Positions 1 to 64,000 of a stretch of 64,000 nt of DNA are shown piece after piece. The DNA comes from an uncultured Candidatus Binatia bacterium (GTDB taxonomy: Bacteria > Desulfobacterota > Binatia > Bin18): assembly GCA_965200965.1 (NCBI GenBank), contig OZ241744.1:3456001-3520000 (forward strand), written 5' to 3'. Each line of letters opens with the position of its first letter. Position 1 is the stretch's first letter. The translations under genes and the position numbers were made by a program. Under the pieces are notes generated by a model, which was not told the DNA's origin, did no database searches, and saw only the letters and a list, made by a program, of their open reading frames with translations.

Positions 1-63
1 CGGGCCACACCGATTCGGAAACGCACCAGCCACTTCACGGTTGTTGTTGACGAAGGAAAATAA
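1..63 (+). CDS. rplV: 50S ribosomal protein L22, C-terminal part (truncated by window edge)
   Basis: Frame 1 reads RATPIRKRTSHFTVVVDEGK*, the typical L22 C-terminus, directly upstream of rpsC. Confidence 0.9.
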   Translation, partial: RATPIRKRTSHFTVVVDEGK

Positions 64-72
64 GAGAAACGC

Positions 73-735
73 ATGGGCCAGAAAGTTCACCCCAAAGGAT
101 TTCGTCTTGGCGTGCTGGAGAGTTGGGAATCCCGCTGGTTTGCCGAGAAAGAATACGCCGACCTGTTGCACGAAGACCTCCGCCTCCGGTCCTTTATCAA
201 GAAGCGTCTCTACCACGCAGGTCTGGCCAAGATTGAGATCGAACGGGCGGCCAATAAAGCCAAAATCAATATCTATACCTCGCGGCCGGGTATCGTGATC
301 GGTAAAAAAGGGGCCGAGATTGATAAGCTCAAGTCGGAGTTGTCGGGTTTGACCGAGCGCGAGGTCTATCTCAATATCCACGAAGTGCGCCGGCCCGATC
401 TCGACGGTCAGCTCGTAGCTGAAAACGTGGCACTCCAACTCGAGCGCCGGGTCGCGTTCCGTCGGGCGATGAAAGAGAGCGTTGCGCGGACGATCCGGAT
501 GGGTGCCCAGGGAGTCAAGGTTCGGTGTTCGGGTCGGCTGGCCGGGGCGGAAATTGCTCGGACCGAATGGTACCGGGAGGGCCGCGTTCCCCTCCATACC
601 CTGCGGGCCGATATCAGCTATGGCACGGCAGAAGCCAAGACGACATACGGGATTATTGGGGTCAAGGTGTGGATTTTTCGCGGAGAGGTCCTCACCCGTG
701 AAGAGGAGCAGCAACGCAACGCGGTGGGTGCCTGA
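73..735 (+). CDS. rpsC: 30S ribosomal protein S3
   Basis: [13 protein letters not shown] start, KH-domain [22 protein letters not shown]. Confidence 0.99.
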
Positions 736-768
736 AGCGATTCGGCCGAGGAAGAAGAGATTTGCTCA

Positions 769-1197
769 ATGCTTGCTCCCAAAAAAGTCCGATATCGGAA
801 ACACCACCGGGGAAAGATGCGCGGTACCGCAGGGCGCGGCAACTCCCTGGCTTTCGGAGAATACGGCTTACAATCAACCGAACTGGGCTGGATCACCGCC
901 CGCGAAATTGAGGCGGCCCGGATTGCGCTTACCCGCCATGCCCGACGTGGCGGGCAAATCTGGATCAGGGTCTTTCCCCACAAACCAGTAAGCAAAAAGC
1001 CCGCCGAAACCCGGATGGGAAAAGGCAAGGGCGGCCCGGAGTTCTGGGTTGCGGTGGTCAAGCCCGGCCATATGATATTTGAGATGGAAGGGGTGCCTGA
1101 AGAGCTTGCCCGCGAAGCCCTGCGGCTCGCCTCGCACAAGCTGTCGGTCGGCACCCAAATTCGAGACCGGAGTGAGACCCCCTATGCGAGCCAGTGA
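769..1197 (+). CDS. rplP: 50S ribosomal protein L16
   Basis: [20 protein letters not shown] motif, synteny. Confidence 0.99.
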
Positions 1198-1396
1198 GAT
1201 ACGGGACTTCACAGAAGACGAGGCCCGCCAAAAAGAGCGCGAGCTGTCCGAAGAACTTTTCCGGCTCCGTATGCGAAAAGGGACCGGCCAGGTTGATAAC
1301 CCTATGCAGATACGCAAATTCCGCCGCGACTTGGCCCGGCTGAAAACCATTCAACACGAACGCGCGCGCGCTCAGGCCGGGCCGGCGGAAGAGTAG
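1184..1396 (+). CDS. rpmC: 50S ribosomal protein L29
   Basis: MRASEIRDF...ELFRLRM...RRDLARLKT; start reassigned to ATG 1184. Confidence 0.95.
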
Positions 1397-1403
1397 GCAA
1401 ACC

Positions 1404-1661
1404 GTGGCTGGACATAGAAAAACACGCCAAGGAACCGTCGTCAGCGATAAGATGGACAAGACCGTCGTCGTGCGGGTAGAGCGCTTGGTGCAACACCCCA
1501 TGTACCGCAAATACGTCCGTCAGCGAAAAAAATATAAAGTGCATGACCCTGAGAACCGTTGTCGCTTTGGAGATCAGGTTTCCATTATTGAAACACGGCC
1601 GCTGAGCAGAGAGAAAAACTGGCGGGTTCAGACAATTCTCAGACCGGCAAAGGTGGATTGA
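1404..1661 (+). CDS. rpsQ: 30S ribosomal protein S17
   Basis: [28 protein letters not shown]. Confidence 0.98.
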
Positions 1662-1679
1662 GGGATAAAGGAGTCCGGG

Positions 1680-2048
1680 ATGGTCCAGGTTGAAACCGTG
1701 CTTGATGTCGCCGATAACTCCGGCGCTCGTGCGGTCCGCTGTATCCGTGTCCTGGGCGGAACGCGGCGGCGCTACGCCTCTGTTGGTGATGAGATCATCG
1801 TTTCGGTGCGCGAGGCACAGCCCAACACCAAGGTCAAAAAGGGCGATATCATGCGCGCCGTCATTGTCAGGACAGCTAAGGAAATTGGGCGGCCAGACGG
1901 ATCGTATATCCGCTTTGATACAAACTCGGCGGTGTTGCTTGACAACCAACGTGAGCCGATTGGGACGCGTATTTTTGGGCCGGTCGCTCGGGAACTGCGC
2001 GCCAAGCGTTTTATGAAAATCATTTCGCTGGCCCCCGAGGTGCTCTAA
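1680..2048 (+). CDS. rplN: 50S ribosomal protein L14
   Basis: [26 protein letters not shown]. Confidence 0.99.
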
Positions 2049-2069
2049 GACGCACCCGAGAAGACACAC

Positions 2070-2609
2070 ATGGCACGCCTCAAAGACCTCTATCGCAACC
2101 AAGTGTTGTCTGCCCTCAAGCAAGAGTTGGGCTATCGCAATATCATGCAAGTCCCGCAGTTGAAAAAGATCGCCCTCAATATGGGTTTGGGAGACGCCGT
2201 CCAGAACGCCAAGCTGATCGAAAGCGGGGTGGCCGAGTTGAGCCTGATTGCCGGCCAGAAGCCGGTGGTGACAAAGGCCCATAAATCTATCGCCAATTTT
2301 AAACTGCGCGAGGGTACGCCTATTGGCTGTGCGGTGACCTTGCGTGGCGAGATGATGTACGAATTTTTTGACCGCCTCGTCAATGTCGCCCTGCCCCGGG
2401 TACGGGACTTTCGTGGCGTTTCTGACCGCGCTTTTGATGGGCGCGGCAACTACTCGCTGGGGATCCGGGAGCATACTATTTTTCCTGAGATTAATCTGGA
2501 TAAGGTTGAACAGGTCAAAGGCTTGACCGTCACCATGGTTACCTCGGCCCAGACCGACGCAGAGGGGCGTGCCCTGTTGCGGACCATGGGGATGCCCTTT
2601 CGGAGTTAA
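2070..2609 (+). CDS. rplE: 50S ribosomal protein L5
   Basis: [34 protein letters not shown]. Confidence 0.99.
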
Positions 2610-2610
2610 T

Positions 2611-2796
2611 ATGGCGCGTACATGTCTGCGGATAAAAGCTGAACGCAAACCACGATTCAAGGTCCGCCAGTACAACCGCTGTCCCTTATGTGGACGCTCG
2701 CGCGGTTTTTATCGGCGCTTTCAGATGTGCCGCCTATGTCTGCGGGATCTGGCGCTGATAGGACAGATCCCTGGACTGACCAAGGCCAGTTGGTAG
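2611..2796 (+). CDS. rpsN: 30S ribosomal protein S14 (zinc-binding type Z, 61 aa)
   Basis: MARTC...YNRCPLCGR...MCRLCLR...IPGLTKASW; start at ATG 2611. Confidence 0.97.
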
Positions 2797-2804
2797 AGGA
2801 AGGT

Positions 2805-3200
2805 ATGATCGCAGACCCGATTGCAGACATGTTGACCTGTATGCGGAACGCGCTGCATGCACGCAAAGAGCGTGTGGATTTTCCTTGGTCGCACATCAAG
2901 GAGGCGATCGCGGCGGTGATGAAGCAGGAAGGCTATATTACCGACATGAGCACTGTCCAAGACGGTCCCCGCCGGATATTGCGGGTTCAGCTCAAATACG
3001 ACGCGGGCAGTCGTCCGGCCTTGCTCGGACTGCAGCGCGTGAGTAAACCGAGCCTGCGCAAATACGTTGGAGCGGGCGAGATTGCTCTGGTGCGCAACGG
3101 CCTTGGGGTCAGTATTCTCTCGACCTCACATGGCGTACTTGTCGATCGTGAGGCGCGCAAACGGCACCTTGGCGGGGAGATCTTGTGCAGTCTGTGGTAA
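2805..3200 (+). CDS. rpsH: 30S ribosomal protein S8
   Basis: DPIADMLT, RVSKPSLRKY, ILSTSHG, GGEILC; start ATG 2805. Confidence 0.98.
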   Translation: MIADPIADMLTCMRNALHARKERVDFPWSHIKEAIAAVMKQEGYITDMSTVQDGPRRILRVQLKYDAGSRPALLGLQRVSKPSLRKYVGAGEIALVRNGLGVSILSTSHGVLVDREARKRHLGGEILCSLW

Positions 3201-3219
3201 AGCGGAAGAGAGGAGCGTC

Positions 3220-3768
3220 ATGCCGGGTATTGGACGTTGGCCCGTGCCTGTTCCGGACTCAGTAAGAGTGTATGAACACGCTGGAACTGTGACTGCCGAA
3301 GGCCCAAAAGGTAAACTGGACTTCAGCGTTGACCCCTGCCTGTCTGTCCAGATCACGCCGGGACAGGTGACGATAAGGCGTCAGGACGACTCCCGCAAAG
3401 CCAAAGCCCTGCATGGTCTGACGCGGAAGTTGATTGCTAATATGGTCCAGGGCGTGAGCAGCGGGTTTTCGCGTATGCTCGAGGTCAACGGCGTAGGGTA
3501 TCGGGCCGAGAGCACGGACGATAGCATCGCCTTCACCCTTGGCTATTCTCACCCCATTATCTTTCAGCTGCCCCCGGGTATTCGGGCCAAGATTGAGCGA
3601 CAGACCGAGATCACACTTGAAGGGATTGATAAACAACTGTTGGGCGAGGTCGCGGCCGCCATTCGCCGCCTCCGTCCGCCCGAACCGTATAAAGGCAAAG
3701 GCATCAAATACGCAGAAGAGCGAATTCGGAGAAAAGCCGGCAAAACTGCCGCCGGAGGAGCGCAATAG
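3220..3768 (+). CDS. rplF: 50S ribosomal protein L6
   Basis: GPKG, GVGYRA, LGYSHP, RPPEPYKGKGI; AGGAG SD before ATG 3220. Confidence 0.98.
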   Translation: MPGIGRWPVPVPDSVRVYEHAGTVTAEGPKGKLDFSVDPCLSVQITPGQVTIRRQDDSRKAKALHGLTRKLIANMVQGVSSGFSRMLEVNGVGYRAESTDDSIAFTLGYSHPIIFQLPPGIRAKIERQTEITLEGIDKQLLGEVAAAIRRLRPPEPYKGKGIKYAEERIRRKAGKTAAGGAQ

Positions 3769-3772
3769 GACG

Positions 3773-4138
3773 ATGGCGCGGACACATATCCGGGAACACG
3801 GCAGACTGATCCGGAAAAAGCGGGTTCGTCGAGGCGTGCGAGGAACAGACAAGCGTCCTCGTTTGAGCGTCTACCGGAGCAGCAAACACCTGTATGTCCA
3901 GGTGATTTCCGACCAGAGTGGGCACACCCTGCTAGCCGCCTCAACCCTGTCGAAGGAGTTTGACCAAACCAGGAAAGCCGCCGACATTGATGCGGCCAAG
4001 GAAGTTGGGATGCTGATTGCCCGCAAGTGCCACGAACGGGGTATTGAACGCGTTGTTTTTGACCGCAACGGCTTTCGGTACCACGGACGAATTCGGGCGG
4101 TTGCCGAAGCCGCCCGCGAGGCTGGATTGCAATTCTAA
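3773..4138 (+). CDS. rplR: 50S ribosomal protein L18
   Basis: [31 protein letters not shown]. Confidence 0.98.
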
Positions 4139-4148
4139 GGAGCAGAGT

Positions 4149-4670
4149 GTGACTCCCGCTGATGAACGAATCAATGCCGATAAACTCGATATTAAAGAGC
4201 GTGTTGTCCATATCAACCGGGTCAGCAAGGTGGTCAAAGGAGGGCGGCGCTTCAGCTTCAGCGCGGTTGTCGTGGCTGGGGACGGAGAGGGTCATGTCGG
4301 CTATGGACTCGGAAAGGCGCATGAAGTTCCGGAAGCCATTCGCAAAGGGGTGGAAAAGGCAAAAAAAGCGTTGATTCATGTGCCGCTCATTGAGGGAACG
4401 CTGCCCTGCGAGGTGATTGGCCGACACGGAGCCGGACGGGTCCTGTTGAAACCGGCTTCACCGGGGACCGGCCTGATCGCCGGCGGTGGAGTCCGAGCTG
4501 TCATGGAACTGGCCGGGGTGCGCAACGCGCTCACAAAATGCCTGGGCTCCACTAACTCTCACAACTCGGTCCGGGCTACCCTGGAAGCGTTGCGTAGTCT
4601 GGCCCTGCCCGAACAGGTTGCCGAACGTCTGGGAAAGAGCGTTAGGGAATTACAGGGCGAAGTGTTATGA
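4149..4670 (+). CDS. rpsE: 30S ribosomal protein S5
   Basis: [28 protein letters not shown]; GTG start after AAGGAG. Confidence 0.97.
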
Positions 4671-4864
4671 GTGAAACACCGGCCGTGCTGGAAATTACGC
4701 TCAAGCGGAGCGGGATCGGTCGCACCCGTCGCCAACGTGAGACGCTGCGTGGTCTTGGCCTGACTCGCCGAGAAAAGACCGTAGTACGCAACAATTCACC
4801 CTCACTGCAGGGCATGATTCGAAAGGTCCATCATCTTATTGAGGTACGGGCGCATGGATCTTAG
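4667..4864 (+). CDS. rpmD: 50S ribosomal protein L30
   Basis: ITLKRSGIG...TLRGLGL...[10 protein letters not shown]. Confidence 0.96.
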
Positions 4865-5291
4865 TCATCTCAAACCGGCCGCCGGGTCAACAAAAAACCG
4901 CAAACGGATCGGCCGTGGGCCCGGCTCGGGTCAGGGCAAGACCGCTGGGCGGGGCCATAAGGGCGAGGGCTCGCGCTCCGGGGCCACGCTGTCGCCCGGC
5001 TATGAGGGCGGTCAAATGCCGCTTGCTCGACGCCTGCCCAAGCGTGGGTTTCATAACCCGTTTCGGACCGAGTATCAGGTCGTCAACCTGCGGAGTCTCG
5101 AACGTTTTGAGGCGGGAACGCGCGTTGACGCCGAGGTGCTGCGCCGGTCGGGCTTGGTTCGGGGCAAGAAAAAGATCAAAATCTTGGCAAACGGCGAGCT
5201 CGCCAAAGCGTTGACCGTTAGAGCCGACGCCTTTAGCCGACAGGCGCGGGAGAAAATCACCGCTGCCGGAGGAGTGGCTGAGGTCGGATAA
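4854..5291 (+). CDS. rplO: 50S ribosomal protein L15
   Basis: [28 protein letters not shown]. Confidence 0.98.
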
Positions 5292-5293
5292 TC

Positions 5294-6604
5294 ATGCTCG
5301 AAGGTTTTCAAAACGCTGCCAAAATTGCAGAACTGCGCCGCCGCCTGTTTTTCACCCTGGGCATGTTGGCGGTGTACCGCATTGGTGTGGCTATCCCCAC
5401 GCCGGGCATTGACGGAGAAGCGCTGGCCACCTTTTTTGAACAAGCGGCGAGCAGCGTCTTTGGTCTGGTCAATCTCTTCTCCGGCGGAGCCCTGGAGCGC
5501 TTTTCAATCTTTGCGCTGGGCATTATGCCCTACATCAGCGCTTCCATCATCCTGCAACTCCTGACCGTCGTAGTTCCAACCCTCGAACGCCTGTCCAAGG
5601 AGGGTGAGCTGGGCCGACGAAAAATCACCCAGTACACGCGCTACAGTACAGTTGGGCTGTCGCTGCTGCAAAGCTTTTTCATCAGCGTCGGCCTGGAGCA
5701 GATCCAGGCTCCGGGCGGCAGTTCGGTGGTATTTGAGCCCGGTTGGGGGTTCCGCATCATGGCCATGATTACTCTCACCGCTGGCACGGCTTTTATCATG
5801 TGGTTGGGCGAGCAGATTACCGAGCGGGGCATTGGCAACGGTATCTCCCTGGTCATTTTTGCCGGTATCGTGGCCAGTATTCCCTCAGCGGTGACCGCGA
5901 CCACCGAATTTGTACGCGAGGGCGAACTGGGTATTCTGACCGTGGTCCTGCTGCTGGTGGGCATGGTGGCCATCGTTGGGGCGGTGATCTTCATGGAACG
6001 CTCCCAGCGTCGCATCCCGGTTCAGTACGCAAAACGGATGGTCGGGCGAAAGGTTTACGGTGGTCAGAGTTCGCATTTGCCGCTGAAGATCAATACCGCT
6101 GGGGTCATTCCGCCGATTTTCGCCTCTTCTGTTCTCATCTTTCCGGTGACCATAGCCGGATTCTCCGAGCATCCGTGGGCGCAAACCGTGGCTGATATCC
6201 TGGCTCCGGGGAGCGCGCTCTACAATCTGGCGTATGTCGCCATGATTATCTTCTTCTGTTATTTTTATACCGCGGTGGTCTTTAACCCCACCGATGTTGC
6301 CGACAACATGAAGAAATATGGGGGGTTTATCCCTGGTATTCGACCGGGCCAGCGGACGGCCGAGTACATTGACCGGGTGCTGAGTCGCATCACCCTTAGC
6401 GGCGCAATCTATGTGGCCATTATTTGCGTGATTCCCAATCTGCTGATCAGTTCCTTTAACGTGCCCTTCTTCTTTGGCGGCACAGCGCTGCTGATTGTCG
6501 TTGGTGTTGCCCTCGATACGGTGGGCCAGATGGAAACCCAGATCATGATGCGGAACTATGACGGGTTTATGAAACGGGGCCGCATTCGGGGCCGAAGAGG
6601 ATAG
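5294..6604 (+). CDS. secY: Preprotein translocase subunit SecY
   Basis: SIFALGIMPYISASII, WLGEQITERGIGNGISL, multiple TM helices. Confidence 0.99.
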   Translation: MLEGFQNAAKIAELRRRLFFTLGMLAVYRIGVAIPTPGIDGEALATFFEQAASSVFGLVNLFSGGALERFSIFALGIMPYISASIILQLLTVVVPTLERLSKEGELGRRKITQYTRYSTVGLSLLQSFFISVGLEQIQAPGGSSVVFEPGWGFRIMAMITLTAGTAFIMWLGEQITERGIGNGISLVIFAGIVASIPSAVTATTEFVREGELGILTVVLLLVGMVAIVGAVIFMERSQRRIPVQYAKRMVGRKVYGGQSSHLPLKINTAGVIPPIFASSVLIFPVTIAGFSEHPWAQTVADILAPGSALYNLAYVAMIIFFCYFYTAVVFNPTDVADNMKKYGGFIPGIRPGQRTAEYIDRVLSRITLSGAIYVAIICVIPNLLISSFNVPFFFGGTALLIVVGVALDTVGQMETQIMMRNYDGFMKRGRIRGRRG

Positions 6605-6625
6605 GCACGGTCCGCACCCCCCATT

Positions 6626-7393
6626 ATGATCTTCCTCAAGTCGCCACACGAAATCGCACTCATGCGCAAAGCCAACCGGATCGTGAGCGAGGTCCTGGCG
6701 GAGTTACGGGAAGAGGTGCGGCCCGGCGTCTCCACAGGCGACCTCGATCGCCGGGCCGCGGAGTTGATTCGGAAAAAGGGGGTGCGGTCCGCCTTCAAAG
6801 GCTATACCATGCGGAACGGAGCCGTGCCGTTTCCGGCCACGATCTGCGTGTCGATAAACGACGAGGTGGTGCATGGGATTCCGCAGAACACCCGGATCAT
6901 CCACGACGGCGACTTGGTGAGTCTTGACTTTGGCGTCATCTTTGAGGAGTTTTATGGGGACGCTGCTATCTCCTTCGTGCTTGGCTCCGGCCAGGAGCGG
7001 GTCCACAAACTCCTGACCACAACGGCCGAGTCGCTTGAAGCAGGCATCGCCCAGGCCCAGGTCGGCAACCGGCTCGGCGATGTGTCAGCCGCAATCCAGG
7101 AGCGCGTTGAACGGGCGGACTTTTCCATTGTGCGTGAGTTTGTCGGCCACGGTGTAGGGCGACGCCTGCATGAGGACCCTGCCGTGCCCAACTATGGCCC
7201 AAGAAATCGCGGGGTTCGTCTCCGCGAGGGCATGGTTCTGGCCATTGAACCTATGGTCACGATGGGACGGGCGGAGGTTACGATGAAAGACGACGGCTGG
7301 ACTGCGGTGACACAAGACGGCAGCTTGTCGGCTCATGTTGAGCACTCGATTGCAATTACCGAGCGTGGGCCACAGGTCCTGAGCCAACTCTAA
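6626..7393 (+). CDS. map: Type I methionine aminopeptidase
   Basis: SINDEVVHGIP, GHGVG, AIEPM, SAHVEH. Confidence 0.98.
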   Translation: MIFLKSPHEIALMRKANRIVSEVLAELREEVRPGVSTGDLDRRAAELIRKKGVRSAFKGYTMRNGAVPFPATICVSINDEVVHGIPQNTRIIHDGDLVSLDFGVIFEEFYGDAAISFVLGSGQERVHKLLTTTAESLEAGIAQAQVGNRLGDVSAAIQERVERADFSIVREFVGHGVGRRLHEDPAVPNYGPRNRGVRLREGMVLAIEPMVTMGRAEVTMKDDGWTAVTQDGSLSAHVEHSIAITERGPQVLSQL

Positions 7394-7401
7394 GATCGTC
7401 A

Positions 7402-7448
7402 AGGTGAATCATCTTGCCTTCCTCTCGACCGGCTAAGATGATTCACCT
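7402..7448 (+). other. 14-bp perfect inverted repeat (hairpin) upstream of rpmJ
   Basis: AGGTGAATCATCTT (7402-7415) / AAGATGATTCACCT (7435-7448). Confidence 0.7.
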
Positions 7449-7465
7449 GTAGGGAGGAGGCGTGT

Positions 7466-7579
7466 ATGAAGGTTCGGGCCTCAGTCAAAAAGATGTGTCG
7501 GAAGTGCAAGCTGATTCGCCGCTTTGGAAAAGTGCGCGTTATTTGTGAGAATCCGCGCCACAAACAACACCAGGGCTAG
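7466..7579 (+). CDS. rpmJ: 50S ribosomal protein L36 (not in ORF track)
   Basis: Hand translation [37 protein letters not shown]; GGAGG SD. Confidence 0.97.
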
Positions 7580-7605
7580 CACCGGCGAGGACAGGGAGAA
7601 GAACT

Positions 7606-7986
7606 ATGGCACGAGTCGCCGGGATCGAATTGCCCCGGAATAAGCGGATCGAAATCGGTCTGACCTACATCCACGGAATTGGCCGCAAGACGGCAGCCGA
7701 CATCCTTGCTGCGGCCAGTGTCCCACCGGAGCGGAACACCGATGAGTTAAGCGATGATGAGGTCGCCACTATTCGCCGTGTTCTTGAGGAAAGCTATCGG
7801 GTTGAGGGCGACCTGCGCCGGGACGTGACCGGGAATATCAAGCGCTACATTGATATCGGCTCTCACCGGGGCATCCGTCACCGCAAGAACCTGCCGGTCC
7901 GAGGCCAGCGGACCAAGACAAACTCGCGGACGCGGAAAGGCCCGAAACGTACGGTGGCTGGGAAAAAGCAGGTGCCGGCCCGCTAG
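7606..7986 (+). CDS. rpsM: 30S ribosomal protein S13
   Basis: [24 protein letters not shown]. Confidence 0.99.
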
Positions 7987-8011
7987 TCCGCAGTTGTAAG
8001 GAGAACATGGC

Positions 8012-8410
8012 ATGGCCAGAGCCGGCGAGCGTGCTTCGACACGCAGGAAACGCATTAAGCGGTCTGTCCCGGAAGGTGTCGTTCACATCTACTCAACCTT
8101 CAACAACACCATTGTGACCATCACCGACACCCAGGGGAACTCCGTAGCCTGGGCCAGCTCGGGCAGTGTGGGCTTCAAAGGCTCACGCAAAGGCACCCCG
8201 TATGCCGCCCAAATGGCGGCTGAAAGCGCGGCTCGGAAAGCGGCTGATGCCGGGATGCGTTCCGTTCAGGTGCATGTAAAGGGACCAGGGGCGGGGCGGG
8301 AATCGGCCCTGCGCTCGCTTCAAGCCACCGGGTTTGCCGTAAGCGTCATCCGGGATGTCACCCCGATTCCGCATAATGGGTGCCGTCCTCCAAAACAGCG
8401 GCGGGTATGA
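8012..8410 (+). CDS. rpsK: 30S ribosomal protein S11
   Basis: [38 protein letters not shown]. Confidence 0.99.
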
Positions 8411-8519
8411 GACGGCTGAGGAAGACAGGCGAGTCACAGGGCACAGGGCAAAACCCATACGGGAGAGAGTGAGCTACCCCTAAGCTCCCCACCGAGGTAT
8501 ACGGAAGCTGGAGGATTTT

Positions 8520-9152
8520 GTGGCGCGATACAGCGGGCCAGTCTGTCGCCTGTGCAGGCGAGAGGGAATTAAGCTCTTCCTCAAGGGAGAGCGCTGCTAT
8601 ACTGATAAGTGTGCGATAGAACGGCGGAGTTATCCGCCGGGACAGCACGGCCAGGGACGGGGGCGGAAGGCAACCGAGTATAGTATCCAGTTGCGCGAGA
8701 AGCAAAAGCTCAAACGCATCTACGGAGCCCTGGAGAAGCCCTTTCGGCGAATGTTCTCCTTAGCCGAACGCCAACATGGCGTCACTGGAGAGAATCTGCT
8801 GTTGCTCTTAGAGCGCCGTCTTGACAATACGGTGTACCGGATGGGATTTGCGACCTCCCGCTCAGAAGCTAGGCAGCTCGTCCAGCACGGCCACTTTCTG
8901 GTCAACAACCGTCGCGTGACCATCCCCTCCTACATGGTCGCCGTCGGTGATGAGGTCCAGGTCCGGGAGACCAGTCGCAAAATCACCCGTATCCAGGAAG
9001 CGGCCGAGTTGGCCCAACGCCGCGGCGTGCCAGAATGGCTAGAGGTTGAGAAGGATACATTTGTTGGCAAAATGAAAGCTCTTCCCGAACGAGCCGAGCT
9101 CACCGTTCCGGTCAACGAACAACTGATTGTTGAGCTCTACTCAAAGGTCTAG
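8520..9152 (+). CDS. rpsD: 30S ribosomal protein S4
   Basis: [36 protein letters not shown]. Confidence 0.99.
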
Positions 9153-9172
9153 CGTCACGGTGACGGGGTATT

Positions 9173-9385
9173 ATGACATCTCTGACTTTCTTTGTAGCGG
9201 CGTCGCTGCTCGCATACTACCTTCAGTTACTCCTGATCGGTGGTAGACTGTTCATGATGCATCGAGCCGGCCTGCGACGCGATCGGCAACTTGATGTCAT
9301 GGAGGCCGGGTCGCAGGCACGGTCTCGCGCTTTGGACGAGCAGACTCAGTTATTGCGCGAGGCGACTCAGTCGCTAGCGGAGTAG
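9173..9385 (+). CDS. Small hypothetical protein, one predicted N-terminal TM helix (inserted in alpha operon)
   Basis: 70-aa ATG ORF with hydrophobic N-terminus right after rpsD; no recognisable family. Confidence 0.45.
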   Translation: MTSLTFFVAASLLAYYLQLLLIGGRLFMMHRAGLRRDRQLDVMEAGSQARSRALDEQTQLLREATQSLAE

Positions 9386-9555
9386 AACCGGTCATTGGAG
9401 AGCCGGGTGCTGGGAGAGCTACTGCGGCGGACGGGATAACTGAAACGGCCGGGTTGTTTGATCAGCCCCGTATGTTAACGCCAAAACGGCGGTTCGGTGC
9501 TATTGCCGCCGCATAATCTGTATGGGCGACACCACGACAGCGGAGGAACATCTCT

Positions 9556-11247
9556 ATGGCAACACCTGGGAAAATGAGCGTTGAGAAGGGAAGGAAGTTT
9601 GAGGACTGGTGCGAGGACCATATCCGCGACGAAGTGTTTCCTAACGAGGACTATTTCAGAATCAAGCGCCAACATCATCCCGGCGGGAATTTGGAGAGGG
9701 TGGACTTTCACGTCCAGCTCAAGAAAAAACCTGGAAACCAAGGTTTGGTCATTGAGTGTAAGAATTATGGGAAATCTTCACTGGAATTGAGAAAGGCGAT
9801 TCGTCAAGTAAAGGAATATAAGAAGGCTACTGGGGCAAAGTGGGCGATGATATGGATAAGCAACGAGAGTGTGCCTTCCCCCGAATTTTTGAAGGATGCC
9901 AGCGATGCCGGAATTGAAGTTCATCAAATCGATATGTCTTTTATCCAGAAAGTGCCGATATTGAGGAACTTCAGAAAGAAACACAGGATCCTGAATCGGA
10001 ATAAGGAGGATGCCACATACATCGATCGCATGCACCGCGAATTAGCGGAGTATCTTGCAGAGGAGAACCAATCTAGCATAGCGGAAGCTCTGAATGAGAT
10101 GGAAATGGAAGTCGAGAGGGACTATAGAGCCTTTCTTGAACTCGTCGATATACCGGACGAGATGGGTGTTACGGAGGACTCTGGAGACTTCCTTTCTTCC
10201 CCGCATATGCAACCTGAAAGAGCCACAATGCAGAAGATTGATCTCATCAAGCCCGAGGAAATCATCGTTGATAAAGAAACCCTGACCGCAACCTATGGTC
10301 GCTTTACCGGGGAGCCTTTTGAGCGCGGGTTTGGCCTAACCCTGGGGAATGCCTTGCGTCGGGTCTTACTCTCCTCGCTGACCGGCGCGGCCATTACCAA
10401 GGTGCGCATCAACGGGGTCCTGCACGAGTTCTCAACCGTGTCCGGCATGACGGAAGATGTCACCGACCTCTTACTAAACCTCAAAGAAATCCGCTTCCGC
10501 CTTGAGGACACCGACCAGGAGACGATCCGGCTTGACGTGCAAGGCCAAGGGGAGGTCACCGCGGCCGACCTGAAAACCGATGCCCAGGTCGAGATCCTGA
10601 ATCCTGACAAGCACTTGGCCAGCCTCGGTAAAGACGCCAGCCTCGAGTTTGAAGCCGTCGTCCAAACCGGCCGGGGATATGTGACTACCGAGCAGCACAA
10701 ATCTGAGGACGACCCCCTTGGCACAATTCCGCTGGACGCGGCATTTTCTCCGGTGCGCAGGGTCAATATCACAGTCACCAACGCGCGCGTAGGCCAACGG
10801 ACCGATTATGAGCGGCTGGCCCTTGAAGTGTGGACCGACGGCAGCCTGAGACCAGAAAAAGCGGTTGCGGAGGCGGCCCGGATTATTCAAGACCAGTTCA
10901 GCGTTTTTGTCGGCCCAAGTGAGGAACAGGAATGGCGGGCCGAGACCAGGGAAGAGCCGGCTGGGGTCGTGAATGAAAATCTGCTGCGGCCGATTGAAGA
11001 ATTGAACCTGTCGGTGCGGTCTGCCAACTGTCTCCAGAGCGCCGACCTGCGCTATGTCGGCGAACTCGTCCAGCGCACCGAGCCAGAGTTGCTCAAGACC
11101 AAGAACTTTGGTCGAAAGTCCCTGAACGAAATCAAGGATACCCTCCAGAACATGGGGCTTGAGTTGGGTCTTCAACTCGGCGATTTTCCTTCGCGCGAAG
11201 AGTTGGACCGTAGGCGAGCAGAATACGAGCCAGAACTCAGTTCCTAG
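9556..11247 (+). CDS. rpoA: Mrr-like PD-(D/E)xK nuclease domain (aa 1-~125) plus linker fused in frame to DNA-directed RNA polymerase alpha (native-like start at 10228)
   Basis: One open frame. N-part GRKFED...RVD...VIECK...QVKEY; C-part [58 protein letters not shown] before 9556. Confidence 0.9.
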
Positions 11248-11281
11248 ATTTCAGGCACTCTGGGACACGAGATACACAGTC

Positions 11282-11659
11282 ATGCGACACCTCAAAACCG
11301 GACGAAAACTGAACCGCACCGCGGCTCATCGTCGAGCGCTGATCCGCAACCTGCTCAAGGCGCTCATCCAGCGTGAGCAAATCCAGACGACCGACGCCAA
11401 GGCCAAAGAACTCCGCCGTTGGGCTGACCGTATTGTCACCTTGGGCAAGCGGAATACCCTGCACGCCCGCCGTCTGGCCTACGCGCAATTAGGCAGCCGG
11501 GCCTTAGTCTCGCGTGTATTTGACGACATTGCCCCCCGTTTTGAAAATCGTGTCGGCGGATATACCCGCATTATCAAGCTTGGCCCTCGACGTGGCGACG
11601 CGGCTCCGCTATCCTTAATTGAGTTCACCGAACGCGAGGCAGAGCCGGCAACCGACTAA
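11282..11659 (+). CDS. rplQ: 50S ribosomal protein L17
   Basis: [29 protein letters not shown]. Confidence 0.99.
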
Positions 11660-11741
11660 AGGTCAGAGCCGAACGGCGGTGTGAGAGGCGAGCCAGCCGT
11701 GGGGGCGGGCCCGCCCGAGTGTTGGAGGAGGGGAGGAGCAG

Positions 11742-12386
11742 ATGGCACAACGACATTATCGCTTACAGGTGAATGTGCTTGAAGGAAGCATGCTGGTGGT
11801 GAGTTGCCTGTTTGCTTCTTTGCTCATTTTTGTCTTTGGGGTCTATGTCGGGAAAGAGGTTCAAGCCCAGAAAACGTTCAAACAGGCCAAACCGCTTCGT
11901 GTGCCTGTCGGGGGGGTAAAAACCGCTCTCCTTGACCGGTCGCCTGCCTCTCCGCTCGGTCCTCGGCCTGTAGTCTCAACCCGGGAACGAGCGATCCCAC
12001 ACCGCGTTCAGCAGCCCAAACCCATCTCGCTGCCGGCTGCCGCCGTCCTGGCCAAAGCTGGACCCCCTGCTTCCTCCGAGGCCAAGCCCCGGACTAGACC
12101 CACGACCCGAGAACGGCCGGCGGCCGCGCCTCCTCCAAAACCACCCGCCAAACCGAGACCGTGGAGCGTTCAGGTCCAGGCTACGACCCGGGAGAAAACG
12201 GCTCGGCGCACAGCGCAACGCCTGCGTCAGCAGGGCTACAGCCCCTCGCTCAGCAAGGTCATCCGACAGGGCAAGGTGTGGTACCGGGTCCGGGTCGGGC
12301 CTTTTACCGAGAGAGAAGCCAAGGCCGCGATCTCGCGCTTTCGACGCCAGAAAATGTTTGCCCAAGCCTACCCCGTTTCGCACTAA
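11742..12386 (+). CDS. SPOR-domain cell-division protein (FtsN/DedD-like)
   Basis: N-terminal TM, Pro-rich linker, WSVQV...WYRVRVGPF SPOR signature. Confidence 0.85.
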   Translation: MAQRHYRLQVNVLEGSMLVVSCLFASLLIFVFGVYVGKEVQAQKTFKQAKPLRVPVGGVKTALLDRSPASPLGPRPVVSTRERAIPHRVQQPKPISLPAAAVLAKAGPPASSEAKPRTRPTTRERPAAAPPPKPPAKPRPWSVQVQATTREKTARRTAQRLRQQGYSPSLSKVIRQGKVWYRVRVGPFTEREAKAAISRFRRQKMFAQAYPVSH

Positions 12387-12389
12387 GAT

Positions 12390-13409
12390 ATGACGGTACG
12401 AGAGGCCATCGCCCGTGTGGTCAGCGGCCATGACCTGAGCGAACAGGAGATGGCCGCCGTCACCGCCGAACTCATGGACGGTCAGGCCACCCCGGCCCAA
12501 ATCGGTGCCCTCCTGACCGGCCTCCACATGAAGGGCGAGGTCGTCGCCGAGATTGCCGGTGCGGCCCGGGTGATGCGAGACCGTGCCAGCCGGGTTGAGC
12601 CACCCGGACCGGTGATTGATACCTGTGGCACAGGTGGGGACGGCTGCCACACCTTTAATATCTCTACCGCGGCGGCCTTTGTCGTTGCTGCGGCTGGCGG
12701 CAGTGTGGCCAAGCACGGCAACCGTGCCATGTCCGGGCCGGTTGGTGGCGCGGATGTCCTGCAAACGCTCGGGGCGCGTGTCGAACTGAGGCCCGACCAG
12801 GTTGCCCATTGTTTGCGGACGGTCGGCTTTGGCTTCTTCCTGGCACCGGCCTTTCACCGGGCGATGCGCTACGCCGCTGGGCCGCGTCGAGAAATCGGAG
12901 TTCGGACGATCTTCAACCTGCTCGGCCCGCTGACCAATCCGGCCAGGGCTGAACACCAGCTCATCGGCGTTTTTGCCCGTCGCTGGGCGGTACCGTTGGC
13001 CGAAGCCTTAGGCCGTCTGGGGAGCAGCCATGCGCTGGTCGTACATGGCGCGGACGGCCTTGATGAACTCTCGCTGTCCAGTCCTAGCCATGTTGCCGAG
13101 TGGGTTGAGGGGCGGGTGAAGACCTACACGATTCAGCCCCAGGAGTTTGGCTTCTCCCCCTGCCGGTTGTCCGACCTCCAGGTGCGTAGCGCCCAGGAAT
13201 CGGCCGCGGTCATCCGCCACATCTTTGCCGGCCAACCCGGGCCGGCGCGGGATATTGTGTGTCTCAACGCCGGAGCCGCGCTGTACGCCGGCGATCTCGT
13301 CCCGTCTGTGAGCGCAGGCGTCAGCCGGGCCCAAGCCACCATCGACAGCGGGGCCGTGGCGCGGACCCTTGACGGCTATATTTCTCTGAGCCTCACGGAA
13401 GCGATATGA
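12390..13409 (+). CDS. trpD: Anthranilate phosphoribosyltransferase
   Basis: DTCGTGGDG, FNIST, VAKHGNR, RTIFNLLGPLTNP. Confidence 0.98.
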   Translation: MTVREAIARVVSGHDLSEQEMAAVTAELMDGQATPAQIGALLTGLHMKGEVVAEIAGAARVMRDRASRVEPPGPVIDTCGTGGDGCHTFNISTAAAFVVAAAGGSVAKHGNRAMSGPVGGADVLQTLGARVELRPDQVAHCLRTVGFGFFLAPAFHRAMRYAAGPRREIGVRTIFNLLGPLTNPARAEHQLIGVFARRWAVPLAEALGRLGSSHALVVHGADGLDELSLSSPSHVAEWVEGRVKTYTIQPQEFGFSPCRLSDLQVRSAQESAAVIRHIFAGQPGPARDIVCLNAGAALYAGDLVPSVSAGVSRAQATIDSGAVARTLDGYISLSLTEAI

Positions 13410-14185
13410 TTCTTGATGACATTGTTGCCCACAAACGGGCTGAACTGGCCGTCCGCAAACAGACGCTTTCCCTCGCCCAACTGCAAGACTCGGCCCACTT
13501 CCGGGCAGTACCGACCGCGTTTTTGCCGGCGCTTCAGCGCCACCCCGGCCGGGCAATTATCGCTGAGGTGAAAAAAGCTTCGCCGTCAAAAGGCGTTATC
13601 CGGACTGATTTTGATCCCTTGCGGCTGGCGCGGACCTACGCCGCGGCCGGTGCCGCGGCCATCTCGGTGCTGACCGATCAGAAGTTTTTTCAGGGCCATC
13701 TGGACTATTTGGCCCTGATTCGCCGCCACCTCAATCTGCCGCTGCTGCGCAAGGACTTTGTGTTTGATCCCTACCAGGTGTATGAAGCCCGGTCGTATGG
13801 GGCGAGCGCCATCCTCCTGATCGTCGCCATTTTGTCAGACACCCAACTCCAGGAGTTAGCGGCCCTGGCCGACGCTCTGGGGCTAGATTGTCTTGTTGAG
13901 GTACACGACGAGGCAGAACTCGAACGCGCCCTGGCCGGCAAGGTCTCCCTGCTCGGCATCAATAATCGAGACCTGCGGACGTTCCAGACCAGCATTGAGA
14001 CGAGCGAGCGCCTGCTGCAGTCCATTCCAGCCGGGGTGACTGTTGTATCAGAGAGCGGCCTGTCGCAGGCCGGGCAACTGGCCCGGCTCGAAGCGCAGGG
14101 CGTCAGAGCGTTTTTGATCGGTGAGACCTTTACGGCCGCCCCAGACCCAGGCGAACCCCTCCGGGCGATGCTGGCCGCTCCATGA
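13406..14185 (+). CDS. trpC: Indole-3-glycerol phosphate synthase
   Basis: IAEVKKASPSKG, LRKDF, GINNRDL, VSESG. Confidence 0.98.
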   Translation: MILDDIVAHKRAELAVRKQTLSLAQLQDSAHFRAVPTAFLPALQRHPGRAIIAEVKKASPSKGVIRTDFDPLRLARTYAAAGAAAISVLTDQKFFQGHLDYLALIRRHLNLPLLRKDFVFDPYQVYEARSYGASAILLIVAILSDTQLQELAALADALGLDCLVEVHDEAELERALAGKVSLLGINNRDLRTFQTSIETSERLLQSIPAGVTVVSESGLSQAGQLARLEAQGVRAFLIGETFTAAPDPGEPLRAMLAAP

Positions 14186-14203
14186 GCCGCCCCTCAGTAC
14201 CAG

Positions 14204-14824
14204 ATGAGTATCCGGGTCAAGATCTGTGGCATCACCACAGTTGAAGACGCCCGTCTGGCGGTTGAGGCTGGTGCCGATCTGATTGGCCTCAACTTCTACC
14301 CGCCCAGCCCGCGGAGTGTGTCCGAGCAAACCGCCCGTGTCATCTGTGCGCTCCTCCCGCCTCCGGTCTGGCGGGTCGGGGTTTTTGTGAATGCTCAGCG
14401 AGAGTGCGTGGCAACACTGGCTGAGCAGCTCGGTCTGCACGCCCTCCAGTTCCACGGCGATGGAACCCCAGCAGAGTGCAGCGGCTGGCGGCAGAAAACG
14501 ATCAAAGCCGTGCGTATCGGCTCTCAGCCGCTCTCCCCGGACTGGCAGGCCCATCCGGCCGACTATCTGCTGCTTGACACCTACCATCCGGGCCGATACG
14601 GAGGGACCGGGGTCAGCTTTGCCTGGTCACGGTTGGCCGCGCTGACCGAAGACCAGCGCAAGCGCCTTATTCTGGCCGGCGGCCTCACGCCTGAGAATGT
14701 CGCCGCCGCAATCCGTGCCGTGCGGCCCTGGGCGGTTGATGTTGCCAGCGGTGTAGAGAACGCCCCGGGCCACAAAGACCCCGACAAACTCCGCGCCTTT
14801 ATTCAGTATGCCAAGACAGCCTGA
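14204..14824 (+). CDS. trpF: Phosphoribosylanthranilate isomerase
   Basis: [29 protein letters not shown]. Confidence 0.97.
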
Positions 14825-16016
14825 CAGCCGTGGTCATTTTGGTCCGTATGGGGGCCGGTATGTTGCCGAAACCCTGATGCCGGCGCTGATTGAGCTCGAG
14901 GACTTGTACCGTCGGTCTCGGCGCGACCCAAGGTTTCAGGCCGAGTTGCGCGCCCTGCGTCAAGAATATGTCGGCCGTCCAACCCCCCTGACCTTTGCCG
15001 AGCGTCTGACCCAGCGTCTGGGCGGGGCCAAGGTCTATCTCAAGCGAGAAGACCTGTGTCACACCGGGGCGCACAAAATCAACAACACCATCGGCCAAGC
15101 CCTGTTGGCCAAACGGATGGGCAAGCGGCGGCTGATTGCCGAGACCGGGGCCGGCCAGCACGGCGTGGCGACCGCCACGGTTGCCGCCCTGTTTGGCTTT
15201 GAGTGTGAGGTCTTCATGGGCAGCGATGATATTGTGCGCCAGGCACCAAATGTCTTTCGGATGCGCCTGCTCGGTGCCAGGCTGCGTGAGGTGGCCGCGG
15301 GGACACGCACCCTCAAAGACGCCATGAACGAGGCCCTGCGAGACTGGATCACCCGGGTCAGCTCCACGTTTTATGTGATTGGAACCGTGGCCGGGCCGCA
15401 CCCCTATCCCATGCTGGTCCGCGACTTTCAGTCGGTGATTGGCCGCGAGACCAAGCGACAGATACGCACCCAGACCGGCCGTTTGCCCGGCTATCTGATT
15501 GCCTGTGTCGGCGGCGGCAGCAACGCGATGGGTTTATTCTCCCCCTTTGTGTCGGCACCTCAGGTGCGCATGATCGGGGTCGAGGCCGGTGGCCTGGGGT
15601 CTGGACAGAACGCCGCCTCGATCAACGGTGCCCATGTCGGTGTCCTGCACGGCAGCAAGAGTTATGTGCTCCAAGACGAAATGGGCCAGATTCAGGACAC
15701 CTATTCCCTGGCCCCCGGCCTGGACTATCCCGGGGTGGGACCAGAGTTGAGCTATCTGAACGATCAGAGGCGCGTCCGGTATGTCACGGTCACGGACGAC
15801 GAAGCCGTTGCCGCCATTCAGCTGCTCGCCGAAACAGAGGGTATCATCCCTGCCCTGGAGAGCGCCCACGCCATTGCCTACGCGGCCTCTCTGGCCCCGC
15901 GCCTGCGGCCCGAGGAGACCGTGGTGATTAACGTGTCGGGGCGGGGTGACAAAGACCTGGAGAGCGTCGCCCGCTATGTGGAACAGTCACGCCACACTGG
16001 AGAGGGGAGGGAATGA
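14808..16016 (+). CDS. trpB: Tryptophan synthase beta chain
   Basis: [34 protein letters not shown]. Confidence 0.99.
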
Positions 16017-16840
16017 CGCGGATCACCGACACCTTTGCCGCCCTGCGCGCGCACCGGCAAGCCGCGCTCATTCCCTATATTACGGCCGGCGATCCTGACC
16101 TGGAGACTACTTTTGCGCTCGTCCATGAACTGGCCCGGCAGGGGGCCGATATGATTGAACTCGGCGTACCCTTTTCTGATCCAATGGCCGACGGGCCAAC
16201 CCACCAACGGGCGGCTGAACGCGCCCTCCAGAGCGGCACTTCGCTGGCCGGTATTCTTGAGTTAGTCCAGCGCCTCCGCCGGTCGCTTGACCTGCCGATC
16301 ATTCTGTTCAGCTACTATAATCCGATCTTTCGCTATGGCGGCCACCGCTTTGCCGGCGACGCGCAGGCCGCGGGGGTGGACGGCGTGTTATGCGTAGACC
16401 TGCCTCCCGAGGAGGCCCCTGAACTCAAGCGCGAGACCGACGGGTGCGATATTGACCTCATCTTCCTGCTCGCGCCGACCAGCTCCCTAGACCGGGCCAG
16501 CACCGTCCTCAGCCACGCCCGCGGCTTTGTCTATTATGTTGCCGTGACCGGCGTGACCGGTGCCCGCGCCTCGCTGCCGGCCGATTTATCAGGCATGGTG
16601 CGGCGGCTCCGGGCCGTTTCGCCGGTTCCGGTTGGCGTAGGATTTGGCATCTCGTCGCCCCAGCACGCGGCCGAAGTGGCCCAGATTGCCGACGCCGTTA
16701 TTGTCGGCAGCGCCATATCGCAGGTTATTGAGACCCATCAGGGACAGGCTGCTCTCCTCCCCCAGGTCGGGCAATTTGTCGCCAGCCTCAAACACGCCCT
16801 GTGCCAGTCGGCCAGCCCGGACGCGACTGGCACGAGATAG
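16013..16840 (+). CDS. trpA: Tryptophan synthase alpha chain
   Basis: [31 protein letters not shown]. Confidence 0.98.
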
Positions 16841-16880
16841 GAGGCCAGGGAGGAGCGGTGGAGAATGGCAGGAGACAAAG

Positions 16881-17702
16881 ATGGAACTGAAAGTCATGCT
16901 GTATCAGGTCACAGACGGCATTGCGACCCTGACCCTCAACCGTCCGCGGCGGCGGAATGCGTGGACCGGACGGATGCACGCCGAATACCGCTGTGCGTTG
17001 GAGCGGGCCGATCGCGACCCCGCGGTGGGGGCGATTGTTGTCACCGGGGCTGGTGACACCTTCTGCGTTGGCGCAGACTCCCGGGCCTTGGAGGGGCATG
17101 TGGACAAGGGTGGCTATGATCCGGGCACGCCGCAGGACATGGCCCGGCCCGGCTATGGTGTGCGGCCGGAGTTTGACGCGGATTTTGCCTGTCAGTTTGG
17201 CATGACGAAGCCGGTGATTGCGGCTATAAACGGGGCCGCGGCCGGGGTCGGCTTGGTCATCGCCTGTTATGCCGACCTGCGTTTTGCCGTGACCGGTGCC
17301 AAGTTGACAACGGCCCACGGCAAGCTGAACCTGCCGGCCGAGTTTGGCCTGTCGTGGCTGTTACCGCGTTTGATCGGACTGACCAGGGCCAACGATGTGC
17401 TGCTGTCGAGCCGCGTGTTTTTGACCGATGAGGCCTATGAGATGGGGCTGGTGAATGCAGTCCTGGCAGCCGACGAGTTGCTGCCGCATACCTATGCCTA
17501 TGCACAGCATCTGCTCGCCAGCGTTTCCCCCGGATCGCTGCGGGCGACAAAGCGCCAGATTTATGCCGATCTGCACCGGGATGCCAAATCAGCCGTTGAG
17601 AGTGCCAACAGCCTGATTCGAGAAATGGCCAAACAGGACGATTATGCCGAAGGCGTAGCCGCTTTTGTGGAAAAGCGCCTGCCACGCTGGTCTGGTTCGT
17701 AA
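16881..17702 (+). CDS. Enoyl-CoA hydratase/isomerase family protein
   Basis: TLNRP..RNA, FCVGAD, KPVIAAINGAAAGVG, AFVEKR; start moved to ATG 16881. Confidence 0.9.
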   Translation: MELKVMLYQVTDGIATLTLNRPRRRNAWTGRMHAEYRCALERADRDPAVGAIVVTGAGDTFCVGADSRALEGHVDKGGYDPGTPQDMARPGYGVRPEFDADFACQFGMTKPVIAAINGAAAGVGLVIACYADLRFAVTGAKLTTAHGKLNLPAEFGLSWLLPRLIGLTRANDVLLSSRVFLTDEAYEMGLVNAVLAADELLPHTYAYAQHLLASVSPGSLRATKRQIYADLHRDAKSAVESANSLIREMAKQDDYAEGVAAFVEKRLPRWSGS

Positions 17703-17768
17703 GACGAGCCCGCGCGGGGCCAGTCAGGGCCGCTCCTTGGGGCCAGGACTCTTCTATACCAAGCCGGC

Positions 17769-18335
17769 CTAGTCCTGGTGGCCGGTCTCCCTGCCCGGCC
17801 TTGGGGACTGGGGGAGCGGTGAGCCTGCCACACCGGCAGTGGAGGGCTTGACCCGCTCGCTCATCTCCATTGAGACCCACATCACCCCGGCACTCAGGGC
17901 GATGCTCAGGACGGTGAAGAGTTGGATGCGTTTGAGCAGCCCGGGTAGCTTTTGCGGATCAAAGACCTCACCCCGCAGTTCAATGCGCACCAGGCGATGG
18001 CCCATGCCAAGCGTGGCCGAGGTACTGACAAGAATCAGCACGAAGACCAACAGCAACTTCAGGCCCAACACGCCGCCCAACAGGGCAAAAAACTGCGGGC
18101 CGAGTTGTTGCTTATACGAGGTCAGGTTGAACGCGCCGGTCATAATAAGAACGCCCAGCGCGCCAATGCTGAGCGGATTGTAGGATTTGAGCCCCTGGGC
18201 CAGAAACTGCTGCTTTTCCGCCGGCGAGGAAATCCGGGCGGCCATCGGCAGCAGGACGACAAGCACGGTAACGGCGCTGCCCACAAAAACAGTAATCGCC
18301 AGCAGGTGGAGCCACAGGGTGAGTTGGTCGGTCAT
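17769..18335 (-). CDS. Four-TM membrane protein (CopD/DUF4149-like)
   Basis: LWLHLLAITVFVGS...LIMTGAFNL...LGLKLLLV...H pattern; start moved to 18335. Confidence 0.6.
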   Translation of the reverse strand: MTDQLTLWLHLLAITVFVGSAVTVLVVLLPMAARISSPAEKQQFLAQGLKSYNPLSIGALGVLIMTGAFNLTSYKQQLGPQFFALLGGVLGLKLLLVFVLILVSTSATLGMGHRLVRIELRGEVFDPQKLPGLLKRIQLFTVLSIALSAGVMWVSMEMSERVKPSTAGVAGSPLPQSPRPGRETGHQD

Positions 18336-18391
18336 CTGGCCGGCTGTTAAACCAGAGGCCGCGGAACATGTAAATGCCCGAGCTTCCTCCG

Positions 18392-18420
18392 TTGACACCG
18401 AAAACCGGGGCCGATATCCT
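18392..18420 (+). promoter_or_regulatory. Sigma70-type promoter for nuoF-nuoG
   Basis: TTGACA-17 bp-TATCCT. Confidence 0.7.
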
Positions 18421-18510
18421 CCCCGTGACGCCTGAGATGCGAATCCGGGGCCGTTTTGAGCGGCTGCCGTTCGCCGATTGGGCACAAGCCGATACAACGA
18501 GGCAAAAAAC

Positions 18511-19800
18511 ATGGCTGACCGAATACTCCTGCGCCACCTTGATGTTCCAGACATTCGCAAACTTGAGGTCTATGTTGAACACGGCGGGTATGAAGCGGCC
18601 CAAAAAGCCCTCGCCAACCTCAGCCCGCAGGATGTCACCGCCCAGGTCAAAGACGCCAATCTGCGCGGCCGGGGTGGGGCCGGATTTGTGGCCGGGATGA
18701 AATGGGGCTTTTTGCCAAAAGACTCGGATAAACCGGTGTACCTGTGCGCCAATGCGGATGAGAGCGAACCGGGGACCTTCAAAGACCGGGCGCTGATTGA
18801 ATGGAATACGCACACCTTGCTTGAAGGCATTGTGATTTCCGCCTACGCCATCAATGCCCATACGGCCTATATCTATATTCGGGGAGAGTTTGCCCTTGGT
18901 GCCAAACGACTCCATGAGGCAATTGAGGCGGCCTATGCCGGTGGCTTTTTGGGAAAGAACATCTTTGGCAGCGGCTTTGACCTTGATGTGTATGTCCACC
19001 GTGGGGCGGGAGCCTATATCTGCGGCGAAGAAACCGGATTGATTCAATCCCTTGAGGGCAAGCGTGCTTATCCGCGCATCAAACCGCCCTTTCCTGCGGT
19101 GTACGGTCTGTTCGGCTGTCCGACGATTGTCCAGAACGTCGAAACCCTGGCCTGTGTGCCGTCCATCATCCACAAGGGCCCGGTTTGGTTCAAGGCCATT
19201 GGTCCAGAGACCGGCCCGGGTCCCAAGATATACTGTGTGAGCGGCCACGTTGAAAAGCCGGGCCTGTACGAGTTGCCGATGGGCATGTCGCTGCGCGAGC
19301 TGATCTACGACTATGCCGGCGGCATTCAGGGCGGAAAACACCTGAAAGCCGTCATGCCCGGCGGCTCGTCGTTTCCCATCCTCACCCCGGATGAAATCGA
19401 CGTGAACATGGACTTTGATTCCATGCGGGCGATCGGTGCCTTTCTGGGCACGGCCGGGATCATTGTCATGGACGAAGACACCTGCATGGTCCAGGCGCTC
19501 GAAATCATTGACCGCTTCTACCATCACGAATCGTGCGGGCAGTGTTCGCCGTGTCGAGAGGGTACCGGCTGGCTGCACAAGCTGCTCGTCCGCCTTGAAG
19601 AGGGCAACGGCCAACCCGAGGATATTGACCTGCTCGATCAGATTTGCACCAACATGACCGGTAATACCGTGTGTGTGCTGGCCGATGCCGCGGCCATGCC
19701 GACCCGGAGCTACCTGAGCAAGTTCCGTGACGAATTTGTCGCCCATATCACCCAGGGCGGGTGTCCGCTGCGGAACGACAGGCAGCCTCGGGCTGCGTGA
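18511..19800 (+). CDS. nuoF: NADH-quinone oxidoreductase subunit F
   Basis: LRGRGGAGF, NADESEPGTFKDR, GAGAYICGEETGL, ESCGQCSPCREG. Confidence 0.96.
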   Translation: MADRILLRHLDVPDIRKLEVYVEHGGYEAAQKALANLSPQDVTAQVKDANLRGRGGAGFVAGMKWGFLPKDSDKPVYLCANADESEPGTFKDRALIEWNTHTLLEGIVISAYAINAHTAYIYIRGEFALGAKRLHEAIEAAYAGGFLGKNIFGSGFDLDVYVHRGAGAYICGEETGLIQSLEGKRAYPRIKPPFPAVYGLFGCPTIVQNVETLACVPSIIHKGPVWFKAIGPETGPGPKIYCVSGHVEKPGLYELPMGMSLRELIYDYAGGIQGGKHLKAVMPGGSSFPILTPDEIDVNMDFDSMRAIGAFLGTAGIIVMDEDTCMVQALEIIDRFYHHESCGQCSPCREGTGWLHKLLVRLEEGNGQPEDIDLLDQICTNMTGNTVCVLADAAAMPTRSYLSKFRDEFVAHITQGGCPLRNDRQPRAA

Positions 19801-19807
19801 GGTGTGT

Positions 19808-21424
19808 ATGCCAAACATTGAGATTGACGGGCAGGAGATTACAGTCGAGGCTGGGCTTAACCTCATACAGGCGGCCGAGCGGCTGGGTATTGAGGTGCCC
19901 CACTATTGCTACCATCCGGGTCTCAGCATCTCGGGCAACTGCCGGATGTGCCTGGTTGAAATTGAAAAAATGCCCAAGCTGCAAATCGCCTGCAACACGC
20001 GGGTGAATGAGGGCATGGTCATCCGTACCACCAGCCCCAAGGTCAAGGCCGCCCAGGCCGCGGTGCTGGAGTTCCTTTTGATCAACCACCCGGTGGACTG
20101 CCCTATCTGTGACCAAGCCGGCGAGTGCAAGCTGCAAGACTACTACATGGACTATGGGGCGTATAAGAGCCGGATGCCGCTTGAGGCCAAGGCCGCAAAA
20201 GACAAGGCGGTCGAGATCGGCCCCCAGGTCATGCTTGACCAGGAACGCTGCATTCTGTGTGCCCGCTGCACCCGCTTTCTGGATGAAGTCACCAAGACCG
20301 GCGAGTTGGGGATTTTTGAGCGGGGCGACCACTGCAAGATCGACCTGTTCCCCGGCAAAACGCTGGACAACCCATACTCAATGAATGTCGTTGATGTGTG
20401 TCCGGTCGGTGCTCTGACGGCCAAAGATTTTCGGTTTCAGGCCCGCGTCTGGTACCTGGAGAAGACCGCATCTATCTGTACCCGCTGCGAGACCGGCTGC
20501 AATATCGACATCTACCACCGCCGCGGCCGGATGTACCGTTTTCGGCCCCGTCAGAATATGGAGGTCAACGAGTTCTGGATGTGTGACGAAGGCCGGCTGT
20601 CCTACCGGGCCTTGCAGCAGGAGAGCCGCATCCTCCAGCCGCTGGTCCGGGCCGAGACGGCGTTTCGTCAGACCTCCTGGGACGGTGCCTTGCAGCAGCT
20701 TGTTGAGATTCTCAGGCACGCCGCGGCCGAGGGCGGCCGCGGCGCGGTAGCTGCCCTCATCGGGGCCAAGGCCAGCAACGAAGAAGCCTATCTGTTAGCG
20801 CGTATTCTCAGACACCAACTGGGTACGCACCAAGTCGCCGGCCTGTCGTGGTCACCCGACATGGCCGCCCACGACGGTCTGCTGATCCGGGCGGATAAGA
20901 ACCCCAACACGCGCGGACTCAAAACCCTGGGCTTGCTGAACGGGGGTGGTGAGGCCGAGCAGATTCTGTACGCCGCCGACCAGGGCACAATCAAAATCCT
21001 GTTTGTATTTGGCATCGACCTTGTTGCTGCGGTGGGCCAGGCCACAGCCGAGGCCGCCCTGGCCGGGGTCAAGCTCATCCTGCTGGATACCGACTACACC
21101 GATACGACCGAGTATGCCGACTTGGTGCTGCCGATCGCTGCCGCTCCCGAAACCGACGGAAGCTGCATCAACTATGCCGGTCGGGTCCAGCGCTTACGCC
21201 AAGCCTTCCCTCCGCCGGGCCAAGTCAAGACCGGCTGGGAGGCGCTGGCACTGCTCAGCACCAGGCTCGGCGGCCCGGACAGCGTATCGATCAGCGAAGT
21301 GTTTGCCGAACTGACCGCCGCGGTGCCGGCCCTGGCCGGACTGACCTACGGCAAGATCGGCCCCCACGGCCTCCCCCTGCCGGCCCTCCAGCCCGAACCC
21401 AACGCAGCCGAAGCGCTGGCATAG
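19808..21424 (+). CDS. nuoG: NADH-quinone oxidoreductase subunit G-like Fe-S protein
   Basis: PHYCYHP..GNCRMCLVE, NHPVDCPICDQAGECKLQD, CILCARCTRFL, CTRCETGC. Confidence 0.9.
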   Translation: MPNIEIDGQEITVEAGLNLIQAAERLGIEVPHYCYHPGLSISGNCRMCLVEIEKMPKLQIACNTRVNEGMVIRTTSPKVKAAQAAVLEFLLINHPVDCPICDQAGECKLQDYYMDYGAYKSRMPLEAKAAKDKAVEIGPQVMLDQERCILCARCTRFLDEVTKTGELGIFERGDHCKIDLFPGKTLDNPYSMNVVDVCPVGALTAKDFRFQARVWYLEKTASICTRCETGCNIDIYHRRGRMYRFRPRQNMEVNEFWMCDEGRLSYRALQQESRILQPLVRAETAFRQTSWDGALQQLVEILRHAAAEGGRGAVAALIGAKASNEEAYLLARILRHQLGTHQVAGLSWSPDMAAHDGLLIRADKNPNTRGLKTLGLLNGGGEAEQILYAADQGTIKILFVFGIDLVAAVGQATAEAALAGVKLILLDTDYTDTTEYADLVLPIAAAPETDGSCINYAGRVQRLRQAFPPPGQVKTGWEALALLSTRLGGPDSVSISEVFAELTAAVPALAGLTYGKIGPHGLPLPALQPEPNAAEALA

Positions 21425-21489
21425 GGCTTGCCACGATGCTGCCTCCCCTCCGTGCGGTTCCTGCTTACGCCCAGATACGGTACTGAGCC

Positions 21490-22266
21490 GTGCGTATTGC
21501 TACCTGGAACGTCAATTCCATCCGCGCCCGCAAAGATCGGACCCTGGCTTGGCTGGAGGAGCACCGGCCCGAGGTGGTGTGCCTGCAAGAAACCAAAGTA
21601 AGCGATGACATCTTCCCCCGGGCCGAGTTTGAAGCCTTGGGCTATCAGGTCACGGCCTGCGGACAAAAGAGCTATAACGGAGTGGCCCTACTCTCCCGTG
21701 TCACGCCGACCGAGGTAGTGCGGCGATTTGACGACGATGACGAGCAGCCCGAGGCCCGTTTTCTCTCCGCCCGGATTGCCGGGGTGCATGTCATCTGCGT
21801 CTATGTGCCAAACGGCCAGACGGTCGGCAGCGACAAATACCGCTACAAGCTGGCTTGGCTCGGCCAGCTCCAGCGCCATCTCGATCGGCACTGCGACCCC
21901 GACCAGCCCCTCGCCCTGTGCGGCGACCTGAATATCGCGCCCGGCGATCGTGATGTGTGCGATCCGCCAGCCTGGGCCGAGACCGTGTTGTGCGCGCCGG
22001 CTGTCCGGGACGCCTTCCGGCGGCTGTGCGGCTGGGGGCTGCACGATGCCTTCCGCCTCCACCATGAGGCGGGCAAACTCTACACTTGGTGGGACTACCG
22101 GCAGCTCGCCTTTCAGAAGAACCAGGGCTTGCGCATTGACCATATTCTCGTCACCCCGGCCCTGGCCCGACGCTGCGCCGGGGCGCAGATCGACCGCCAG
22201 GCACGCAAGGGCGAGGGGGCTTCAGACCACGCCCCTGTCCTTGCTGACTTCTCGGATAACAGCTAG
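21490..22266 (+). CDS. xth: Exodeoxyribonuclease III
   Basis: IATWNVNSIRAR, CLQETK, GDLNIA, YTWWDYR, LRIDHIL, SDHAPV. Confidence 0.97.
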   Translation: MRIATWNVNSIRARKDRTLAWLEEHRPEVVCLQETKVSDDIFPRAEFEALGYQVTACGQKSYNGVALLSRVTPTEVVRRFDDDDEQPEARFLSARIAGVHVICVYVPNGQTVGSDKYRYKLAWLGQLQRHLDRHCDPDQPLALCGDLNIAPGDRDVCDPPAWAETVLCAPAVRDAFRRLCGWGLHDAFRLHHEAGKLYTWWDYRQLAFQKNQGLRIDHILVTPALARRCAGAQIDRQARKGEGASDHAPVLADFSDNS

Positions 22267-22276
22267 AAAGGACAAC

Positions 22277-22799
22277 ATGGCTGTGTCAACCCGCCACAGA
22301 ACTGAAAGATACTATCAACACAGACACAAGGAGTCTGGTTATATTGTCTCTTATCACTGGAGGAATCTATCCAACCCTATGGATTCAGAAACATTGTTCA
22401 AGCATTGAAAGAATCACGAAGGCGAAGATTGCAGATGAAACATTCATTATATGGCTTGCTGTTTGTCTTGGACTCAACTACACCCTCGCCTACTGGGGTA
22501 CCGAACTGGGCCTTGAACCGGGCCTCGCCCTCAGGCGCATAGAGGACCTTGCAGGGCTTGCATGGTTAGGTCTCCTTATTTATTGGTCTTTCAAGGCAAG
22601 AAACGCTCTCCAAGAGTATGCGTTGACCGAACTCAGGATTGATTTGAAAATGAATGTATTGCACACAGTTCTGTTTGATATCTTCTACATAAATTATTGT
22701 ATCAACGACTTACCTGAAGAGTATCGGCGGCAACAGGTCCTAAACTCCCGAATGGATAAGGACGAGGGACCAGATGGTGAAGATGATGACACGCGGTGA
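22277..22799 (+). pseudogene. AT-rich DUF4234-like membrane protein with apparent 1-nt frameshift near the start
   Basis: SD+ATG at 22277 is out of frame with the body; removing one C from ACCC at ~22290 gives MAVSTATELKDTINTDTRSLVILSLITGGIYPTLW...FYINYCINDLPE. Confidence 0.55.
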
Positions 22800-22817
22800 A
22801 GCGGTCCCCTGGTGTCT

Positions 22818-23675
22818 TCAGTTCTTGCCAATCTTGCCAATCAACTCATCGCCGGTTCTGTTGACATAGGCGAGCCAGTCGGCCTCGGTTTTTGCCGCCT
22901 TAAACGGAATCAGCCGGTCCACGCCGAGTTCGGCAAAGCGTTTGACCGTGTTGGCATCGAGCCGCCCCTTGGGCGTCACGCTGATCTCCAGTGCGCCTAA
23001 CTCGGCGGGACGCGCGACCTGTTGGGCAGCGTGTTTGATGCCCAACAGGCATTGGGCGGTGGCCTCGACATCAAGGGCAAAGCCAAACCAGCCCGTGCCG
23101 TGGCGCACGCTGCGTTTGTAGGCTTGTGGGGTATGGCCGCCAAAGACCACCGGCGGGTGGGGCTTCTGAAGCGGTTGGGGACGAGACTGAATATCGCTGA
23201 ACGAGACAAACTCACCCCGGTGGGCCGGCTCGTCCTGGGTCCAGACGGCTTTCATGGCTCGCAGATAGTCAATGGAACGCGGGCCTTTGTGGCTGAACGG
23301 AATGCCGAGCGCGTCAAACTCCGGCTTGAGATAGCCGATGCCCAGACCAAAGATGAGCCTCCCGCCAGACACCACGTCAAGGCTGGCCAGCTCTTTGGCC
23401 AGCACCAGGGGATTCCGCTGGGGCAGGATGATGATGCCAGTGCCCAGCTTGATCGTTCGGGTCTGCCCGGCCAGAAAGGCCAGGGTAACGGTCGGGTCAA
23501 GCATCGGGTAGTGAGGTGGGAGCGGGGAGGGCGGGGCCTGAGGATCGGGCAAGACCACATGCTCACCGGTCCAGATTGATTCAAAACCGGCCGCTTCAGC
23601 CGCCTGGGCGACCCGCACCGAGGCTGCCGGGTCACTGGCGATGCCCATATTGATGCCAAACAGTCCAAATTTCAT
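22818..23675 (-). CDS. LLM-class (probably F420-dependent) oxidoreductase
   Basis: AEAAGFESIWTGEHVVLP, LGTGIIILPQRNP, SGGRLIFGLGIG, PQPLQKPHPP. Confidence 0.9.
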   Translation of the reverse strand: MKFGLFGINMGIASDPAASVRVAQAAEAAGFESIWTGEHVVLPDPQAPPSPLPPHYPMLDPTVTLAFLAGQTRTIKLGTGIIILPQRNPLVLAKELASLDVVSGGRLIFGLGIGYLKPEFDALGIPFSHKGPRSIDYLRAMKAVWTQDEPAHRGEFVSFSDIQSRPQPLQKPHPPVVFGGHTPQAYKRSVRHGTGWFGFALDVEATAQCLLGIKHAAQQVARPAELGALEISVTPKGRLDANTVKRFAELGVDRLIPFKAAKTEADWLAYVNRTGDELIGKIGKN

Positions 23676-23836
23676 ACGCGCTCCCTCCTGCTCGGGTCTT
23701 CTCCTGGACGCCGGGAGCCTAGCCGGTTCTCGCGTGCCGCGCAAGATTGCCGGCCACACCGCGAGGTGTTCTTGGACCGTGCCTGGCGTTGCATTCCAGT
23801 GAAAAAATTGTCAGGTTAGAGGCTTTGGAGGAAGCC

Positions 23837-24718
23837 ATGTCACACACGGTCAATTACATCACCCGCATCACCAACACCTATGCCAAGCTCGGCTACAAGC
23901 CCTACACATGGGTCCACAACCCCCACCCGCCGCCGTGGGTACCGCTGGGCAAGCCGCTGTCCGAATGCCGGCTGGGTTTGATCGCCTCCGGCGGGCTGTA
24001 CATGACGGGTCAGATCGCCTTCCACTTCAAAGACGACCTGTCGTTCCGGGCGATTCCCACCGATGTGGATACGCGCGAGCTGCGCACCGCCCACTTTGCC
24101 TATGACCAGACCGACGCCCGCAAAGATCCCAATGTGGTTTTTCCCATTGACCCCCTGCGCCGGCTGGTCAAAGAGGGTGCGCTTGGCGGGCTGGCCACCC
24201 ATGCCTACACCTTTATGGGCGGTATTTATTCGTCCCGGCGGGTGCGTGACGAGCTGGCCCCGCAGCTGACCGAGCGTCTGCTGGCCGAGCGGGTTGACGC
24301 CGCGCTGCTGGTCCCGGTTTGACCGGTATGTCATCAGTCCGTGGGACTGATCGCCCGCCACGCCGAGGCCGCCGGCATCCCGACCCTGAGCATGGGCAGC
24401 GCCCTGGACATCATGCGGGCAGTAAACCCGCCGCGGGCCGCCTTTCTCGATTTTCCCCTGGGCCATACCATCGGCGAGCCGCACCAACCAGCCCTCCAGC
24501 GCGCCATTCTGCTCCAGGCGCTGGACGGCTTCATGTCTCTGACCACGCCGGGCAGCATCAAGCGCCTACCCTTCCGCTGGTCACAGGGGGACGGCTGGAA
24601 AGAGACAGCCTCAAACGACGGCGACACCCGCACCGAGCGCTACGACACGCCGCAGTACCAGATGGAAGAAGACCGCCGGCTGGCCGAGCAGAAGAGTTGC
24701 GAGACCTGTTCGGTCTGA
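23837..24718 (+). CDS. Selenoprotein of the GrdB/PrdB (glycine/proline reductase B) family; in-frame UGA at 24320-24322 read as Sec (UxxC)
   Basis: ORFs ending 24322 and starting 24341 share a frame: ...AALLVPV-U-PVCHQSVGLIARHAEAAGIPT; SECIS-like hairpin follows the UGA. Confidence 0.88.
24323..24351 (+). promoter_or_regulatory. Bacterial SECIS-like hairpin
   Basis: ATCAGTCC-GTG-GGACTGAT 8-bp stem; G-starting loop 18 nt after the UGA. Confidence 0.75.
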
Positions 24719-24735
24719 AGGAGGGTGGGATAAGG

Positions 24736-25716
24736 ATGCGAGAGATGCGCACCACAGCCCTGATCACGGGTGTGGCCCTGGCCGGCCTGCTGCTACTGGC
24801 CGGTGTGGCGCGGGCCGACGGCGACCGCCGCGGCTTCTATATCGGGGGTGAACTGGGTCTGGCCAACGGCCTGTCTTCGGATTCCTTTCTGTCGGGCATC
24901 AGCCACCCGACCCGCTGCGATACCCTGCTGTACGCCGACCCGAGCCAAGCCCCCCAAGACGCCCGCTGCACGACCCGGGAGCCGAGAAAAATCTACACAA
25001 CCGACTTTGAGCCGGGCATCGGCTTTGCCGGGGCGGTCAGTGCCGGCTACGCCCTGGAGGCCGGGCTGCGCTTTGAAATTGAGTATCTGTACCGCACCCA
25101 GGGCGGCGACGCTTCAACCCTGCCGGCGGCCCGGGGCAATGAGACGACCCAGACCAAGTCGAATGAGTGGCTCAGGCCGCCGGCGGCCCGCTTTGCCAAC
25201 TTTCACAGCCACCAAGTCTTTCTGAACGCCTACTATGACCTTGCGAACGCCTCGCGCTGGACGCCGTATCTGGGGGCCGGCATTGGCTGGAGCCGGACGA
25301 GCACACGCTACAGCAACCGTTTCCTGCGCCAGACGGTCAGCGGGGGCTATCTGGATGCGTTCCGGTCAACCCTCAACGAGGACCACTTGGCCCACTTCAG
25401 GCAGGTCGGGCTTGACCCGGACGAGGTGGCGCGGGCCGCGGCCGGCACCAGCAGCTATCTGAGCAGTCGGCTGAGCGACGATCTGTTCGGCTTTCAACTG
25501 CTGGCCGGCCTGGATTACGCCCTGGGGGAGCGGACCTCCATCGGGCTGAAGGTCCGCTGGGCCAATTTTGAGGACATGAGTGATAGCGCGGTCTGGGACG
25601 TGGTCCGCAGCCATGCCCCGGTGCTGGCCGACGGCAAGACCCCCTACAAGGTCAGGATCAAGACCGACACCATCCGGTACTGGGCCGTGACCTTTGGGCT
25701 GAAATACCATTTCTAG
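24736..25716 (+). CDS. Outer-membrane beta-barrel protein (opacity/OmpW-like) with long loops
   Basis: Signal peptide, GFYIGGELG, GLRFEIEYLYR, FLNAYYD, WTPYLGAGIG, C-terminal GLKYHF. Confidence 0.8.
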   Translation: MREMRTTALITGVALAGLLLLAGVARADGDRRGFYIGGELGLANGLSSDSFLSGISHPTRCDTLLYADPSQAPQDARCTTREPRKIYTTDFEPGIGFAGAVSAGYALEAGLRFEIEYLYRTQGGDASTLPAARGNETTQTKSNEWLRPPAARFANFHSHQVFLNAYYDLANASRWTPYLGAGIGWSRTSTRYSNRFLRQTVSGGYLDAFRSTLNEDHLAHFRQVGLDPDEVARAAAGTSSYLSSRLSDDLFGFQLLAGLDYALGERTSIGLKVRWANFEDMSDSAVWDVVRSHAPVLADGKTPYKVRIKTDTIRYWAVTFGLKYHF

Positions 25717-25752
25717 CAGGCCGGTTTAGCGAAGCGCGGGGCCGGGTGTAGC

Positions 25753-26061
25753 TCAGAGTTGGGCTACCAGCTTTTCGACTTCGCCCCATTCGACAATCGG
25801 GGTCAGCCGGCGCTTTTCAATCAAGCCGCTGGAGACGATTTTGCCGAAGACCTGGAAGGTCGGGGTGTGGTCGGGAATGTCGACCAGAAAGATGACCTTG
25901 GGCTCTTCGTTGGAGAACCACGGGCCGCCGGCAAAGCGGACTTCCTGGGGCGCGCCAACTGAGGCCGGGCTTTTGGCCGCGGCACCAATGAGCCGGGTAA
26001 ACTCCTTCATCCGGTCGGGGCTGGGATCTTTGAGCCATACTTCGTCGAGATAGAGTGCCAT
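25753..26061 (-). CDS. Hypothetical protein (DUF3303-like ferredoxin fold suspected)
   Basis: AGGAGG SD, 102-aa ORF co-oriented with grx. Confidence 0.6.
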   Translation of the reverse strand: MALYLDEVWLKDPSPDRMKEFTRLIGAAAKSPASVGAPQEVRFAGGPWFSNEEPKVIFLVDIPDHTPTFQVFGKIVSSGLIEKRRLTPIVEWGEVEKLVAQL

Positions 26062-26092
26062 ACGGTTTCCTCCTTTTTCGCAGGCGGGGCCG

Positions 26093-26347
26093 TCAGTCGG
26101 CCAGCAGTTCGTCTAGCTCGCCGCACCTCTCCAGTTCGTTCAACTCGGAGAAGCCGCCGAGCGACTGATCGGCAATAAAAATCTGCGGCACGGTGGGCTG
26201 GCCGGAGCGTTCTCTGAGTTCCTGGCGCAGGGCCGGCTTGCCGGTGGCGTCGATCTCTTCAAACGGCACGCCTTTTTTGGTCAGCAAGGATTTGGCCGCG
26301 GTACAGTAGGGACAAAACAGGGTGGTGTATATTGTGACTGGCTTCAT
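26093..26347 (-). CDS. grxC: Glutaredoxin 3
   Basis: CPYC, TVPQIFI, GGFSEL; start ATG 26347. Confidence 0.93.
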   Translation of the reverse strand: MKPVTIYTTLFCPYCTAAKSLLTKKGVPFEEIDATGKPALRQELRERSGQPTVPQIFIADQSLGGFSELNELERCGELDELLAD

Positions 26348-26418
26348 GGCTTTCCGTCCTTTGGGTCGTGGGGCTGCTCTGGTTGTATGCCATGAGCCGG
26401 TCGGACTCAAGGGGTGGC

Positions 26419-27912
26419 TCAGGGCAGGTTGGTGCTGCCCATCAGATAACGGTCGCACTCGCGGGCGGCACCGCGGCCTTCGTGGAGCGCCCACACGACG
26501 AGGCTTTGGCCGCGACGGGCGTCGCCGGCGGCAAACACGCCCTTGACGCTCGTAGCGTATGTGCCATACTCGGCAGCTATGTTGGAGCGGTTGTCACGCT
26601 CCACGCCCAACTCTTCCAGGATGGGGTCTTCCGGCCCCAGAAAGCCCATAGCCAGCAGCACTAGCTCGGCCGGCCAGACCCTTTCGGTGCCTGGGAGAGG
26701 CTTGGGAACGAAGGCACCGTTATCGTTTGTGGTCCACTCGACCTGAACGGTGTGGAGTTCCTTGACCCGCCCGTTTTCGTCTCCGACAAACTTTTCGGTC
26801 TGGATCAGGAATATCCGCGGGTCAACCCCAAACCGGGCCAGGGCCTCTTCCTGGCCGTAGTCAACGCGAAAGATTCGGGGCCATTCCGGCCACGGGTTGT
26901 CGGCCTGGCGTACTGCCGGCGGTCGGGGCAGGATTTCAAACTGGGTCAGGCTTTTGCATCGGTGACGCATGGCGGTGCCAACGCAGTCGGTGCCAGTATC
27001 GCCGCCGCCAATGACAATCACATGCTTGTCGGTGGCTGAGATGTACGCGCCGTCGGCGTGCTTGGAGTCGAGCAGGCTCTTGGTGTTGGCGTGCAGAAAC
27101 TCCATTGCAAAGTGAATCCGATTGAGGTCGCGGCCCTCAATCGGAAAATTTCGGGGTTTGGTTGCCCCGCAGCACAAGACGAGGGCGTCGAACTCCTCAC
27201 GCAGCCGGACGGCCGACACATCGCTGCCAACCGCGGTGTTGGTGACAAAGCGCACGCCTTCAGCGGCCAACTGCTCAACTCGGCGTTGGACTTGCTGCTT
27301 ATCGAGCTTCATGTTGGGGATGCCGTACATCAGCAGGCCGCCAATGCGGTCGGCCCGCTCATAGACCGTCACCCAATGACCGGCCCGGTTGAGCTGGGCG
27401 GCGCAGGCCAAGCCGGCCGGACCGGAGCCGACCACGGCGACTGTTTTGCCGCTGCGTTTGGTCGGCAGTTCTGGGATGACCCAGCCCTCGGCAAAGCCGT
27501 GGTCAATAATTGAACACTCGATGTTTTTGATGGTGACTGGCGGGTTGGTGATGCCGAGCACGCACGAGCCTTCGCACGGGGCCGGGCACACCCGGCCGGT
27601 GAACTCTGGGAAGTTGTTTGTCTTGTGCAGGCGCTCCAGGGCCTCTTTCCACAGGTCACGGTAGACGAGGTCGTTCCATTCGGGGATGAGGTTGTTCAGC
27701 GGACAGCCCGAGGCCATGCCACTCAGCAGGATTCCGGTGTGGCAGAAGGGGATGCCGCAGTCCATGCAGCGTCCGCCCTGTTGCCGGAGTTTGTCTGCGG
27801 GCAGATGGGCGTGAAACTCCTGCCAGTCGTTGGCCCGTTCCAAGGCAGAACGGTCGGCCGGCAACTCACGCTGAAATTCCATAAATCCGGTTGGCTTACC
27901 CATGTCGGTCAT
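26419..27912 (-). CDS. gltD: Glutamate synthase small subunit
   Basis: [50 protein letters not shown]. Confidence 0.97.
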
Positions 27913-27933
27913 CTGCTCCTTTGGTCTGCACGC

Positions 27934-30900
27934 TCAGTTGCCGCTGACACGGGCGGCGTCATTCTTATTCGCCTCAAAGGCGGCCATTACCGCGTCTTCG
28001 CCGGCCAGCCCTCCCCGCTCGGCCCGCCCGATGGCTTCGAGCATACGCTGGTAGTCTTTGGGCATGACCTTCACAAACTTTGCGGCCGCGGTGGGCCACC
28101 TGGCCAGCTCTTGCCGGGCGTGTTGGCTGTGGGTGTAGCCGGCGTGACGGCGGAGCAGCGCTTCGAGTTCTTGCAAATCGTCGGCGCTGGGGACCTGGAG
28201 GGAGACGGTCTCCAGGTTGCAGTGGTCCTGGAAGTCGCCGTCCTCGTCATAGATGTAGGCCACGCCGCCCGACATGCCGGCCCCGAAGTTCCGCCCGGTC
28301 TTGCCCAGCACCACAACCCGGCCGCCGGTCATATACTCGCAGCCGTGGTCGCCGACACCCTCGACAACGGCCCGCACGCCACTGTTGCGGACGCAGAAGC
28401 GCTCGCCGGCCATCCCCCGGATATAGGCTTCGCCGCTGGTGGCACCGTAGAAGGCGACATTGCCGATGATGATGTTGTCTTCGGGCCGAAAGCTTGAGCC
28501 GTGGGGCGGATAGGCGATGATTTTTCCACCCGATAAACCCTTGCCGCAGTAGTCGTTGGCGTCGCCCTCTAGCTCCAGGGTGATGCCGGGCGGGACAAAC
28601 GCGCCAAAGCTTTGGCCAGCCGAGCCGTGCAGGTGAAAGTGGATGTGATCTTCGGGCAAGCCCTGGGGACCAAACCGCCGGGTCAGCTCGCTGCCCAGAA
28701 TCGTGCCCGCCACCCGGTCGGTATTTTTGATCGGCAGGCTATGTTTGACTTTTTCGCCGTGCTCCAGGGCGGGGGCGGCGAGTTTGAGCAGGGTGGTGTT
28801 GTCAAGGGCTTTGTCAAGGCCGTGGTTCTGGTCAATCTGACAATAGCGGCCGACCTCCGGGTCGGCTTCCGGCTGGTAGAGTATGGCCGAATAGTCCAGC
28901 CCTCTGGCTTTCCAGTGATCAACGGCGCGGCGGACCTCGAGCCGGTCGGTCCGACCGATCAGGTCATTCACGCTGCGGAAGCCGAGCCGGGCCATGTACT
29001 CGCGCATTTCCTGCGCGATGAAGCGCATGAAGTGTACCGTGTAGGCCGGGTCGCCCATGAACTTGTTGCGCAGGACCGGGTTTTGGGTGGCTACCCCAAC
29101 CGGGCAGGTATCGAGGTGACACACCCGCATCATGATACAGCCGAGGGTGACGAGGGCGGTGGTGGCAAAGCCGTACTCTTCTGCGCCGAGCAGGGCCGCC
29201 ACGATCACATCGCGGCCGGTTTTGAGTTGGCCGTCGGTTTCAACCACGATGCGGCTGCGCAGGTCGTTCAGCACCAGGGTTTGATGGGTCTCGGCCACCC
29301 CCAACTCCCAGGGCAAGCCGGCGTGTTTTATGCTGGTCTGGGGCGAGGCACCGGTGCCGCCGTCGTGGCCGCTGATCAACACTACATCGGCGTGGCCCTT
29401 GGCCACCCCCGCGGCGATTGTGCCGACCCCGACTTCCGAGACGAGCTTGACACAGATGCGGGCGTGATGGTTGGAGTTCTTGAGATCGTGGATCAGCTGG
29501 GCCAAATCTTCAATTGAATAGATATCGTGGTGAGGCGGTGGGGAGATGAGGCCCACGCCGGGCGTGGACAGCCGGACTTTGGCGATCCAGGGGTAGACCT
29601 TGCGCCCCGGCAGCTCGCCGCCTTCGCCCGGTTTTGCACCCTGGGCCATCTTGATCTGGAGTTCCTGGGCCTGGGTCAGGTAGTAGCTGGTCACGCCAAA
29701 CCGGCCCGAGGCGACCTGCTTGATCGCGCTGTTGCGCGAGTCGCCGTTGGGGTCGAGGGTGTAGCGTGCTGGGTCCTCCCCGCCTTCGCCGGTGTTGCTC
29801 TTGCCACCGATCCGGTTCATGGCAATGGCGAGGGCTTCGTGGGCTTCTTGACTGATTGAGCCGTAGGACATGGCCCCAGTCTTGAACCGCCTGGTAATGG
29901 CTTCGACCGGTTCGACCTCATCAATGGGGATGGGGTCGGGGGCATACTTGAAGCCCAACAGACCGCGCAGCGTGGCCAGTCGCTGGGACTGGTCGTCAAT
30001 CAGGCCGGAGTATTGCTTGAAGGTGGTGTAATCGTTGGTGCGGCAGGCTTTCTGGAGCAGGTGAATTGTGCGCGGGTTGAACAGGTGGAGTTCACCGTCT
30101 TTGCGGTACTGGTACTGACCGTAGACCTCAAGGGTCCGACCGTTGACCGGAATCTCGGGAAACGCTTTGGCGTGTTGGCGTTCGGCCTCCGCGGCCACTG
30201 CCTCGAGGTCGGTCCCGCCGACCCGGGACGGGGTCCAGGTAAAATAGCGGTCGATCAGCGCTTGGCCGAGCCCTACGGCCTCAAAAATCTGGGCCCCGCA
30301 GTAGGACTTGATGGTCGAAATGCCCATTTTTGACATGACTTTGACCACCCCTTTGACCACGGCTTTTTTATACCCAGCGACTGCCTCGTCATAGCTGATG
30401 TCCTTCAGCATGCCCTGGCCGATCATGTCGCTCAGGCATTCGTAGACCATATACGGATTGAAAGCCTGAATGCCGTAGCCGAGCAGCAGGCAGAAGTGGT
30501 GGACCTCGCGCGGCTCGCCGGACTCCAGGACGAGGCCGACCCGCGTTCGGCTGCCAGTCCGAATCAGGTGATGGTGGAGGCCGGACGAGGCCAGCAGGGC
30601 CGGGATGGGCGCATGGTCGCGATCAACGCCCGTATCGGACAGGATGAGAATTGTTGCCCCGTTGGCAATGGCGCGGTCGGCGGCCTGGTACAGCCCTTCC
30701 AAGGCCTGTTCGAGGCCAGCTTTGCCGCTGCCGGGCGGAAACAGGATGGGCAGCGTTGTGACGTGCAGGCCGGCGAGATCAAGGCGACGCAGCTTTTCCA
30801 GCTCGCCGTTGCTCAGGATCGGGGTTGACAGACGTAGTTGGCGGCAGCTTTCCGGCTGGGGGTCAAGCAGATTGCCCTCCGCGCCCAGGGTGAGGGTGGT

Positions 30901-32592
30901 TGAGGTGATGAGTTCTTCTCGAATCGGATCAATCGGCGGGTTGGTCACCTGGGCGAACAACTGCTTAAAATAGCTGTACAGCAGTTGTGGCTTGTCGGAT
31001 AGCACGGCCAGCGGCGTATCCGTTCCCATTGAGCCGACCGGCTGGATGCCGTTCACAGCCATGGGACCAATGTTAATGCGCAGGTCTTCAAAGCTGTAGC
31101 CAAAGGCCTGGAGGTGTTGCAGGCTGGCCTCGTGATCGTAGGCCGGCTGAGGGTCGTCAAAGGCCGGCAGTGCATCAAAGTGGACCAGGTTGGCGTCCAG
31201 CCAGTCCTGGTAGGCGTGCTCGGTAGCAATGTGCCGCTTGAGTTCTTCGTCGCTGATGATACGGCTCTGTTCGGTATCAACCAGGAACATCCGGCCCGGC
31301 TGGAGACGGCGCTTTTCCAGTACGCGCTCAGGCTCGACCTCCAGCACGCCCACTTCCGAGGCCATAATCACTAGATCGTCCTTGGTGACGTAGTAGCGCG
31401 AGGGGCGCAGGCCGTTGCGGTCGAGCACGGCCCCGACACGCAGCCCGTCGGTAAACGCAATGGAGGCCGGACCGTCCCAGGGTTCCATCAGGCTGCTGTG
31501 GTATTCGTAAAAGGCGCGCTTGGCCGGGTCCATGCTGGCGTGGTTTTCCCACGGTTCGGGGATCATCATCATCATTGCGTGGGCCAGTGAGCGGCCGCTC
31601 AGGGCCAGGAACTCCAGACAGTTGTCGAACTTGGCCGAATCGCTGCCGTCCTCCAGGATAATCGGAAAAATTTTGGGCAGATCGCCACGAAACAGCCCGG
31701 TTGCCAGAATGGACTGCCGGGCGTGCATCCAGTTCTCATTGCCGCGCAGGGTATTAATTTCTCCGTTATGAATGATGTAGCGATACGGGTGCGAGCGCTC
31801 CCAACTCGGAAAGGTGTTGGTGCTGAAACGCGAGTGGATCAGACAAATTGCCGTTTCTACACGCGGGTCGGTCAGCTCGGGGTAGAAGACGGCCACCTGC
31901 CGGGGCGTTAACATGCCTTTGTAGATCAGGGTCCGACACGACAGGCTGGGGATGTAGAAAAACTCTCCGCCAGGGGTGTCGCCATACCGAATCGCATTGG
32001 TGATCTGACGGCGGATGACGTATAGCTTGCGCTCAAAAGCCATGTCGCCCACCTTGGCGAGCGCGGGACCGCGGCCAATGAAAATCTGGCGAATACACGG
32101 CTCACACGCCCTGGCCGTCTTGCCCAGCTCGCTGTTGTCGGTGGGCACATCGCGCCAGCCCAGGACGGTCTGGCCCTCGGCCCGCACGACCGCCTCAAAG
32201 CGTTGCTCACACGCCCGGCGCTGCTCGGCGTCTGGCGGCAAAAAGATCATACCCACCCCGTACTGGCTTGGCGCGGGCAACTGAATGCCTGTCTCGGCAC
32301 CCACCGCCTGGAGAAACCGATGCGGCACCTGCATCAGCAGCCCGGCCCCATCGCCGGTGTTTTCCTCACAGCCGCACGCCCCACGGTGGTCAAGGTTGTG
32401 TAAGACGGTCAGGGCTTGCTCAACGAGGTGGTGGGATTTCCGGCCTTTGATATTGACCACAAAACCGATGCCGCACGCATCGTGCTCAAACGCCGGGTCA
32501 TACAGCCCTTGCTTGGCGGGAATACAGGCGGACGAGGCGATCTTCCTGCTGTTCTCAGCGTTTACCTTTCCGGGATGATTGGGATATGGCAT
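27934..32592 (-). CDS. gltB: Glutamate synthase large subunit
   Basis: [46 protein letters not shown]. Confidence 0.99.
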
Positions 32593-32594
32593 GT

Positions 32595-33125
32595 TCAGAC
32601 TCCTCTTCTAGTGCGCAGCGGCACGACCGATTCGGGCAGGGCTTTGGACCGGAGTTGGGGCAGGTGGTCTTGCTGCTTGAGATTCAGCCACAGTCCCTCA
32701 GTATGCGTTGACAGCACGACCGAGGTTTCGGTCCGGTTGACCCCGTCAATGGAACGAATCTGGCGGATCAACTCTTCAAGCTTTGATGTATTATCGGTTT
32801 TGACCTTGAGCAGCAGGGTGTGCTCGCCGGTGATGTGGTGGCACTCCTGGACTTCTTCAAGGCGATCGACGTCTCGCTCAAAGGTCTGGATCAGTTTCGG
32901 GTGGTGGATCGAGACACCAATAAAGGCGGTGATATCCTTGCCCAGCTTGCGGGCGTCAAGCACCGCGGTATAGCCCCGAATAACACCGCTCTCTTCGAGT
33001 TTTTTGATCCGTTCCACCACCGAGGGGGCGGATAGCCCGACGCGCTCTCCAATTTTGTTCAGGGAGAGCTTACAATTCTCCTGGAGCAGGGAAAGAATAT
33101 GCCGGTCGAGGCTGTCGATATTCAT
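32595..33125 (-). CDS. Lrp/AsnC family transcriptional regulator
   Basis: [10 protein letters not shown]...[29 protein letters not shown]; first gene of lrp-gltB-gltD run. Confidence 0.95.
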
Positions 33126-33226
33126 AGATGAATCCTCTCGCTTTGTAAGGCAATTTCAATGCAAGGCCGAATAAATAACGAATCAAAGCGGCTTGTGTCA
33201 AGAGAAATTCAGAAAATTTGGCTTTC

Positions 33227-33255
33227 TTGCCTTTTTTATTTACAGCTTATATGAT
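33227..33255 (+). promoter_or_regulatory. Sigma70-type promoter for ilvB in an AT-rich divergent region
   Basis: TTGCCT-17 bp-TATGAT; a minus-strand TTGACA at 33196-33201 may serve lrp. Confidence 0.6.
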
Positions 33256-33291
33256 TTTGTGGACACTGAACGGGTGACACGGAGTACAGGC

Positions 33292-34998
33292 ATGAAAAAG
33301 CTGAGCGGTGCACACATTGTGATTGAAAGTCTGTTGGCCGAGGGCGTTGATACCATCTTTGGCTATCCTGGTGGCGCGATTCTGCCGACCTATGACGCCC
33401 TGGTCCAGAACCCCCGTCTGCGTCATGTACTGGTCCGCCACGAACAGGGCGCGTCGCACATGGCCGAGGGCTATGGGCGGGTATCCGGACGGCCCGGCGT
33501 TGTCCTGGTCACGTCTGGTCCGGGAGCGACCAATACGGTCACCGGCATTGCCGACGCTTATATGGACTCAACCCCTATGGTCGTTATCTCAGGTCAGGTG
33601 GCCCGCTCCATGCTGGGCAACGACGCGTTTCAAGAGGCCGATGTCACCGGCATTACCCGGCCGTGTACCAAACACAATTACCTCGTCCGCGATGTCAAGG
33701 ACATCGCCCGGGTGGTGAAAGAAGCCTTTTATATTGCTGGCACAGGCCGTCCTGGGCCGGTGCTGGTCGATCTGCCCAAGGATGTGCAGACCGACGAAGC
33801 GCCGTTTGTGTATCCCGACCGTGTTGATATCCGGGGCTATAAGCCAACGCTGAAGGGTAACGAGCGCCAGATCGAAAAGGCGCTGGAAGCGATTGAGGGG
33901 GCTGAGCGCCCGCTTTTTTATGTAGGTGGCGGGGTGCAGTGGTCCGGGGCCGCGGCGGAACTCACCGAGCTTGTTCATGGTCTCAAAATCCCGGTCACGC
34001 CAACGGTCATGGCGCTGGGCACAATCCCGACCGACGATCCGCTCCACCTCGGCATGCTCGGTATGCATGGCGGCTATTGGACCAATATGGCCGTGTATCA
34101 CTGTGATGTGTTGATCGCCGTCGGTGCCCGCTTTGACGACCGGGTGACGGGTCGGGTCGCGGACTTTGCGCCAAACGCCAAGACGATCATCCATATTGAT
34201 ATTGACCCGTCGTCGATCAGCAAAAACATCAAGGTTGACGTGCCGATCGTGGGCGATATCAAGGCGGTCCTCACGTCTATGCTCAAAAAGGTTAAAAGCC
34301 AGGAGAGCCTGGCTCCCCGCCAACAGACCTGGGCCGAATGGTACCGGCGGATCATGGACTGGAAAGCGGAAAAACCGCTGCCATACGAGACACACAGCCC
34401 TGACGGCGATATCAAACCGCGTCGGCTCATTGACGGTATTGCCGATCTGACCGGTGGCGAGGCGGTGATTGTCACCGATGTTGGCCAGCACCAGATGTGG
34501 ACGGCCCAGATGATGCCGTTCAAATATCCACGTTCGTGGCTTACCTCCGGGGGCCTGGGGACGATGGGCTATGGCCTGCCGGCCGGCATTGGGGCACATT
34601 TTGCCGCGCCCGAGCGAGAGGTTGTCGTTATCAGCGGCGACGGCAGTATTCAGATGAACATCCAGGAGTTGTCAACCGCGGTGCAGTACCAGGTGCCGGT
34701 CAAGGTTGTGATTATGAACAACCACTACCTCGGCATGGTGCGCCAGTGGCAGGAGAAGTTTTATGAAGAGCGCTACTCCCACTCGTACATGGACGCCATG
34801 CCCGATTTTGTGAAACTTGCCGAGGCCTATGGGGCTAAGGGATTCCGGGTCGAGTGCTCGGCCGACCTGTCCGCTACCCTGCGGGCGGCCTTTGCCGAGC
34901 CCGGGCCGGTCTTGCTCGATGCGGTGATCCCAACAACCGAGGGGGTCTTCCCGATGGTGCCGGCCGGCAGTGCCATGCACGAAATGCTGTTTGCCTGA
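33292..34998 (+). CDS. ilvB: Acetolactate synthase large subunit
   Basis: FGYPGGAILP, VRHEQGA, TSGPGATN, SGGLGTMGYG, GDGSIQMN. Confidence 0.97.
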   Translation: MKKLSGAHIVIESLLAEGVDTIFGYPGGAILPTYDALVQNPRLRHVLVRHEQGASHMAEGYGRVSGRPGVVLVTSGPGATNTVTGIADAYMDSTPMVVISGQVARSMLGNDAFQEADVTGITRPCTKHNYLVRDVKDIARVVKEAFYIAGTGRPGPVLVDLPKDVQTDEAPFVYPDRVDIRGYKPTLKGNERQIEKALEAIEGAERPLFYVGGGVQWSGAAAELTELVHGLKIPVTPTVMALGTIPTDDPLHLGMLGMHGGYWTNMAVYHCDVLIAVGARFDDRVTGRVADFAPNAKTIIHIDIDPSSISKNIKVDVPIVGDIKAVLTSMLKKVKSQESLAPRQQTWAEWYRRIMDWKAEKPLPYETHSPDGDIKPRRLIDGIADLTGGEAVIVTDVGQHQMWTAQMMPFKYPRSWLTSGGLGTMGYGLPAGIGAHFAAPEREVVVISGDGSIQMNIQELSTAVQYQVPVKVVIMNNHYLGMVRQWQEKFYEERYSHSYMDAMPDFVKLAEAYGAKGFRVECSADLSATLRAAFAEPGPVLLDAVIPTTEGVFPMVPAGSAMHEMLFA

Positions 34999-35001
34999 GC
35001 C

Positions 35002-35265
35002 GTGGAACACGACCGAGACAACAGGTCTGCCCAGCCCGACCGCTTCTATCAGGGCGTGATCCACAACATCTCCTGGAACAATGAGACCGGGCTGATTCGG
35101 AGTCAGTCCGGCAAAACCTTTCCGTTTGTGTTCGCCTATGTGACCCTGCTCGGTGCCCCGCACCGCGACCTGCGCTTCCTGTTTGAGGGTATGCGGGTCG
35201 GCTTTGACGTGGGCTGGACCTCGCACGGGCTGCGGGTGACGGTGATTAAGGTGTACGATCTGTAG
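35002..35265 (+). CDS. Hypothetical small OB/cold-shock-like protein
   Basis: FYQGVI...GLIRS..GKTFPF...GMRVGFDV pattern resembling CSD beta strands. Confidence 0.55.
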   Translation: MEHDRDNRSAQPDRFYQGVIHNISWNNETGLIRSQSGKTFPFVFAYVTLLGAPHRDLRFLFEGMRVGFDVGWTSHGLRVTVIKVYDL

Positions 35266-35270
35266 GCGGC

Positions 35271-36101
35271 TCACAGCGGCAAGGCCGTCCGAAACAGGAG
35301 AAAGCGCCCCAAAAACTCGCCGACAATCGCGGCCAGGATCGCCACATAAAACAGACCGGTGGCCGCCATGGTCTGTGGAATCTGCAAGGTCCGCCAGATC
35401 ATGCCGGCAATCGGCAGGGAGGCCAGCGGACCCAAGCCCAGCCGCATCCAGAGCAGGGCTTGATGGTCGGTCCACAGGCTGGCGAGCCGGTCCACACTGG
35501 CCGGCTCGCCGAGCACCAACAGCAGCCCCACCGCGCCGAGCAGCACGCCAAGGTGGACGAGGAGCGTACCAGCGTAAAAATTGAATGTGCGTCTGAACGG
35601 GTCAAGCGACAGGTCAAGCTCAATCAGATACCAGTGGCCCAGCGACATGCCGGTCGCCACCGCGCCGAGCATCAGGGCCGAGAGCAGCAGGCTGAGCGGA
35701 TACACAATCGTTTCGACCGACACAAACGGCGCGTTGCAATAGGCGCTGGCACTCACCGTCAGCGCTACTAGCCCGACTGCCAGCGCCAACAGATAGGCCC
35801 GTGCGCGCAGCACAACAGCCTCCCCCCACAGGCTGAAGACATACACACTGAACCCGCAGCAAAACACCAGCCACAGCCCGATTTCCCAGCCGTATATCCC
35901 CCACACTGTCCCGGCTTGAGAGGACCAGACCAGGGAGGTTTTGCCCAGAAAAAACGCCCAGCCACAGCCCAGATACACACAGCCGGTTGACTTGAAAAAT
36001 CCGCGTTCGATTTCGTGAAAACCAGGAATACTCAGGCCGAACAGTCCGCCGAGCGCCAGTTGAGCAAAAATCAGCAAAAAGCTGTGGGCAAACTCGATCA
36101 T
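35271..36101 (-). CDS. Multi-pass membrane protein of unknown function
   Basis: About 8 hydrophobic segments; LGHWYL and TMAATGLFY motifs. Confidence 0.75.
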   Translation of the reverse strand: MIEFAHSFLLIFAQLALGGLFGLSIPGFHEIERGFFKSTGCVYLGCGWAFFLGKTSLVWSSQAGTVWGIYGWEIGLWLVFCCGFSVYVFSLWGEAVVLRARAYLLALAVGLVALTVSASAYCNAPFVSVETIVYPLSLLLSALMLGAVATGMSLGHWYLIELDLSLDPFRRTFNFYAGTLLVHLGVLLGAVGLLLVLGEPASVDRLASLWTDHQALLWMRLGLGPLASLPIAGMIWRTLQIPQTMAATGLFYVAILAAIVGEFLGRFLLFRTALPL

Positions 36102-36218
36102 GCCGGGACTCTATCCACACTCTCCTGCGGCCTCAAGGGCAGTCGGCAGACTCATAGACTGAGCGCCTGAAGACTGCTAGGGAATACGAACCTGTCCTGC
36201 CTGTATTGGAGTCCCACC

Positions 36219-36734
36219 ATGCCGAGTACGCCCGAATCCCAGCCTGCGTCTTTGATCACCGACGAGATCCGGTCGTGGATCGGCCGGGAAGTGCCACCCT
36301 GGACGATAGAGGTCACTCGCCGCGATGTGGCCCGTTTTGCGGTGGCCACGGACGATCTGAACCCGCTTTATTTGGACGAGGAAAAGGCCAGCCGCAGCCG
36401 CCACGGCGGTCTGATTGCACCGCCGCTGTTTTATATGGCACCCCTGACCGAGCCGGTGCCCGAGACCGAGCTGCGGCCCGATGGGCTGCCTGTTGCGGGC
36501 AAATTCCCGGTTCCGCCTACTCCCCTGCCGCGTCTGATGGACGGCGGCACCGAGGTTGAATTTTTGCAGCCCATCCGGGTTGGCGATGTCCTCACCGGCC
36601 GCTCAAAAATTACCAATATCTACCAGAAAAACGGGCGGTCCGGGCCGCTCATCTTTGTCCAGCGCGAAACCACCTTTACCAACCAGAGGGGGGAGTTGGT
36701 CCTGATCGAAAAAGGGGCAAGCATTTTACGCTAG
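36219..36734 (+). CDS. MaoC-family (N-terminal/FAS1-like) dehydratase
   Basis: FAVATDDLNPLY, GLIAPP, GGTEVEFLQPIRVGD. Confidence 0.88.
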   Translation: MPSTPESQPASLITDEIRSWIGREVPPWTIEVTRRDVARFAVATDDLNPLYLDEEKASRSRHGGLIAPPLFYMAPLTEPVPETELRPDGLPVAGKFPVPPTPLPRLMDGGTEVEFLQPIRVGDVLTGRSKITNIYQKNGRSGPLIFVQRETTFTNQRGELVLIEKGASILR

Positions 36735-36743
36735 GAGCCGGGC

Positions 36744-37208
36744 ATGGCCGAAGCATTGAGCCAACAAGTCTATTTTGAAGATGTTGAAGAGGGCGCACCC
36801 ATTCCCAGCCTGGAAAAGACGCCCTCCAACACCCTGCTGTTTCTGTACAGCGCGGTGACTTGGAATCCGCAGCGCATCCACTTCGATCGAGACTTCAGCC
36901 TCAAGGAGGGCTATCGGGAGGTGATTATCCACGGCCCGCTGCGGGGCGCGTTCTTGTCCCAACTCATGACCAACTGGATCGGTGAGGCCGGCACCCTCAA
37001 AAGAATGTCCTACGCCAACCGTGACATTGCGTATGTCAACGAGCCGCTGGCCTGTAAGGGCACGGTTACCAGGAAATGGATAGAAAACGGGCTTGGACAT
37101 GTGGAGTGTGATATCTGGGTCGAGAACGGACGGGGCAAGGTCCTGACCCCGGGCAAGGCAACTGTCACCCTGCCGTTGCGCAATCCTGGTAGTCCGCCCC
37201 TGCACTGA
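36744..37208 (+). CDS. MaoC-family dehydratase
   Basis: YFEDVEEG, NPQRIHFD, IIHGPL. Confidence 0.88.
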   Translation: MAEALSQQVYFEDVEEGAPIPSLEKTPSNTLLFLYSAVTWNPQRIHFDRDFSLKEGYREVIIHGPLRGAFLSQLMTNWIGEAGTLKRMSYANRDIAYVNEPLACKGTVTRKWIENGLGHVECDIWVENGRGKVLTPGKATVTLPLRNPGSPPLH

Positions 37209-37227
37209 GAACGACGAGGAACGATAC

Positions 37228-37986
37228 ATGGCACATCGCCCGCTGAAGCTTGTTCATACGTCCGATGTTCATCTTGAGAGTGATACCTTTGGCAAAAGCC
37301 AGGAAGGCCGGGCCTTCCGCGGCCGGATTCAGTGCGCGTTCCACAAAGTTGTTGATACGGTTGTCGAGGAAAAGGCCGATCTGTTCCTGATTGCCGGCGA
37401 TTTGTTCGACTCGAACCGGGTGCAGGAATCGGGCGTGGAGTTTGTCCACCGGGAGTTGGCGCGGGTGAGCTGTCCGGTCGTCCTGATTCCGGGCAATCAC
37501 GACTGTTACGATACCCGTTCGATCTACAAAAAGGTCAACTTCCGTGACGCCGGTCCCCATGTCTTTCCGCTGACCTCAGAGACCGGGGTAACCCTGGAGT
37601 TTCCCGAACTCCAGGCCACCGTCTGGGGCAAGGGTCTGGTTGAGCATGATCATGCCTACAAACCGCTGGCCGGCGTGCCCGAGCGTCGGGGCGATTACTG
37701 GCATATTGGCATGGCCCACGGCTTTTATGTTGAGAATGTGGAGGTCATGCGCTCTTCGCTCATCACGCCCGAAGAGGTGGCGGCCTCCCGGCTCGACTAT
37801 CTGGCCCTGGGTCACGTCCACGTTTTTACCGACATCTCGCACGGCCAGACCCGGGCCTGCTATCCGGGCACGCCCGCCCCGCTGCACCTGGGATCCCAGG
37901 ACACGGGCAGCGTGGTGGTGGTCAATCTTGACCCCGAGAGGGGGGTCAACCTGAGCCGGCAAACGCTTCACTTTGGACCGGCGTGA
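37228..37986 (+). CDS. Metallophosphoesterase (SbcD/Mre11-like)
   Basis: HTSDVH, AGDLFD, PGNHD, ALGHVH. Confidence 0.88.
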   Translation: MAHRPLKLVHTSDVHLESDTFGKSQEGRAFRGRIQCAFHKVVDTVVEEKADLFLIAGDLFDSNRVQESGVEFVHRELARVSCPVVLIPGNHDCYDTRSIYKKVNFRDAGPHVFPLTSETGVTLEFPELQATVWGKGLVEHDHAYKPLAGVPERRGDYWHIGMAHGFYVENVEVMRSSLITPEEVAASRLDYLALGHVHVFTDISHGQTRACYPGTPAPLHLGSQDTGSVVVVNLDPERGVNLSRQTLHFGPA

Positions 37987-38076
37987 GCCGGGAGAAGCAC
38001 GCTAACTCATTCGCAGACCGCCCAATGGTTCAAACCGCGCAAACGGCACCCCAATACAGGGGGTAGCGAGGCCGTA

Positions 38077-38802
38077 CTATTCTGCCTCCAACACTTGCGG
38101 GTCAAGCTGATACCACATCACTTCGCCGGATTCGATGCTGGGCTGTATCCGGTTATCCCTGTGCAGACCAGCCACTACGGCATAGCAGCGTTTGCCGGTA
38201 AACCCGGTCAGGAACCCGGCGTTGCGGACGGCCCTGGTCGTATCCCGCCCGTTGGCGGTGAAAGAGATCTCCACGGCGATGTGGCAGGTTTCGCCGGCTT
38301 GGTCGGTGGCTTCCATAAGCAGATCGGCCCGGCGGAAGCTTCTCAGTTCGTTTGCGGGAATATCTGCAACGTTTTGGGACTGGACGAGGGAGCGTATTGC
38401 CTCCTGGTTCAGGGTCCGTACCAGAGTCAGTCCGAGGTCCTCGGCTATGAAGTCGGCCTCTCTGAGAGCGGCGTTTCGGGCATGGGCACCCTTGAGCGGC
38501 GCGATGTCGTCGCGGAGTGACTTAAGATCGGTTTCGACGCGGCCGAGGCGTTGTTCGACCTTCTCCAATCGTTGTTCGACCTTCTCCAATCGTTGTTCGA
38601 CCTTCTCCAATCGTTGTTCGACCTTCTCCAATCGTTGTTCGACCTTCTCGAAGCGCCTCTCGGTGGCTGCGACGAACTGGGCGAATTTTTCAGGTAACTC
38701 AAGCAGTTCGCGCGTCAGCAGCCGGACGCGCAGGGCTTCAATCCACTGGGGATTCTCGTCAAGCACACGGATCAGGTCTTCTATGGTGTTGATGGTAGCC
38801 AT
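38077..38802 (-). CDS. Coiled-coil protein with heptad VNTR and C-terminal PD-(D/E)xK-like domain
   Basis: About five EKVEQRL heptads; RRADLL...IAVEIS. Confidence 0.7.
   Translation of the reverse strand: MATINTIEDLIRVLDENPQWIEALRVRLLTRELLELPEKFAQFVAATERRFEKVEQRLEKVEQRLEKVEQRLEKVEQRLEKVEQRLGRVETDLKSLRDDIAPLKGAHARNAALREADFIAEDLGLTLVRTLNQEAIRSLVQSQNVADIPANELRSFRRADLLMEATDQAGETCHIAVEISFTANGRDTTRAVRNAGFLTGFTGKRCYAVVAGLHRDNRIQPSIESGEVMWYQLDPQVLEAE
38549..38649. repeat. 21-bp tandem repeat, about 4.8 identical copies
   Basis: CGTTGTTCGACCTTCTCCAAT at 38549, 38570, 38591, 38612 and partial at 38633. Confidence 0.97.
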
Positions 38803-38939
38803 TCTCGTACCTGCACTTGTCACTGGCAGCATAGCAGAAAAGCTGCGCCGGCCAAAAGAGGCGGTTATCGGGACATTATGCCTCGTCGGCTGTTGGGTCC
38901 GCTTGTCTCTTCCCGCCCGCTTCTGCTATGACCGGGGCT

Positions 38940-39052
38940 ATGGCAGAGAGAGCTGATCTGCGCCGCCGCCCGCAGCTAATAATGGTTTTGTTCGTTATGG
39001 GTTCGGTGGAATTAAATGGCAGAGAGAGCTGATCTGCGCCGCCGCCCGCAGC
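38940..39052 (+). repeat. 37-bp exact direct repeat flanking a 39-bp unique AT-rich spacer
   Basis: ATGGCAGAGAGAGCTGATCTGCGCCGCCGCCCGCAGC at 38940-38976 and 39016-39052. Confidence 0.95.
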
Positions 39053-39597
39053 GGGTGACGCTGAAGGATATTCTGCGCACCGCGGTTAATCTGGAAAAGA
39101 AGACGATGGCGCTCTACATGCGCTTTGCCCAGGTTTTTCAGGAGCAGGAGGAACTGCGCAAATTCTGGTTTGCCATGGCGCGCCATGAAGCCGGGCATCT
39201 GGGTGCCCTGGCCCTGGTCGAAGGCGTCCTGGAGAGCGAGCCGGATGTGGCCGAGAGCAGCAAAGTCTGGTTTGATCCGTCCTCGGTGGTCCGCCTCCGC
39301 TCGCTGCTCAGAGCCTACGACCGTGAGGTCAATAGCGGAGTTGGCGTTGAGCGGGCGTTTGAGATGGCGATTGATATTGAAAGCTCAGAGCTTGAGGATG
39401 TGGTAGTGGAACTGCTTCAGGTGGTCAAGGAAGACAAGATCCACGACCAAGCCGTGAAGTTGCTCATCCACGATTTGAGCGCTCTGAGTTACATGGTCGA
39501 GAAATTCACCACCAATGACGAGTTACTGGCCCGCGCCGATGAACTGGTTGACTACCGCTTCGATCGACCGTCGGTTGCCCCGCCCGAGAAGGACTAG
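39016..39597 (+). CDS. Ferritin-like/rubrerythrin family protein
   Basis: AVNLEKKT..LY...MARHEAGH...AIDIES di-iron helix motifs. Confidence 0.75.
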   Translation: MAERADLRRRPQRVTLKDILRTAVNLEKKTMALYMRFAQVFQEQEELRKFWFAMARHEAGHLGALALVEGVLESEPDVAESSKVWFDPSSVVRLRSLLRAYDREVNSGVGVERAFEMAIDIESSELEDVVVELLQVVKEDKIHDQAVKLLIHDLSALSYMVEKFTTNDELLARADELVDYRFDRPSVAPPEKD

Positions 39598-39703
39598 GCG
39601 ATCCTGTCGTGAGCCGCGGCCCGGCACATTTGACAGACATCCGATAACTTGCTTATATCACACCGCCCGGTAGGGCATATTCAACCGACAGGAGGATCAC
39701 ACA

Positions 39704-40000
39704 ATGGCGACAACAGTTGTTATACTCGATATGCATGTCAAACCCGAGGCCGTGGATGGGGTCAAAGCCTCGCTCAAAGAGATTCTGCCTGATACCCGCG
39801 CTTATGACGGCTGCCAGGGGCTCGACATCTATGAAGACCTGGATGAAACCGGCCATCTGGTCTTCTACGAGCGCTGGGACTCAAAAGAACACTACCAGAG
39901 ATATCTGAACTGGCGGACCGAAACCGGCGCGATGGAGCAACTCGGCAAAGCCCTGCAAGGACCGCCCAGCATCAAGTATTTTGATCGGGTTGATGCCTAA
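39704..40000 (+). CDS. Antibiotic biosynthesis monooxygenase (ABM) family protein
   Basis: DTRAYDGC, VFYERWDSKEHY; AGGAGG SD. Confidence 0.85.
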   Translation: MATTVVILDMHVKPEAVDGVKASLKEILPDTRAYDGCQGLDIYEDLDETGHLVFYERWDSKEHYQRYLNWRTETGAMEQLGKALQGPPSIKYFDRVDA

Positions 40001-40142
40001 GATCTCAGCAGTGTTCCCCTAGGCGCAGGACGAAACCCGTCGTCCTGCTCGCCCCTGTCCCATCTTCTCAGCGCCTTTGCCCACCTGAATACCGGCCCCA
40101 TCATTGCTGCCGGCCCATATGGCTCACCACGGAGGGTTAGAC

Positions 40143-41906
40143 ATGACTGACACGCAGGAGAAGCCCCTGATCGGCACTATGGACGGGCTCTCAAAGTCTG
40201 GCAAGCCACAAGACTATTACGATGCCATCAAGCAGAAGTTCGCCGAGGAGCGGGACCTCCGGCTCGGCTACCGGCCCCAAGGCACCGCCCAATACACCTC
40301 GGACCTGAGCGGGAGCCTGGCCAAGTACGAAGTTGATCCCTACGGGGGCGAGATGACGCCCCGCGAGCCGATCACCGACACGGTCGAGTGTCTGTTCATC
40401 GGCGGTGGCTTCTCGGCCCTGCTGACCTCGGCCCGGCTGCGCGAATACGGCGTCGAGAGCATCCGTATTGTCGAGCGGGGGGCTGATGTGGGTGGCACAT
40501 GGTACTGGAACCGCTACCCGGGCGTGGCCTGCGATGTGATATCGTATGACTATCTGCCTCTGCTTGACGAGATGGATTATGTGCCCAAGGACCACTACGC
40601 CAAGGGTTCAGAGATATTGGCCCACTGTCAGGCCATCGCCCGGAAGTACGACTTGTACAAGCTGGCGGTGTTCCAGACCACTGTCACCTCTACCGTGTGG
40701 AACGAAATAGAAGATCTCTGGCACATTACGACCGACCGGGGCGACCACATGCAGGCGCGGTTTGTGATCTGTGCCAACGGTACCCTGTCCAAGCCCAAGC
40801 TCTCCAGGATCAAAGGCATGGAGGCCTTCCAGGGCTATTCCTTTCACACCTCGCGCTGGGACTACGCCTACACCAAGGATGACCTGTCGGGGCTGGCCGA
40901 CAAAGTCGTAGGCATCATTGGCACGGGCGCGACCGCGGTGCAGGCGATTCCAGGGCTGGGAGCGGCGGCCAAGGAGTTGTACGTCTTCCAGCGCACCCCG
41001 TCCTCAATCGACATACGGGACGACTGGCCGACCGACCCCAACTGGGCGCGCAAGCTCAAGCCGGGCTGGCAGGCCAGGCGCCGGGAGAAAGCGATGCGGG
41101 GACCCCAGCTCACTCCTGAGCAGAGGGCAGAGCGGGCCGCCATGTCGCGGGAGGAGAAGATCCGCCGCCAAGAGAGCGCCAACATTGACTACATGATGCG
41201 CATCCACCAGCGCATTGATAAGATTGTCAAGGACAGGACCACCGCGGAAGCACTCAAGCCCTGGTATATGTTCATGTGCAAGCGACCCTGCTTCCACAAC
41301 GAGTATCTGCCCACCTTCAATCGGCCCAATGTCCATCTAGTCGATACCCATGGCAAGGGCATCACCGAGCTCACAGCCCAGGGACCGGTCTTTGAGGGCA
41401 AACAGTACGCCCTTGACCTGCTCATCTACGCCACCGGCTTTGAGGTCCAGAAAACCGGCATCTACAACCAGATTCGGGGAGTGAACGGCCTCGACCTGAC
41501 CGACAAATACAGCACCGGCATCCGTACCCTGCTCGGCATCCACTCCGAGGGCTATCCTAACCTGTTCATCATGGGCGGCTACCAGGCGTCGTTTCAGTTC
41601 AACCTGACCGACATGCTCCAGTCCCAGGGCGACCACATCGCCGCTTGCATCGACTATGTACGCCGCCACCGCTATCGGTCCATTGACGTTGCCCCCGAGG
41701 CTGAAGAGTGGTGGGTGCAAGAGGTCATCAAGCACCGTGGCAAGACCACCCGCAACCAGGACTGCACCCCGGGCTATTACAACTTTGAGGGCGAGTTTCA
41801 GCGTCGCCAGGACGGCAACTACAACGGCGGTTTCCCCACATACGTCACCCACCTGAAAAGCGTGCTGGCCGCTATGAAAGAGAACTTTCTCTTTACCCGA
41901 CCATGA
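40143..41906 (+). CDS. Baeyer-Villiger monooxygenase (FAD/NADPH)
   Basis: GGTWYWNRYPG, FQGYSFHTSRWD fingerprint, GTGATA, ATGF. Confidence 0.93.
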   Translation: MTDTQEKPLIGTMDGLSKSGKPQDYYDAIKQKFAEERDLRLGYRPQGTAQYTSDLSGSLAKYEVDPYGGEMTPREPITDTVECLFIGGGFSALLTSARLREYGVESIRIVERGADVGGTWYWNRYPGVACDVISYDYLPLLDEMDYVPKDHYAKGSEILAHCQAIARKYDLYKLAVFQTTVTSTVWNEIEDLWHITTDRGDHMQARFVICANGTLSKPKLSRIKGMEAFQGYSFHTSRWDYAYTKDDLSGLADKVVGIIGTGATAVQAIPGLGAAAKELYVFQRTPSSIDIRDDWPTDPNWARKLKPGWQARRREKAMRGPQLTPEQRAERAAMSREEKIRRQESANIDYMMRIHQRIDKIVKDRTTAEALKPWYMFMCKRPCFHNEYLPTFNRPNVHLVDTHGKGITELTAQGPVFEGKQYALDLLIYATGFEVQKTGIYNQIRGVNGLDLTDKYSTGIRTLLGIHSEGYPNLFIMGGYQASFQFNLTDMLQSQGDHIAACIDYVRRHRYRSIDVAPEAEEWWVQEVIKHRGKTTRNQDCTPGYYNFEGEFQRRQDGNYNGGFPTYVTHLKSVLAAMKENFLFTRP

Positions 41907-42089
41907 TCAGCCGGGCCGGCCGGCGGCTCTCTCCCGCCTGCTGACCTCGTTCACTTCGTGGGCCGGATCGCATCAAACACGCAAAGGTCCGGAACCCATG
42001 TGCTGACTGAGCGTTCAGTTGCACACGGCTTGTCTCAGCGGCGGCATCCTGTTAGGCTACGGCCTTATTTTGATGCACAAGGAAGCGCC

Positions 42090-42959
42090 ATGCCAGGACA
42101 AGACCTCACTCCACAACAGATACACTATCAGGTCGAGAGTCAGGTGCGGCTGACCGCTGACGCCTGGGGGACGAGCGGTGCCCCGCCTGTTCTGCTGCTG
42201 CACGGCGGAGGACAGACCCGCTACGCCTGGGGCGGGACGGCCCGGACCCTGGCTAGGCAGGGCTGGTATGCGGTCTCAATCGACTTGCGCGGCCACGGCG
42301 ACAGCGACTGGGCCCCGGACGGCAATTACAACATTGACGCCTATGTGGCCGACCTGCACACAATCCTGGGCCATTTCAGCCAGCGTCCGGTGCTGATCGG
42401 GGCCTCGCTGGGTGGCATGACCTCACTGCTGACCGAGGGTGAGTCGTCCGAGCCGGTCAGTTCGGCGGTGGTGCTAGTGGATATCACGCCCCGAGTCGAG
42501 CAGGAGGGCGTTGACCGTATCCGGGCGTTTATGACCGGCCGGCCCAACGGCTTTGCCAACCTGGAGGAAGCGGCCGACTATGTGGCCGCCTATCTGCCCC
42601 ACCGGCCACGGCCCAAAAATCTGAGCGGCCTGGAAAAGAATCTGCGCAAAGGCGACGACGGCCGCTATCGCTGGCACTGGGACCCCCAGATGCTGAGCCC
42701 GGCCCGGCTGCGGCGTGACCCTGAGCGTATGCTGGCCGCGGCCCGCGCCCTGAGCGTGCCGACCCTGCTGGTGCGGGGAAAAATCAGCGATGTGGTCAGC
42801 CAAGAGACGGCCGATGAGTTTTGCCGGGCCGTTCCGCACGCCCAGTATGCGGATGTGTCGGGTGCTGGCCATATGGTGGCCGGAGATCAGAATGATACCT
42901 TTGGCGTCGCCGTGCTTGACTTCCTGGCCGGGGTCAAGGCGAATTGGGCCAAGAGCTAG
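42090..42959 (+). CDS. Alpha/beta hydrolase
   Basis: LHGGGQT, DLRGHGDS, GASLGG, GHMVAGD. Confidence 0.9.
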   Translation: MPGQDLTPQQIHYQVESQVRLTADAWGTSGAPPVLLLHGGGQTRYAWGGTARTLARQGWYAVSIDLRGHGDSDWAPDGNYNIDAYVADLHTILGHFSQRPVLIGASLGGMTSLLTEGESSEPVSSAVVLVDITPRVEQEGVDRIRAFMTGRPNGFANLEEAADYVAAYLPHRPRPKNLSGLEKNLRKGDDGRYRWHWDPQMLSPARLRRDPERMLAAARALSVPTLLVRGKISDVVSQETADEFCRAVPHAQYADVSGAGHMVAGDQNDTFGVAVLDFLAGVKANWAKS

Positions 42960-43001
42960 TGCGGGGAAGCTCAGGTGTGGCAAAGCCGAGGCTGACAGGG
43001 G

Positions 43002-43985
43002 CTAGTCCCGCAGGGCCTCAGCCACCCTGCGATAATCCTCCAGACGCGGCAGCAGCAGGGGCGCATCAACCCCAGCCGCCCGATAGGCGGCAATCCGCCC
43101 TTTGCAGGTGTCGGCCGGGCCGATGACATAGAATGCCTTGACCATCTCATCGCTGACCAGTTGGACTGCGGTTTCCTCGTCCCTGCTGCGGTAGGCCGTG
43201 CGCAGAGGAGCGAGAAGACCCGGGTCAAAGCCGCCTTTTTCGAGCAGAATCTCTCCAACAAAGGCTTCGTCCAAGAGACGCACCAGCCGCTTTTTCAGCG
43301 TCGGGTAAAGGCGGTGTGGCTCGTCAGTCAGGCGGACGACAAGCATACAGGTAATGTCAATCGCGGCCGGGTCACGGCCCGCGGCTCGCGCCGCGGCGCG
43401 GATCTCTTCGACCGCGTAGCTGACATAACTGGTTGGCACATAGGCGTTAAGCACAACCCCGTCGGCAATGGCACCGGCCAGGCGCAGGGCCTTGCGGCCG
43501 ATCGCGGCCAGATAGAGCGGCGTTTTCCGAATCGGGGCGGGCGAGAGCTTGGTATTGACCAAGCTGAACGGCCCGACCGTGGCGCTGACCCGCTGACCCG
43601 ACAGTAGGCGGCTCAGCAGGCTGACCGCGCCTTCCAGCACCGCCCCGGCTTGGCCGTAGGGAATGCCCATTTTGTCTTGAATGACGGCCGGCTCACTACG
43701 GCCGAGTCCCAGCACCAAGCGCCCGCCGCTGAGCCGGTCCAGGGTGGCCGCGGCCATAGCCAGCAAAGCCGGGTTGCGGGTATACGGGTTCACCACCCCA
43801 ACGCCAAGCTGGAGCGTCTGGGTCACGGCCGCCAGGTAGCCGAGCAGTGAAAAGGTTTCCTCGTGAAAATAGCGCTCAGTGACCCACAGCGAATCAAAGC
43901 CCGCCCCTTCGGCAATCCGGCCGTACTCGGCCAGATCAGGGCCACTTTCAATACCGTGATAGACAACTATGCCCAGTCGAGACAT
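43002..43985 (-). CDS. LLM-class flavin/F420-dependent oxidoreductase (Mer-like)
   Basis: GFDSLWVTE, GVVNPYTRNPALLA, SGGRLVLGLG, AGAIADGV. Confidence 0.9.
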   Translation of the reverse strand: MSRLGIVVYHGIESGPDLAEYGRIAEGAGFDSLWVTERYFHEETFSLLGYLAAVTQTLQLGVGVVNPYTRNPALLAMAAATLDRLSGGRLVLGLGRSEPAVIQDKMGIPYGQAGAVLEGAVSLLSRLLSGQRVSATVGPFSLVNTKLSPAPIRKTPLYLAAIGRKALRLAGAIADGVVLNAYVPTSYVSYAVEEIRAAARAAGRDPAAIDITCMLVVRLTDEPHRLYPTLKKRLVRLLDEAFVGEILLEKGGFDPGLLAPLRTAYRSRDEETAVQLVSDEMVKAFYVIGPADTCKGRIAAYRAAGVDAPLLLPRLEDYRRVAEALRD

Positions 43986-43999
43986 GTCTTGGCCCTTGG

Positions 44000-45031
44000 T
44001 CAGCTTTTTTCCGCCACAAACGCCCAATAGGTCGGAACCATGTCCGGGGTTTCCTGGCTGACCGTGAAGCCTGTCTGGCGCAGCATGGCGAGGATTTCGC
44101 TCCGGGTGTTGACGATATTCCCCCAGGTGACCTCAAACCACTGCTCCAGGATGCTCATGCTGAAATGCCGGTCTTGAATGTCGTGAGCGGTCTCCGGCGC
44201 GCAGCGGTCAATAATCAGCAGGCGGCCGCCGGGTGTGAGGGCTTGATGACAGCGGCGCAGAATCGTGGCTTTTGCCGTGTCTGGCAGCTCGTGAAAAACC
44301 TGGATCATGGTGATCAGGTCAACGCTTTGGTCAAAGTCCAGTCGCTCGCCACCGACCGGTTCAACCCGAACCCGCCGCTCCAAGCCCCGCTCCTGGAGAC
44401 CCTGGCGTGAGCTTTCTACAAAATAGGGCAGCGGCTCAATGCCGACGGCCCGACAGCGGGGGAAGGATTCGGCAAAGCTGGCCAGGACCGTCCCGCTGCC
44501 AGAGCCGATATCCACAACCGTGCCGCCCGCGCTCAGGCGCGCTTCAAGGCTGGGCAGCTTGCGGGCCGCGGCCAGCACAAGCGGGGCGCGGAGTGCCGAT
44601 ATACGCCCTTGGTGGGCGAAAAAGTCCTCGTCGTGGTCGTGAAAGGTCTTGGTCGCCCCGGTCCGAAAGGCGGCCGGGTAGCCCGGATAATCGCGGGCCA
44701 AGCTGGCGAGTATGTGGGCGGTCAGTAGCTCGGGCGCGTCATCGGCCAGCAGTTCGTCCATGAACGGGGCAAAGCTGTAGAAGGTTTCTCCTGTCTCGTC
44801 GCTTGCCCGCAGAATGCCGACCGTGCAGGCGGCTTTACACCACACCGCGGTGCGCCACGCGTCAAGGTTTTGGGCTGCGGCCAGCTCGGCCGCGGTTGCC
44901 CGCCCGCCCCGCTGCCGGAGGACCGAAAAATAGCCCAGCCGTCCGCCAACGTCGATGATGTGGGTAGCGTGTAAACCCAGCATCCAGCCGCGCAGGGTCC
45001 GGGCTTGTCCGTCTTTGGTGAGTTCTTTCAT
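44000..45031 (-). CDS. Class I SAM-dependent methyltransferase with N-terminal winged helix
   Basis: VDIGSGSG motif I, VFHEL, LTPGG. Confidence 0.88.
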   Translation of the reverse strand: MKELTKDGQARTLRGWMLGLHATHIIDVGGRLGYFSVLRQRGGRATAAELAAAQNLDAWRTAVWCKAACTVGILRASDETGETFYSFAPFMDELLADDAPELLTAHILASLARDYPGYPAAFRTGATKTFHDHDEDFFAHQGRISALRAPLVLAAARKLPSLEARLSAGGTVVDIGSGSGTVLASFAESFPRCRAVGIEPLPYFVESSRQGLQERGLERRVRVEPVGGERLDFDQSVDLITMIQVFHELPDTAKATILRRCHQALTPGGRLLIIDRCAPETAHDIQDRHFSMSILEQWFEVTWGNIVNTRSEILAMLRQTGFTVSQETPDMVPTYWAFVAEKS

Positions 45032-45170
45032 GGGGCTCTGCCGTGTGTTTGTGCAAGAGATCGCTGCTCAATCCAGGCCAGTTCAAGGTCATGCCCCCGC
45101 GTGCACAGCCCTAGCCTGTGCCATATCCTGCCTGGCGGCAAACGACAAGGGCTGAGACGCGCGCCGGCGC

Positions 45171-46439
45171 TCAGGCCGGCGGTTTTTTGACAAAAAAGAG
45201 TACGCCCAGGCCGATCAGGTTGAGGCCGGCGGCCAGCCCAAAGGCGGCCTCATACGAGCCGCTGGCGTCATACAGGTAGCCGGCGATAAAGGGGCCGAAG
45301 GCTGCGCTTGAGCCGGCCACGGCAAAGATGAAGCCGACAATCGCCCCGACCGACAGCCGACCGAAAAAATCGCCCACAATGGCCGGGAACAGGGTGGCCG
45401 CCCCGCCGTAGGCCAGACCAAACATGATCGCGCTGGGATAGACCAGGCTCAGGCCGCCACTCAGAGCAAAGCCGCTAAAGGCAAGGCCCTGCATGGCCAA
45501 GCTGGCCCCCAGGGTCGGCAGGCGTCCGAGCCGGTCAGAGACCGCCCCGCTCAGCAGCCGGCCGCTCAGACTGCCGACACCAATCGCGCTGACAATCGTG
45601 GCCGCGCGGAGTGGCGGCACGCCGAGGTCAATGGCAAACGGCACAATATGAACAAACGGCATGAAGACCACCAGCCAAGTCAGGGTAAAGACCACGGTCA
45701 ACAGCCAGAAAGCGACGGTCTTGCGGGCCTCGGCCAAGGTGTAGTCTTTGGCGGCGGCCGGTTGAGCCAAGTGTGGCGACAACCGCGGGGGAGGCCGGCC
45801 GTCAGGCACGAGACCCAGTTGTTCTGGGTCACGGACGATAAACACCGCGCACAGACCGATGATGAGCAGCCCGGCGCAGCCCAGCATCAGATAGGCCGGC
45901 CGCCAGCCACAGGCGGCAATGAGGGCCGCGGCCAGGGGCGGAAAGAGAAGGTTTCCGAGGCTGCCGCCACTGGTGGAGATGCTTAGCGCCAGCCCCCGCC
46001 GGCGTGTGAACCAGCGCACCACCGTGGAGTTGCAGGGCACAAAGGCAGCGCTCATGCCGGTGGCGGCAATAAGACCGAGGCTGACATACAAGTGCCACAA
46101 CTCCCGCGCCTGGCTGCTCAGCACAATGCCGCCGCCCAGCAGACAGCCGCCGGTACAGATGACTGCCCGTGGCCCCCAGCGGTCGGTCGCCCAACCGCTG
46201 GCCGCCCCCAGCGCGCTGTACAGAAACACATACAGGGCGTAGGGCAGGGACAGGCTGGCCCGGTCCCAGCCCGTCTCGGCCTCAATAGCCGGCATGAAGA
46301 CCCCGAAGGTAAACTGAATGCCATATGAGACAAACAGGACGGTAAAGGCCAGACCAAGGACAATCCAGCCGTAGAAGATGCGGGAGGTGGCGGCCGGCGG
46401 GGGAGCCAGCTCCCCCGCCGCCGCGGGAGGGGTTGTCAT
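45171..46439 (-). CDS. MFS transporter (MCT/OFA-like)
   Basis: IFYGWIV, GWATDRWGPR, WFTRRRGLA, GAVSDRLGR; start moved to 46439. Confidence 0.92.
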   Translation of the reverse strand: MTTPPAAAGELAPPPAATSRIFYGWIVLGLAFTVLFVSYGIQFTFGVFMPAIEAETGWDRASLSLPYALYVFLYSALGAASGWATDRWGPRAVICTGGCLLGGGIVLSSQARELWHLYVSLGLIAATGMSAAFVPCNSTVVRWFTRRRGLALSISTSGGSLGNLLFPPLAAALIAACGWRPAYLMLGCAGLLIIGLCAVFIVRDPEQLGLVPDGRPPPRLSPHLAQPAAAKDYTLAEARKTVAFWLLTVVFTLTWLVVFMPFVHIVPFAIDLGVPPLRAATIVSAIGVGSLSGRLLSGAVSDRLGRLPTLGASLAMQGLAFSGFALSGGLSLVYPSAIMFGLAYGGAATLFPAIVGDFFGRLSVGAIVGFIFAVAGSSAAFGPFIAGYLYDASGSYEAAFGLAAGLNLIGLGVLFFVKKPPA

Positions 46440-46446
46440 CGCCGGC

Positions 46447-46474
46447 AGTATGGGGCCGGCGGGCGGATTGTCAA
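46447..46474 (-). promoter_or_regulatory. Sigma70 promoter implying a leaderless MFS mRNA
   Basis: TTGACA-16-CATACT-7 nt-ATG with no SD. Confidence 0.55.
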
Positions 46475-46483
46475 GGTGGTGGG

Positions 46484-46714
46484 CTAGTGGAATTTGCCTG
46501 CATACGCCTTGTGTGCGATCTCGGGCGGGAGGGGGTCGCCGTCGATTTCCTGGAGTTGCATCCATTCTTCCACGGCTGGGCATAATTCGGCGTACACCTT
46601 GGCCTTGTCCTGGCCATGTACTCCGCCGAGCATGACGCCGGGGGCGGTCCCGATGTAGCAGTGGTCCTCGTCGGACCATGCGACAATTTTCAGGTAACGG
46701 TCACTCTTTTTCAT
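46484..46714 (-). pseudogene. HicB-like antitoxin, truncated before the RHH domain
   Basis: RYLKIVAWSDEDHCYIG..PG...HG...DGDPLP...YAGKF then stop. Confidence 0.7.
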
Positions 46715-46875
46715 GGCGAATTCCGTCTATTGCTTGCTTCGCAGCGGGAAAGTTCCCCGGCGGGTGGCTCTTCGGGGTAGGCAGTTCTCAAGGTGGCTGC
46801 GGGCCTCACGCCTTCCTGCTGCTTGGCAATGAGGCTGACTTGACAATGTGTTGCAGGTGTGGAGCATCTAGCTGC

Positions 46876-47079
46876 ATGAATACATCAGCCGTCTTCCACG
46901 CGCGTGTGGAGCCGCAGACCAGGGAGGAGGTCGAAGGGCCGATTCCGGTACCGATTCCGAACGCCTTGACCAAAGAGACGCTTGAGAAAAGCCGTGCCGG
47001 GCTGGAGGTGGAGACATTCGACAGTCTCGAAGAGATGTTTGAGAGTTGGGAGCCTGGAGGGCGGCCGGGCGAAGCGTAA
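46876..47079 (+). pseudogene. RelB/DinJ-like antitoxin with internal deletion
   Basis: SAVFHARVEPQT joined directly to IPNALTKETL...FDSLEEMF; central helix absent. Confidence 0.6.
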
Positions 47080-47132
47080 GCTGACACCTTCACGCAACCT
47101 GATCTCGTTACTATGCTGAGTCATGGGCTGGG

Positions 47133-48776
47133 TCATGGCCGGAACAGCCGACCCTGCTTGCCGGTTGCTCGTTGATGCGCCGGCGCGGGCTTGAAGGTGA
47201 CATTGCCCTGTTGGGTGGGCCGGTCTACGCGCATGCCTGACAGCAGATCGGGGATGGTCAGGAGTTGGAGGCGCGGGTGGCGCGTGCCCCACGGCGATTC
47301 GTAGAAGCCAGCACTGGCCGCTTCTGCCCGCATGGGCTGGGTCGGGTCCTGGAGGGACAGCAGAACCCCGATTTCCGCTCCTTCCCGCTCAATGACGCCC
47401 CGCAGGTCGCGCACCTGCGGCACCGAAAGCCGGCCGGCCTTGACCGAGAAGATGATCTGCTTGGTTTTGGCCCCGGCCACATCATCATGAAAATACAGCC
47501 GGCCGTCAATGCCTTTGTCGGCCCCTTTCTTCTGCTCTACCGGGCGGGCACCGACCAAGCCGAGCGCCCACCACTGGAATTGAAACGGGTCATCTTTGCC
47601 GAGCGTCACGGCATCTGGCAGCGCTTCCGGCTCGCCGATGACCGCATAGCCTTGGGCGCTGTCTTCGCCAAAGGTGGTGTGCAGGCGATGCTTGATGAGG
47701 CCAATGGCTAAGTGGGTGATGTCAATGCCGATCCAGTGCCGGCCTAGCTTCTGGGCGGTGGCGATAGCCGTGCCACAGCCACAGAAGGGGTCTAAGACGA
47801 CATCGCCCTCGTTACTGCTGGCCCTGATGATGCGCTCGAGCAAGCGTTCCGGCTTCTGGGTCGGGTAGCCCAAGCGCTCCGCCGATCTGTTCGAGATTCT
47901 TGGAACATCGATCCAGATATTTTGCAGGGGCTTGCCCTCGGCTTCGTCAAGATAGACTTTCAGGCCGCCCGTTCGGGGTGTGCCGTCCCGCTTTGTCTGT
48001 ATTCTACCCTCCGCCCACCAGTGTTCCAGTTGCTCTTTTTTGTAGCCCCAGCCGCGCGTTGGACCGGGCAGCGTCCCGCGCCATGCAAACTTGCCTGATG
48101 CGCTGTCCGGCCGCGGCGCGGTCAGGTTCTCCAGCTTGTAGCGCCGGCCGTCTTTGTCTACATGCCGAAAATGCTTCATCTGCTCTGGGCTGTATTTCTG
48201 GCCGCCGGCATAGGTATGAAAGCCCCGGTTCCAGGTCGCTTCTTCGGACTTCACATAGAACAGCAGGATGTCGGCCACATTGCCGTACCGCCGGGCCGTA
48301 TTGTGGCTCTCTGTCCGCTGCCAGGTGATTTCATTGCGGAAATGTGTCGGGCCGAAGACAGCATCAAGCAGAATCTTGAGATAATGCGAGGCGGTCGGGT
48401 CGCAGTGCAGGTAGAGGCTGCCGTGGGCTTTGAGCGTCCGGCGGAGTTCAACTAAGCGCGGGGCCATCATGGCCAGATAGGCCAGCATATCGTTCGCGCC
48501 CAGAAAGCCCCGGAAGGCTTGCAAGACCTGCGATACGCGCCCGCCGGCCTCAACTGTTTCCTCGTAGACCCGGGCCGCGGCAGCGTCCCACTGCCACATG
48601 TCGCCGAAGGCTTTGATCTGGGCCGCGGCCCGGGAGCCGTCCTGTTCGGCAAACAGTACATTATAGTCCCGGTCACTCTTGAAGGGCGGGTCGAGGTAGA
48701 CGAGATCGACGGTCTCGTCATCGATGTAGGAACGGAGGATTTCGAGGTTATCGCCGTAGTAGAGATGATTGGTCAT
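47133..48776 (-). CDS. N4/N6 DNA methyltransferase (beta class) fused to a C-terminal Mrr-like endonuclease domain
   Basis: LYYGDNL, YLDPPF, GYPTQKP, VLDPFCGCGT; C-terminal GADKGIDG...FSVKAG...VRDLRG. Confidence 0.9.
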   Translation of the reverse strand: MTNHLYYGDNLEILRSYIDDETVDLVYLDPPFKSDRDYNVLFAEQDGSRAAAQIKAFGDMWQWDAAAARVYEETVEAGGRVSQVLQAFRGFLGANDMLAYLAMMAPRLVELRRTLKAHGSLYLHCDPTASHYLKILLDAVFGPTHFRNEITWQRTESHNTARRYGNVADILLFYVKSEEATWNRGFHTYAGGQKYSPEQMKHFRHVDKDGRRYKLENLTAPRPDSASGKFAWRGTLPGPTRGWGYKKEQLEHWWAEGRIQTKRDGTPRTGGLKVYLDEAEGKPLQNIWIDVPRISNRSAERLGYPTQKPERLLERIIRASSNEGDVVLDPFCGCGTAIATAQKLGRHWIGIDITHLAIGLIKHRLHTTFGEDSAQGYAVIGEPEALPDAVTLGKDDPFQFQWWALGLVGARPVEQKKGADKGIDGRLYFHDDVAGAKTKQIIFSVKAGRLSVPQVRDLRGVIEREGAEIGVLLSLQDPTQPMRAEAASAGFYESPWGTRHPRLQLLTIPDLLSGMRVDRPTQQGNVTFKPAPAHQRATGKQGRLFRP

Positions 48777-48835
48777 GCGTGTCTTCCCGTGGCTCGGTCC
48801 CTGCCATTATGCACAGGTGCGGAGGTGGCCCATTC

Positions 48836-50851
48836 TCACTTGGTGCGCTTGGCCGCGGCGGCCTTCTGACGCGTTCGCCTTGGGGCTGGGCTTTTGACGC
48901 TGCCGGTCTGGCGTGTGTCATAGCCGTCAAGGCGTTCAAGAGCCTGTTTGAAGCCGTCGGAACGAATCACCCCGATCAGTTTTTGGCCGGTGTCGCTCTT
49001 GAAGAAGTCTGTGAGAAAAATGAGGTCATAGTCTTCGCGTTCGACTGGGATGAAGTCGAGGCCGAGGGCTTTGGCCGCGGACTTGACCCCTAGCCCGGTG
49101 TCGGCCAGCCGGCTGGCTACGGCTACGGCCACCGCCATGTGGGTCACTGCTTCGTGCTCGTAGCCCTGAATGGCGTTTGGCTTGATGCCAAGTCTGGCCA
49201 GTTTGTAGTCAAGCAAAATCCGTGTGCCGGCCCCGGGCTGGCGGTTGACGAAGCTCAGCTCTTTGCGGGCCAAGTCCTTGATGCCGCGCAGCTTTTTTGG
49301 ATTGCCTTTGGGCACAATCAGGCCCTGCTCGCGGATCACCAGGTTCAGCACTACGACCTTGGACACCAGACCCTGCTTTTTGAGGTCGGGCAGGTTGTAG
49401 GTCCCGCTGGTCGGGTCGAGCAGGTGGCTGCCGATGATATGCGCTTCGCCGCGTTTCAGAGCTAGCAGGCCGCCCAGCGAGCCAACGCTGCTGGCCGAAA
49501 TTTTGAAGCCCGGATACTGCCCCCGCAGCTGATCGTCAAGCACGCCAATGCTGAGGTCATGGCTGCCGGTGAACAGAATAGTCCTGGCAATCTCCTCGGC
49601 CGGACGTAAAAGTTCGATCGGTACTTCCTGGCCGGCGTTCAGGCCTTCGTCAAGCGGGGGGATGCGCAGCACCCCGTCGGCCTTGACCATAGTTGTAATC
49701 ACCCCGGCCCCACGACCGAGCGGATTGGCAATCAGCCGCTCGCCAACCTGGCCCAGGCTGACCCGCACAAATTCTTCCAGACCCAGCCGTGAGGGGACCT
49801 TGCGCGGCAGAACGGCCCGCAGCGTGGGCGGCTCTTCGGCCACCCGACCCAGCAGGTGGGCTAACAGCGGGCGGAGAATCTGCTGACAGATGACCACCGC
49901 GGACACCGGGTAGCCGGGCAGACCAACCACCGGCTTCCCGTTCACAATGGCCAGGATGGCCGGTTTGCCGGGCATAACGTCGATGCCGTGGGCCAGGACC
50001 TCGCCGACCGACTCCAAGGCGCACAGGGTAAAATCGTGTTCACCGGCTGAGGAGCCGGCAATGATGATGGTGACATCGCCCTCTGCGGTCGATTTTTTGA
50101 GCGCGGCGATAATTGTGGCCAACTCATCCACGACCCGGGGCTGACGCTGCGGTGTGCCGCCCCACTCTTCGATAAACGCCCCGGCCACCCGCGAGTTAAA
50201 CTCGATAATTCGCCCCGGCTTGGCCGGCTCGCCCGGTTCAATCAGTTCTGAGCCAGTCGGAATGATGCCAACCCTGGGCCGGGCCAGGACCGGAAGCGTG
50301 GTGTGGCCGGCGGCTAACAGGGCACCGAGGTCATAGGGCCGCAGGGTGTGGCCGCGCGGCAACAGCGGCTCGGTGGCGACTATGTCCTCGCCGACCAGGC
50401 GGACGTGTTGCCAGGGCGTTGCGGCGTCCCTGATCTCCACCTCGGTCTCGCTCTTTTTGAACACCCGCTCGATCATGATGACCGCATTGGCCCAGGCCGG
50501 CAGCGGGCTGCCGGTGTCCACATACTGGAAGGGGCGGCTGTGGCTGGGCTTGAGCCGCCTGGCCTTGACCGCGGTCAGGCTGAGGGCCGAGAACTCACTC
50601 GCCCCAAAGGTATCCTCGGCGCGTACCGCAATGCCGTCCATAGCCGCCCCGTGGTAGTGGGGGGCGGACAGCCGGGCGAAGACAGGGCCGGCGGTGGTGC
50701 GGCCCAGGGCGTTTTCCACTGCTACCGTTTCTGCCCGCTGCAAGGGCGCAACAGTGTCGAGGAGGAGCGTCAGGGCTTCGCCCAGCGGTTTCTTTTGCAG
50801 ATAGCGCTTGCGTTCCGGGCTGCCTGACTGATGGGGCTGGTGCTGTGGCAT
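48836..50851 (-). CDS. moeA: Molybdopterin biosynthesis MoeA with C-terminal PBP-like domain
   Basis: AAMDGIAV, PTGSEL, GLPGYPVS; C-terminal GSHD, GSLGGL, FVNRQPGAGTR. Confidence 0.9.
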   Translation of the reverse strand: MPQHQPHQSGSPERKRYLQKKPLGEALTLLLDTVAPLQRAETVAVENALGRTTAGPVFARLSAPHYHGAAMDGIAVRAEDTFGASEFSALSLTAVKARRLKPSHSRPFQYVDTGSPLPAWANAVIMIERVFKKSETEVEIRDAATPWQHVRLVGEDIVATEPLLPRGHTLRPYDLGALLAAGHTTLPVLARPRVGIIPTGSELIEPGEPAKPGRIIEFNSRVAGAFIEEWGGTPQRQPRVVDELATIIAALKKSTAEGDVTIIIAGSSAGEHDFTLCALESVGEVLAHGIDVMPGKPAILAIVNGKPVVGLPGYPVSAVVICQQILRPLLAHLLGRVAEEPPTLRAVLPRKVPSRLGLEEFVRVSLGQVGERLIANPLGRGAGVITTMVKADGVLRIPPLDEGLNAGQEVPIELLRPAEEIARTILFTGSHDLSIGVLDDQLRGQYPGFKISASSVGSLGGLLALKRGEAHIIGSHLLDPTSGTYNLPDLKKQGLVSKVVVLNLVIREQGLIVPKGNPKKLRGIKDLARKELSFVNRQPGAGTRILLDYKLARLGIKPNAIQGYEHEAVTHMAVAVAVASRLADTGLGVKSAAKALGLDFIPVEREDYDLIFLTDFFKSDTGQKLIGVIRSDGFKQALERLDGYDTRQTGSVKSPAPRRTRQKAAAAKRTK

Positions 50852-50854
50852 GGC

Positions 50855-52129
50855 TTAGAACAGAAGGACTTCCACCTCTTCGCCGGCCTCTTTGCCCTCT
50901 TCGTTGTGCGGGATGCGCACCATGCCGTCGGCGCGAACGAGGCTGAAGATGGCACCCGATTTGCCGGGCACGGGCTGGGCCGTCAGGCCGCCGCTCTCGC
51001 CGCTGAGGGTGACCCGGGCGTAGTCTTCCCGGCCCGGGGCGGACGCGATGTTCTGGCTCAGCCGCGCCCGGGTCGTGCGGGCCGGGGCGAACGCGGACTG
51101 GGTCGCTTCCCCGCCCATCATGCGGACCAGCGGTCGGCCAAACAGCGAGAACACGACCAGGGCCGAGACCGGGTGCCCCGGCAGGCCCATGACCGGCTTG
51201 CCGGCAGCTTTGGCAAAGATGGTGGGTTTGCCCGGCGCAATCGAGATGCCGTGAAAGAACAACTCGGAGCGTGGAAAGGCACGGATCACCTCAACTGCCA
51301 TATCTTTTGTGCCGACCGAGCTGCCGCCCGAGATCATCACCACATCGGCCTTTGTGAGCGCCCGGCTCAGGGCCGTCTCAAATGCCGCGCGGTCGTCTTT
51401 AACCACGCCGAGGTCACACAGATCGCCTCCGGCTTGGCGAATCATTGCCCGCAGCGAGTACTGGTTCACATTGCGGACTTGGCCGGGCTTGGGGGTTTTT
51501 TCGGGCGACACAATCTCGTCCCCGGTTGAGATCAAGCCCACCACCGGCCGGCGATAGACCGCCACCTTGGCAATCCCGACCCCGGTCAGTGCCCCGATAT
51601 CCTGGGCGTGGAGACGCCGGCCGGCTGGAAAAATCGGGGCACCTTTCTTAATGTCCTCGCCCACCCGCAAGATGTTCTCCCACGGTGAGGCGCTGCGCTG
51701 GATTTCGATAGTGCCGTCGCCCATCTCTTCGGTGTACTCGACCATGACCATTGCGGTGGCACCGGGCGGCACCATGCCGCCGGTCGAGATACGCATGGTC
51801 TCGCCCTTTTTGAGCCGGTGCGTAGCCTCCTGGCCCATCTCGATCACCCCGACCAGTTTGAGATAGATCGGTAGACTCGGCGAGGCACCAAACGTATCTT
51901 GGGCCCGCAGCGCATAGCCGTCCATATTGGCCCGGTTGAAATGGGGCAGGGCCCCCGGGGCCTTCAGTCCTTTGGTCAAGACCCGCCCGTCGGCGTCCGG
52001 GACCGCGATGGTCTCGCTCTTGGTCAGGGGGGCAAAGGCCGCCAGCCGCTCCCGGGCGTCGGCGCAGCTCACGACCCGAAAAAAGGCTTTGACCGGGGCC
52101 GGCCCTATAGCCGCCGATGTGCGAGGCAT
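50855..52129 (-). CDS. moeA: Molybdopterin molybdotransferase MoeA
   Basis: MDGYAL, ISTGG, STGDEI, SGGSSVG, PGKPT, GLPGHPVS. Confidence 0.93.
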   Translation of the reverse strand: MPRTSAAIGPAPVKAFFRVVSCADARERLAAFAPLTKSETIAVPDADGRVLTKGLKAPGALPHFNRANMDGYALRAQDTFGASPSLPIYLKLVGVIEMGQEATHRLKKGETMRISTGGMVPPGATAMVMVEYTEEMGDGTIEIQRSASPWENILRVGEDIKKGAPIFPAGRRLHAQDIGALTGVGIAKVAVYRRPVVGLISTGDEIVSPEKTPKPGQVRNVNQYSLRAMIRQAGGDLCDLGVVKDDRAAFETALSRALTKADVVMISGGSSVGTKDMAVEVIRAFPRSELFFHGISIAPGKPTIFAKAAGKPVMGLPGHPVSALVVFSLFGRPLVRMMGGEATQSAFAPARTTRARLSQNIASAPGREDYARVTLSGESGGLTAQPVPGKSGAIFSLVRADGMVRIPHNEEGKEAGEEVEVLLF

Positions 52130-52917
52130 GGCAGTTCCCTTCTGACTTTCTCCAGATAATCGCGGTCAATCTCGGCCGTCACCAAGCCCTCTTTGTCTGG
52201 GGCCCGGGCTAGGACCTTACCCCACGGATCAATAATCATTGAGTTGCCGTAGTCGGCAAAGCCATAGACATTCCTGCCGATCTGGTTGGGAGCGATGAGA
52301 TAGCTCTGGTTCTCAATGGCACGGGCGCGCAGCAGGGCTTCCCAGTGGGCTGCCCCGGTCGGGAAGGTGAAGGCGGCCGGCACACAGATGAGTTCAACGC
52401 CTCTGTCGGCCAGCCGACGGTAGAGTTCGGGGAAGCGCAGATCGTAGCAGATCGACAGGCCGACCGTTCCCAGCGCGGTGGTGGCGGTGACGACCTCTTG
52501 ACCCGGTTTTTTGGTGTCAGACTCCCTGATGCTGACCTGACCGGGCAGGTCAATGTCAAACAGATGAATTTTGCGATATTGAGCCAACATGGCCCCGTCC
52601 GGTCCGAACAGCAGGCTGGTGTTATAGGCGCGCTGCTCGGTCGTCTTTTCCAGGAAAGAGCCGGCCAGCAGATGAATGCCCAGGCCGCGGGACAACTCGG
52701 CCAGACGCTCCGAGGTCGGCCCGGGGATGGATTCGAGTTGGGCCGGCTCTTGGTCGCGCGGCCCACGCCAGGCAAACACCTCGGGCAGGACCACCAAGGC
52801 CGCTCCCCGGTCAGCCGCCAGGCGGACAAAGGTTTCGGCCTTGGCCAGATTCTCCTCTTTTGAGCTTGAGGCCGTCATCTGGACGGCTGCGGCCAGATAC
52901 GATCGAGGTCCTCCCAT
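52105..52917 (-). CDS. Carbon-nitrogen hydrolase (Nit1-like)
   Basis: LPE, YRKIHLFD, ICYDLRFPE catalytic triad; RARAIENQ. Confidence 0.93.
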   Translation of the reverse strand: MGGPRSYLAAAVQMTASSSKEENLAKAETFVRLAADRGAALVVLPEVFAWRGPRDQEPAQLESIPGPTSERLAELSRGLGIHLLAGSFLEKTTEQRAYNTSLLFGPDGAMLAQYRKIHLFDIDLPGQVSIRESDTKKPGQEVVTATTALGTVGLSICYDLRFPELYRRLADRGVELICVPAAFTFPTGAAHWEALLRARAIENQSYLIAPNQIGRNVYGFADYGNSMIIDPWGKVLARAPDKEGLVTAEIDRDYLEKVRRELPCLAHRRL

Positions 52918-53011
52918 AGCGAGCCCTCCTCAGCCCAGAGGCTAGCGAACCGCTCCCGGTGGGTCAAGCCAAGACGGCCGCGCCATGCGGTCTTCAAACC
53001 CGAGTCCTCCG

Positions 53012-53155
53012 CTTGAGGCTTTGGACGAACGGTTTGGCGAGGTCCCGGCCCCCCTCGCCGAGACAATCCAACAGCTTGAAGACCGTGACCAGTTGGTCGC
53101 CTCCTGCGTCAGGCCATCCCTTGCGTCTCCTTGGACGAATTCACCGCCCCCCTAG
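53012..53155 (+). pseudogene. Frameshifted fragment of a DUF4351/Rpn-type C-terminal domain
   Basis: LEALDERFGEVPAPLAETIQQLEDRDQLVA, then in another frame LLRQAIPCVSLDEF; no start codon. Confidence 0.55.
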
Positions 53156-53586
53156 GACTCTGATTGTGTTGCTGGATGTTTCGATTGACCCCTGGCGACA
53201 ATCACATCAAACTCTTTCTTTGTCACCGGCATGACCGACAACCGGCTCTGTTTGATGAGGCCGATGTCCCGCAAGTGGGCGTCCTGTTTGATTTCGCTCA
53301 GGCTGACGGGCCGGGCCAGGGCGTGGACTGGCTCCAGATTGACCACCACCCAGCGATCGTCGTCGGTGCTTGGGTCCTGGTAGGCTTCTCTGGTGACGCG
53401 GGCCACCCCGACCACGGCCAGCCCTTTGTTGCTGTGATAGTACAAGACCCGGTCGCCGACCCGCATGGCCCGCAGATTATTGCGGGCTTGGTAGTTGCGC
53501 ACGCCGTCCCAATAGGTTGAGCCGTCTTGGCAGAAGTGATCCCAGGAGTATTTATACGGCTCCGATTTGACCAGCCAGTAACGCAT
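53152..53586 (-). CDS. EVE domain protein
   Basis: YWLVKSEP, WDGVRNYQARN, YYHS, SRLSVMPV. Confidence 0.95.
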   Translation of the reverse strand: MRYWLVKSEPYKYSWDHFCQDGSTYWDGVRNYQARNNLRAMRVGDRVLYYHSNKGLAVVGVARVTREAYQDPSTDDDRWVVVNLEPVHALARPVSLSEIKQDAHLRDIGLIKQSRLSVMPVTKKEFDVIVARGQSKHPATQSES

Positions 53587-53677
53587 AGCGTCCCCAAACC
53601 TCTTTTTTCGGCGTGTCTAGCATTCTTGACCGCCCCTCGACAAGTGCAGGATGGCTGGAGACGGAAGCGGGTTTGGA

Positions 53678-53706
53678 TTGCCTTTTGCCCTACGGGCCTC
53701 TATAAG
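53678..53706 (+). promoter_or_regulatory. Sigma70-type promoter for the CocE hydrolase
   Basis: TTGCCT-17-TATAAG. Confidence 0.55.
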
Positions 53707-53730
53707 GGGCGGTGAAAAAGGAGGGGTGTC

Positions 53731-55482
53731 ATGCCACACGGCAGTCGTCCACACTACGCGATCCGAACCGAAAAAAATGTTGCGGCCACCATGCGGGACG
53801 GCACTAAGCTGTACGCCGATGTGTACCGACCCGATGCCGAGGGGCGCTTTCCGGTCATCCTGCTCCGCCTGCCGTACGGTAAGCACATGGCAGAACTGTT
53901 CGGCGACCACGAGTATTTTCCGGCCCGCGGCTATGTGGTCATTATCCAGGACGGCCGTGGCCGGTTTGCGTCAGAAGGTGAATACTACGCCCTGATTGAC
54001 GAGGCCCAAGACGGCTACGATACGGTCGAGTGGGCGGCCAGCCTGCCCTACAGCAACGGACTGGTCGGGACCCAGGGCCAGTCCTACCTGGGTGCTACCC
54101 AGTACCAGCTGGCCCCGACCCGCCCGCCCCACCTGCGCTGCGCGTTTCCGGTCTCGGCTGCGGCCGATGCGCACCAGAGCTGGGTGTATCATACCGGGGG
54201 CGCGTTCTCCCTGGGCTGGCAGGTACCCTACGCCATTTTTCTGGCCCGCAACACCATTGACCGCAAGGGTATCAAAGACGAACTGTGGCCGCGCATACGG
54301 CCCAGCCTGGAGCGCTCAATCAATTTTGCCAATCCCCTGACGCCCGAAGCCTACCGCCGTCTGCCGCTGATGAACTGGGCCGACATCTTGGGCGATGTGG
54401 CCCCCTATCTGCGCGATTATCTGACCCACCCCGAGGACGGGCCGTACTGGTGGGCGGTCAATGTCGAACGCCAGCACCACAATATCAACATTCCAATGTA
54501 CCATGTCAGTTCGTGGTACGATATTTTCCTGCGCGACGCCTTCGTCCATTTTTGTGGTCTTCGGTCCCGGGCCATGACGCCCGAGGCGCGCGGCGGACAA
54601 AAGCTGTTGATCGGCCCCTGGGCACACCTGTTTCCGTACACCACGCCAATAAGCGGTGGCACTGGCGATATTGATTTTGGCCCCAACGCGGTGATTGAGT
54701 TGCACGATGTTCAGCTGCGTTGGTTTGACTACTGGCTGAAGGGAATTGACGACGGTATATCGGAAGAAGCCCCGATCCGTCTGTTTGTGATGGGTACCAA
54801 CCAGTGGCGTGACGAGTACGAATGGCCGCTGGCCCGAACCAAGTATGTGCCCTACTATCTCCACAGCGCCGGCCAGGCCAACAGCCTGGACGGTGACGGC
54901 ACGCTCAGCCCCGAGCCTCCGGCTGAGGAGGTCGCCGACCACTTCCGCTACGACCCGGCCGACCCGGTCCCGAGCTGTGGCGGCAATACCCTGATCATCC
55001 CGGTCGGCGTGGCCGACCAGCGCCAGGTCGAAAGCCGCCAGGATGTCCTGGTCTATACCGGCGCGCCGCTGAACGATCCGATCGAAGTAACCGGACCGCT
55101 TACCGTCGTGCTGTACGCCGCCTCGTCGGCACCCGATACCGACTTTACGGCCAAGCTGGTTGATGTCAGACCTGACGGCTACGCCCAGAATATCGCCGAC
55201 GGCATTGTGCGCGCCCGCTACCGGGAGTCGCGGATAAGGCCCACCCTGCTGTCACCCGGCCAGCCGACCGAACTCAGCATCGATCTGTGGGCCACCAGTC
55301 ATGTGTTTCTGCCCGGCCATCGGTTGCGGCTTGAAATTGCGTCAAGCAACTTCCCGCGCTTTGACCGCAACCTCAATACCGGCGGCGATCAGGCCACAGG
55401 AACGACGTTTCAGACTGCCGAGCAAACGGTTTTCCATAACCGGGAGTTGCGCTCGCATATCGTCCTGCCGGTGATTCCCTGA
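53731..55482 (+). CDS. CocE/NonD family hydrolase
   Basis: MRDGTKLYADVYRP, GQSYLG, IGPWAH, SSNFPRFDRN. Confidence 0.93.
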   Translation: MPHGSRPHYAIRTEKNVAATMRDGTKLYADVYRPDAEGRFPVILLRLPYGKHMAELFGDHEYFPARGYVVIIQDGRGRFASEGEYYALIDEAQDGYDTVEWAASLPYSNGLVGTQGQSYLGATQYQLAPTRPPHLRCAFPVSAAADAHQSWVYHTGGAFSLGWQVPYAIFLARNTIDRKGIKDELWPRIRPSLERSINFANPLTPEAYRRLPLMNWADILGDVAPYLRDYLTHPEDGPYWWAVNVERQHHNINIPMYHVSSWYDIFLRDAFVHFCGLRSRAMTPEARGGQKLLIGPWAHLFPYTTPISGGTGDIDFGPNAVIELHDVQLRWFDYWLKGIDDGISEEAPIRLFVMGTNQWRDEYEWPLARTKYVPYYLHSAGQANSLDGDGTLSPEPPAEEVADHFRYDPADPVPSCGGNTLIIPVGVADQRQVESRQDVLVYTGAPLNDPIEVTGPLTVVLYAASSAPDTDFTAKLVDVRPDGYAQNIADGIVRARYRESRIRPTLLSPGQPTELSIDLWATSHVFLPGHRLRLEIASSNFPRFDRNLNTGGDQATGTTFQTAEQTVFHNRELRSHIVLPVIP

Positions 55483-55485
55483 AAT

Positions 55486-56211
55486 ATGAAACAGGAGCCT
55501 GGGGCGCGGCTGCCCGACACCGCGGACAAAGCGGCTGTTGTCCGCGCCATGTTCGACCGGATCGCTCCGCGCTACGACCTCCTGAACCGCCTGATCTCGC
55601 TGTGGCTGGACCAGGGCTGGCGGCGGAGTGCCGTGCGGGCGGCAGAGCTTGGGGCCGACGACCGGGTTCTTGATCTCGGCTGTGGGACGGGAGACCTGAG
55701 TGCGCTGGCCAGTCAGGCGGGTGCCTGGGCGGTTGGGGTTGACTTTGCCGAACACATGTTAGCCGCTGCGCGCCGGCGTCGCATCAGGGCCGACTGGGTG
55801 CAGGCCGACGCCGGCCGGCTGCCCTTTCCGTCGGCCTGGGCCAGCGTGGTGCTGTCCGGCTTTGCGCTGCGCAATTTTGTGTCGATTCCGGCCGTGCTGG
55901 CCGAGTCCGCGCGGGTACTTGGGGCCGGTGGCCGGCTGGTCCTGATTGAGCTTGATACGCCCACCAACGGGCTGATGCGGTGTGCCCATTCCGTGTATTT
56001 CAAGCGACTTGTGCCCCGGCTCGGAGCCTTGCTGTCGGACGCCGCGGCTTACGATTACCTGCCGCGCTCGGTCTCATACCTGCCCACCAGCCAGGAGTTG
56101 AGGCGTTTGATTGAGACCGCCGGGTTTGAGCAGGTCAGCAAACAGCGACTGTGCGCCGGGGCAGCCCAGATTGTCCGGGCGGTCCGCTCTCCGAGCCGCT
56201 TGGTACCCTAA
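55486..56211 (+). CDS. UbiE/MenG family methyltransferase
   Basis: MFDRIAPRYDLLNR, VLDLGCGTG, FALRN, AYDYLPRS. Confidence 0.9.
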   Translation: MKQEPGARLPDTADKAAVVRAMFDRIAPRYDLLNRLISLWLDQGWRRSAVRAAELGADDRVLDLGCGTGDLSALASQAGAWAVGVDFAEHMLAAARRRRIRADWVQADAGRLPFPSAWASVVLSGFALRNFVSIPAVLAESARVLGAGGRLVLIELDTPTNGLMRCAHSVYFKRLVPRLGALLSDAAAYDYLPRSVSYLPTSQELRRLIETAGFEQVSKQRLCAGAAQIVRAVRSPSRLVP

Positions 56212-56296
56212 TCACATGGCGTAAGGGAACGCCAGCCCTTTCGGGGAAAGAGAGTGAGCCAGGAGGAGCGGCCTGTGGTTGGCCGAGGGCTTGACC

Positions 56297-56325
56297 TTGA
56301 TCCTTTCTTCCCAGATGGGTATGCT
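56297..56325 (+). promoter_or_regulatory. Sigma70-type promoter for the porin gene
   Basis: TTGATC-17-TATGCT. Confidence 0.5.
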
Positions 56326-56468
56326 GTTCGCGGCCGTGACGACTACAATGATCTTCAGCCCCTTGAGACCGCCTTGGCCGAGCGACAAGCCCTGACCGGG
56401 GCTGAACCGGAATTGGTGACCGCCCTGCATAGATTTTTCCCTACAGGCGGAGAGAGGAGAAAGCCCAT

Positions 56469-57968
56469 ATGATACGACGACTGCCCGATCTGATCTATGC
56501 GAGGCGACGGCTGGCCGGCGCGTTGCTCGCCGTCTGCCTCCTGGCCGGCCTGCCGCCCCGAGTCCAGGCAGACATGGCCCTGTCTCAGGTTTCCCCCAAG
56601 CTGTCGCTGGCGGCCAGCCTGCGGGTGCGGGGAGAGTTCTGGGACTGGTTTGGAGGATCGTCGGGCAACAATTCCTACGCCTACGCAGCAACCGTTGCCA
56701 AGTTCGGGCTGAAGTGGTCGGATGAACTCTTTGATGTCCATGTGGAAGGCCAGAACACTTCCCTGCTCGGCCTGCCCGACGACGCCACCGGCCCCGCTCC
56801 GCAGGCTGCCTTTGGCCTCGGCCCAGTCTACCGGTCCCACAACCGCCGCAATAATGACTCGGGCGTGTTTCTCAAACAGGCCCACCTGACGCTCAAGCAG
56901 ATGGGCATCCCCGGCCTGACCATCAAGGGCGGGCGGCATCTGATCGCCGAGGGAGCCGAGGTGCTGAGCAAAGACCCGACCATTGACTGGATCAAGCGCT
57001 TTCGCGTCTCACAGCGCTTGATCGGCCCATTTGGCTGGTCGCACACCGGGCGCTCCTACGACGGCTTCACCCTGAGCTATACCAGGGACGCCTATAACCT
57101 GACCGTGCATGGCTCCCACCCGACCCAGGGCGGGTTTGATCTGGCCGGCAACAAGATGATAGACGACATTGACCTGCTGTACACCGGCTTCAACATCACC
57201 CGACCGTCGTTTGCCGCCACCAGCGACGCCCGTCTGTTCTACATCTATTATGCCGATGGACGTGGCCTGCGACCGACCGACAACCGGCCGGCCGCGGTCC
57301 GTGACGCCGACCGCCAGCATATCGCCATCCATACTGCCGGCGGCCACCTCGTCCATGTGCTGCCCACTCCCGCCGGCCCGATTGACCTGATGGGTTGGGG
57401 CGTAGGGCAGGGTGGCGACTGGGGCAAGCAGGACCACGGGGCCTGGGCGTTGGCCTTTGAGGCCGGCTTGCAGCCCCAGACCTTACCCTGGGAGCCCTGG
57501 ATTCGGGTCGGCTATAACCGCAGCTCGGGCGATGACGACCCCAACGACGGCGACCACGAGACCTTCTTTCAGGTCCTGCCCACCGCCCGGGTGTATTCGT
57601 TCAGCACCTTCTACAACCTGATGAATAGCGAAGATGTCTTCGTGCAACTGGTTCTCAAGCCGCTCAAGGGTCTGGTCTGGCGCACCGACTTTCACAACCT
57701 CCGGGTCAGCGAAGACAAGGACCTGTGGTACCAGGGGGCCGGGGCCACCCTCCAGGACCGCCAAGCCGGCTTTGGCTATGCCGGCCGGCCGGTGTTTGGC
57801 AAACGTGACCTGTTCCAGGTTATTGAGACCTCGCTGAGCTACACGGTCAACAAGCACGTCAACGTCAACGTCTTCTTTGCCCATGTGTTTGGCGGCAGCA
57901 TTGTCGATCGGATTTTCACCGGCGACAGTGCCAACTTCGGCTATATCGAGATGACGCTGAAGATCTGA
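56469..57968 (+). CDS. Alginate-export family outer-membrane porin
   Basis: Signal peptide, RLIGPFGWSHTGRSYDG, SGDDDPNDGDHETF, beta-strand C-terminus. Confidence 0.82.
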   Translation: MIRRLPDLIYARRRLAGALLAVCLLAGLPPRVQADMALSQVSPKLSLAASLRVRGEFWDWFGGSSGNNSYAYAATVAKFGLKWSDELFDVHVEGQNTSLLGLPDDATGPAPQAAFGLGPVYRSHNRRNNDSGVFLKQAHLTLKQMGIPGLTIKGGRHLIAEGAEVLSKDPTIDWIKRFRVSQRLIGPFGWSHTGRSYDGFTLSYTRDAYNLTVHGSHPTQGGFDLAGNKMIDDIDLLYTGFNITRPSFAATSDARLFYIYYADGRGLRPTDNRPAAVRDADRQHIAIHTAGGHLVHVLPTPAGPIDLMGWGVGQGGDWGKQDHGAWALAFEAGLQPQTLPWEPWIRVGYNRSSGDDDPNDGDHETFFQVLPTARVYSFSTFYNLMNSEDVFVQLVLKPLKGLVWRTDFHNLRVSEDKDLWYQGAGATLQDRQAGFGYAGRPVFGKRDLFQVIETSLSYTVNKHVNVNVFFAHVFGGSIVDRIFTGDSANFGYIEMTLKI

Positions 57969-57980
57969 CATCTGACACAG

Positions 57981-58020
57981 ATCATACAGCCCGCCGGGCT
58001 CCTCCCACGGGCTGTATGAT
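57981..58020 (+). terminator. 13-bp inverted repeat after the porin gene (terminator or stabilising hairpin)
   Basis: ATCATACAGCCCG / CGGGCTGTATGAT; only a weak U-tract. Confidence 0.5.
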
Positions 58021-58155
58021 GCCCCTTTCGTAGACAGTTTTCCGCCCTCCTGCTTCCCTACCAACACCCCCGGACCCCTGCCCCTCCGCCTCTCCCTTGA
58101 AGAAAGGCTTTGTTTTGCCGTGTCTTTCGGGCTTGCGGCTCTCCGCCCCGCGGCT

Positions 58156-58171
58156 TGGCACACGAATTGCA
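58156..58171 (+). promoter_or_regulatory. Sigma54 (-24/-12) promoter of the cyanate operon
   Basis: TGGCAC-ACGAA-TTGCA, exact consensus, ~45 nt upstream of ATG 58215. Confidence 0.85.
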
Positions 58172-58214
58172 TGTTCTATCTGGTGACAAATTCCAGCCCT
58201 TGGAGGTTGCCAGT

Positions 58215-59582
58215 ATGGCGCATAACAGCTTACACGACCCCTTTGACCCCCAGACATCGCTTGAGCACGCCCACGGTCATGGCCCGCGGCCCGGGCCGGC
58301 CGACCAAGCTCTTCCAGACACGCCTGAGCAGATCATTGACCGTGTGGTGGAAAGTGCGGTAGTGCGCGCCCTGTTTGGCGGCACTGAGGTGAGCCGCCGG
58401 CGGTTCATGCAGGCGGTTGGGGCAGGCGGGGCCGCGGCGCTTATCGAATCGCTCTTCCCGCTCAAAACCGCCAAAGCAATGGCTCAGGAGCAGGCCGGCG
58501 CGATTGAAAAGAAAGACCTGACGATTGGCTTCATCCCGATTACCTGCGCCACGCCGATCATCATGGCCGAGCCGATGGGCTTCTATGCCAAACACGGGCT
58601 GAACGCCAAGGTCCGCCGGGCCGCCGGCTGGGCTATGGTCCGGGACTGGTCCATCAACAAAGATGTTGACGCCGCCCACATGCTGAGCCCCATGCCCCTG
58701 TCGATTACGCTGGGGGCCGGCTCCAAGCAAGTGCCCTACTTCATGCCGGCGGTCGAAAACATCAACGGCCAAGCCATTACCCTGCACGCCAAGCATAAAG
58801 GCGTCACCTCGGCCCAGGACATGAAAGGCTTCCGGTTCTGCGTGCCCTTTCGCTACTCCATGCACAACTATCTGCTACGCTACTACTTGGCCGAGGGCGG
58901 TGTCCACCCGGACAAGGATGTGCAGATCCGCGTCGTCCCGCCCCCGGAGATGGTGGCCAACCTCAGGGCCGAGAACGTTGACGGCTATCTCGCCCCCGAC
59001 CCCTTCAATCAGCGGGCGGTGTACGAAAACGCCGGCTTCATCTATCTGCTGTCAAAAGAGATCTGGGACCGCCACCCGTGCTGCGCCTTTGCCATTTCTC
59101 AGGAGTTCGCCTCACGCTACCCGAACACCTTTCTGGCCCTGTTCCGGTCTATTGTGGACGCCACCCACTACGCCTCCAAGCCGGAAAACCGCCAGGACAT
59201 CGCTAAAGCCATTGCGCCCAAAAACTACCTCAACCAGCCCGTCATTGTGCTTGAGCAAGTCCTGACCGGCAGGTTTGCCGATGGGCTTGGCAATATCAGG
59301 AATGTGCCCGACCGGATCGACTTTGACCCTTTTCCCTGGCATTCGATGGCGGTCTGGATTCTGACCCAGATGAAACGCTGGAAGCATGTCGAGAGCGACT
59401 TTGACTATAAAAAAGTCGCCGAAGAGGTCTATCTGGCTGCGGAGTGCGACAAAATCTCCCAGGAACTCGGCTATGACGCCCATCCCCAGACCTACCGCTC
59501 ACATGTCCTGATGGGCCAGACCTTCGATCCCAGCCAGCCCGAGGCCTATGTGCAGAGCTTTCCCATCAACAATCTTTCATAA
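58215..59582 (+). CDS. CmpA/NrtA-family ABC substrate-binding protein (probable cyanate-binding CynA)
   Basis: Tat-like SRRRFM, IGFIPITCATP, PPPEMVANL, HPCC; adjacent to cynS. Confidence 0.9.
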   Translation: MAHNSLHDPFDPQTSLEHAHGHGPRPGPADQALPDTPEQIIDRVVESAVVRALFGGTEVSRRRFMQAVGAGGAAALIESLFPLKTAKAMAQEQAGAIEKKDLTIGFIPITCATPIIMAEPMGFYAKHGLNAKVRRAAGWAMVRDWSINKDVDAAHMLSPMPLSITLGAGSKQVPYFMPAVENINGQAITLHAKHKGVTSAQDMKGFRFCVPFRYSMHNYLLRYYLAEGGVHPDKDVQIRVVPPPEMVANLRAENVDGYLAPDPFNQRAVYENAGFIYLLSKEIWDRHPCCAFAISQEFASRYPNTFLALFRSIVDATHYASKPENRQDIAKAIAPKNYLNQPVIVLEQVLTGRFADGLGNIRNVPDRIDFDPFPWHSMAVWILTQMKRWKHVESDFDYKKVAEEVYLAAECDKISQELGYDAHPQTYRSHVLMGQTFDPSQPEAYVQSFPINNLS

Positions 59583-59594
59583 GGAGGAGACAGC

Positions 59595-60038
59595 ATGACA
59601 CGACAGGAAGCGTGCAAGGTGTTACTGGCGGCCAAAAAAGACAGGCGGCTGTCGTTTGCCGAACTGGCGACAGCCCTCGGCCGAGATAAGGTCTGGGTGG
59701 CCGCCGCCCTGATGGGTCAGGCCACCCTGTCCGCGCAAGAAGCCCGGCGGCTCGACGAAGCCCTGGGCACAAGCCCGGCGGTAAGCGCCGCCCTCCAGGA
59801 CCCGCCCCTCAAAGGGGCCTTGGATACCACCGTCCCGGTTGACCCGCTCATCTATCGGTTTCACGAGGTCACCCAAGTCTACGGCACGGCCATGAAAGCC
59901 GTGATCCATGAGATGTTCGGCGATGGCATCATGAGCGCCATTGACTTTGAAATCGATATTCAGAAGCAGGAAGACCCCAAGGGCGACCGAGTGGTTGTGA
60001 CCTACAGCGGCAAGTTTCTCCCCTACCGGAAATGGTGA
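59595..60038 (+). CDS. cynS: Cyanase
   Basis: DPLIYRFHE, FGDGIMSAIDF, GKFLPY. Confidence 0.97.
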   Translation: MTRQEACKVLLAAKKDRRLSFAELATALGRDKVWVAAALMGQATLSAQEARRLDEALGTSPAVSAALQDPPLKGALDTTVPVDPLIYRFHEVTQVYGTAMKAVIHEMFGDGIMSAIDFEIDIQKQEDPKGDRVVVTYSGKFLPYRKW

Positions 60039-60042
60039 GCGT

Positions 60043-61032
60043 ATGAGCACCCCCACTATGTCCCTGCGAGACGCCACGACCGCCTTCCTGATGCAGCAGC
60101 AGAGGGTGGCGGCATCAGAGGAGGCCGGGCCGCGGCCGCCCCGCTCGCGGCTGTCCATCGCCTCCCAGGGGCCGCCCTGGCTGCTGTCTGTCGCCTTGCT
60201 GGGCTGTTTTCTGCTGGGCTGGCATCTGCTGACCGTTCAGCCGGCCTTTGACCAGACCGGCCTGACCCAAGACCAATTGCTGATGCTGGAGTTCAACGGC
60301 GATATTGTGCGGACCGAGGGGGGGACCTACATCTCTAATCCCGACAAAATCCAGGGCATCCCCGGTCCCCTGGTCCTGATCAGCAAAGCGTTTGAGGAGC
60401 TGTCCGCGCCGTTTCACAAGAAGGGCACAAACGATCATGGCGTCGGCCACCTCGTCATCTATACGGTGACGCGCTTTGCCGCCGGCTTTCTCTCGGCCTC
60501 GCTGCTAGCCGTGGGCCTCGGTCTGCTCATTGGTCTGTCGCGCCCGCTCTACCAGGCCCTCAACCCCTTCATCCAGGTCCTGAAGCCAATCTCTCCCCTG
60601 GCCTGGATGCCGCTCCTGCTGTACAGCGTCCAGGACCCGACCTGGACCGCCATCCTCGTTGTCTTTATGGCCTCGCTGTGGCCGACGGTGGCCAATACCG
60701 CGTTTGGGGTCAGCGCGATCCGCAAAGAATACATCCAGGTTGCCCGCCTGCTGCAACTGTCCCTGACTCGTCGCCTCCTCATGGTCATCCTGCCGGCCGC
60801 GGCCCCGACGATTATTGCTGGGCTGCGCATCTCGTTCGGCAGCGCCCTCGTGGCGGTTGTGCCGGCCGAGATGCTGCTCGGTGAACTCGGTCTGGGCTAT
60901 CTGACCTGGATTGAGTGGAACAACCTCGATATTTCCGGGGTCATGTTTGCCATTCTCATCGTCGGGCTGATGGGCATCGTCCTTGACTCCGGCTTCAATC
61001 GGCTCGCCCGGCTTGTGACCTATACGGAGTAG
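60043..61032 (+). CDS. NrtB/CynB-type ABC permease
   Basis: PFIQVLKPISPLAWMP, GLRISFG, LGYLTW. Confidence 0.9.
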   Translation: MSTPTMSLRDATTAFLMQQQRVAASEEAGPRPPRSRLSIASQGPPWLLSVALLGCFLLGWHLLTVQPAFDQTGLTQDQLLMLEFNGDIVRTEGGTYISNPDKIQGIPGPLVLISKAFEELSAPFHKKGTNDHGVGHLVIYTVTRFAAGFLSASLLAVGLGLLIGLSRPLYQALNPFIQVLKPISPLAWMPLLLYSVQDPTWTAILVVFMASLWPTVANTAFGVSAIRKEYIQVARLLQLSLTRRLLMVILPAAAPTIIAGLRISFGSALVAVVPAEMLLGELGLGYLTWIEWNNLDISGVMFAILIVGLMGIVLDSGFNRLARLVTYTE

Positions 61033-61053
61033 CCCCGGCTGGAGGAAGTCAGG

Positions 61054-61851
61054 ATGGCTTTTGTGGAAATTGACCACGTCAGCAAGCATTTTCCGCTGCG
61101 CGAAGGCGAGGCTGGCAAGCGCCGCACCGCGGAGACCTTCTGCGTGTTTCAGCATGTCTCGCTGCGTATTGAAGAAGGAGAGTTTCTCACCCTGGTTGGC
61201 CATTCGGGCTGTGGCAAGAGCACCCTGCTCAATATCCTGGCCGGCTTTGAGACCGCTTCCGAGGGCGGCATGGTCCTGGACGGCAGGGAAGTGCGCGAGC
61301 CGGGCCTAGACCGCATGGTCGTGTTCCAGAACTTTGCCCTCATGCCCTGGCTGTCGGCCTTTGACAATGTCCGCGTGGCAGTCAAAGCGGCCTATCCCAA
61401 GTGGGACAGCGCGCAGGTGGACGGCCATACCCGCAAATACCTCAGCATGATGAACCTGCTTGACGCCGCCAACAAGAAGCCGGCTTTTTTGTCCGGCGGC
61501 ATGCGCCAGCGGGTCGGGCTGGCGCGGGCGTTTGCCGTCCAGCCCAAGGTGCTGCTGCTCGACGAGCCGTTTGCCCAGATCGACGCCCTCACCCGGGGCA
61601 CGATTCAAGAAGAACTGATGAAAATGTGGGACGCAACCGGCACGACGGTCTTCATGGTCACCCATGACGTGGACGAGGCGATCCTGCTGTCCGACCGCAT
61701 TGCGCTGATGACCACCGGGCCGCCCGCCCGGGTGGCCGAATGCCTGGAGGTGACAATTCCCCGACCGCGCTGGCGGGAGACGATTATTGACCTGCCGCAC
61801 TACACCCAGTTGCGCAATGAGGTCTTGCGCTTCCTGATGCGGGCCAGCTAG
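61054..61851 (+). CDS. NrtD/CynD-type ABC ATPase
   Basis: GHSGCGKST, LSGGMRQR, LLDEPF, THDVDEA. Confidence 0.93.
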   Translation: MAFVEIDHVSKHFPLREGEAGKRRTAETFCVFQHVSLRIEEGEFLTLVGHSGCGKSTLLNILAGFETASEGGMVLDGREVREPGLDRMVVFQNFALMPWLSAFDNVRVAVKAAYPKWDSAQVDGHTRKYLSMMNLLDAANKKPAFLSGGMRQRVGLARAFAVQPKVLLLDEPFAQIDALTRGTIQEELMKMWDATGTTVFMVTHDVDEAILLSDRIALMTTGPPARVAECLEVTIPRPRWRETIIDLPHYTQLRNEVLRFLMRAS

Positions 61852-61869
61852 CGCAATGCGCCAGCCGCT

Positions 61870-62079
61870 TCAACTGCTGAACAGCCGGACCGGCAGATAG
61901 GCGTGCTGCATGGCCCGGATATCGGCCAGCGGGGCAAACGCGCCCAACTCTTCAAGCTCCCGCTCCCAGACCATATTGACCAGTGCCGAGAGCCGCGGCC
62001 GCGGGCTGAGCAGGAGCGCCTGGGCCTGGCGGTGTCCGAGGCTGCCCAGCCGCAGGGCGGCACTGACACAACTGACCAG
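61870..62079 (-). pseudogene. ureF: C-terminal fragment of urease accessory protein UreF
   Basis: VSAALRLGSLGHRQAQALL...LGAFAPLADIRAMQHAYLPVRLFSS resembles the UreF C-terminus; N-terminal part missing. Confidence 0.7.
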
Positions 62080-62262
62080 AACGGAAATCGGACACTTGTC
62101 CAAACTGTAGGCGAGAGGTTCGTTGATGAACCGCATGTCATCCCGGCGTAGATTTTCAATTTGCCAACAACCTTGACACCCAAGGCGATGTGTGCAGGTA
62201 TGCGACTGGCCTCAACTATTATCTGTACGGCTACGCGCGGCCAAACTCCAGCAGGAGAGGAT

Positions 62263-63567
62263 ATGTACGTCATGAGAAGGAAGTCTCTGCACACCGCGGC
62301 CCTGATTCTCAGCGGCCTGCTCCTCGGTCCGCTGCCCGGCTGGGCCGCGGAGCCGATCAAGGTCGGGATTCTGCACTCGCTGAGCGGCACAATGGCGATC
62401 AGCGAAACCTCGCTGAAAGATGTCGCCCTGATGGCGATTGAGGAACTGAACGAAAACGGCGGGGTGTTAGGCCGTCAGATCGAGCCGATTGTGGTGGACC
62501 CGGCCTCGGACTGGCCGCTGTTTGCCGAAAAGGCGCGTGAACTGATCCAGCAGGAAAAGGTGGCGGTGGTGTTCGGCTGCTGGACCTCGGTATCGCGCAA
62601 GTCGGTCCTGCCGGTCTTTGAGGAGTTGAACGGCCTGCTGTTCTACCCGGTCCAGCACGAGGGCGAAGAGTCTTCGTTCAATGTCTTCTACACCGGTGCG
62701 GTACCCAACCAGCAGGCCATCCCTGCGGTCGAATACCTGATGAGCGAAGACGGCGGCGGTGCCGAGCGCTTTGTGCTACTGGGCACTGACTATGTGTATC
62801 CGCGTACCACCAACAGGATTCTGAACTACTTTCTCGAATCCAAGGGGGTGGCCAAGGCCGACATCATGGAACTGTACACGCCGTTCGGCCACAGCGACTA
62901 CCAGACCATTGTGTCCGATATCAAGCGCTTTGCCGTCGGTAAACCAACGGCCGTAGTGGCCACCATCAACGGCGACTCCAACGTCCCGTTCTACAAAGAA
63001 CTGGCCGACCAGGGCCTCAAGGCCGAGGCTATCCCGGTGGTGGCTTTTTCGGTCGGCGAGGAAGAACTGCGTTGGATTGACACCGCGCCCCTCGTCGGTC
63101 ATCTGGCGGCCTGGAATTACTTCATGTCGGTTGAGACACCCGAGAACAAAGCCTTTGTCGCCAAGTGGAAAGCCTATGTTAAAAAACATAATCTGCCCGG
63201 CGGCGACAAGCGGGTGACCAACGATCCGATGGAAGCCACCTATCTTGGCATCAAAATGTGGGCCCAGGCGGTTGAGCAGGCCGGGACGACCGACGTTGAC
63301 GCGGTGCGCCAAGCGGTCGGCAATCAGGTCGTGCGCTCGCCCTCGGGTTTTGACATCAGGATGGACGCCAAGAACCATCATCTGTCCAAGCCGGTGTTCA
63401 TCGCCGAGGTCCGAGAAGACGGCCAGTTTGATATCGTGTGGAATACCGACGGACCGATCCGGGCCCAGGCCTGGAGTCCGTTTATTCCCGACAGTGCCGA
63501 GAAGGTCGCTGACTGGACCTATCCGTGGGTGTGTGGCAACTGCACCGAGCCGCGGTTCAAGCACTAA
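62263..63567 (+). CDS. urtA: Urea ABC transporter substrate-binding protein
   Basis: IKVGILHSLSGTMAISE, FGCWTSVSRKSV, GTDYVYPRTTN, TINGDSNV. Confidence 0.95.
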   Translation: MYVMRRKSLHTAALILSGLLLGPLPGWAAEPIKVGILHSLSGTMAISETSLKDVALMAIEELNENGGVLGRQIEPIVVDPASDWPLFAEKARELIQQEKVAVVFGCWTSVSRKSVLPVFEELNGLLFYPVQHEGEESSFNVFYTGAVPNQQAIPAVEYLMSEDGGGAERFVLLGTDYVYPRTTNRILNYFLESKGVAKADIMELYTPFGHSDYQTIVSDIKRFAVGKPTAVVATINGDSNVPFYKELADQGLKAEAIPVVAFSVGEEELRWIDTAPLVGHLAAWNYFMSVETPENKAFVAKWKAYVKKHNLPGGDKRVTNDPMEATYLGIKMWAQAVEQAGTTDVDAVRQAVGNQVVRSPSGFDIRMDAKNHHLSKPVFIAEVREDGQFDIVWNTDGPIRAQAWSPFIPDSAEKVADWTYPWVCGNCTEPRFKH

Positions 63568-63615
63568 ACATCGCCCTCCCCCAGGTGTAAGCCGGTCGGA
63601 CTATCTCGATACCCT

Positions 63616-63879
63616 CTTGCTGAGGTTGCGGAATGGCTTGCACAACAGGGTCGGATCACGCGCGATGATTGCCCCATCCACATTGGGAGATCAAAAACTG
63701 CCCTGATAGACACAGGTTCCATATCTTCTCCGAAGGGAAAAATCCTCCGTCAAGAGACATTACCAAGCGGCTCCTTCGTGTATGTGAATTTCAGCAGTGA
63801 GGTCTGTGTTCAGACGGCTGTGCAACTCCTTGAGCAGTTCGCCGAAGACCCTTCCCAATTCAATGTGCAACTGTCTTAG
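63616..63879 (+). pseudogene. Start-less protein-like fragment, possibly the C-terminal accessory domain of a restriction-nuclease-type protein
   Basis: LAEVAEWLAQQGRI...CPIHIG...LPSGSFVYVNFS...LLEQFAEDPSQFNVQLS*; no start codon between the urtA stop and this stretch. Confidence 0.45.
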
Positions 63880-64000
63880 CGTGCAGGCTGCCCCTTGCAC
63901 ATGCTTGAACGGTGAGGCGGGACCTTGTTGATAGGGGTAGGGGCTGCCGTGCTTGCCGTTGGGGTCACCTTGGGTGGGGTGATCCTGACTGGCCTGCGCG

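What the first reader, a model, noticed from the sequence alone, without database searches (positions are those of the whole stretch)
38940..39052. Repeat-spacer-repeat (37/39/37 bp) built from a gene's own first 37 nt, resembling an ectopic CRISPR spacer integration
Seen: the first 37 nt of the ferritin-like gene, starting exactly at ATG, are duplicated around an AT-rich 39-mer (TAATAATGGTTTTGTTCGTTATGGGTTCGGTGGAATTAA). Copy 1 lies 7 nt after a TG-C-TATGAC -10 box. The 76-nt period shifts frame, so copy 1 starts a 30-codon uORF that stops inside copy 2, while the insert offers GGTGGA as an SD for copy 2. Known: Cas1-Cas2 integration duplicates a repeat-length target and can occur off-target; the lengths match CRISPR repeats and spacers. 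Inference: a natural off-target acquisition that converted a leaderless gene into a leadered one, or the scar of an excised element.
Basis: partly seen in the sequence, partly recalled or inferred. Interest (0 to 1): 0.75.

Follow-up and report, generated by a model that had tools for sequence, protein, structure and literature searches.

The report
Misplaced CRISPR spacer at gene start
A 39-base snippet sits between two identical copies of a gene's first 37 bases and is missing from other strains of the same sponge-associated bacterium; it was likely pasted there by mistake by the cell's own CRISPR memory enzyme, and the genome carries about 17 such likely scars.

Summary
It is not an assembly artefact. 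One other run carries the insert; three other runs (98.6-99.6% identical) and 19 of 19 relative loci have a single copy. The genome has six CRISPR-Cas systems, and the 76-nt period falls only in the range of the type III-B array (37-nt repeat, 36-46-nt spacers). The same scan finds 17 such units genome-wide, all at array-like periods; 10 of 13 searched have an empty allele elsewhere. Five inserts match distant chromosomal DNA, two beside the expected PAM (AAG, TTC). A relative without cas1 showed none in 1.2 Mb. Best reading: off-target Cas1-Cas2 integration, tolerated because copy 2 rebuilds the whole gene. Against or open: the target does not resemble any repeat, the 39-mer's source was not found, and the leaderless-to-leadered switch is untested (the SD is ordinary). 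The process is known from E. coli overproducing Cas1-Cas2. This scan has noted it before in at least 24 other genomes, including one bacterial start-codon case.

The parts
38903..38908 (+). -35-like hexamer TTGTCT, 18 nt before the -10-like box (inferred promoter)
   Evidence: sequence; similar TTGTAC/TTTACA in relatives; below the sigma-70 scanner's threshold
38924..38932 (+). extended -10-like box TG-C-TATGAC, 7 nt before ATG1; likely leaderless promoter
   Evidence: TGnTA box 6 nt before the ATG in 15 of 19 relatives, most without an SD
38940..38976 (+). copy 1 of the 37-bp target duplication (first 37 nt of the ancestral gene)
   Evidence: single copy in 19 of 19 relative loci and in runs X4, X7, X11
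38977..39015 (.). 39-nt insert (putative spacer), 33% GC, source not found
   Evidence: absent from empty alleles; present in run X2; no source
39005..39010 (+). SD-like GGTGGA inside the insert, 5 nt before ATG2
   Evidence: duplex with the genome's anti-SD -6.4 kcal/mol against -2.2 before ATG1; 24% of 172 III-B spacer ends score as well
39016..39052 (+). copy 2 of the duplication; rebuilds the 5' end of the gene
38940..39032 (+). 30-codon upstream ORF created by the insertion; stops 14 nt downstream of ATG2
   Evidence: translation
39016..39597 (+). rubrerythrin-like (ferritin-fold) gene, 193 aa; 198 aa in most relatives and in the empty-allele strains
   Evidence: Pfam PF02915; alignment with 19 relatives; stop codon difference at 39595

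Best explanation
The unit is a recent insertion of 39 bp with a 37-bp target duplication at the start of a rubrerythrin-like gene, likely made by the cell's own Cas1-Cas2 integrase (most likely the type III-B-linked one) acting outside its array. Shown: the geometry, the empty allele, the fit to the III-B array period, and 16 sister units. Inferred step 1: Cas1-Cas2 joined a captured 39-bp fragment to opposite strands 37 bp apart (at 38939/38940 and 38976/38977), and gap repair copied the 37 bp, as at a CRISPR repeat. Inferred step 2: the event was tolerated because copy 2 rebuilds the entire reading frame. Inferred step 3: the promoter still fires at about ATG1, so the formerly leaderless mRNA now opens with a 30-codon uORF, and the real gene would be translated by re-initiation or through the weak SD in the insert, probably at a changed level. 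It is a mutational scar, not a working CRISPR array.
For: (1) Empty allele: runs X4, X7 and X11 skip exactly 76 nt with a 37-nt overlap; 19 of 19 relative loci have one copy. (2) Array periods are I-E 60-62, II-C 67-68, I-B 70-74, I-C 71-75 and III-B 73-83; 76 occurs only in III-B (8 of 86 spacers), whose cas1-cas2 are intact next to the array. (3) Of 33 isolated repeat-insert-repeat units at periods 36-200, 17 have array geometry: 11 with 37-40-bp copies at periods 68-78 (7 exactly 37 bp) and 6 with 27-30-bp copies at periods 60-61. (4) An empty allele was found for 10 of 13 sites searched; 3 were uninformative and none was filled in another species. (5) 5 of 17 inserts match a distant chromosomal site fully or nearly (34/34, 28/28, 33/33, 34/34, 34/36). 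The source of the 27/33 unit at genome position 1833927 has the I-E PAM AAG, and the source of the unit at 1842262 has the I-C PAM TTC with 37+35 geometry (PAM identities recalled). (6) Controls with the same scan: G052 (no cas1) 0 of 14 units in 1.2 Mb; G006 (only I-E-like cas1 hits) 0 of 3 in 0.8 Mb. Poisson P(0) is 0.004 and 0.002 at this genome's density. (7) All four mid-gene units of the 37-bp class keep the frame, while 25 of 86 III-B periods are multiples of 3; the frame-shifting units of this class lie at gene ends or between genes.
Against: The window target resembles none of the repeats more than random DNA does (12-13 of 36-37 matches, p 0.54-0.76). No protospacer was found for the 39-mer, so no PAM test was possible, and type III-B would have none. 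The insert is AT-richer than nearly all array spacers (33% GC; 2 of 86 III-B spacers are at 40% or below). Five of six I-E-class units have period 60, whereas 220 of 223 array units have 61; frame selection does not explain this, because the unit at 1833927 truncates an oxidoreductase ORF from 396 to 305 aa. The positive control is thin: 0.4 Mb of G007 gave two units that are empty in this genome, but with 34- and 35-bp copies, and only one passes my 35-41-bp class. The controls are partial genomes, and G052 is from another genus. A duplication 1 bp off would let the I-C integrase fit as well.
Confidence: 0.88

Rival explanations
1. A prophage or integrative element used the gene's first 37 nt as its attachment site, rebuilt the gene's 5' end, and then decayed or left imprecisely, leaving 39 bp.
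For: Integrative elements that restore a gene end by duplicating it are well known (recalled). The duplication starts exactly at the ATG and the insert is AT-rich.
Against: The copies are identical and the allele is strain-polymorphic, leaving little time for decay to 39 bp. None of the nine neighbouring ORFs scanned is an integrase. The 16 sister units have unrelated targets and unrelated inserts of array-like size, some copied from the chromosome beside a PAM. Clean excision would leave one copy, not two.
Confidence: 0.04
2. A replication or break-repair error (staggered break, template switch) duplicated 37 bp and captured filler DNA, with no Cas protein involved.
For: The target lacks repeat likeness. 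16 of the 33 isolated units have other geometries, so other duplication processes act in this genome.
Against: Such errors set no fixed length, yet 7 of 11 units have exactly 37 bp and the periods fall in the arrays' ranges. There are PAMs at two sources. No such unit was found in 2.0 Mb of relatives without a detected 37-bp-type cas1.
Confidence: 0.05
3. The unit is a selected device: either a functional mini-CRISPR giving a guide RNA, or a uORF/SD switch chosen to retune the gene.
For: It lies directly behind a conserved promoter-like box, so it is likely transcribed. The insert supplies an SD-like motif, and a cas6 lies next to the III-B array. The allele is shared by two strains that differ at 2 sites in 1051 bp.
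Against: The repeat has no likeness to the III-B repeat that Cas6 would recognise. The SD is matched by 24% of spacer ends. The allele is absent from 3 of 4 runs laid and from all 19 relatives. The insert-bearing strains also share H180Y (H or R in 19 of 19 relatives) and a stop that removes the last 5 residues, which fits drift as well as selection.
Confidence: 0.03
4. Assembly artefact.
For: Three of four runs laid show only one copy.
Against: Run X2 holds the insert with both junctions at the same depth as the flanks, and the repeat at twice that depth; it differs from the window at 2 sites, so it is unlikely to be the source sample.
Confidence: 0.005

Closest known systems
Off-target (non-canonical) spacer integration and 'neo-CRISPR' loci by E. 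coli type I-E Cas1-Cas2 (Nivala, Shipman and Church 2018; not held; seen only through passages of PMC7054753, 10.1101/148544, PMC11788318 and PMC9456107)
   Same: A spacer-sized insert with a repeat-sized target duplication at ordinary chromosomal sites. The I-E-class units here also resemble the I-E repeat (3 of 6 at p 0.013-0.029).
   Different: There the integrase was overproduced in the laboratory, and natural cases were 'circumstantial' in two species. Here the events are natural and strain-polymorphic, appear to come from up to four systems (I-E, I-C, III-B, possibly II-C), and the window target has no repeat likeness.
Low-fidelity type III-A Cas1-Cas2 of Thermotoga profunda (PMC13769266; abstract and passages)
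   Same: A type III-linked integrase that makes many off-target integrations in vitro unless HU is present.
   Different: In vitro only, and subtype III-A. This genome has three HU/IHF-family genes and still carries the scars.
Ectopic spacer acquisition inside Streptococcus thermophilus arrays (PMC7999890; search listing and start of abstract only)
   Same: Cas1-Cas2 integrating away from the leader end.
   Different: There the target is still a true repeat inside the array; here it is a gene start with no repeat sequence.
Earlier unpublished notes of this scan (e.g. e1-6524404, e1-6524293, e1-6361674)
   Same: The same repeat-insert-repeat scars, genome-wide, partly made of self DNA; one bacterial case copies a gene start.
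   Different: The eight listed are all archaeal. They are unchecked AI notes and are not used as support.

Membership tests
Off-target Cas1-Cas2 spacer integration (neo-CRISPR unit) | Target duplication equals the repeat length of a resident CRISPR system | tested here: met
   37 bp; the III-B, II-C and (older) I-C repeats are 37 bp
Off-target Cas1-Cas2 spacer integration (neo-CRISPR unit) | Insert length within that system's spacer range | tested here: met
   39 nt; III-B spacers are 36-46 nt, 8 of 86 are 39 nt; period 76 fits no other array
Off-target Cas1-Cas2 spacer integration (neo-CRISPR unit) | cas1 and cas2 in the genome | tested here: met
   six cas1 loci; III-B cas1 (345 aa) and cas2 (95 aa) are open
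Off-target Cas1-Cas2 spacer integration (neo-CRISPR unit) | Empty single-copy allele is ancestral | tested here: met
   3 of 4 runs laid; 19 of 19 relative loci
Off-target Cas1-Cas2 spacer integration (neo-CRISPR unit) | Target resembles the native repeat (as recalled for the E. coli I-E events) | tested here: not met
   12-13 matches of 36-37, p 0.54-0.76 against 1500 random sites per repeat. Only a weak post hoc signal remains: G at 9 of 14 strand starts among the seven exact 37-bp units, p 0.01
Off-target Cas1-Cas2 spacer integration (neo-CRISPR unit) | Insert derives from a protospacer, with PAM where the type uses one | tested here: inconclusive
   no source for the 39-mer; met for sister units 1833927 (AAG) and 1842262 (TTC)
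Off-target Cas1-Cas2 spacer integration (neo-CRISPR unit) | Event depends on Cas1-Cas2 activity | not testable with these tools
   only correlative: none in 1.2 Mb of a relative without cas1
Functional CRISPR array / mini-array | Repeat matches a cognate system's repeat so that Cas6 can process it | tested here: not met
   no repeat likeness; the 'repeat' is conserved coding sequence in relatives
Functional CRISPR array / mini-array | Transcribed and processed into a guide RNA | not testable with these tools
   no RNA holder listed
Integrative element or prophage att scar | Integrase gene or element sequence between or beside the direct repeats | tested here: not met
   only 39 bp lie between the copies; the nine neighbouring ORFs scanned include no integrase
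Leaderless gene (ancestral allele) | -10 box about 6-7 nt before the start codon and no SD | tested here: met
   15 of 19 relatives have the box at 6 nt; 12 of those 15 score weaker than -3 kcal/mol for an SD
Leaderless gene (ancestral allele) | Transcription start mapped at the ATG | not testable with these tools
   no RNA data

The most novel reading that the evidence does not exclude
In CRISPR-rich sponge symbionts, off-target Cas1-Cas2 integration is a standing natural mutagen shared by several CRISPR types (III-B, I-C, I-E, II-C). The type III-linked integrase needs no repeat-like target. Its surviving products are heritable innovations: 24-26-residue in-frame insertions in proteins such as DprA and, here, a one-step rewiring of a leaderless gene into a uORF-plus-SD leadered gene that is still translated.
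Probability: 0.35. Interest if true: 0.75.

Novelty: new variant of a known kind. Interest (0 to 1): 0.57.

Why it matters
A 2018 preprint called it unclear whether off-target integration is common in bacteria with native Cas levels, and my five paper searches found no survey of natural cases. This genome gives a datable natural set: about 17 scars, filled and empty alleles within one species, sources with PAMs, and several CRISPR types side by side. That makes integrase fidelity, target choice and fitness cost testable from metagenomes. The window case shows one way a frame-shifting insertion survives in a gene: the duplication itself rebuilds the 5' end. The process is not new, and this scan has seen it in other genomes.

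Tried and rejected
Source of the 39-mer: not in the genome; not in 40 relatives searched with the 901-nt region; best E 7 in annotated phages and E 6 in plasmids. A 23-nt core had 0 hits in metagenome contigs and in species genomes. A 17-nt core hit 5 viral loci that extend to only 24-28 of 39, which is chance. A codon-degenerate pattern had 0 viral hits. There is no match to any array spacer. My idea that the insert comes from a VRR-Nuc-like phage gene was recalled and got no support. No RNA holder listed. The sigma-70 scanner found no promoter, and a genome-wide leaderless signal is only modest (TANNNT 6-8 nt before ATG: 21, 20, 19 against about 13 at other distances, of 2987 ATGs). Frame selection as the reason for the 60-bp I-E period was rejected. 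The first base of I-E spacers was not informative as a PAM test. Relaxed selection on the filled allele is inconclusive: 3 of 4 changes in filled strains alter the protein, but empty strains also carry such changes, including one at an invariant residue. Sites 2540592, 589271 and 1118450 had no joined flanks in relatives. Sites 2360022, 2416367, 2182236 and 2964141 got no dedicated search; the last two have 3 mismatches in 27 bp and could be coding repeats. The positive control in G007 covers only 0.4 of 3.6 Mb. The Nivala 2018 paper and its supplements could not be read; they may list the duplication lengths and target motifs that bear on the 27-bp and no-likeness points.

Full report
Observation. 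The window has two identical 37-nt copies (38940-38976, 39016-39052) around a 39-nt insert of 33% GC. Neither the repeat nor the insert occurs elsewhere in the 3,620,516-bp single-contig genome. Copy 2 starts a 193-aa ORF with a weak but above-cut-off Rubrerythrin hit. Copy 1 starts a 30-codon ORF whose stop lies 14 nt past the second ATG.

It is real and recent. Nineteen sequencing runs were listed, 17 holding the stretch or part of it; several are labelled sponge metagenome. I laid four. X2 has a 99-nt contig with the insert and both junctions at depth 15 and a repeat-only contig at depth 34.5, and differs from the window at 2 sites. X4, X7 and X11 each skip exactly 76 nt with 37 letters fitting both sides, and differ at 4, 10 and 13 sites in about 975 bp. 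Of 40 relatives searched, 29 had a match. In the 19 relative loci returned, all have one copy of the 37-mer as the start of the same gene and no insert. So the single copy is ancestral, and the insertion segregates within the species.

The genome's CRISPR systems. There are six cas1 loci, typed as III-B, I-C, I-B/MYXAN, II-C, I-E and V-C. Array repeat/spacer sizes are III-B 37/36-46, I-C 37-38/33-38, I-B 36/34-38, II-C 37/30-31, I-E 28/33 and V-C 25/18. The period does not depend on where the repeat edge is drawn: III-B 73-83, I-C 71-75, I-B 70-74, II-C 67-68, I-E 60-62. The window's 76 falls only in III-B (8 of 86 units). A duplication 1 bp off would admit I-C, so I put III-B at about 0.7 given Cas origin.

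It is one of a set. A mismatch-tolerant scan over periods 36-200, with arrays masked and tandem repeats filtered out, left 33 isolated units from 565 candidates. Seventeen have array geometry: 11 with 37-40-bp copies at periods 68-78 (seven exactly 37 bp) and six with 27-30-bp copies at periods 60-61. I searched 13 of the 17 for an empty allele and found it for 10: the window; 1833927 (empty in 3 of 4 runs) and 1842262 (empty in 4 of 4); 445086, 244733, 3359968, 2173980, 1247292 and 1469848; and 2790044. Three were uninformative and four were not searched. Five of 17 inserts match a distant chromosomal site fully or nearly, and a sixth partly. At two sources the flank is the PAM expected for the geometry: AAG for the 27/33 unit at 1833927, and TTC for 1842262, which resolves to 37+35 and whose target matches the I-C repeat at 17 of 37 (p 0.035; PAM identities recalled). 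The unit at 1118450 resolves to at most 37+31, the II-C geometry.

Controls. cas1 was found in 34 of 41 family genomes. With the same scan, 1.2 of 5.0 Mb of G052 (98% complete, no cas1, another genus) gave 0 of 14 units in array geometry, and 0.8 of 5.2 Mb of G006 (same genus, only I-E-like cas1 hits) gave 0 of 3. At this genome's density the Poisson chance of zero is 0.004 for all classes in G052 and 0.002 for the 37-bp class in both together. The I-E class test in G006 has no power. In 0.4 of 3.6 Mb of G007, which has a similar set of cas1 loci, two of seven units are empty in this genome (34/39 and 35/40), and one insert matches this genome's chromosome at 35 of 37. Their copies are shorter than 37 and I did not measure G007's repeats, so this is partial support.

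Mechanism. From established knowledge, Cas1-Cas2 joins the two 3' ends of a prespacer to opposite strands one repeat length apart, and repair duplicates the target. I infer that this happened here, at 38939/38940 and 38976/38977. The survivors look filtered by selection. The four mid-gene units of the 37-bp class are all in frame: a 24-residue insertion in dprA and 26-residue insertions in three other ORFs. Only 25 of 86 III-B periods are multiples of three. The frame-shifting units of this class sit at gene ends or between genes, including one at the 3' end of cmr5. The window event fits this: a duplication that begins at the ATG is the last position at which copy 2 still rebuilds the whole gene.

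Consequence for the gene (inferred). Fifteen of 19 relatives have a TGnTA box ending 6 nt before the ATG, mostly without an SD, which points to a leaderless mRNA. The consensus scanner did not call a promoter, and there is no RNA data. After the insertion the mRNA would open with the uORF. The SD-like motif before ATG2 scores -6.4 kcal/mol against -2.2 before ATG1, but 24% of 172 III-B spacer ends score as well, so it needs no selection to explain it. The insert-bearing strains also share H180Y and a stop that trims five poorly conserved residues, and X2 adds A66T. Empty strains carry protein changes too, so I cannot tell whether the gene is decaying.

Results against the reading. The window target does not resemble any of the repeats (p 0.54-0.76). 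The source of the 39-mer was not found in eight searches. It is the AT-richest of the 17 inserts, and only 2 of 86 III-B spacers have 40% GC or less. Five of six I-E-class units have period 60 against 61 in 220 of 223 array units; one of them truncates an FAD oxidoreductase ORF from 396 to 305 aa, so the shorter duplication is unexplained. Two of those six have 3 mismatches and may be coding repeats. The enzyme's role is correlative throughout.

Comparison with what is known. It works like the off-target integration reported for E. coli type I-E Cas1-Cas2 (Nivala 2018). I could not read that paper and saw it only through passages: overproduced Cas1-Cas2 and rare off-target events (PMC7054753; PMC11788318), circumstantial natural cases in two species with frequency unclear (10.1101/148544), and IHF-like motifs near such sites (PMC9456107). 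PMC13769266 (abstract and passages) shows a type III-A integrase with substantial off-target activity in vitro without HU; this genome has three HU/IHF-family genes. Because repeat likeness was tested and not met, I file the window unit as a variant, not a plain member. Five paper searches returned no survey of natural genomes; most subscription papers are not in the library. This scan has 30 earlier findings with these words in at least 24 genomes (the eight shown are archaeal) and one bacterial case over a start codon. These are unchecked notes and add no support, but they mean the phenomenon is not new to the scan.

Verdict. A real, recent, very probably Cas1-Cas2-made insertion (0.88), in an unusually well documented natural setting with several CRISPR types in one bacterium. 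The regulatory twist is plausible but untested. Interest 0.57; new variant of a known kind.

Noticed in passing
G000:C1:678575-684000 (L033, L037): Type V-C locus: 13 repeats of 25 nt with 18-19-nt spacers. cas12c is split into two ORFs and cas1 has an in-frame TAG, so the locus looks decayed. No off-target unit of 25/18 geometry was seen.
   Followed up: partly
G000:C1:1842262-1842371 (L045, L050): In-frame 24-residue insertion in the conserved core of dprA, made of a chromosomal 35-mer taken beside TTC; absent from all four runs laid.
   Followed up: yes
G000:C1:3359968-3360080 (L049): A 37/39 unit lies at the 3' end of cmr5 inside the type III-B operon itself; empty in G007 and G004.
   Followed up: yes
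G000:C1 units at 1469848, 1833927, 2182236, 2790044, 2964141: I-E-class units have period 60 (27-28 + 32-33), one base short of the array's 61; unexplained.
   Followed up: partly
G000 CRISPR arrays: Seven array spacers match the chromosome perfectly (4 I-E, 2 III-B, 1 I-B). Two I-E ones have AAT/AAC on the wrong side, as if inserted flipped.
   Followed up: partly
G000:C1:1689412-1698694: The I-C repeat is 38 nt in the newer part of the array (117 of 128) and lacks that base in 11 mostly old units, suggesting the duplication length changed by one base.
   Followed up: no
G000:C1:3365797-3365834 and window 38900-38939: The III-B leader ends in a promoter-like TTGTCA-N17-TATACG and shares CGCTTGTC with the window's upstream region, but 8 nt out of register with the junction. 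Probably just two similar promoters.
   Followed up: no
G000:C1:2416367-2416478: An older unit (37 bp, 4 mismatches, 38-nt insert) whose copies partly resemble the I-C repeat (16 of 37, p 0.075).
   Followed up: no
window 38528-38674: 21-bp tandem repeat encoding a heptad coiled coil in the divergent 251-aa gene.
   Followed up: no
window 39595: The insert-bearing strains have TAG where the empty strains and the five closest relatives checked have C, trimming five residues.
   Followed up: partly
L050:2602: Run X4 has 1586 extra letters at this place, probably an insertion sequence.
   Followed up: no
G052:C1:359153: A degenerate CRISPR-repeat remnant ending in ATTGAAAC in a genome without a cas1 match.
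   Followed up: no
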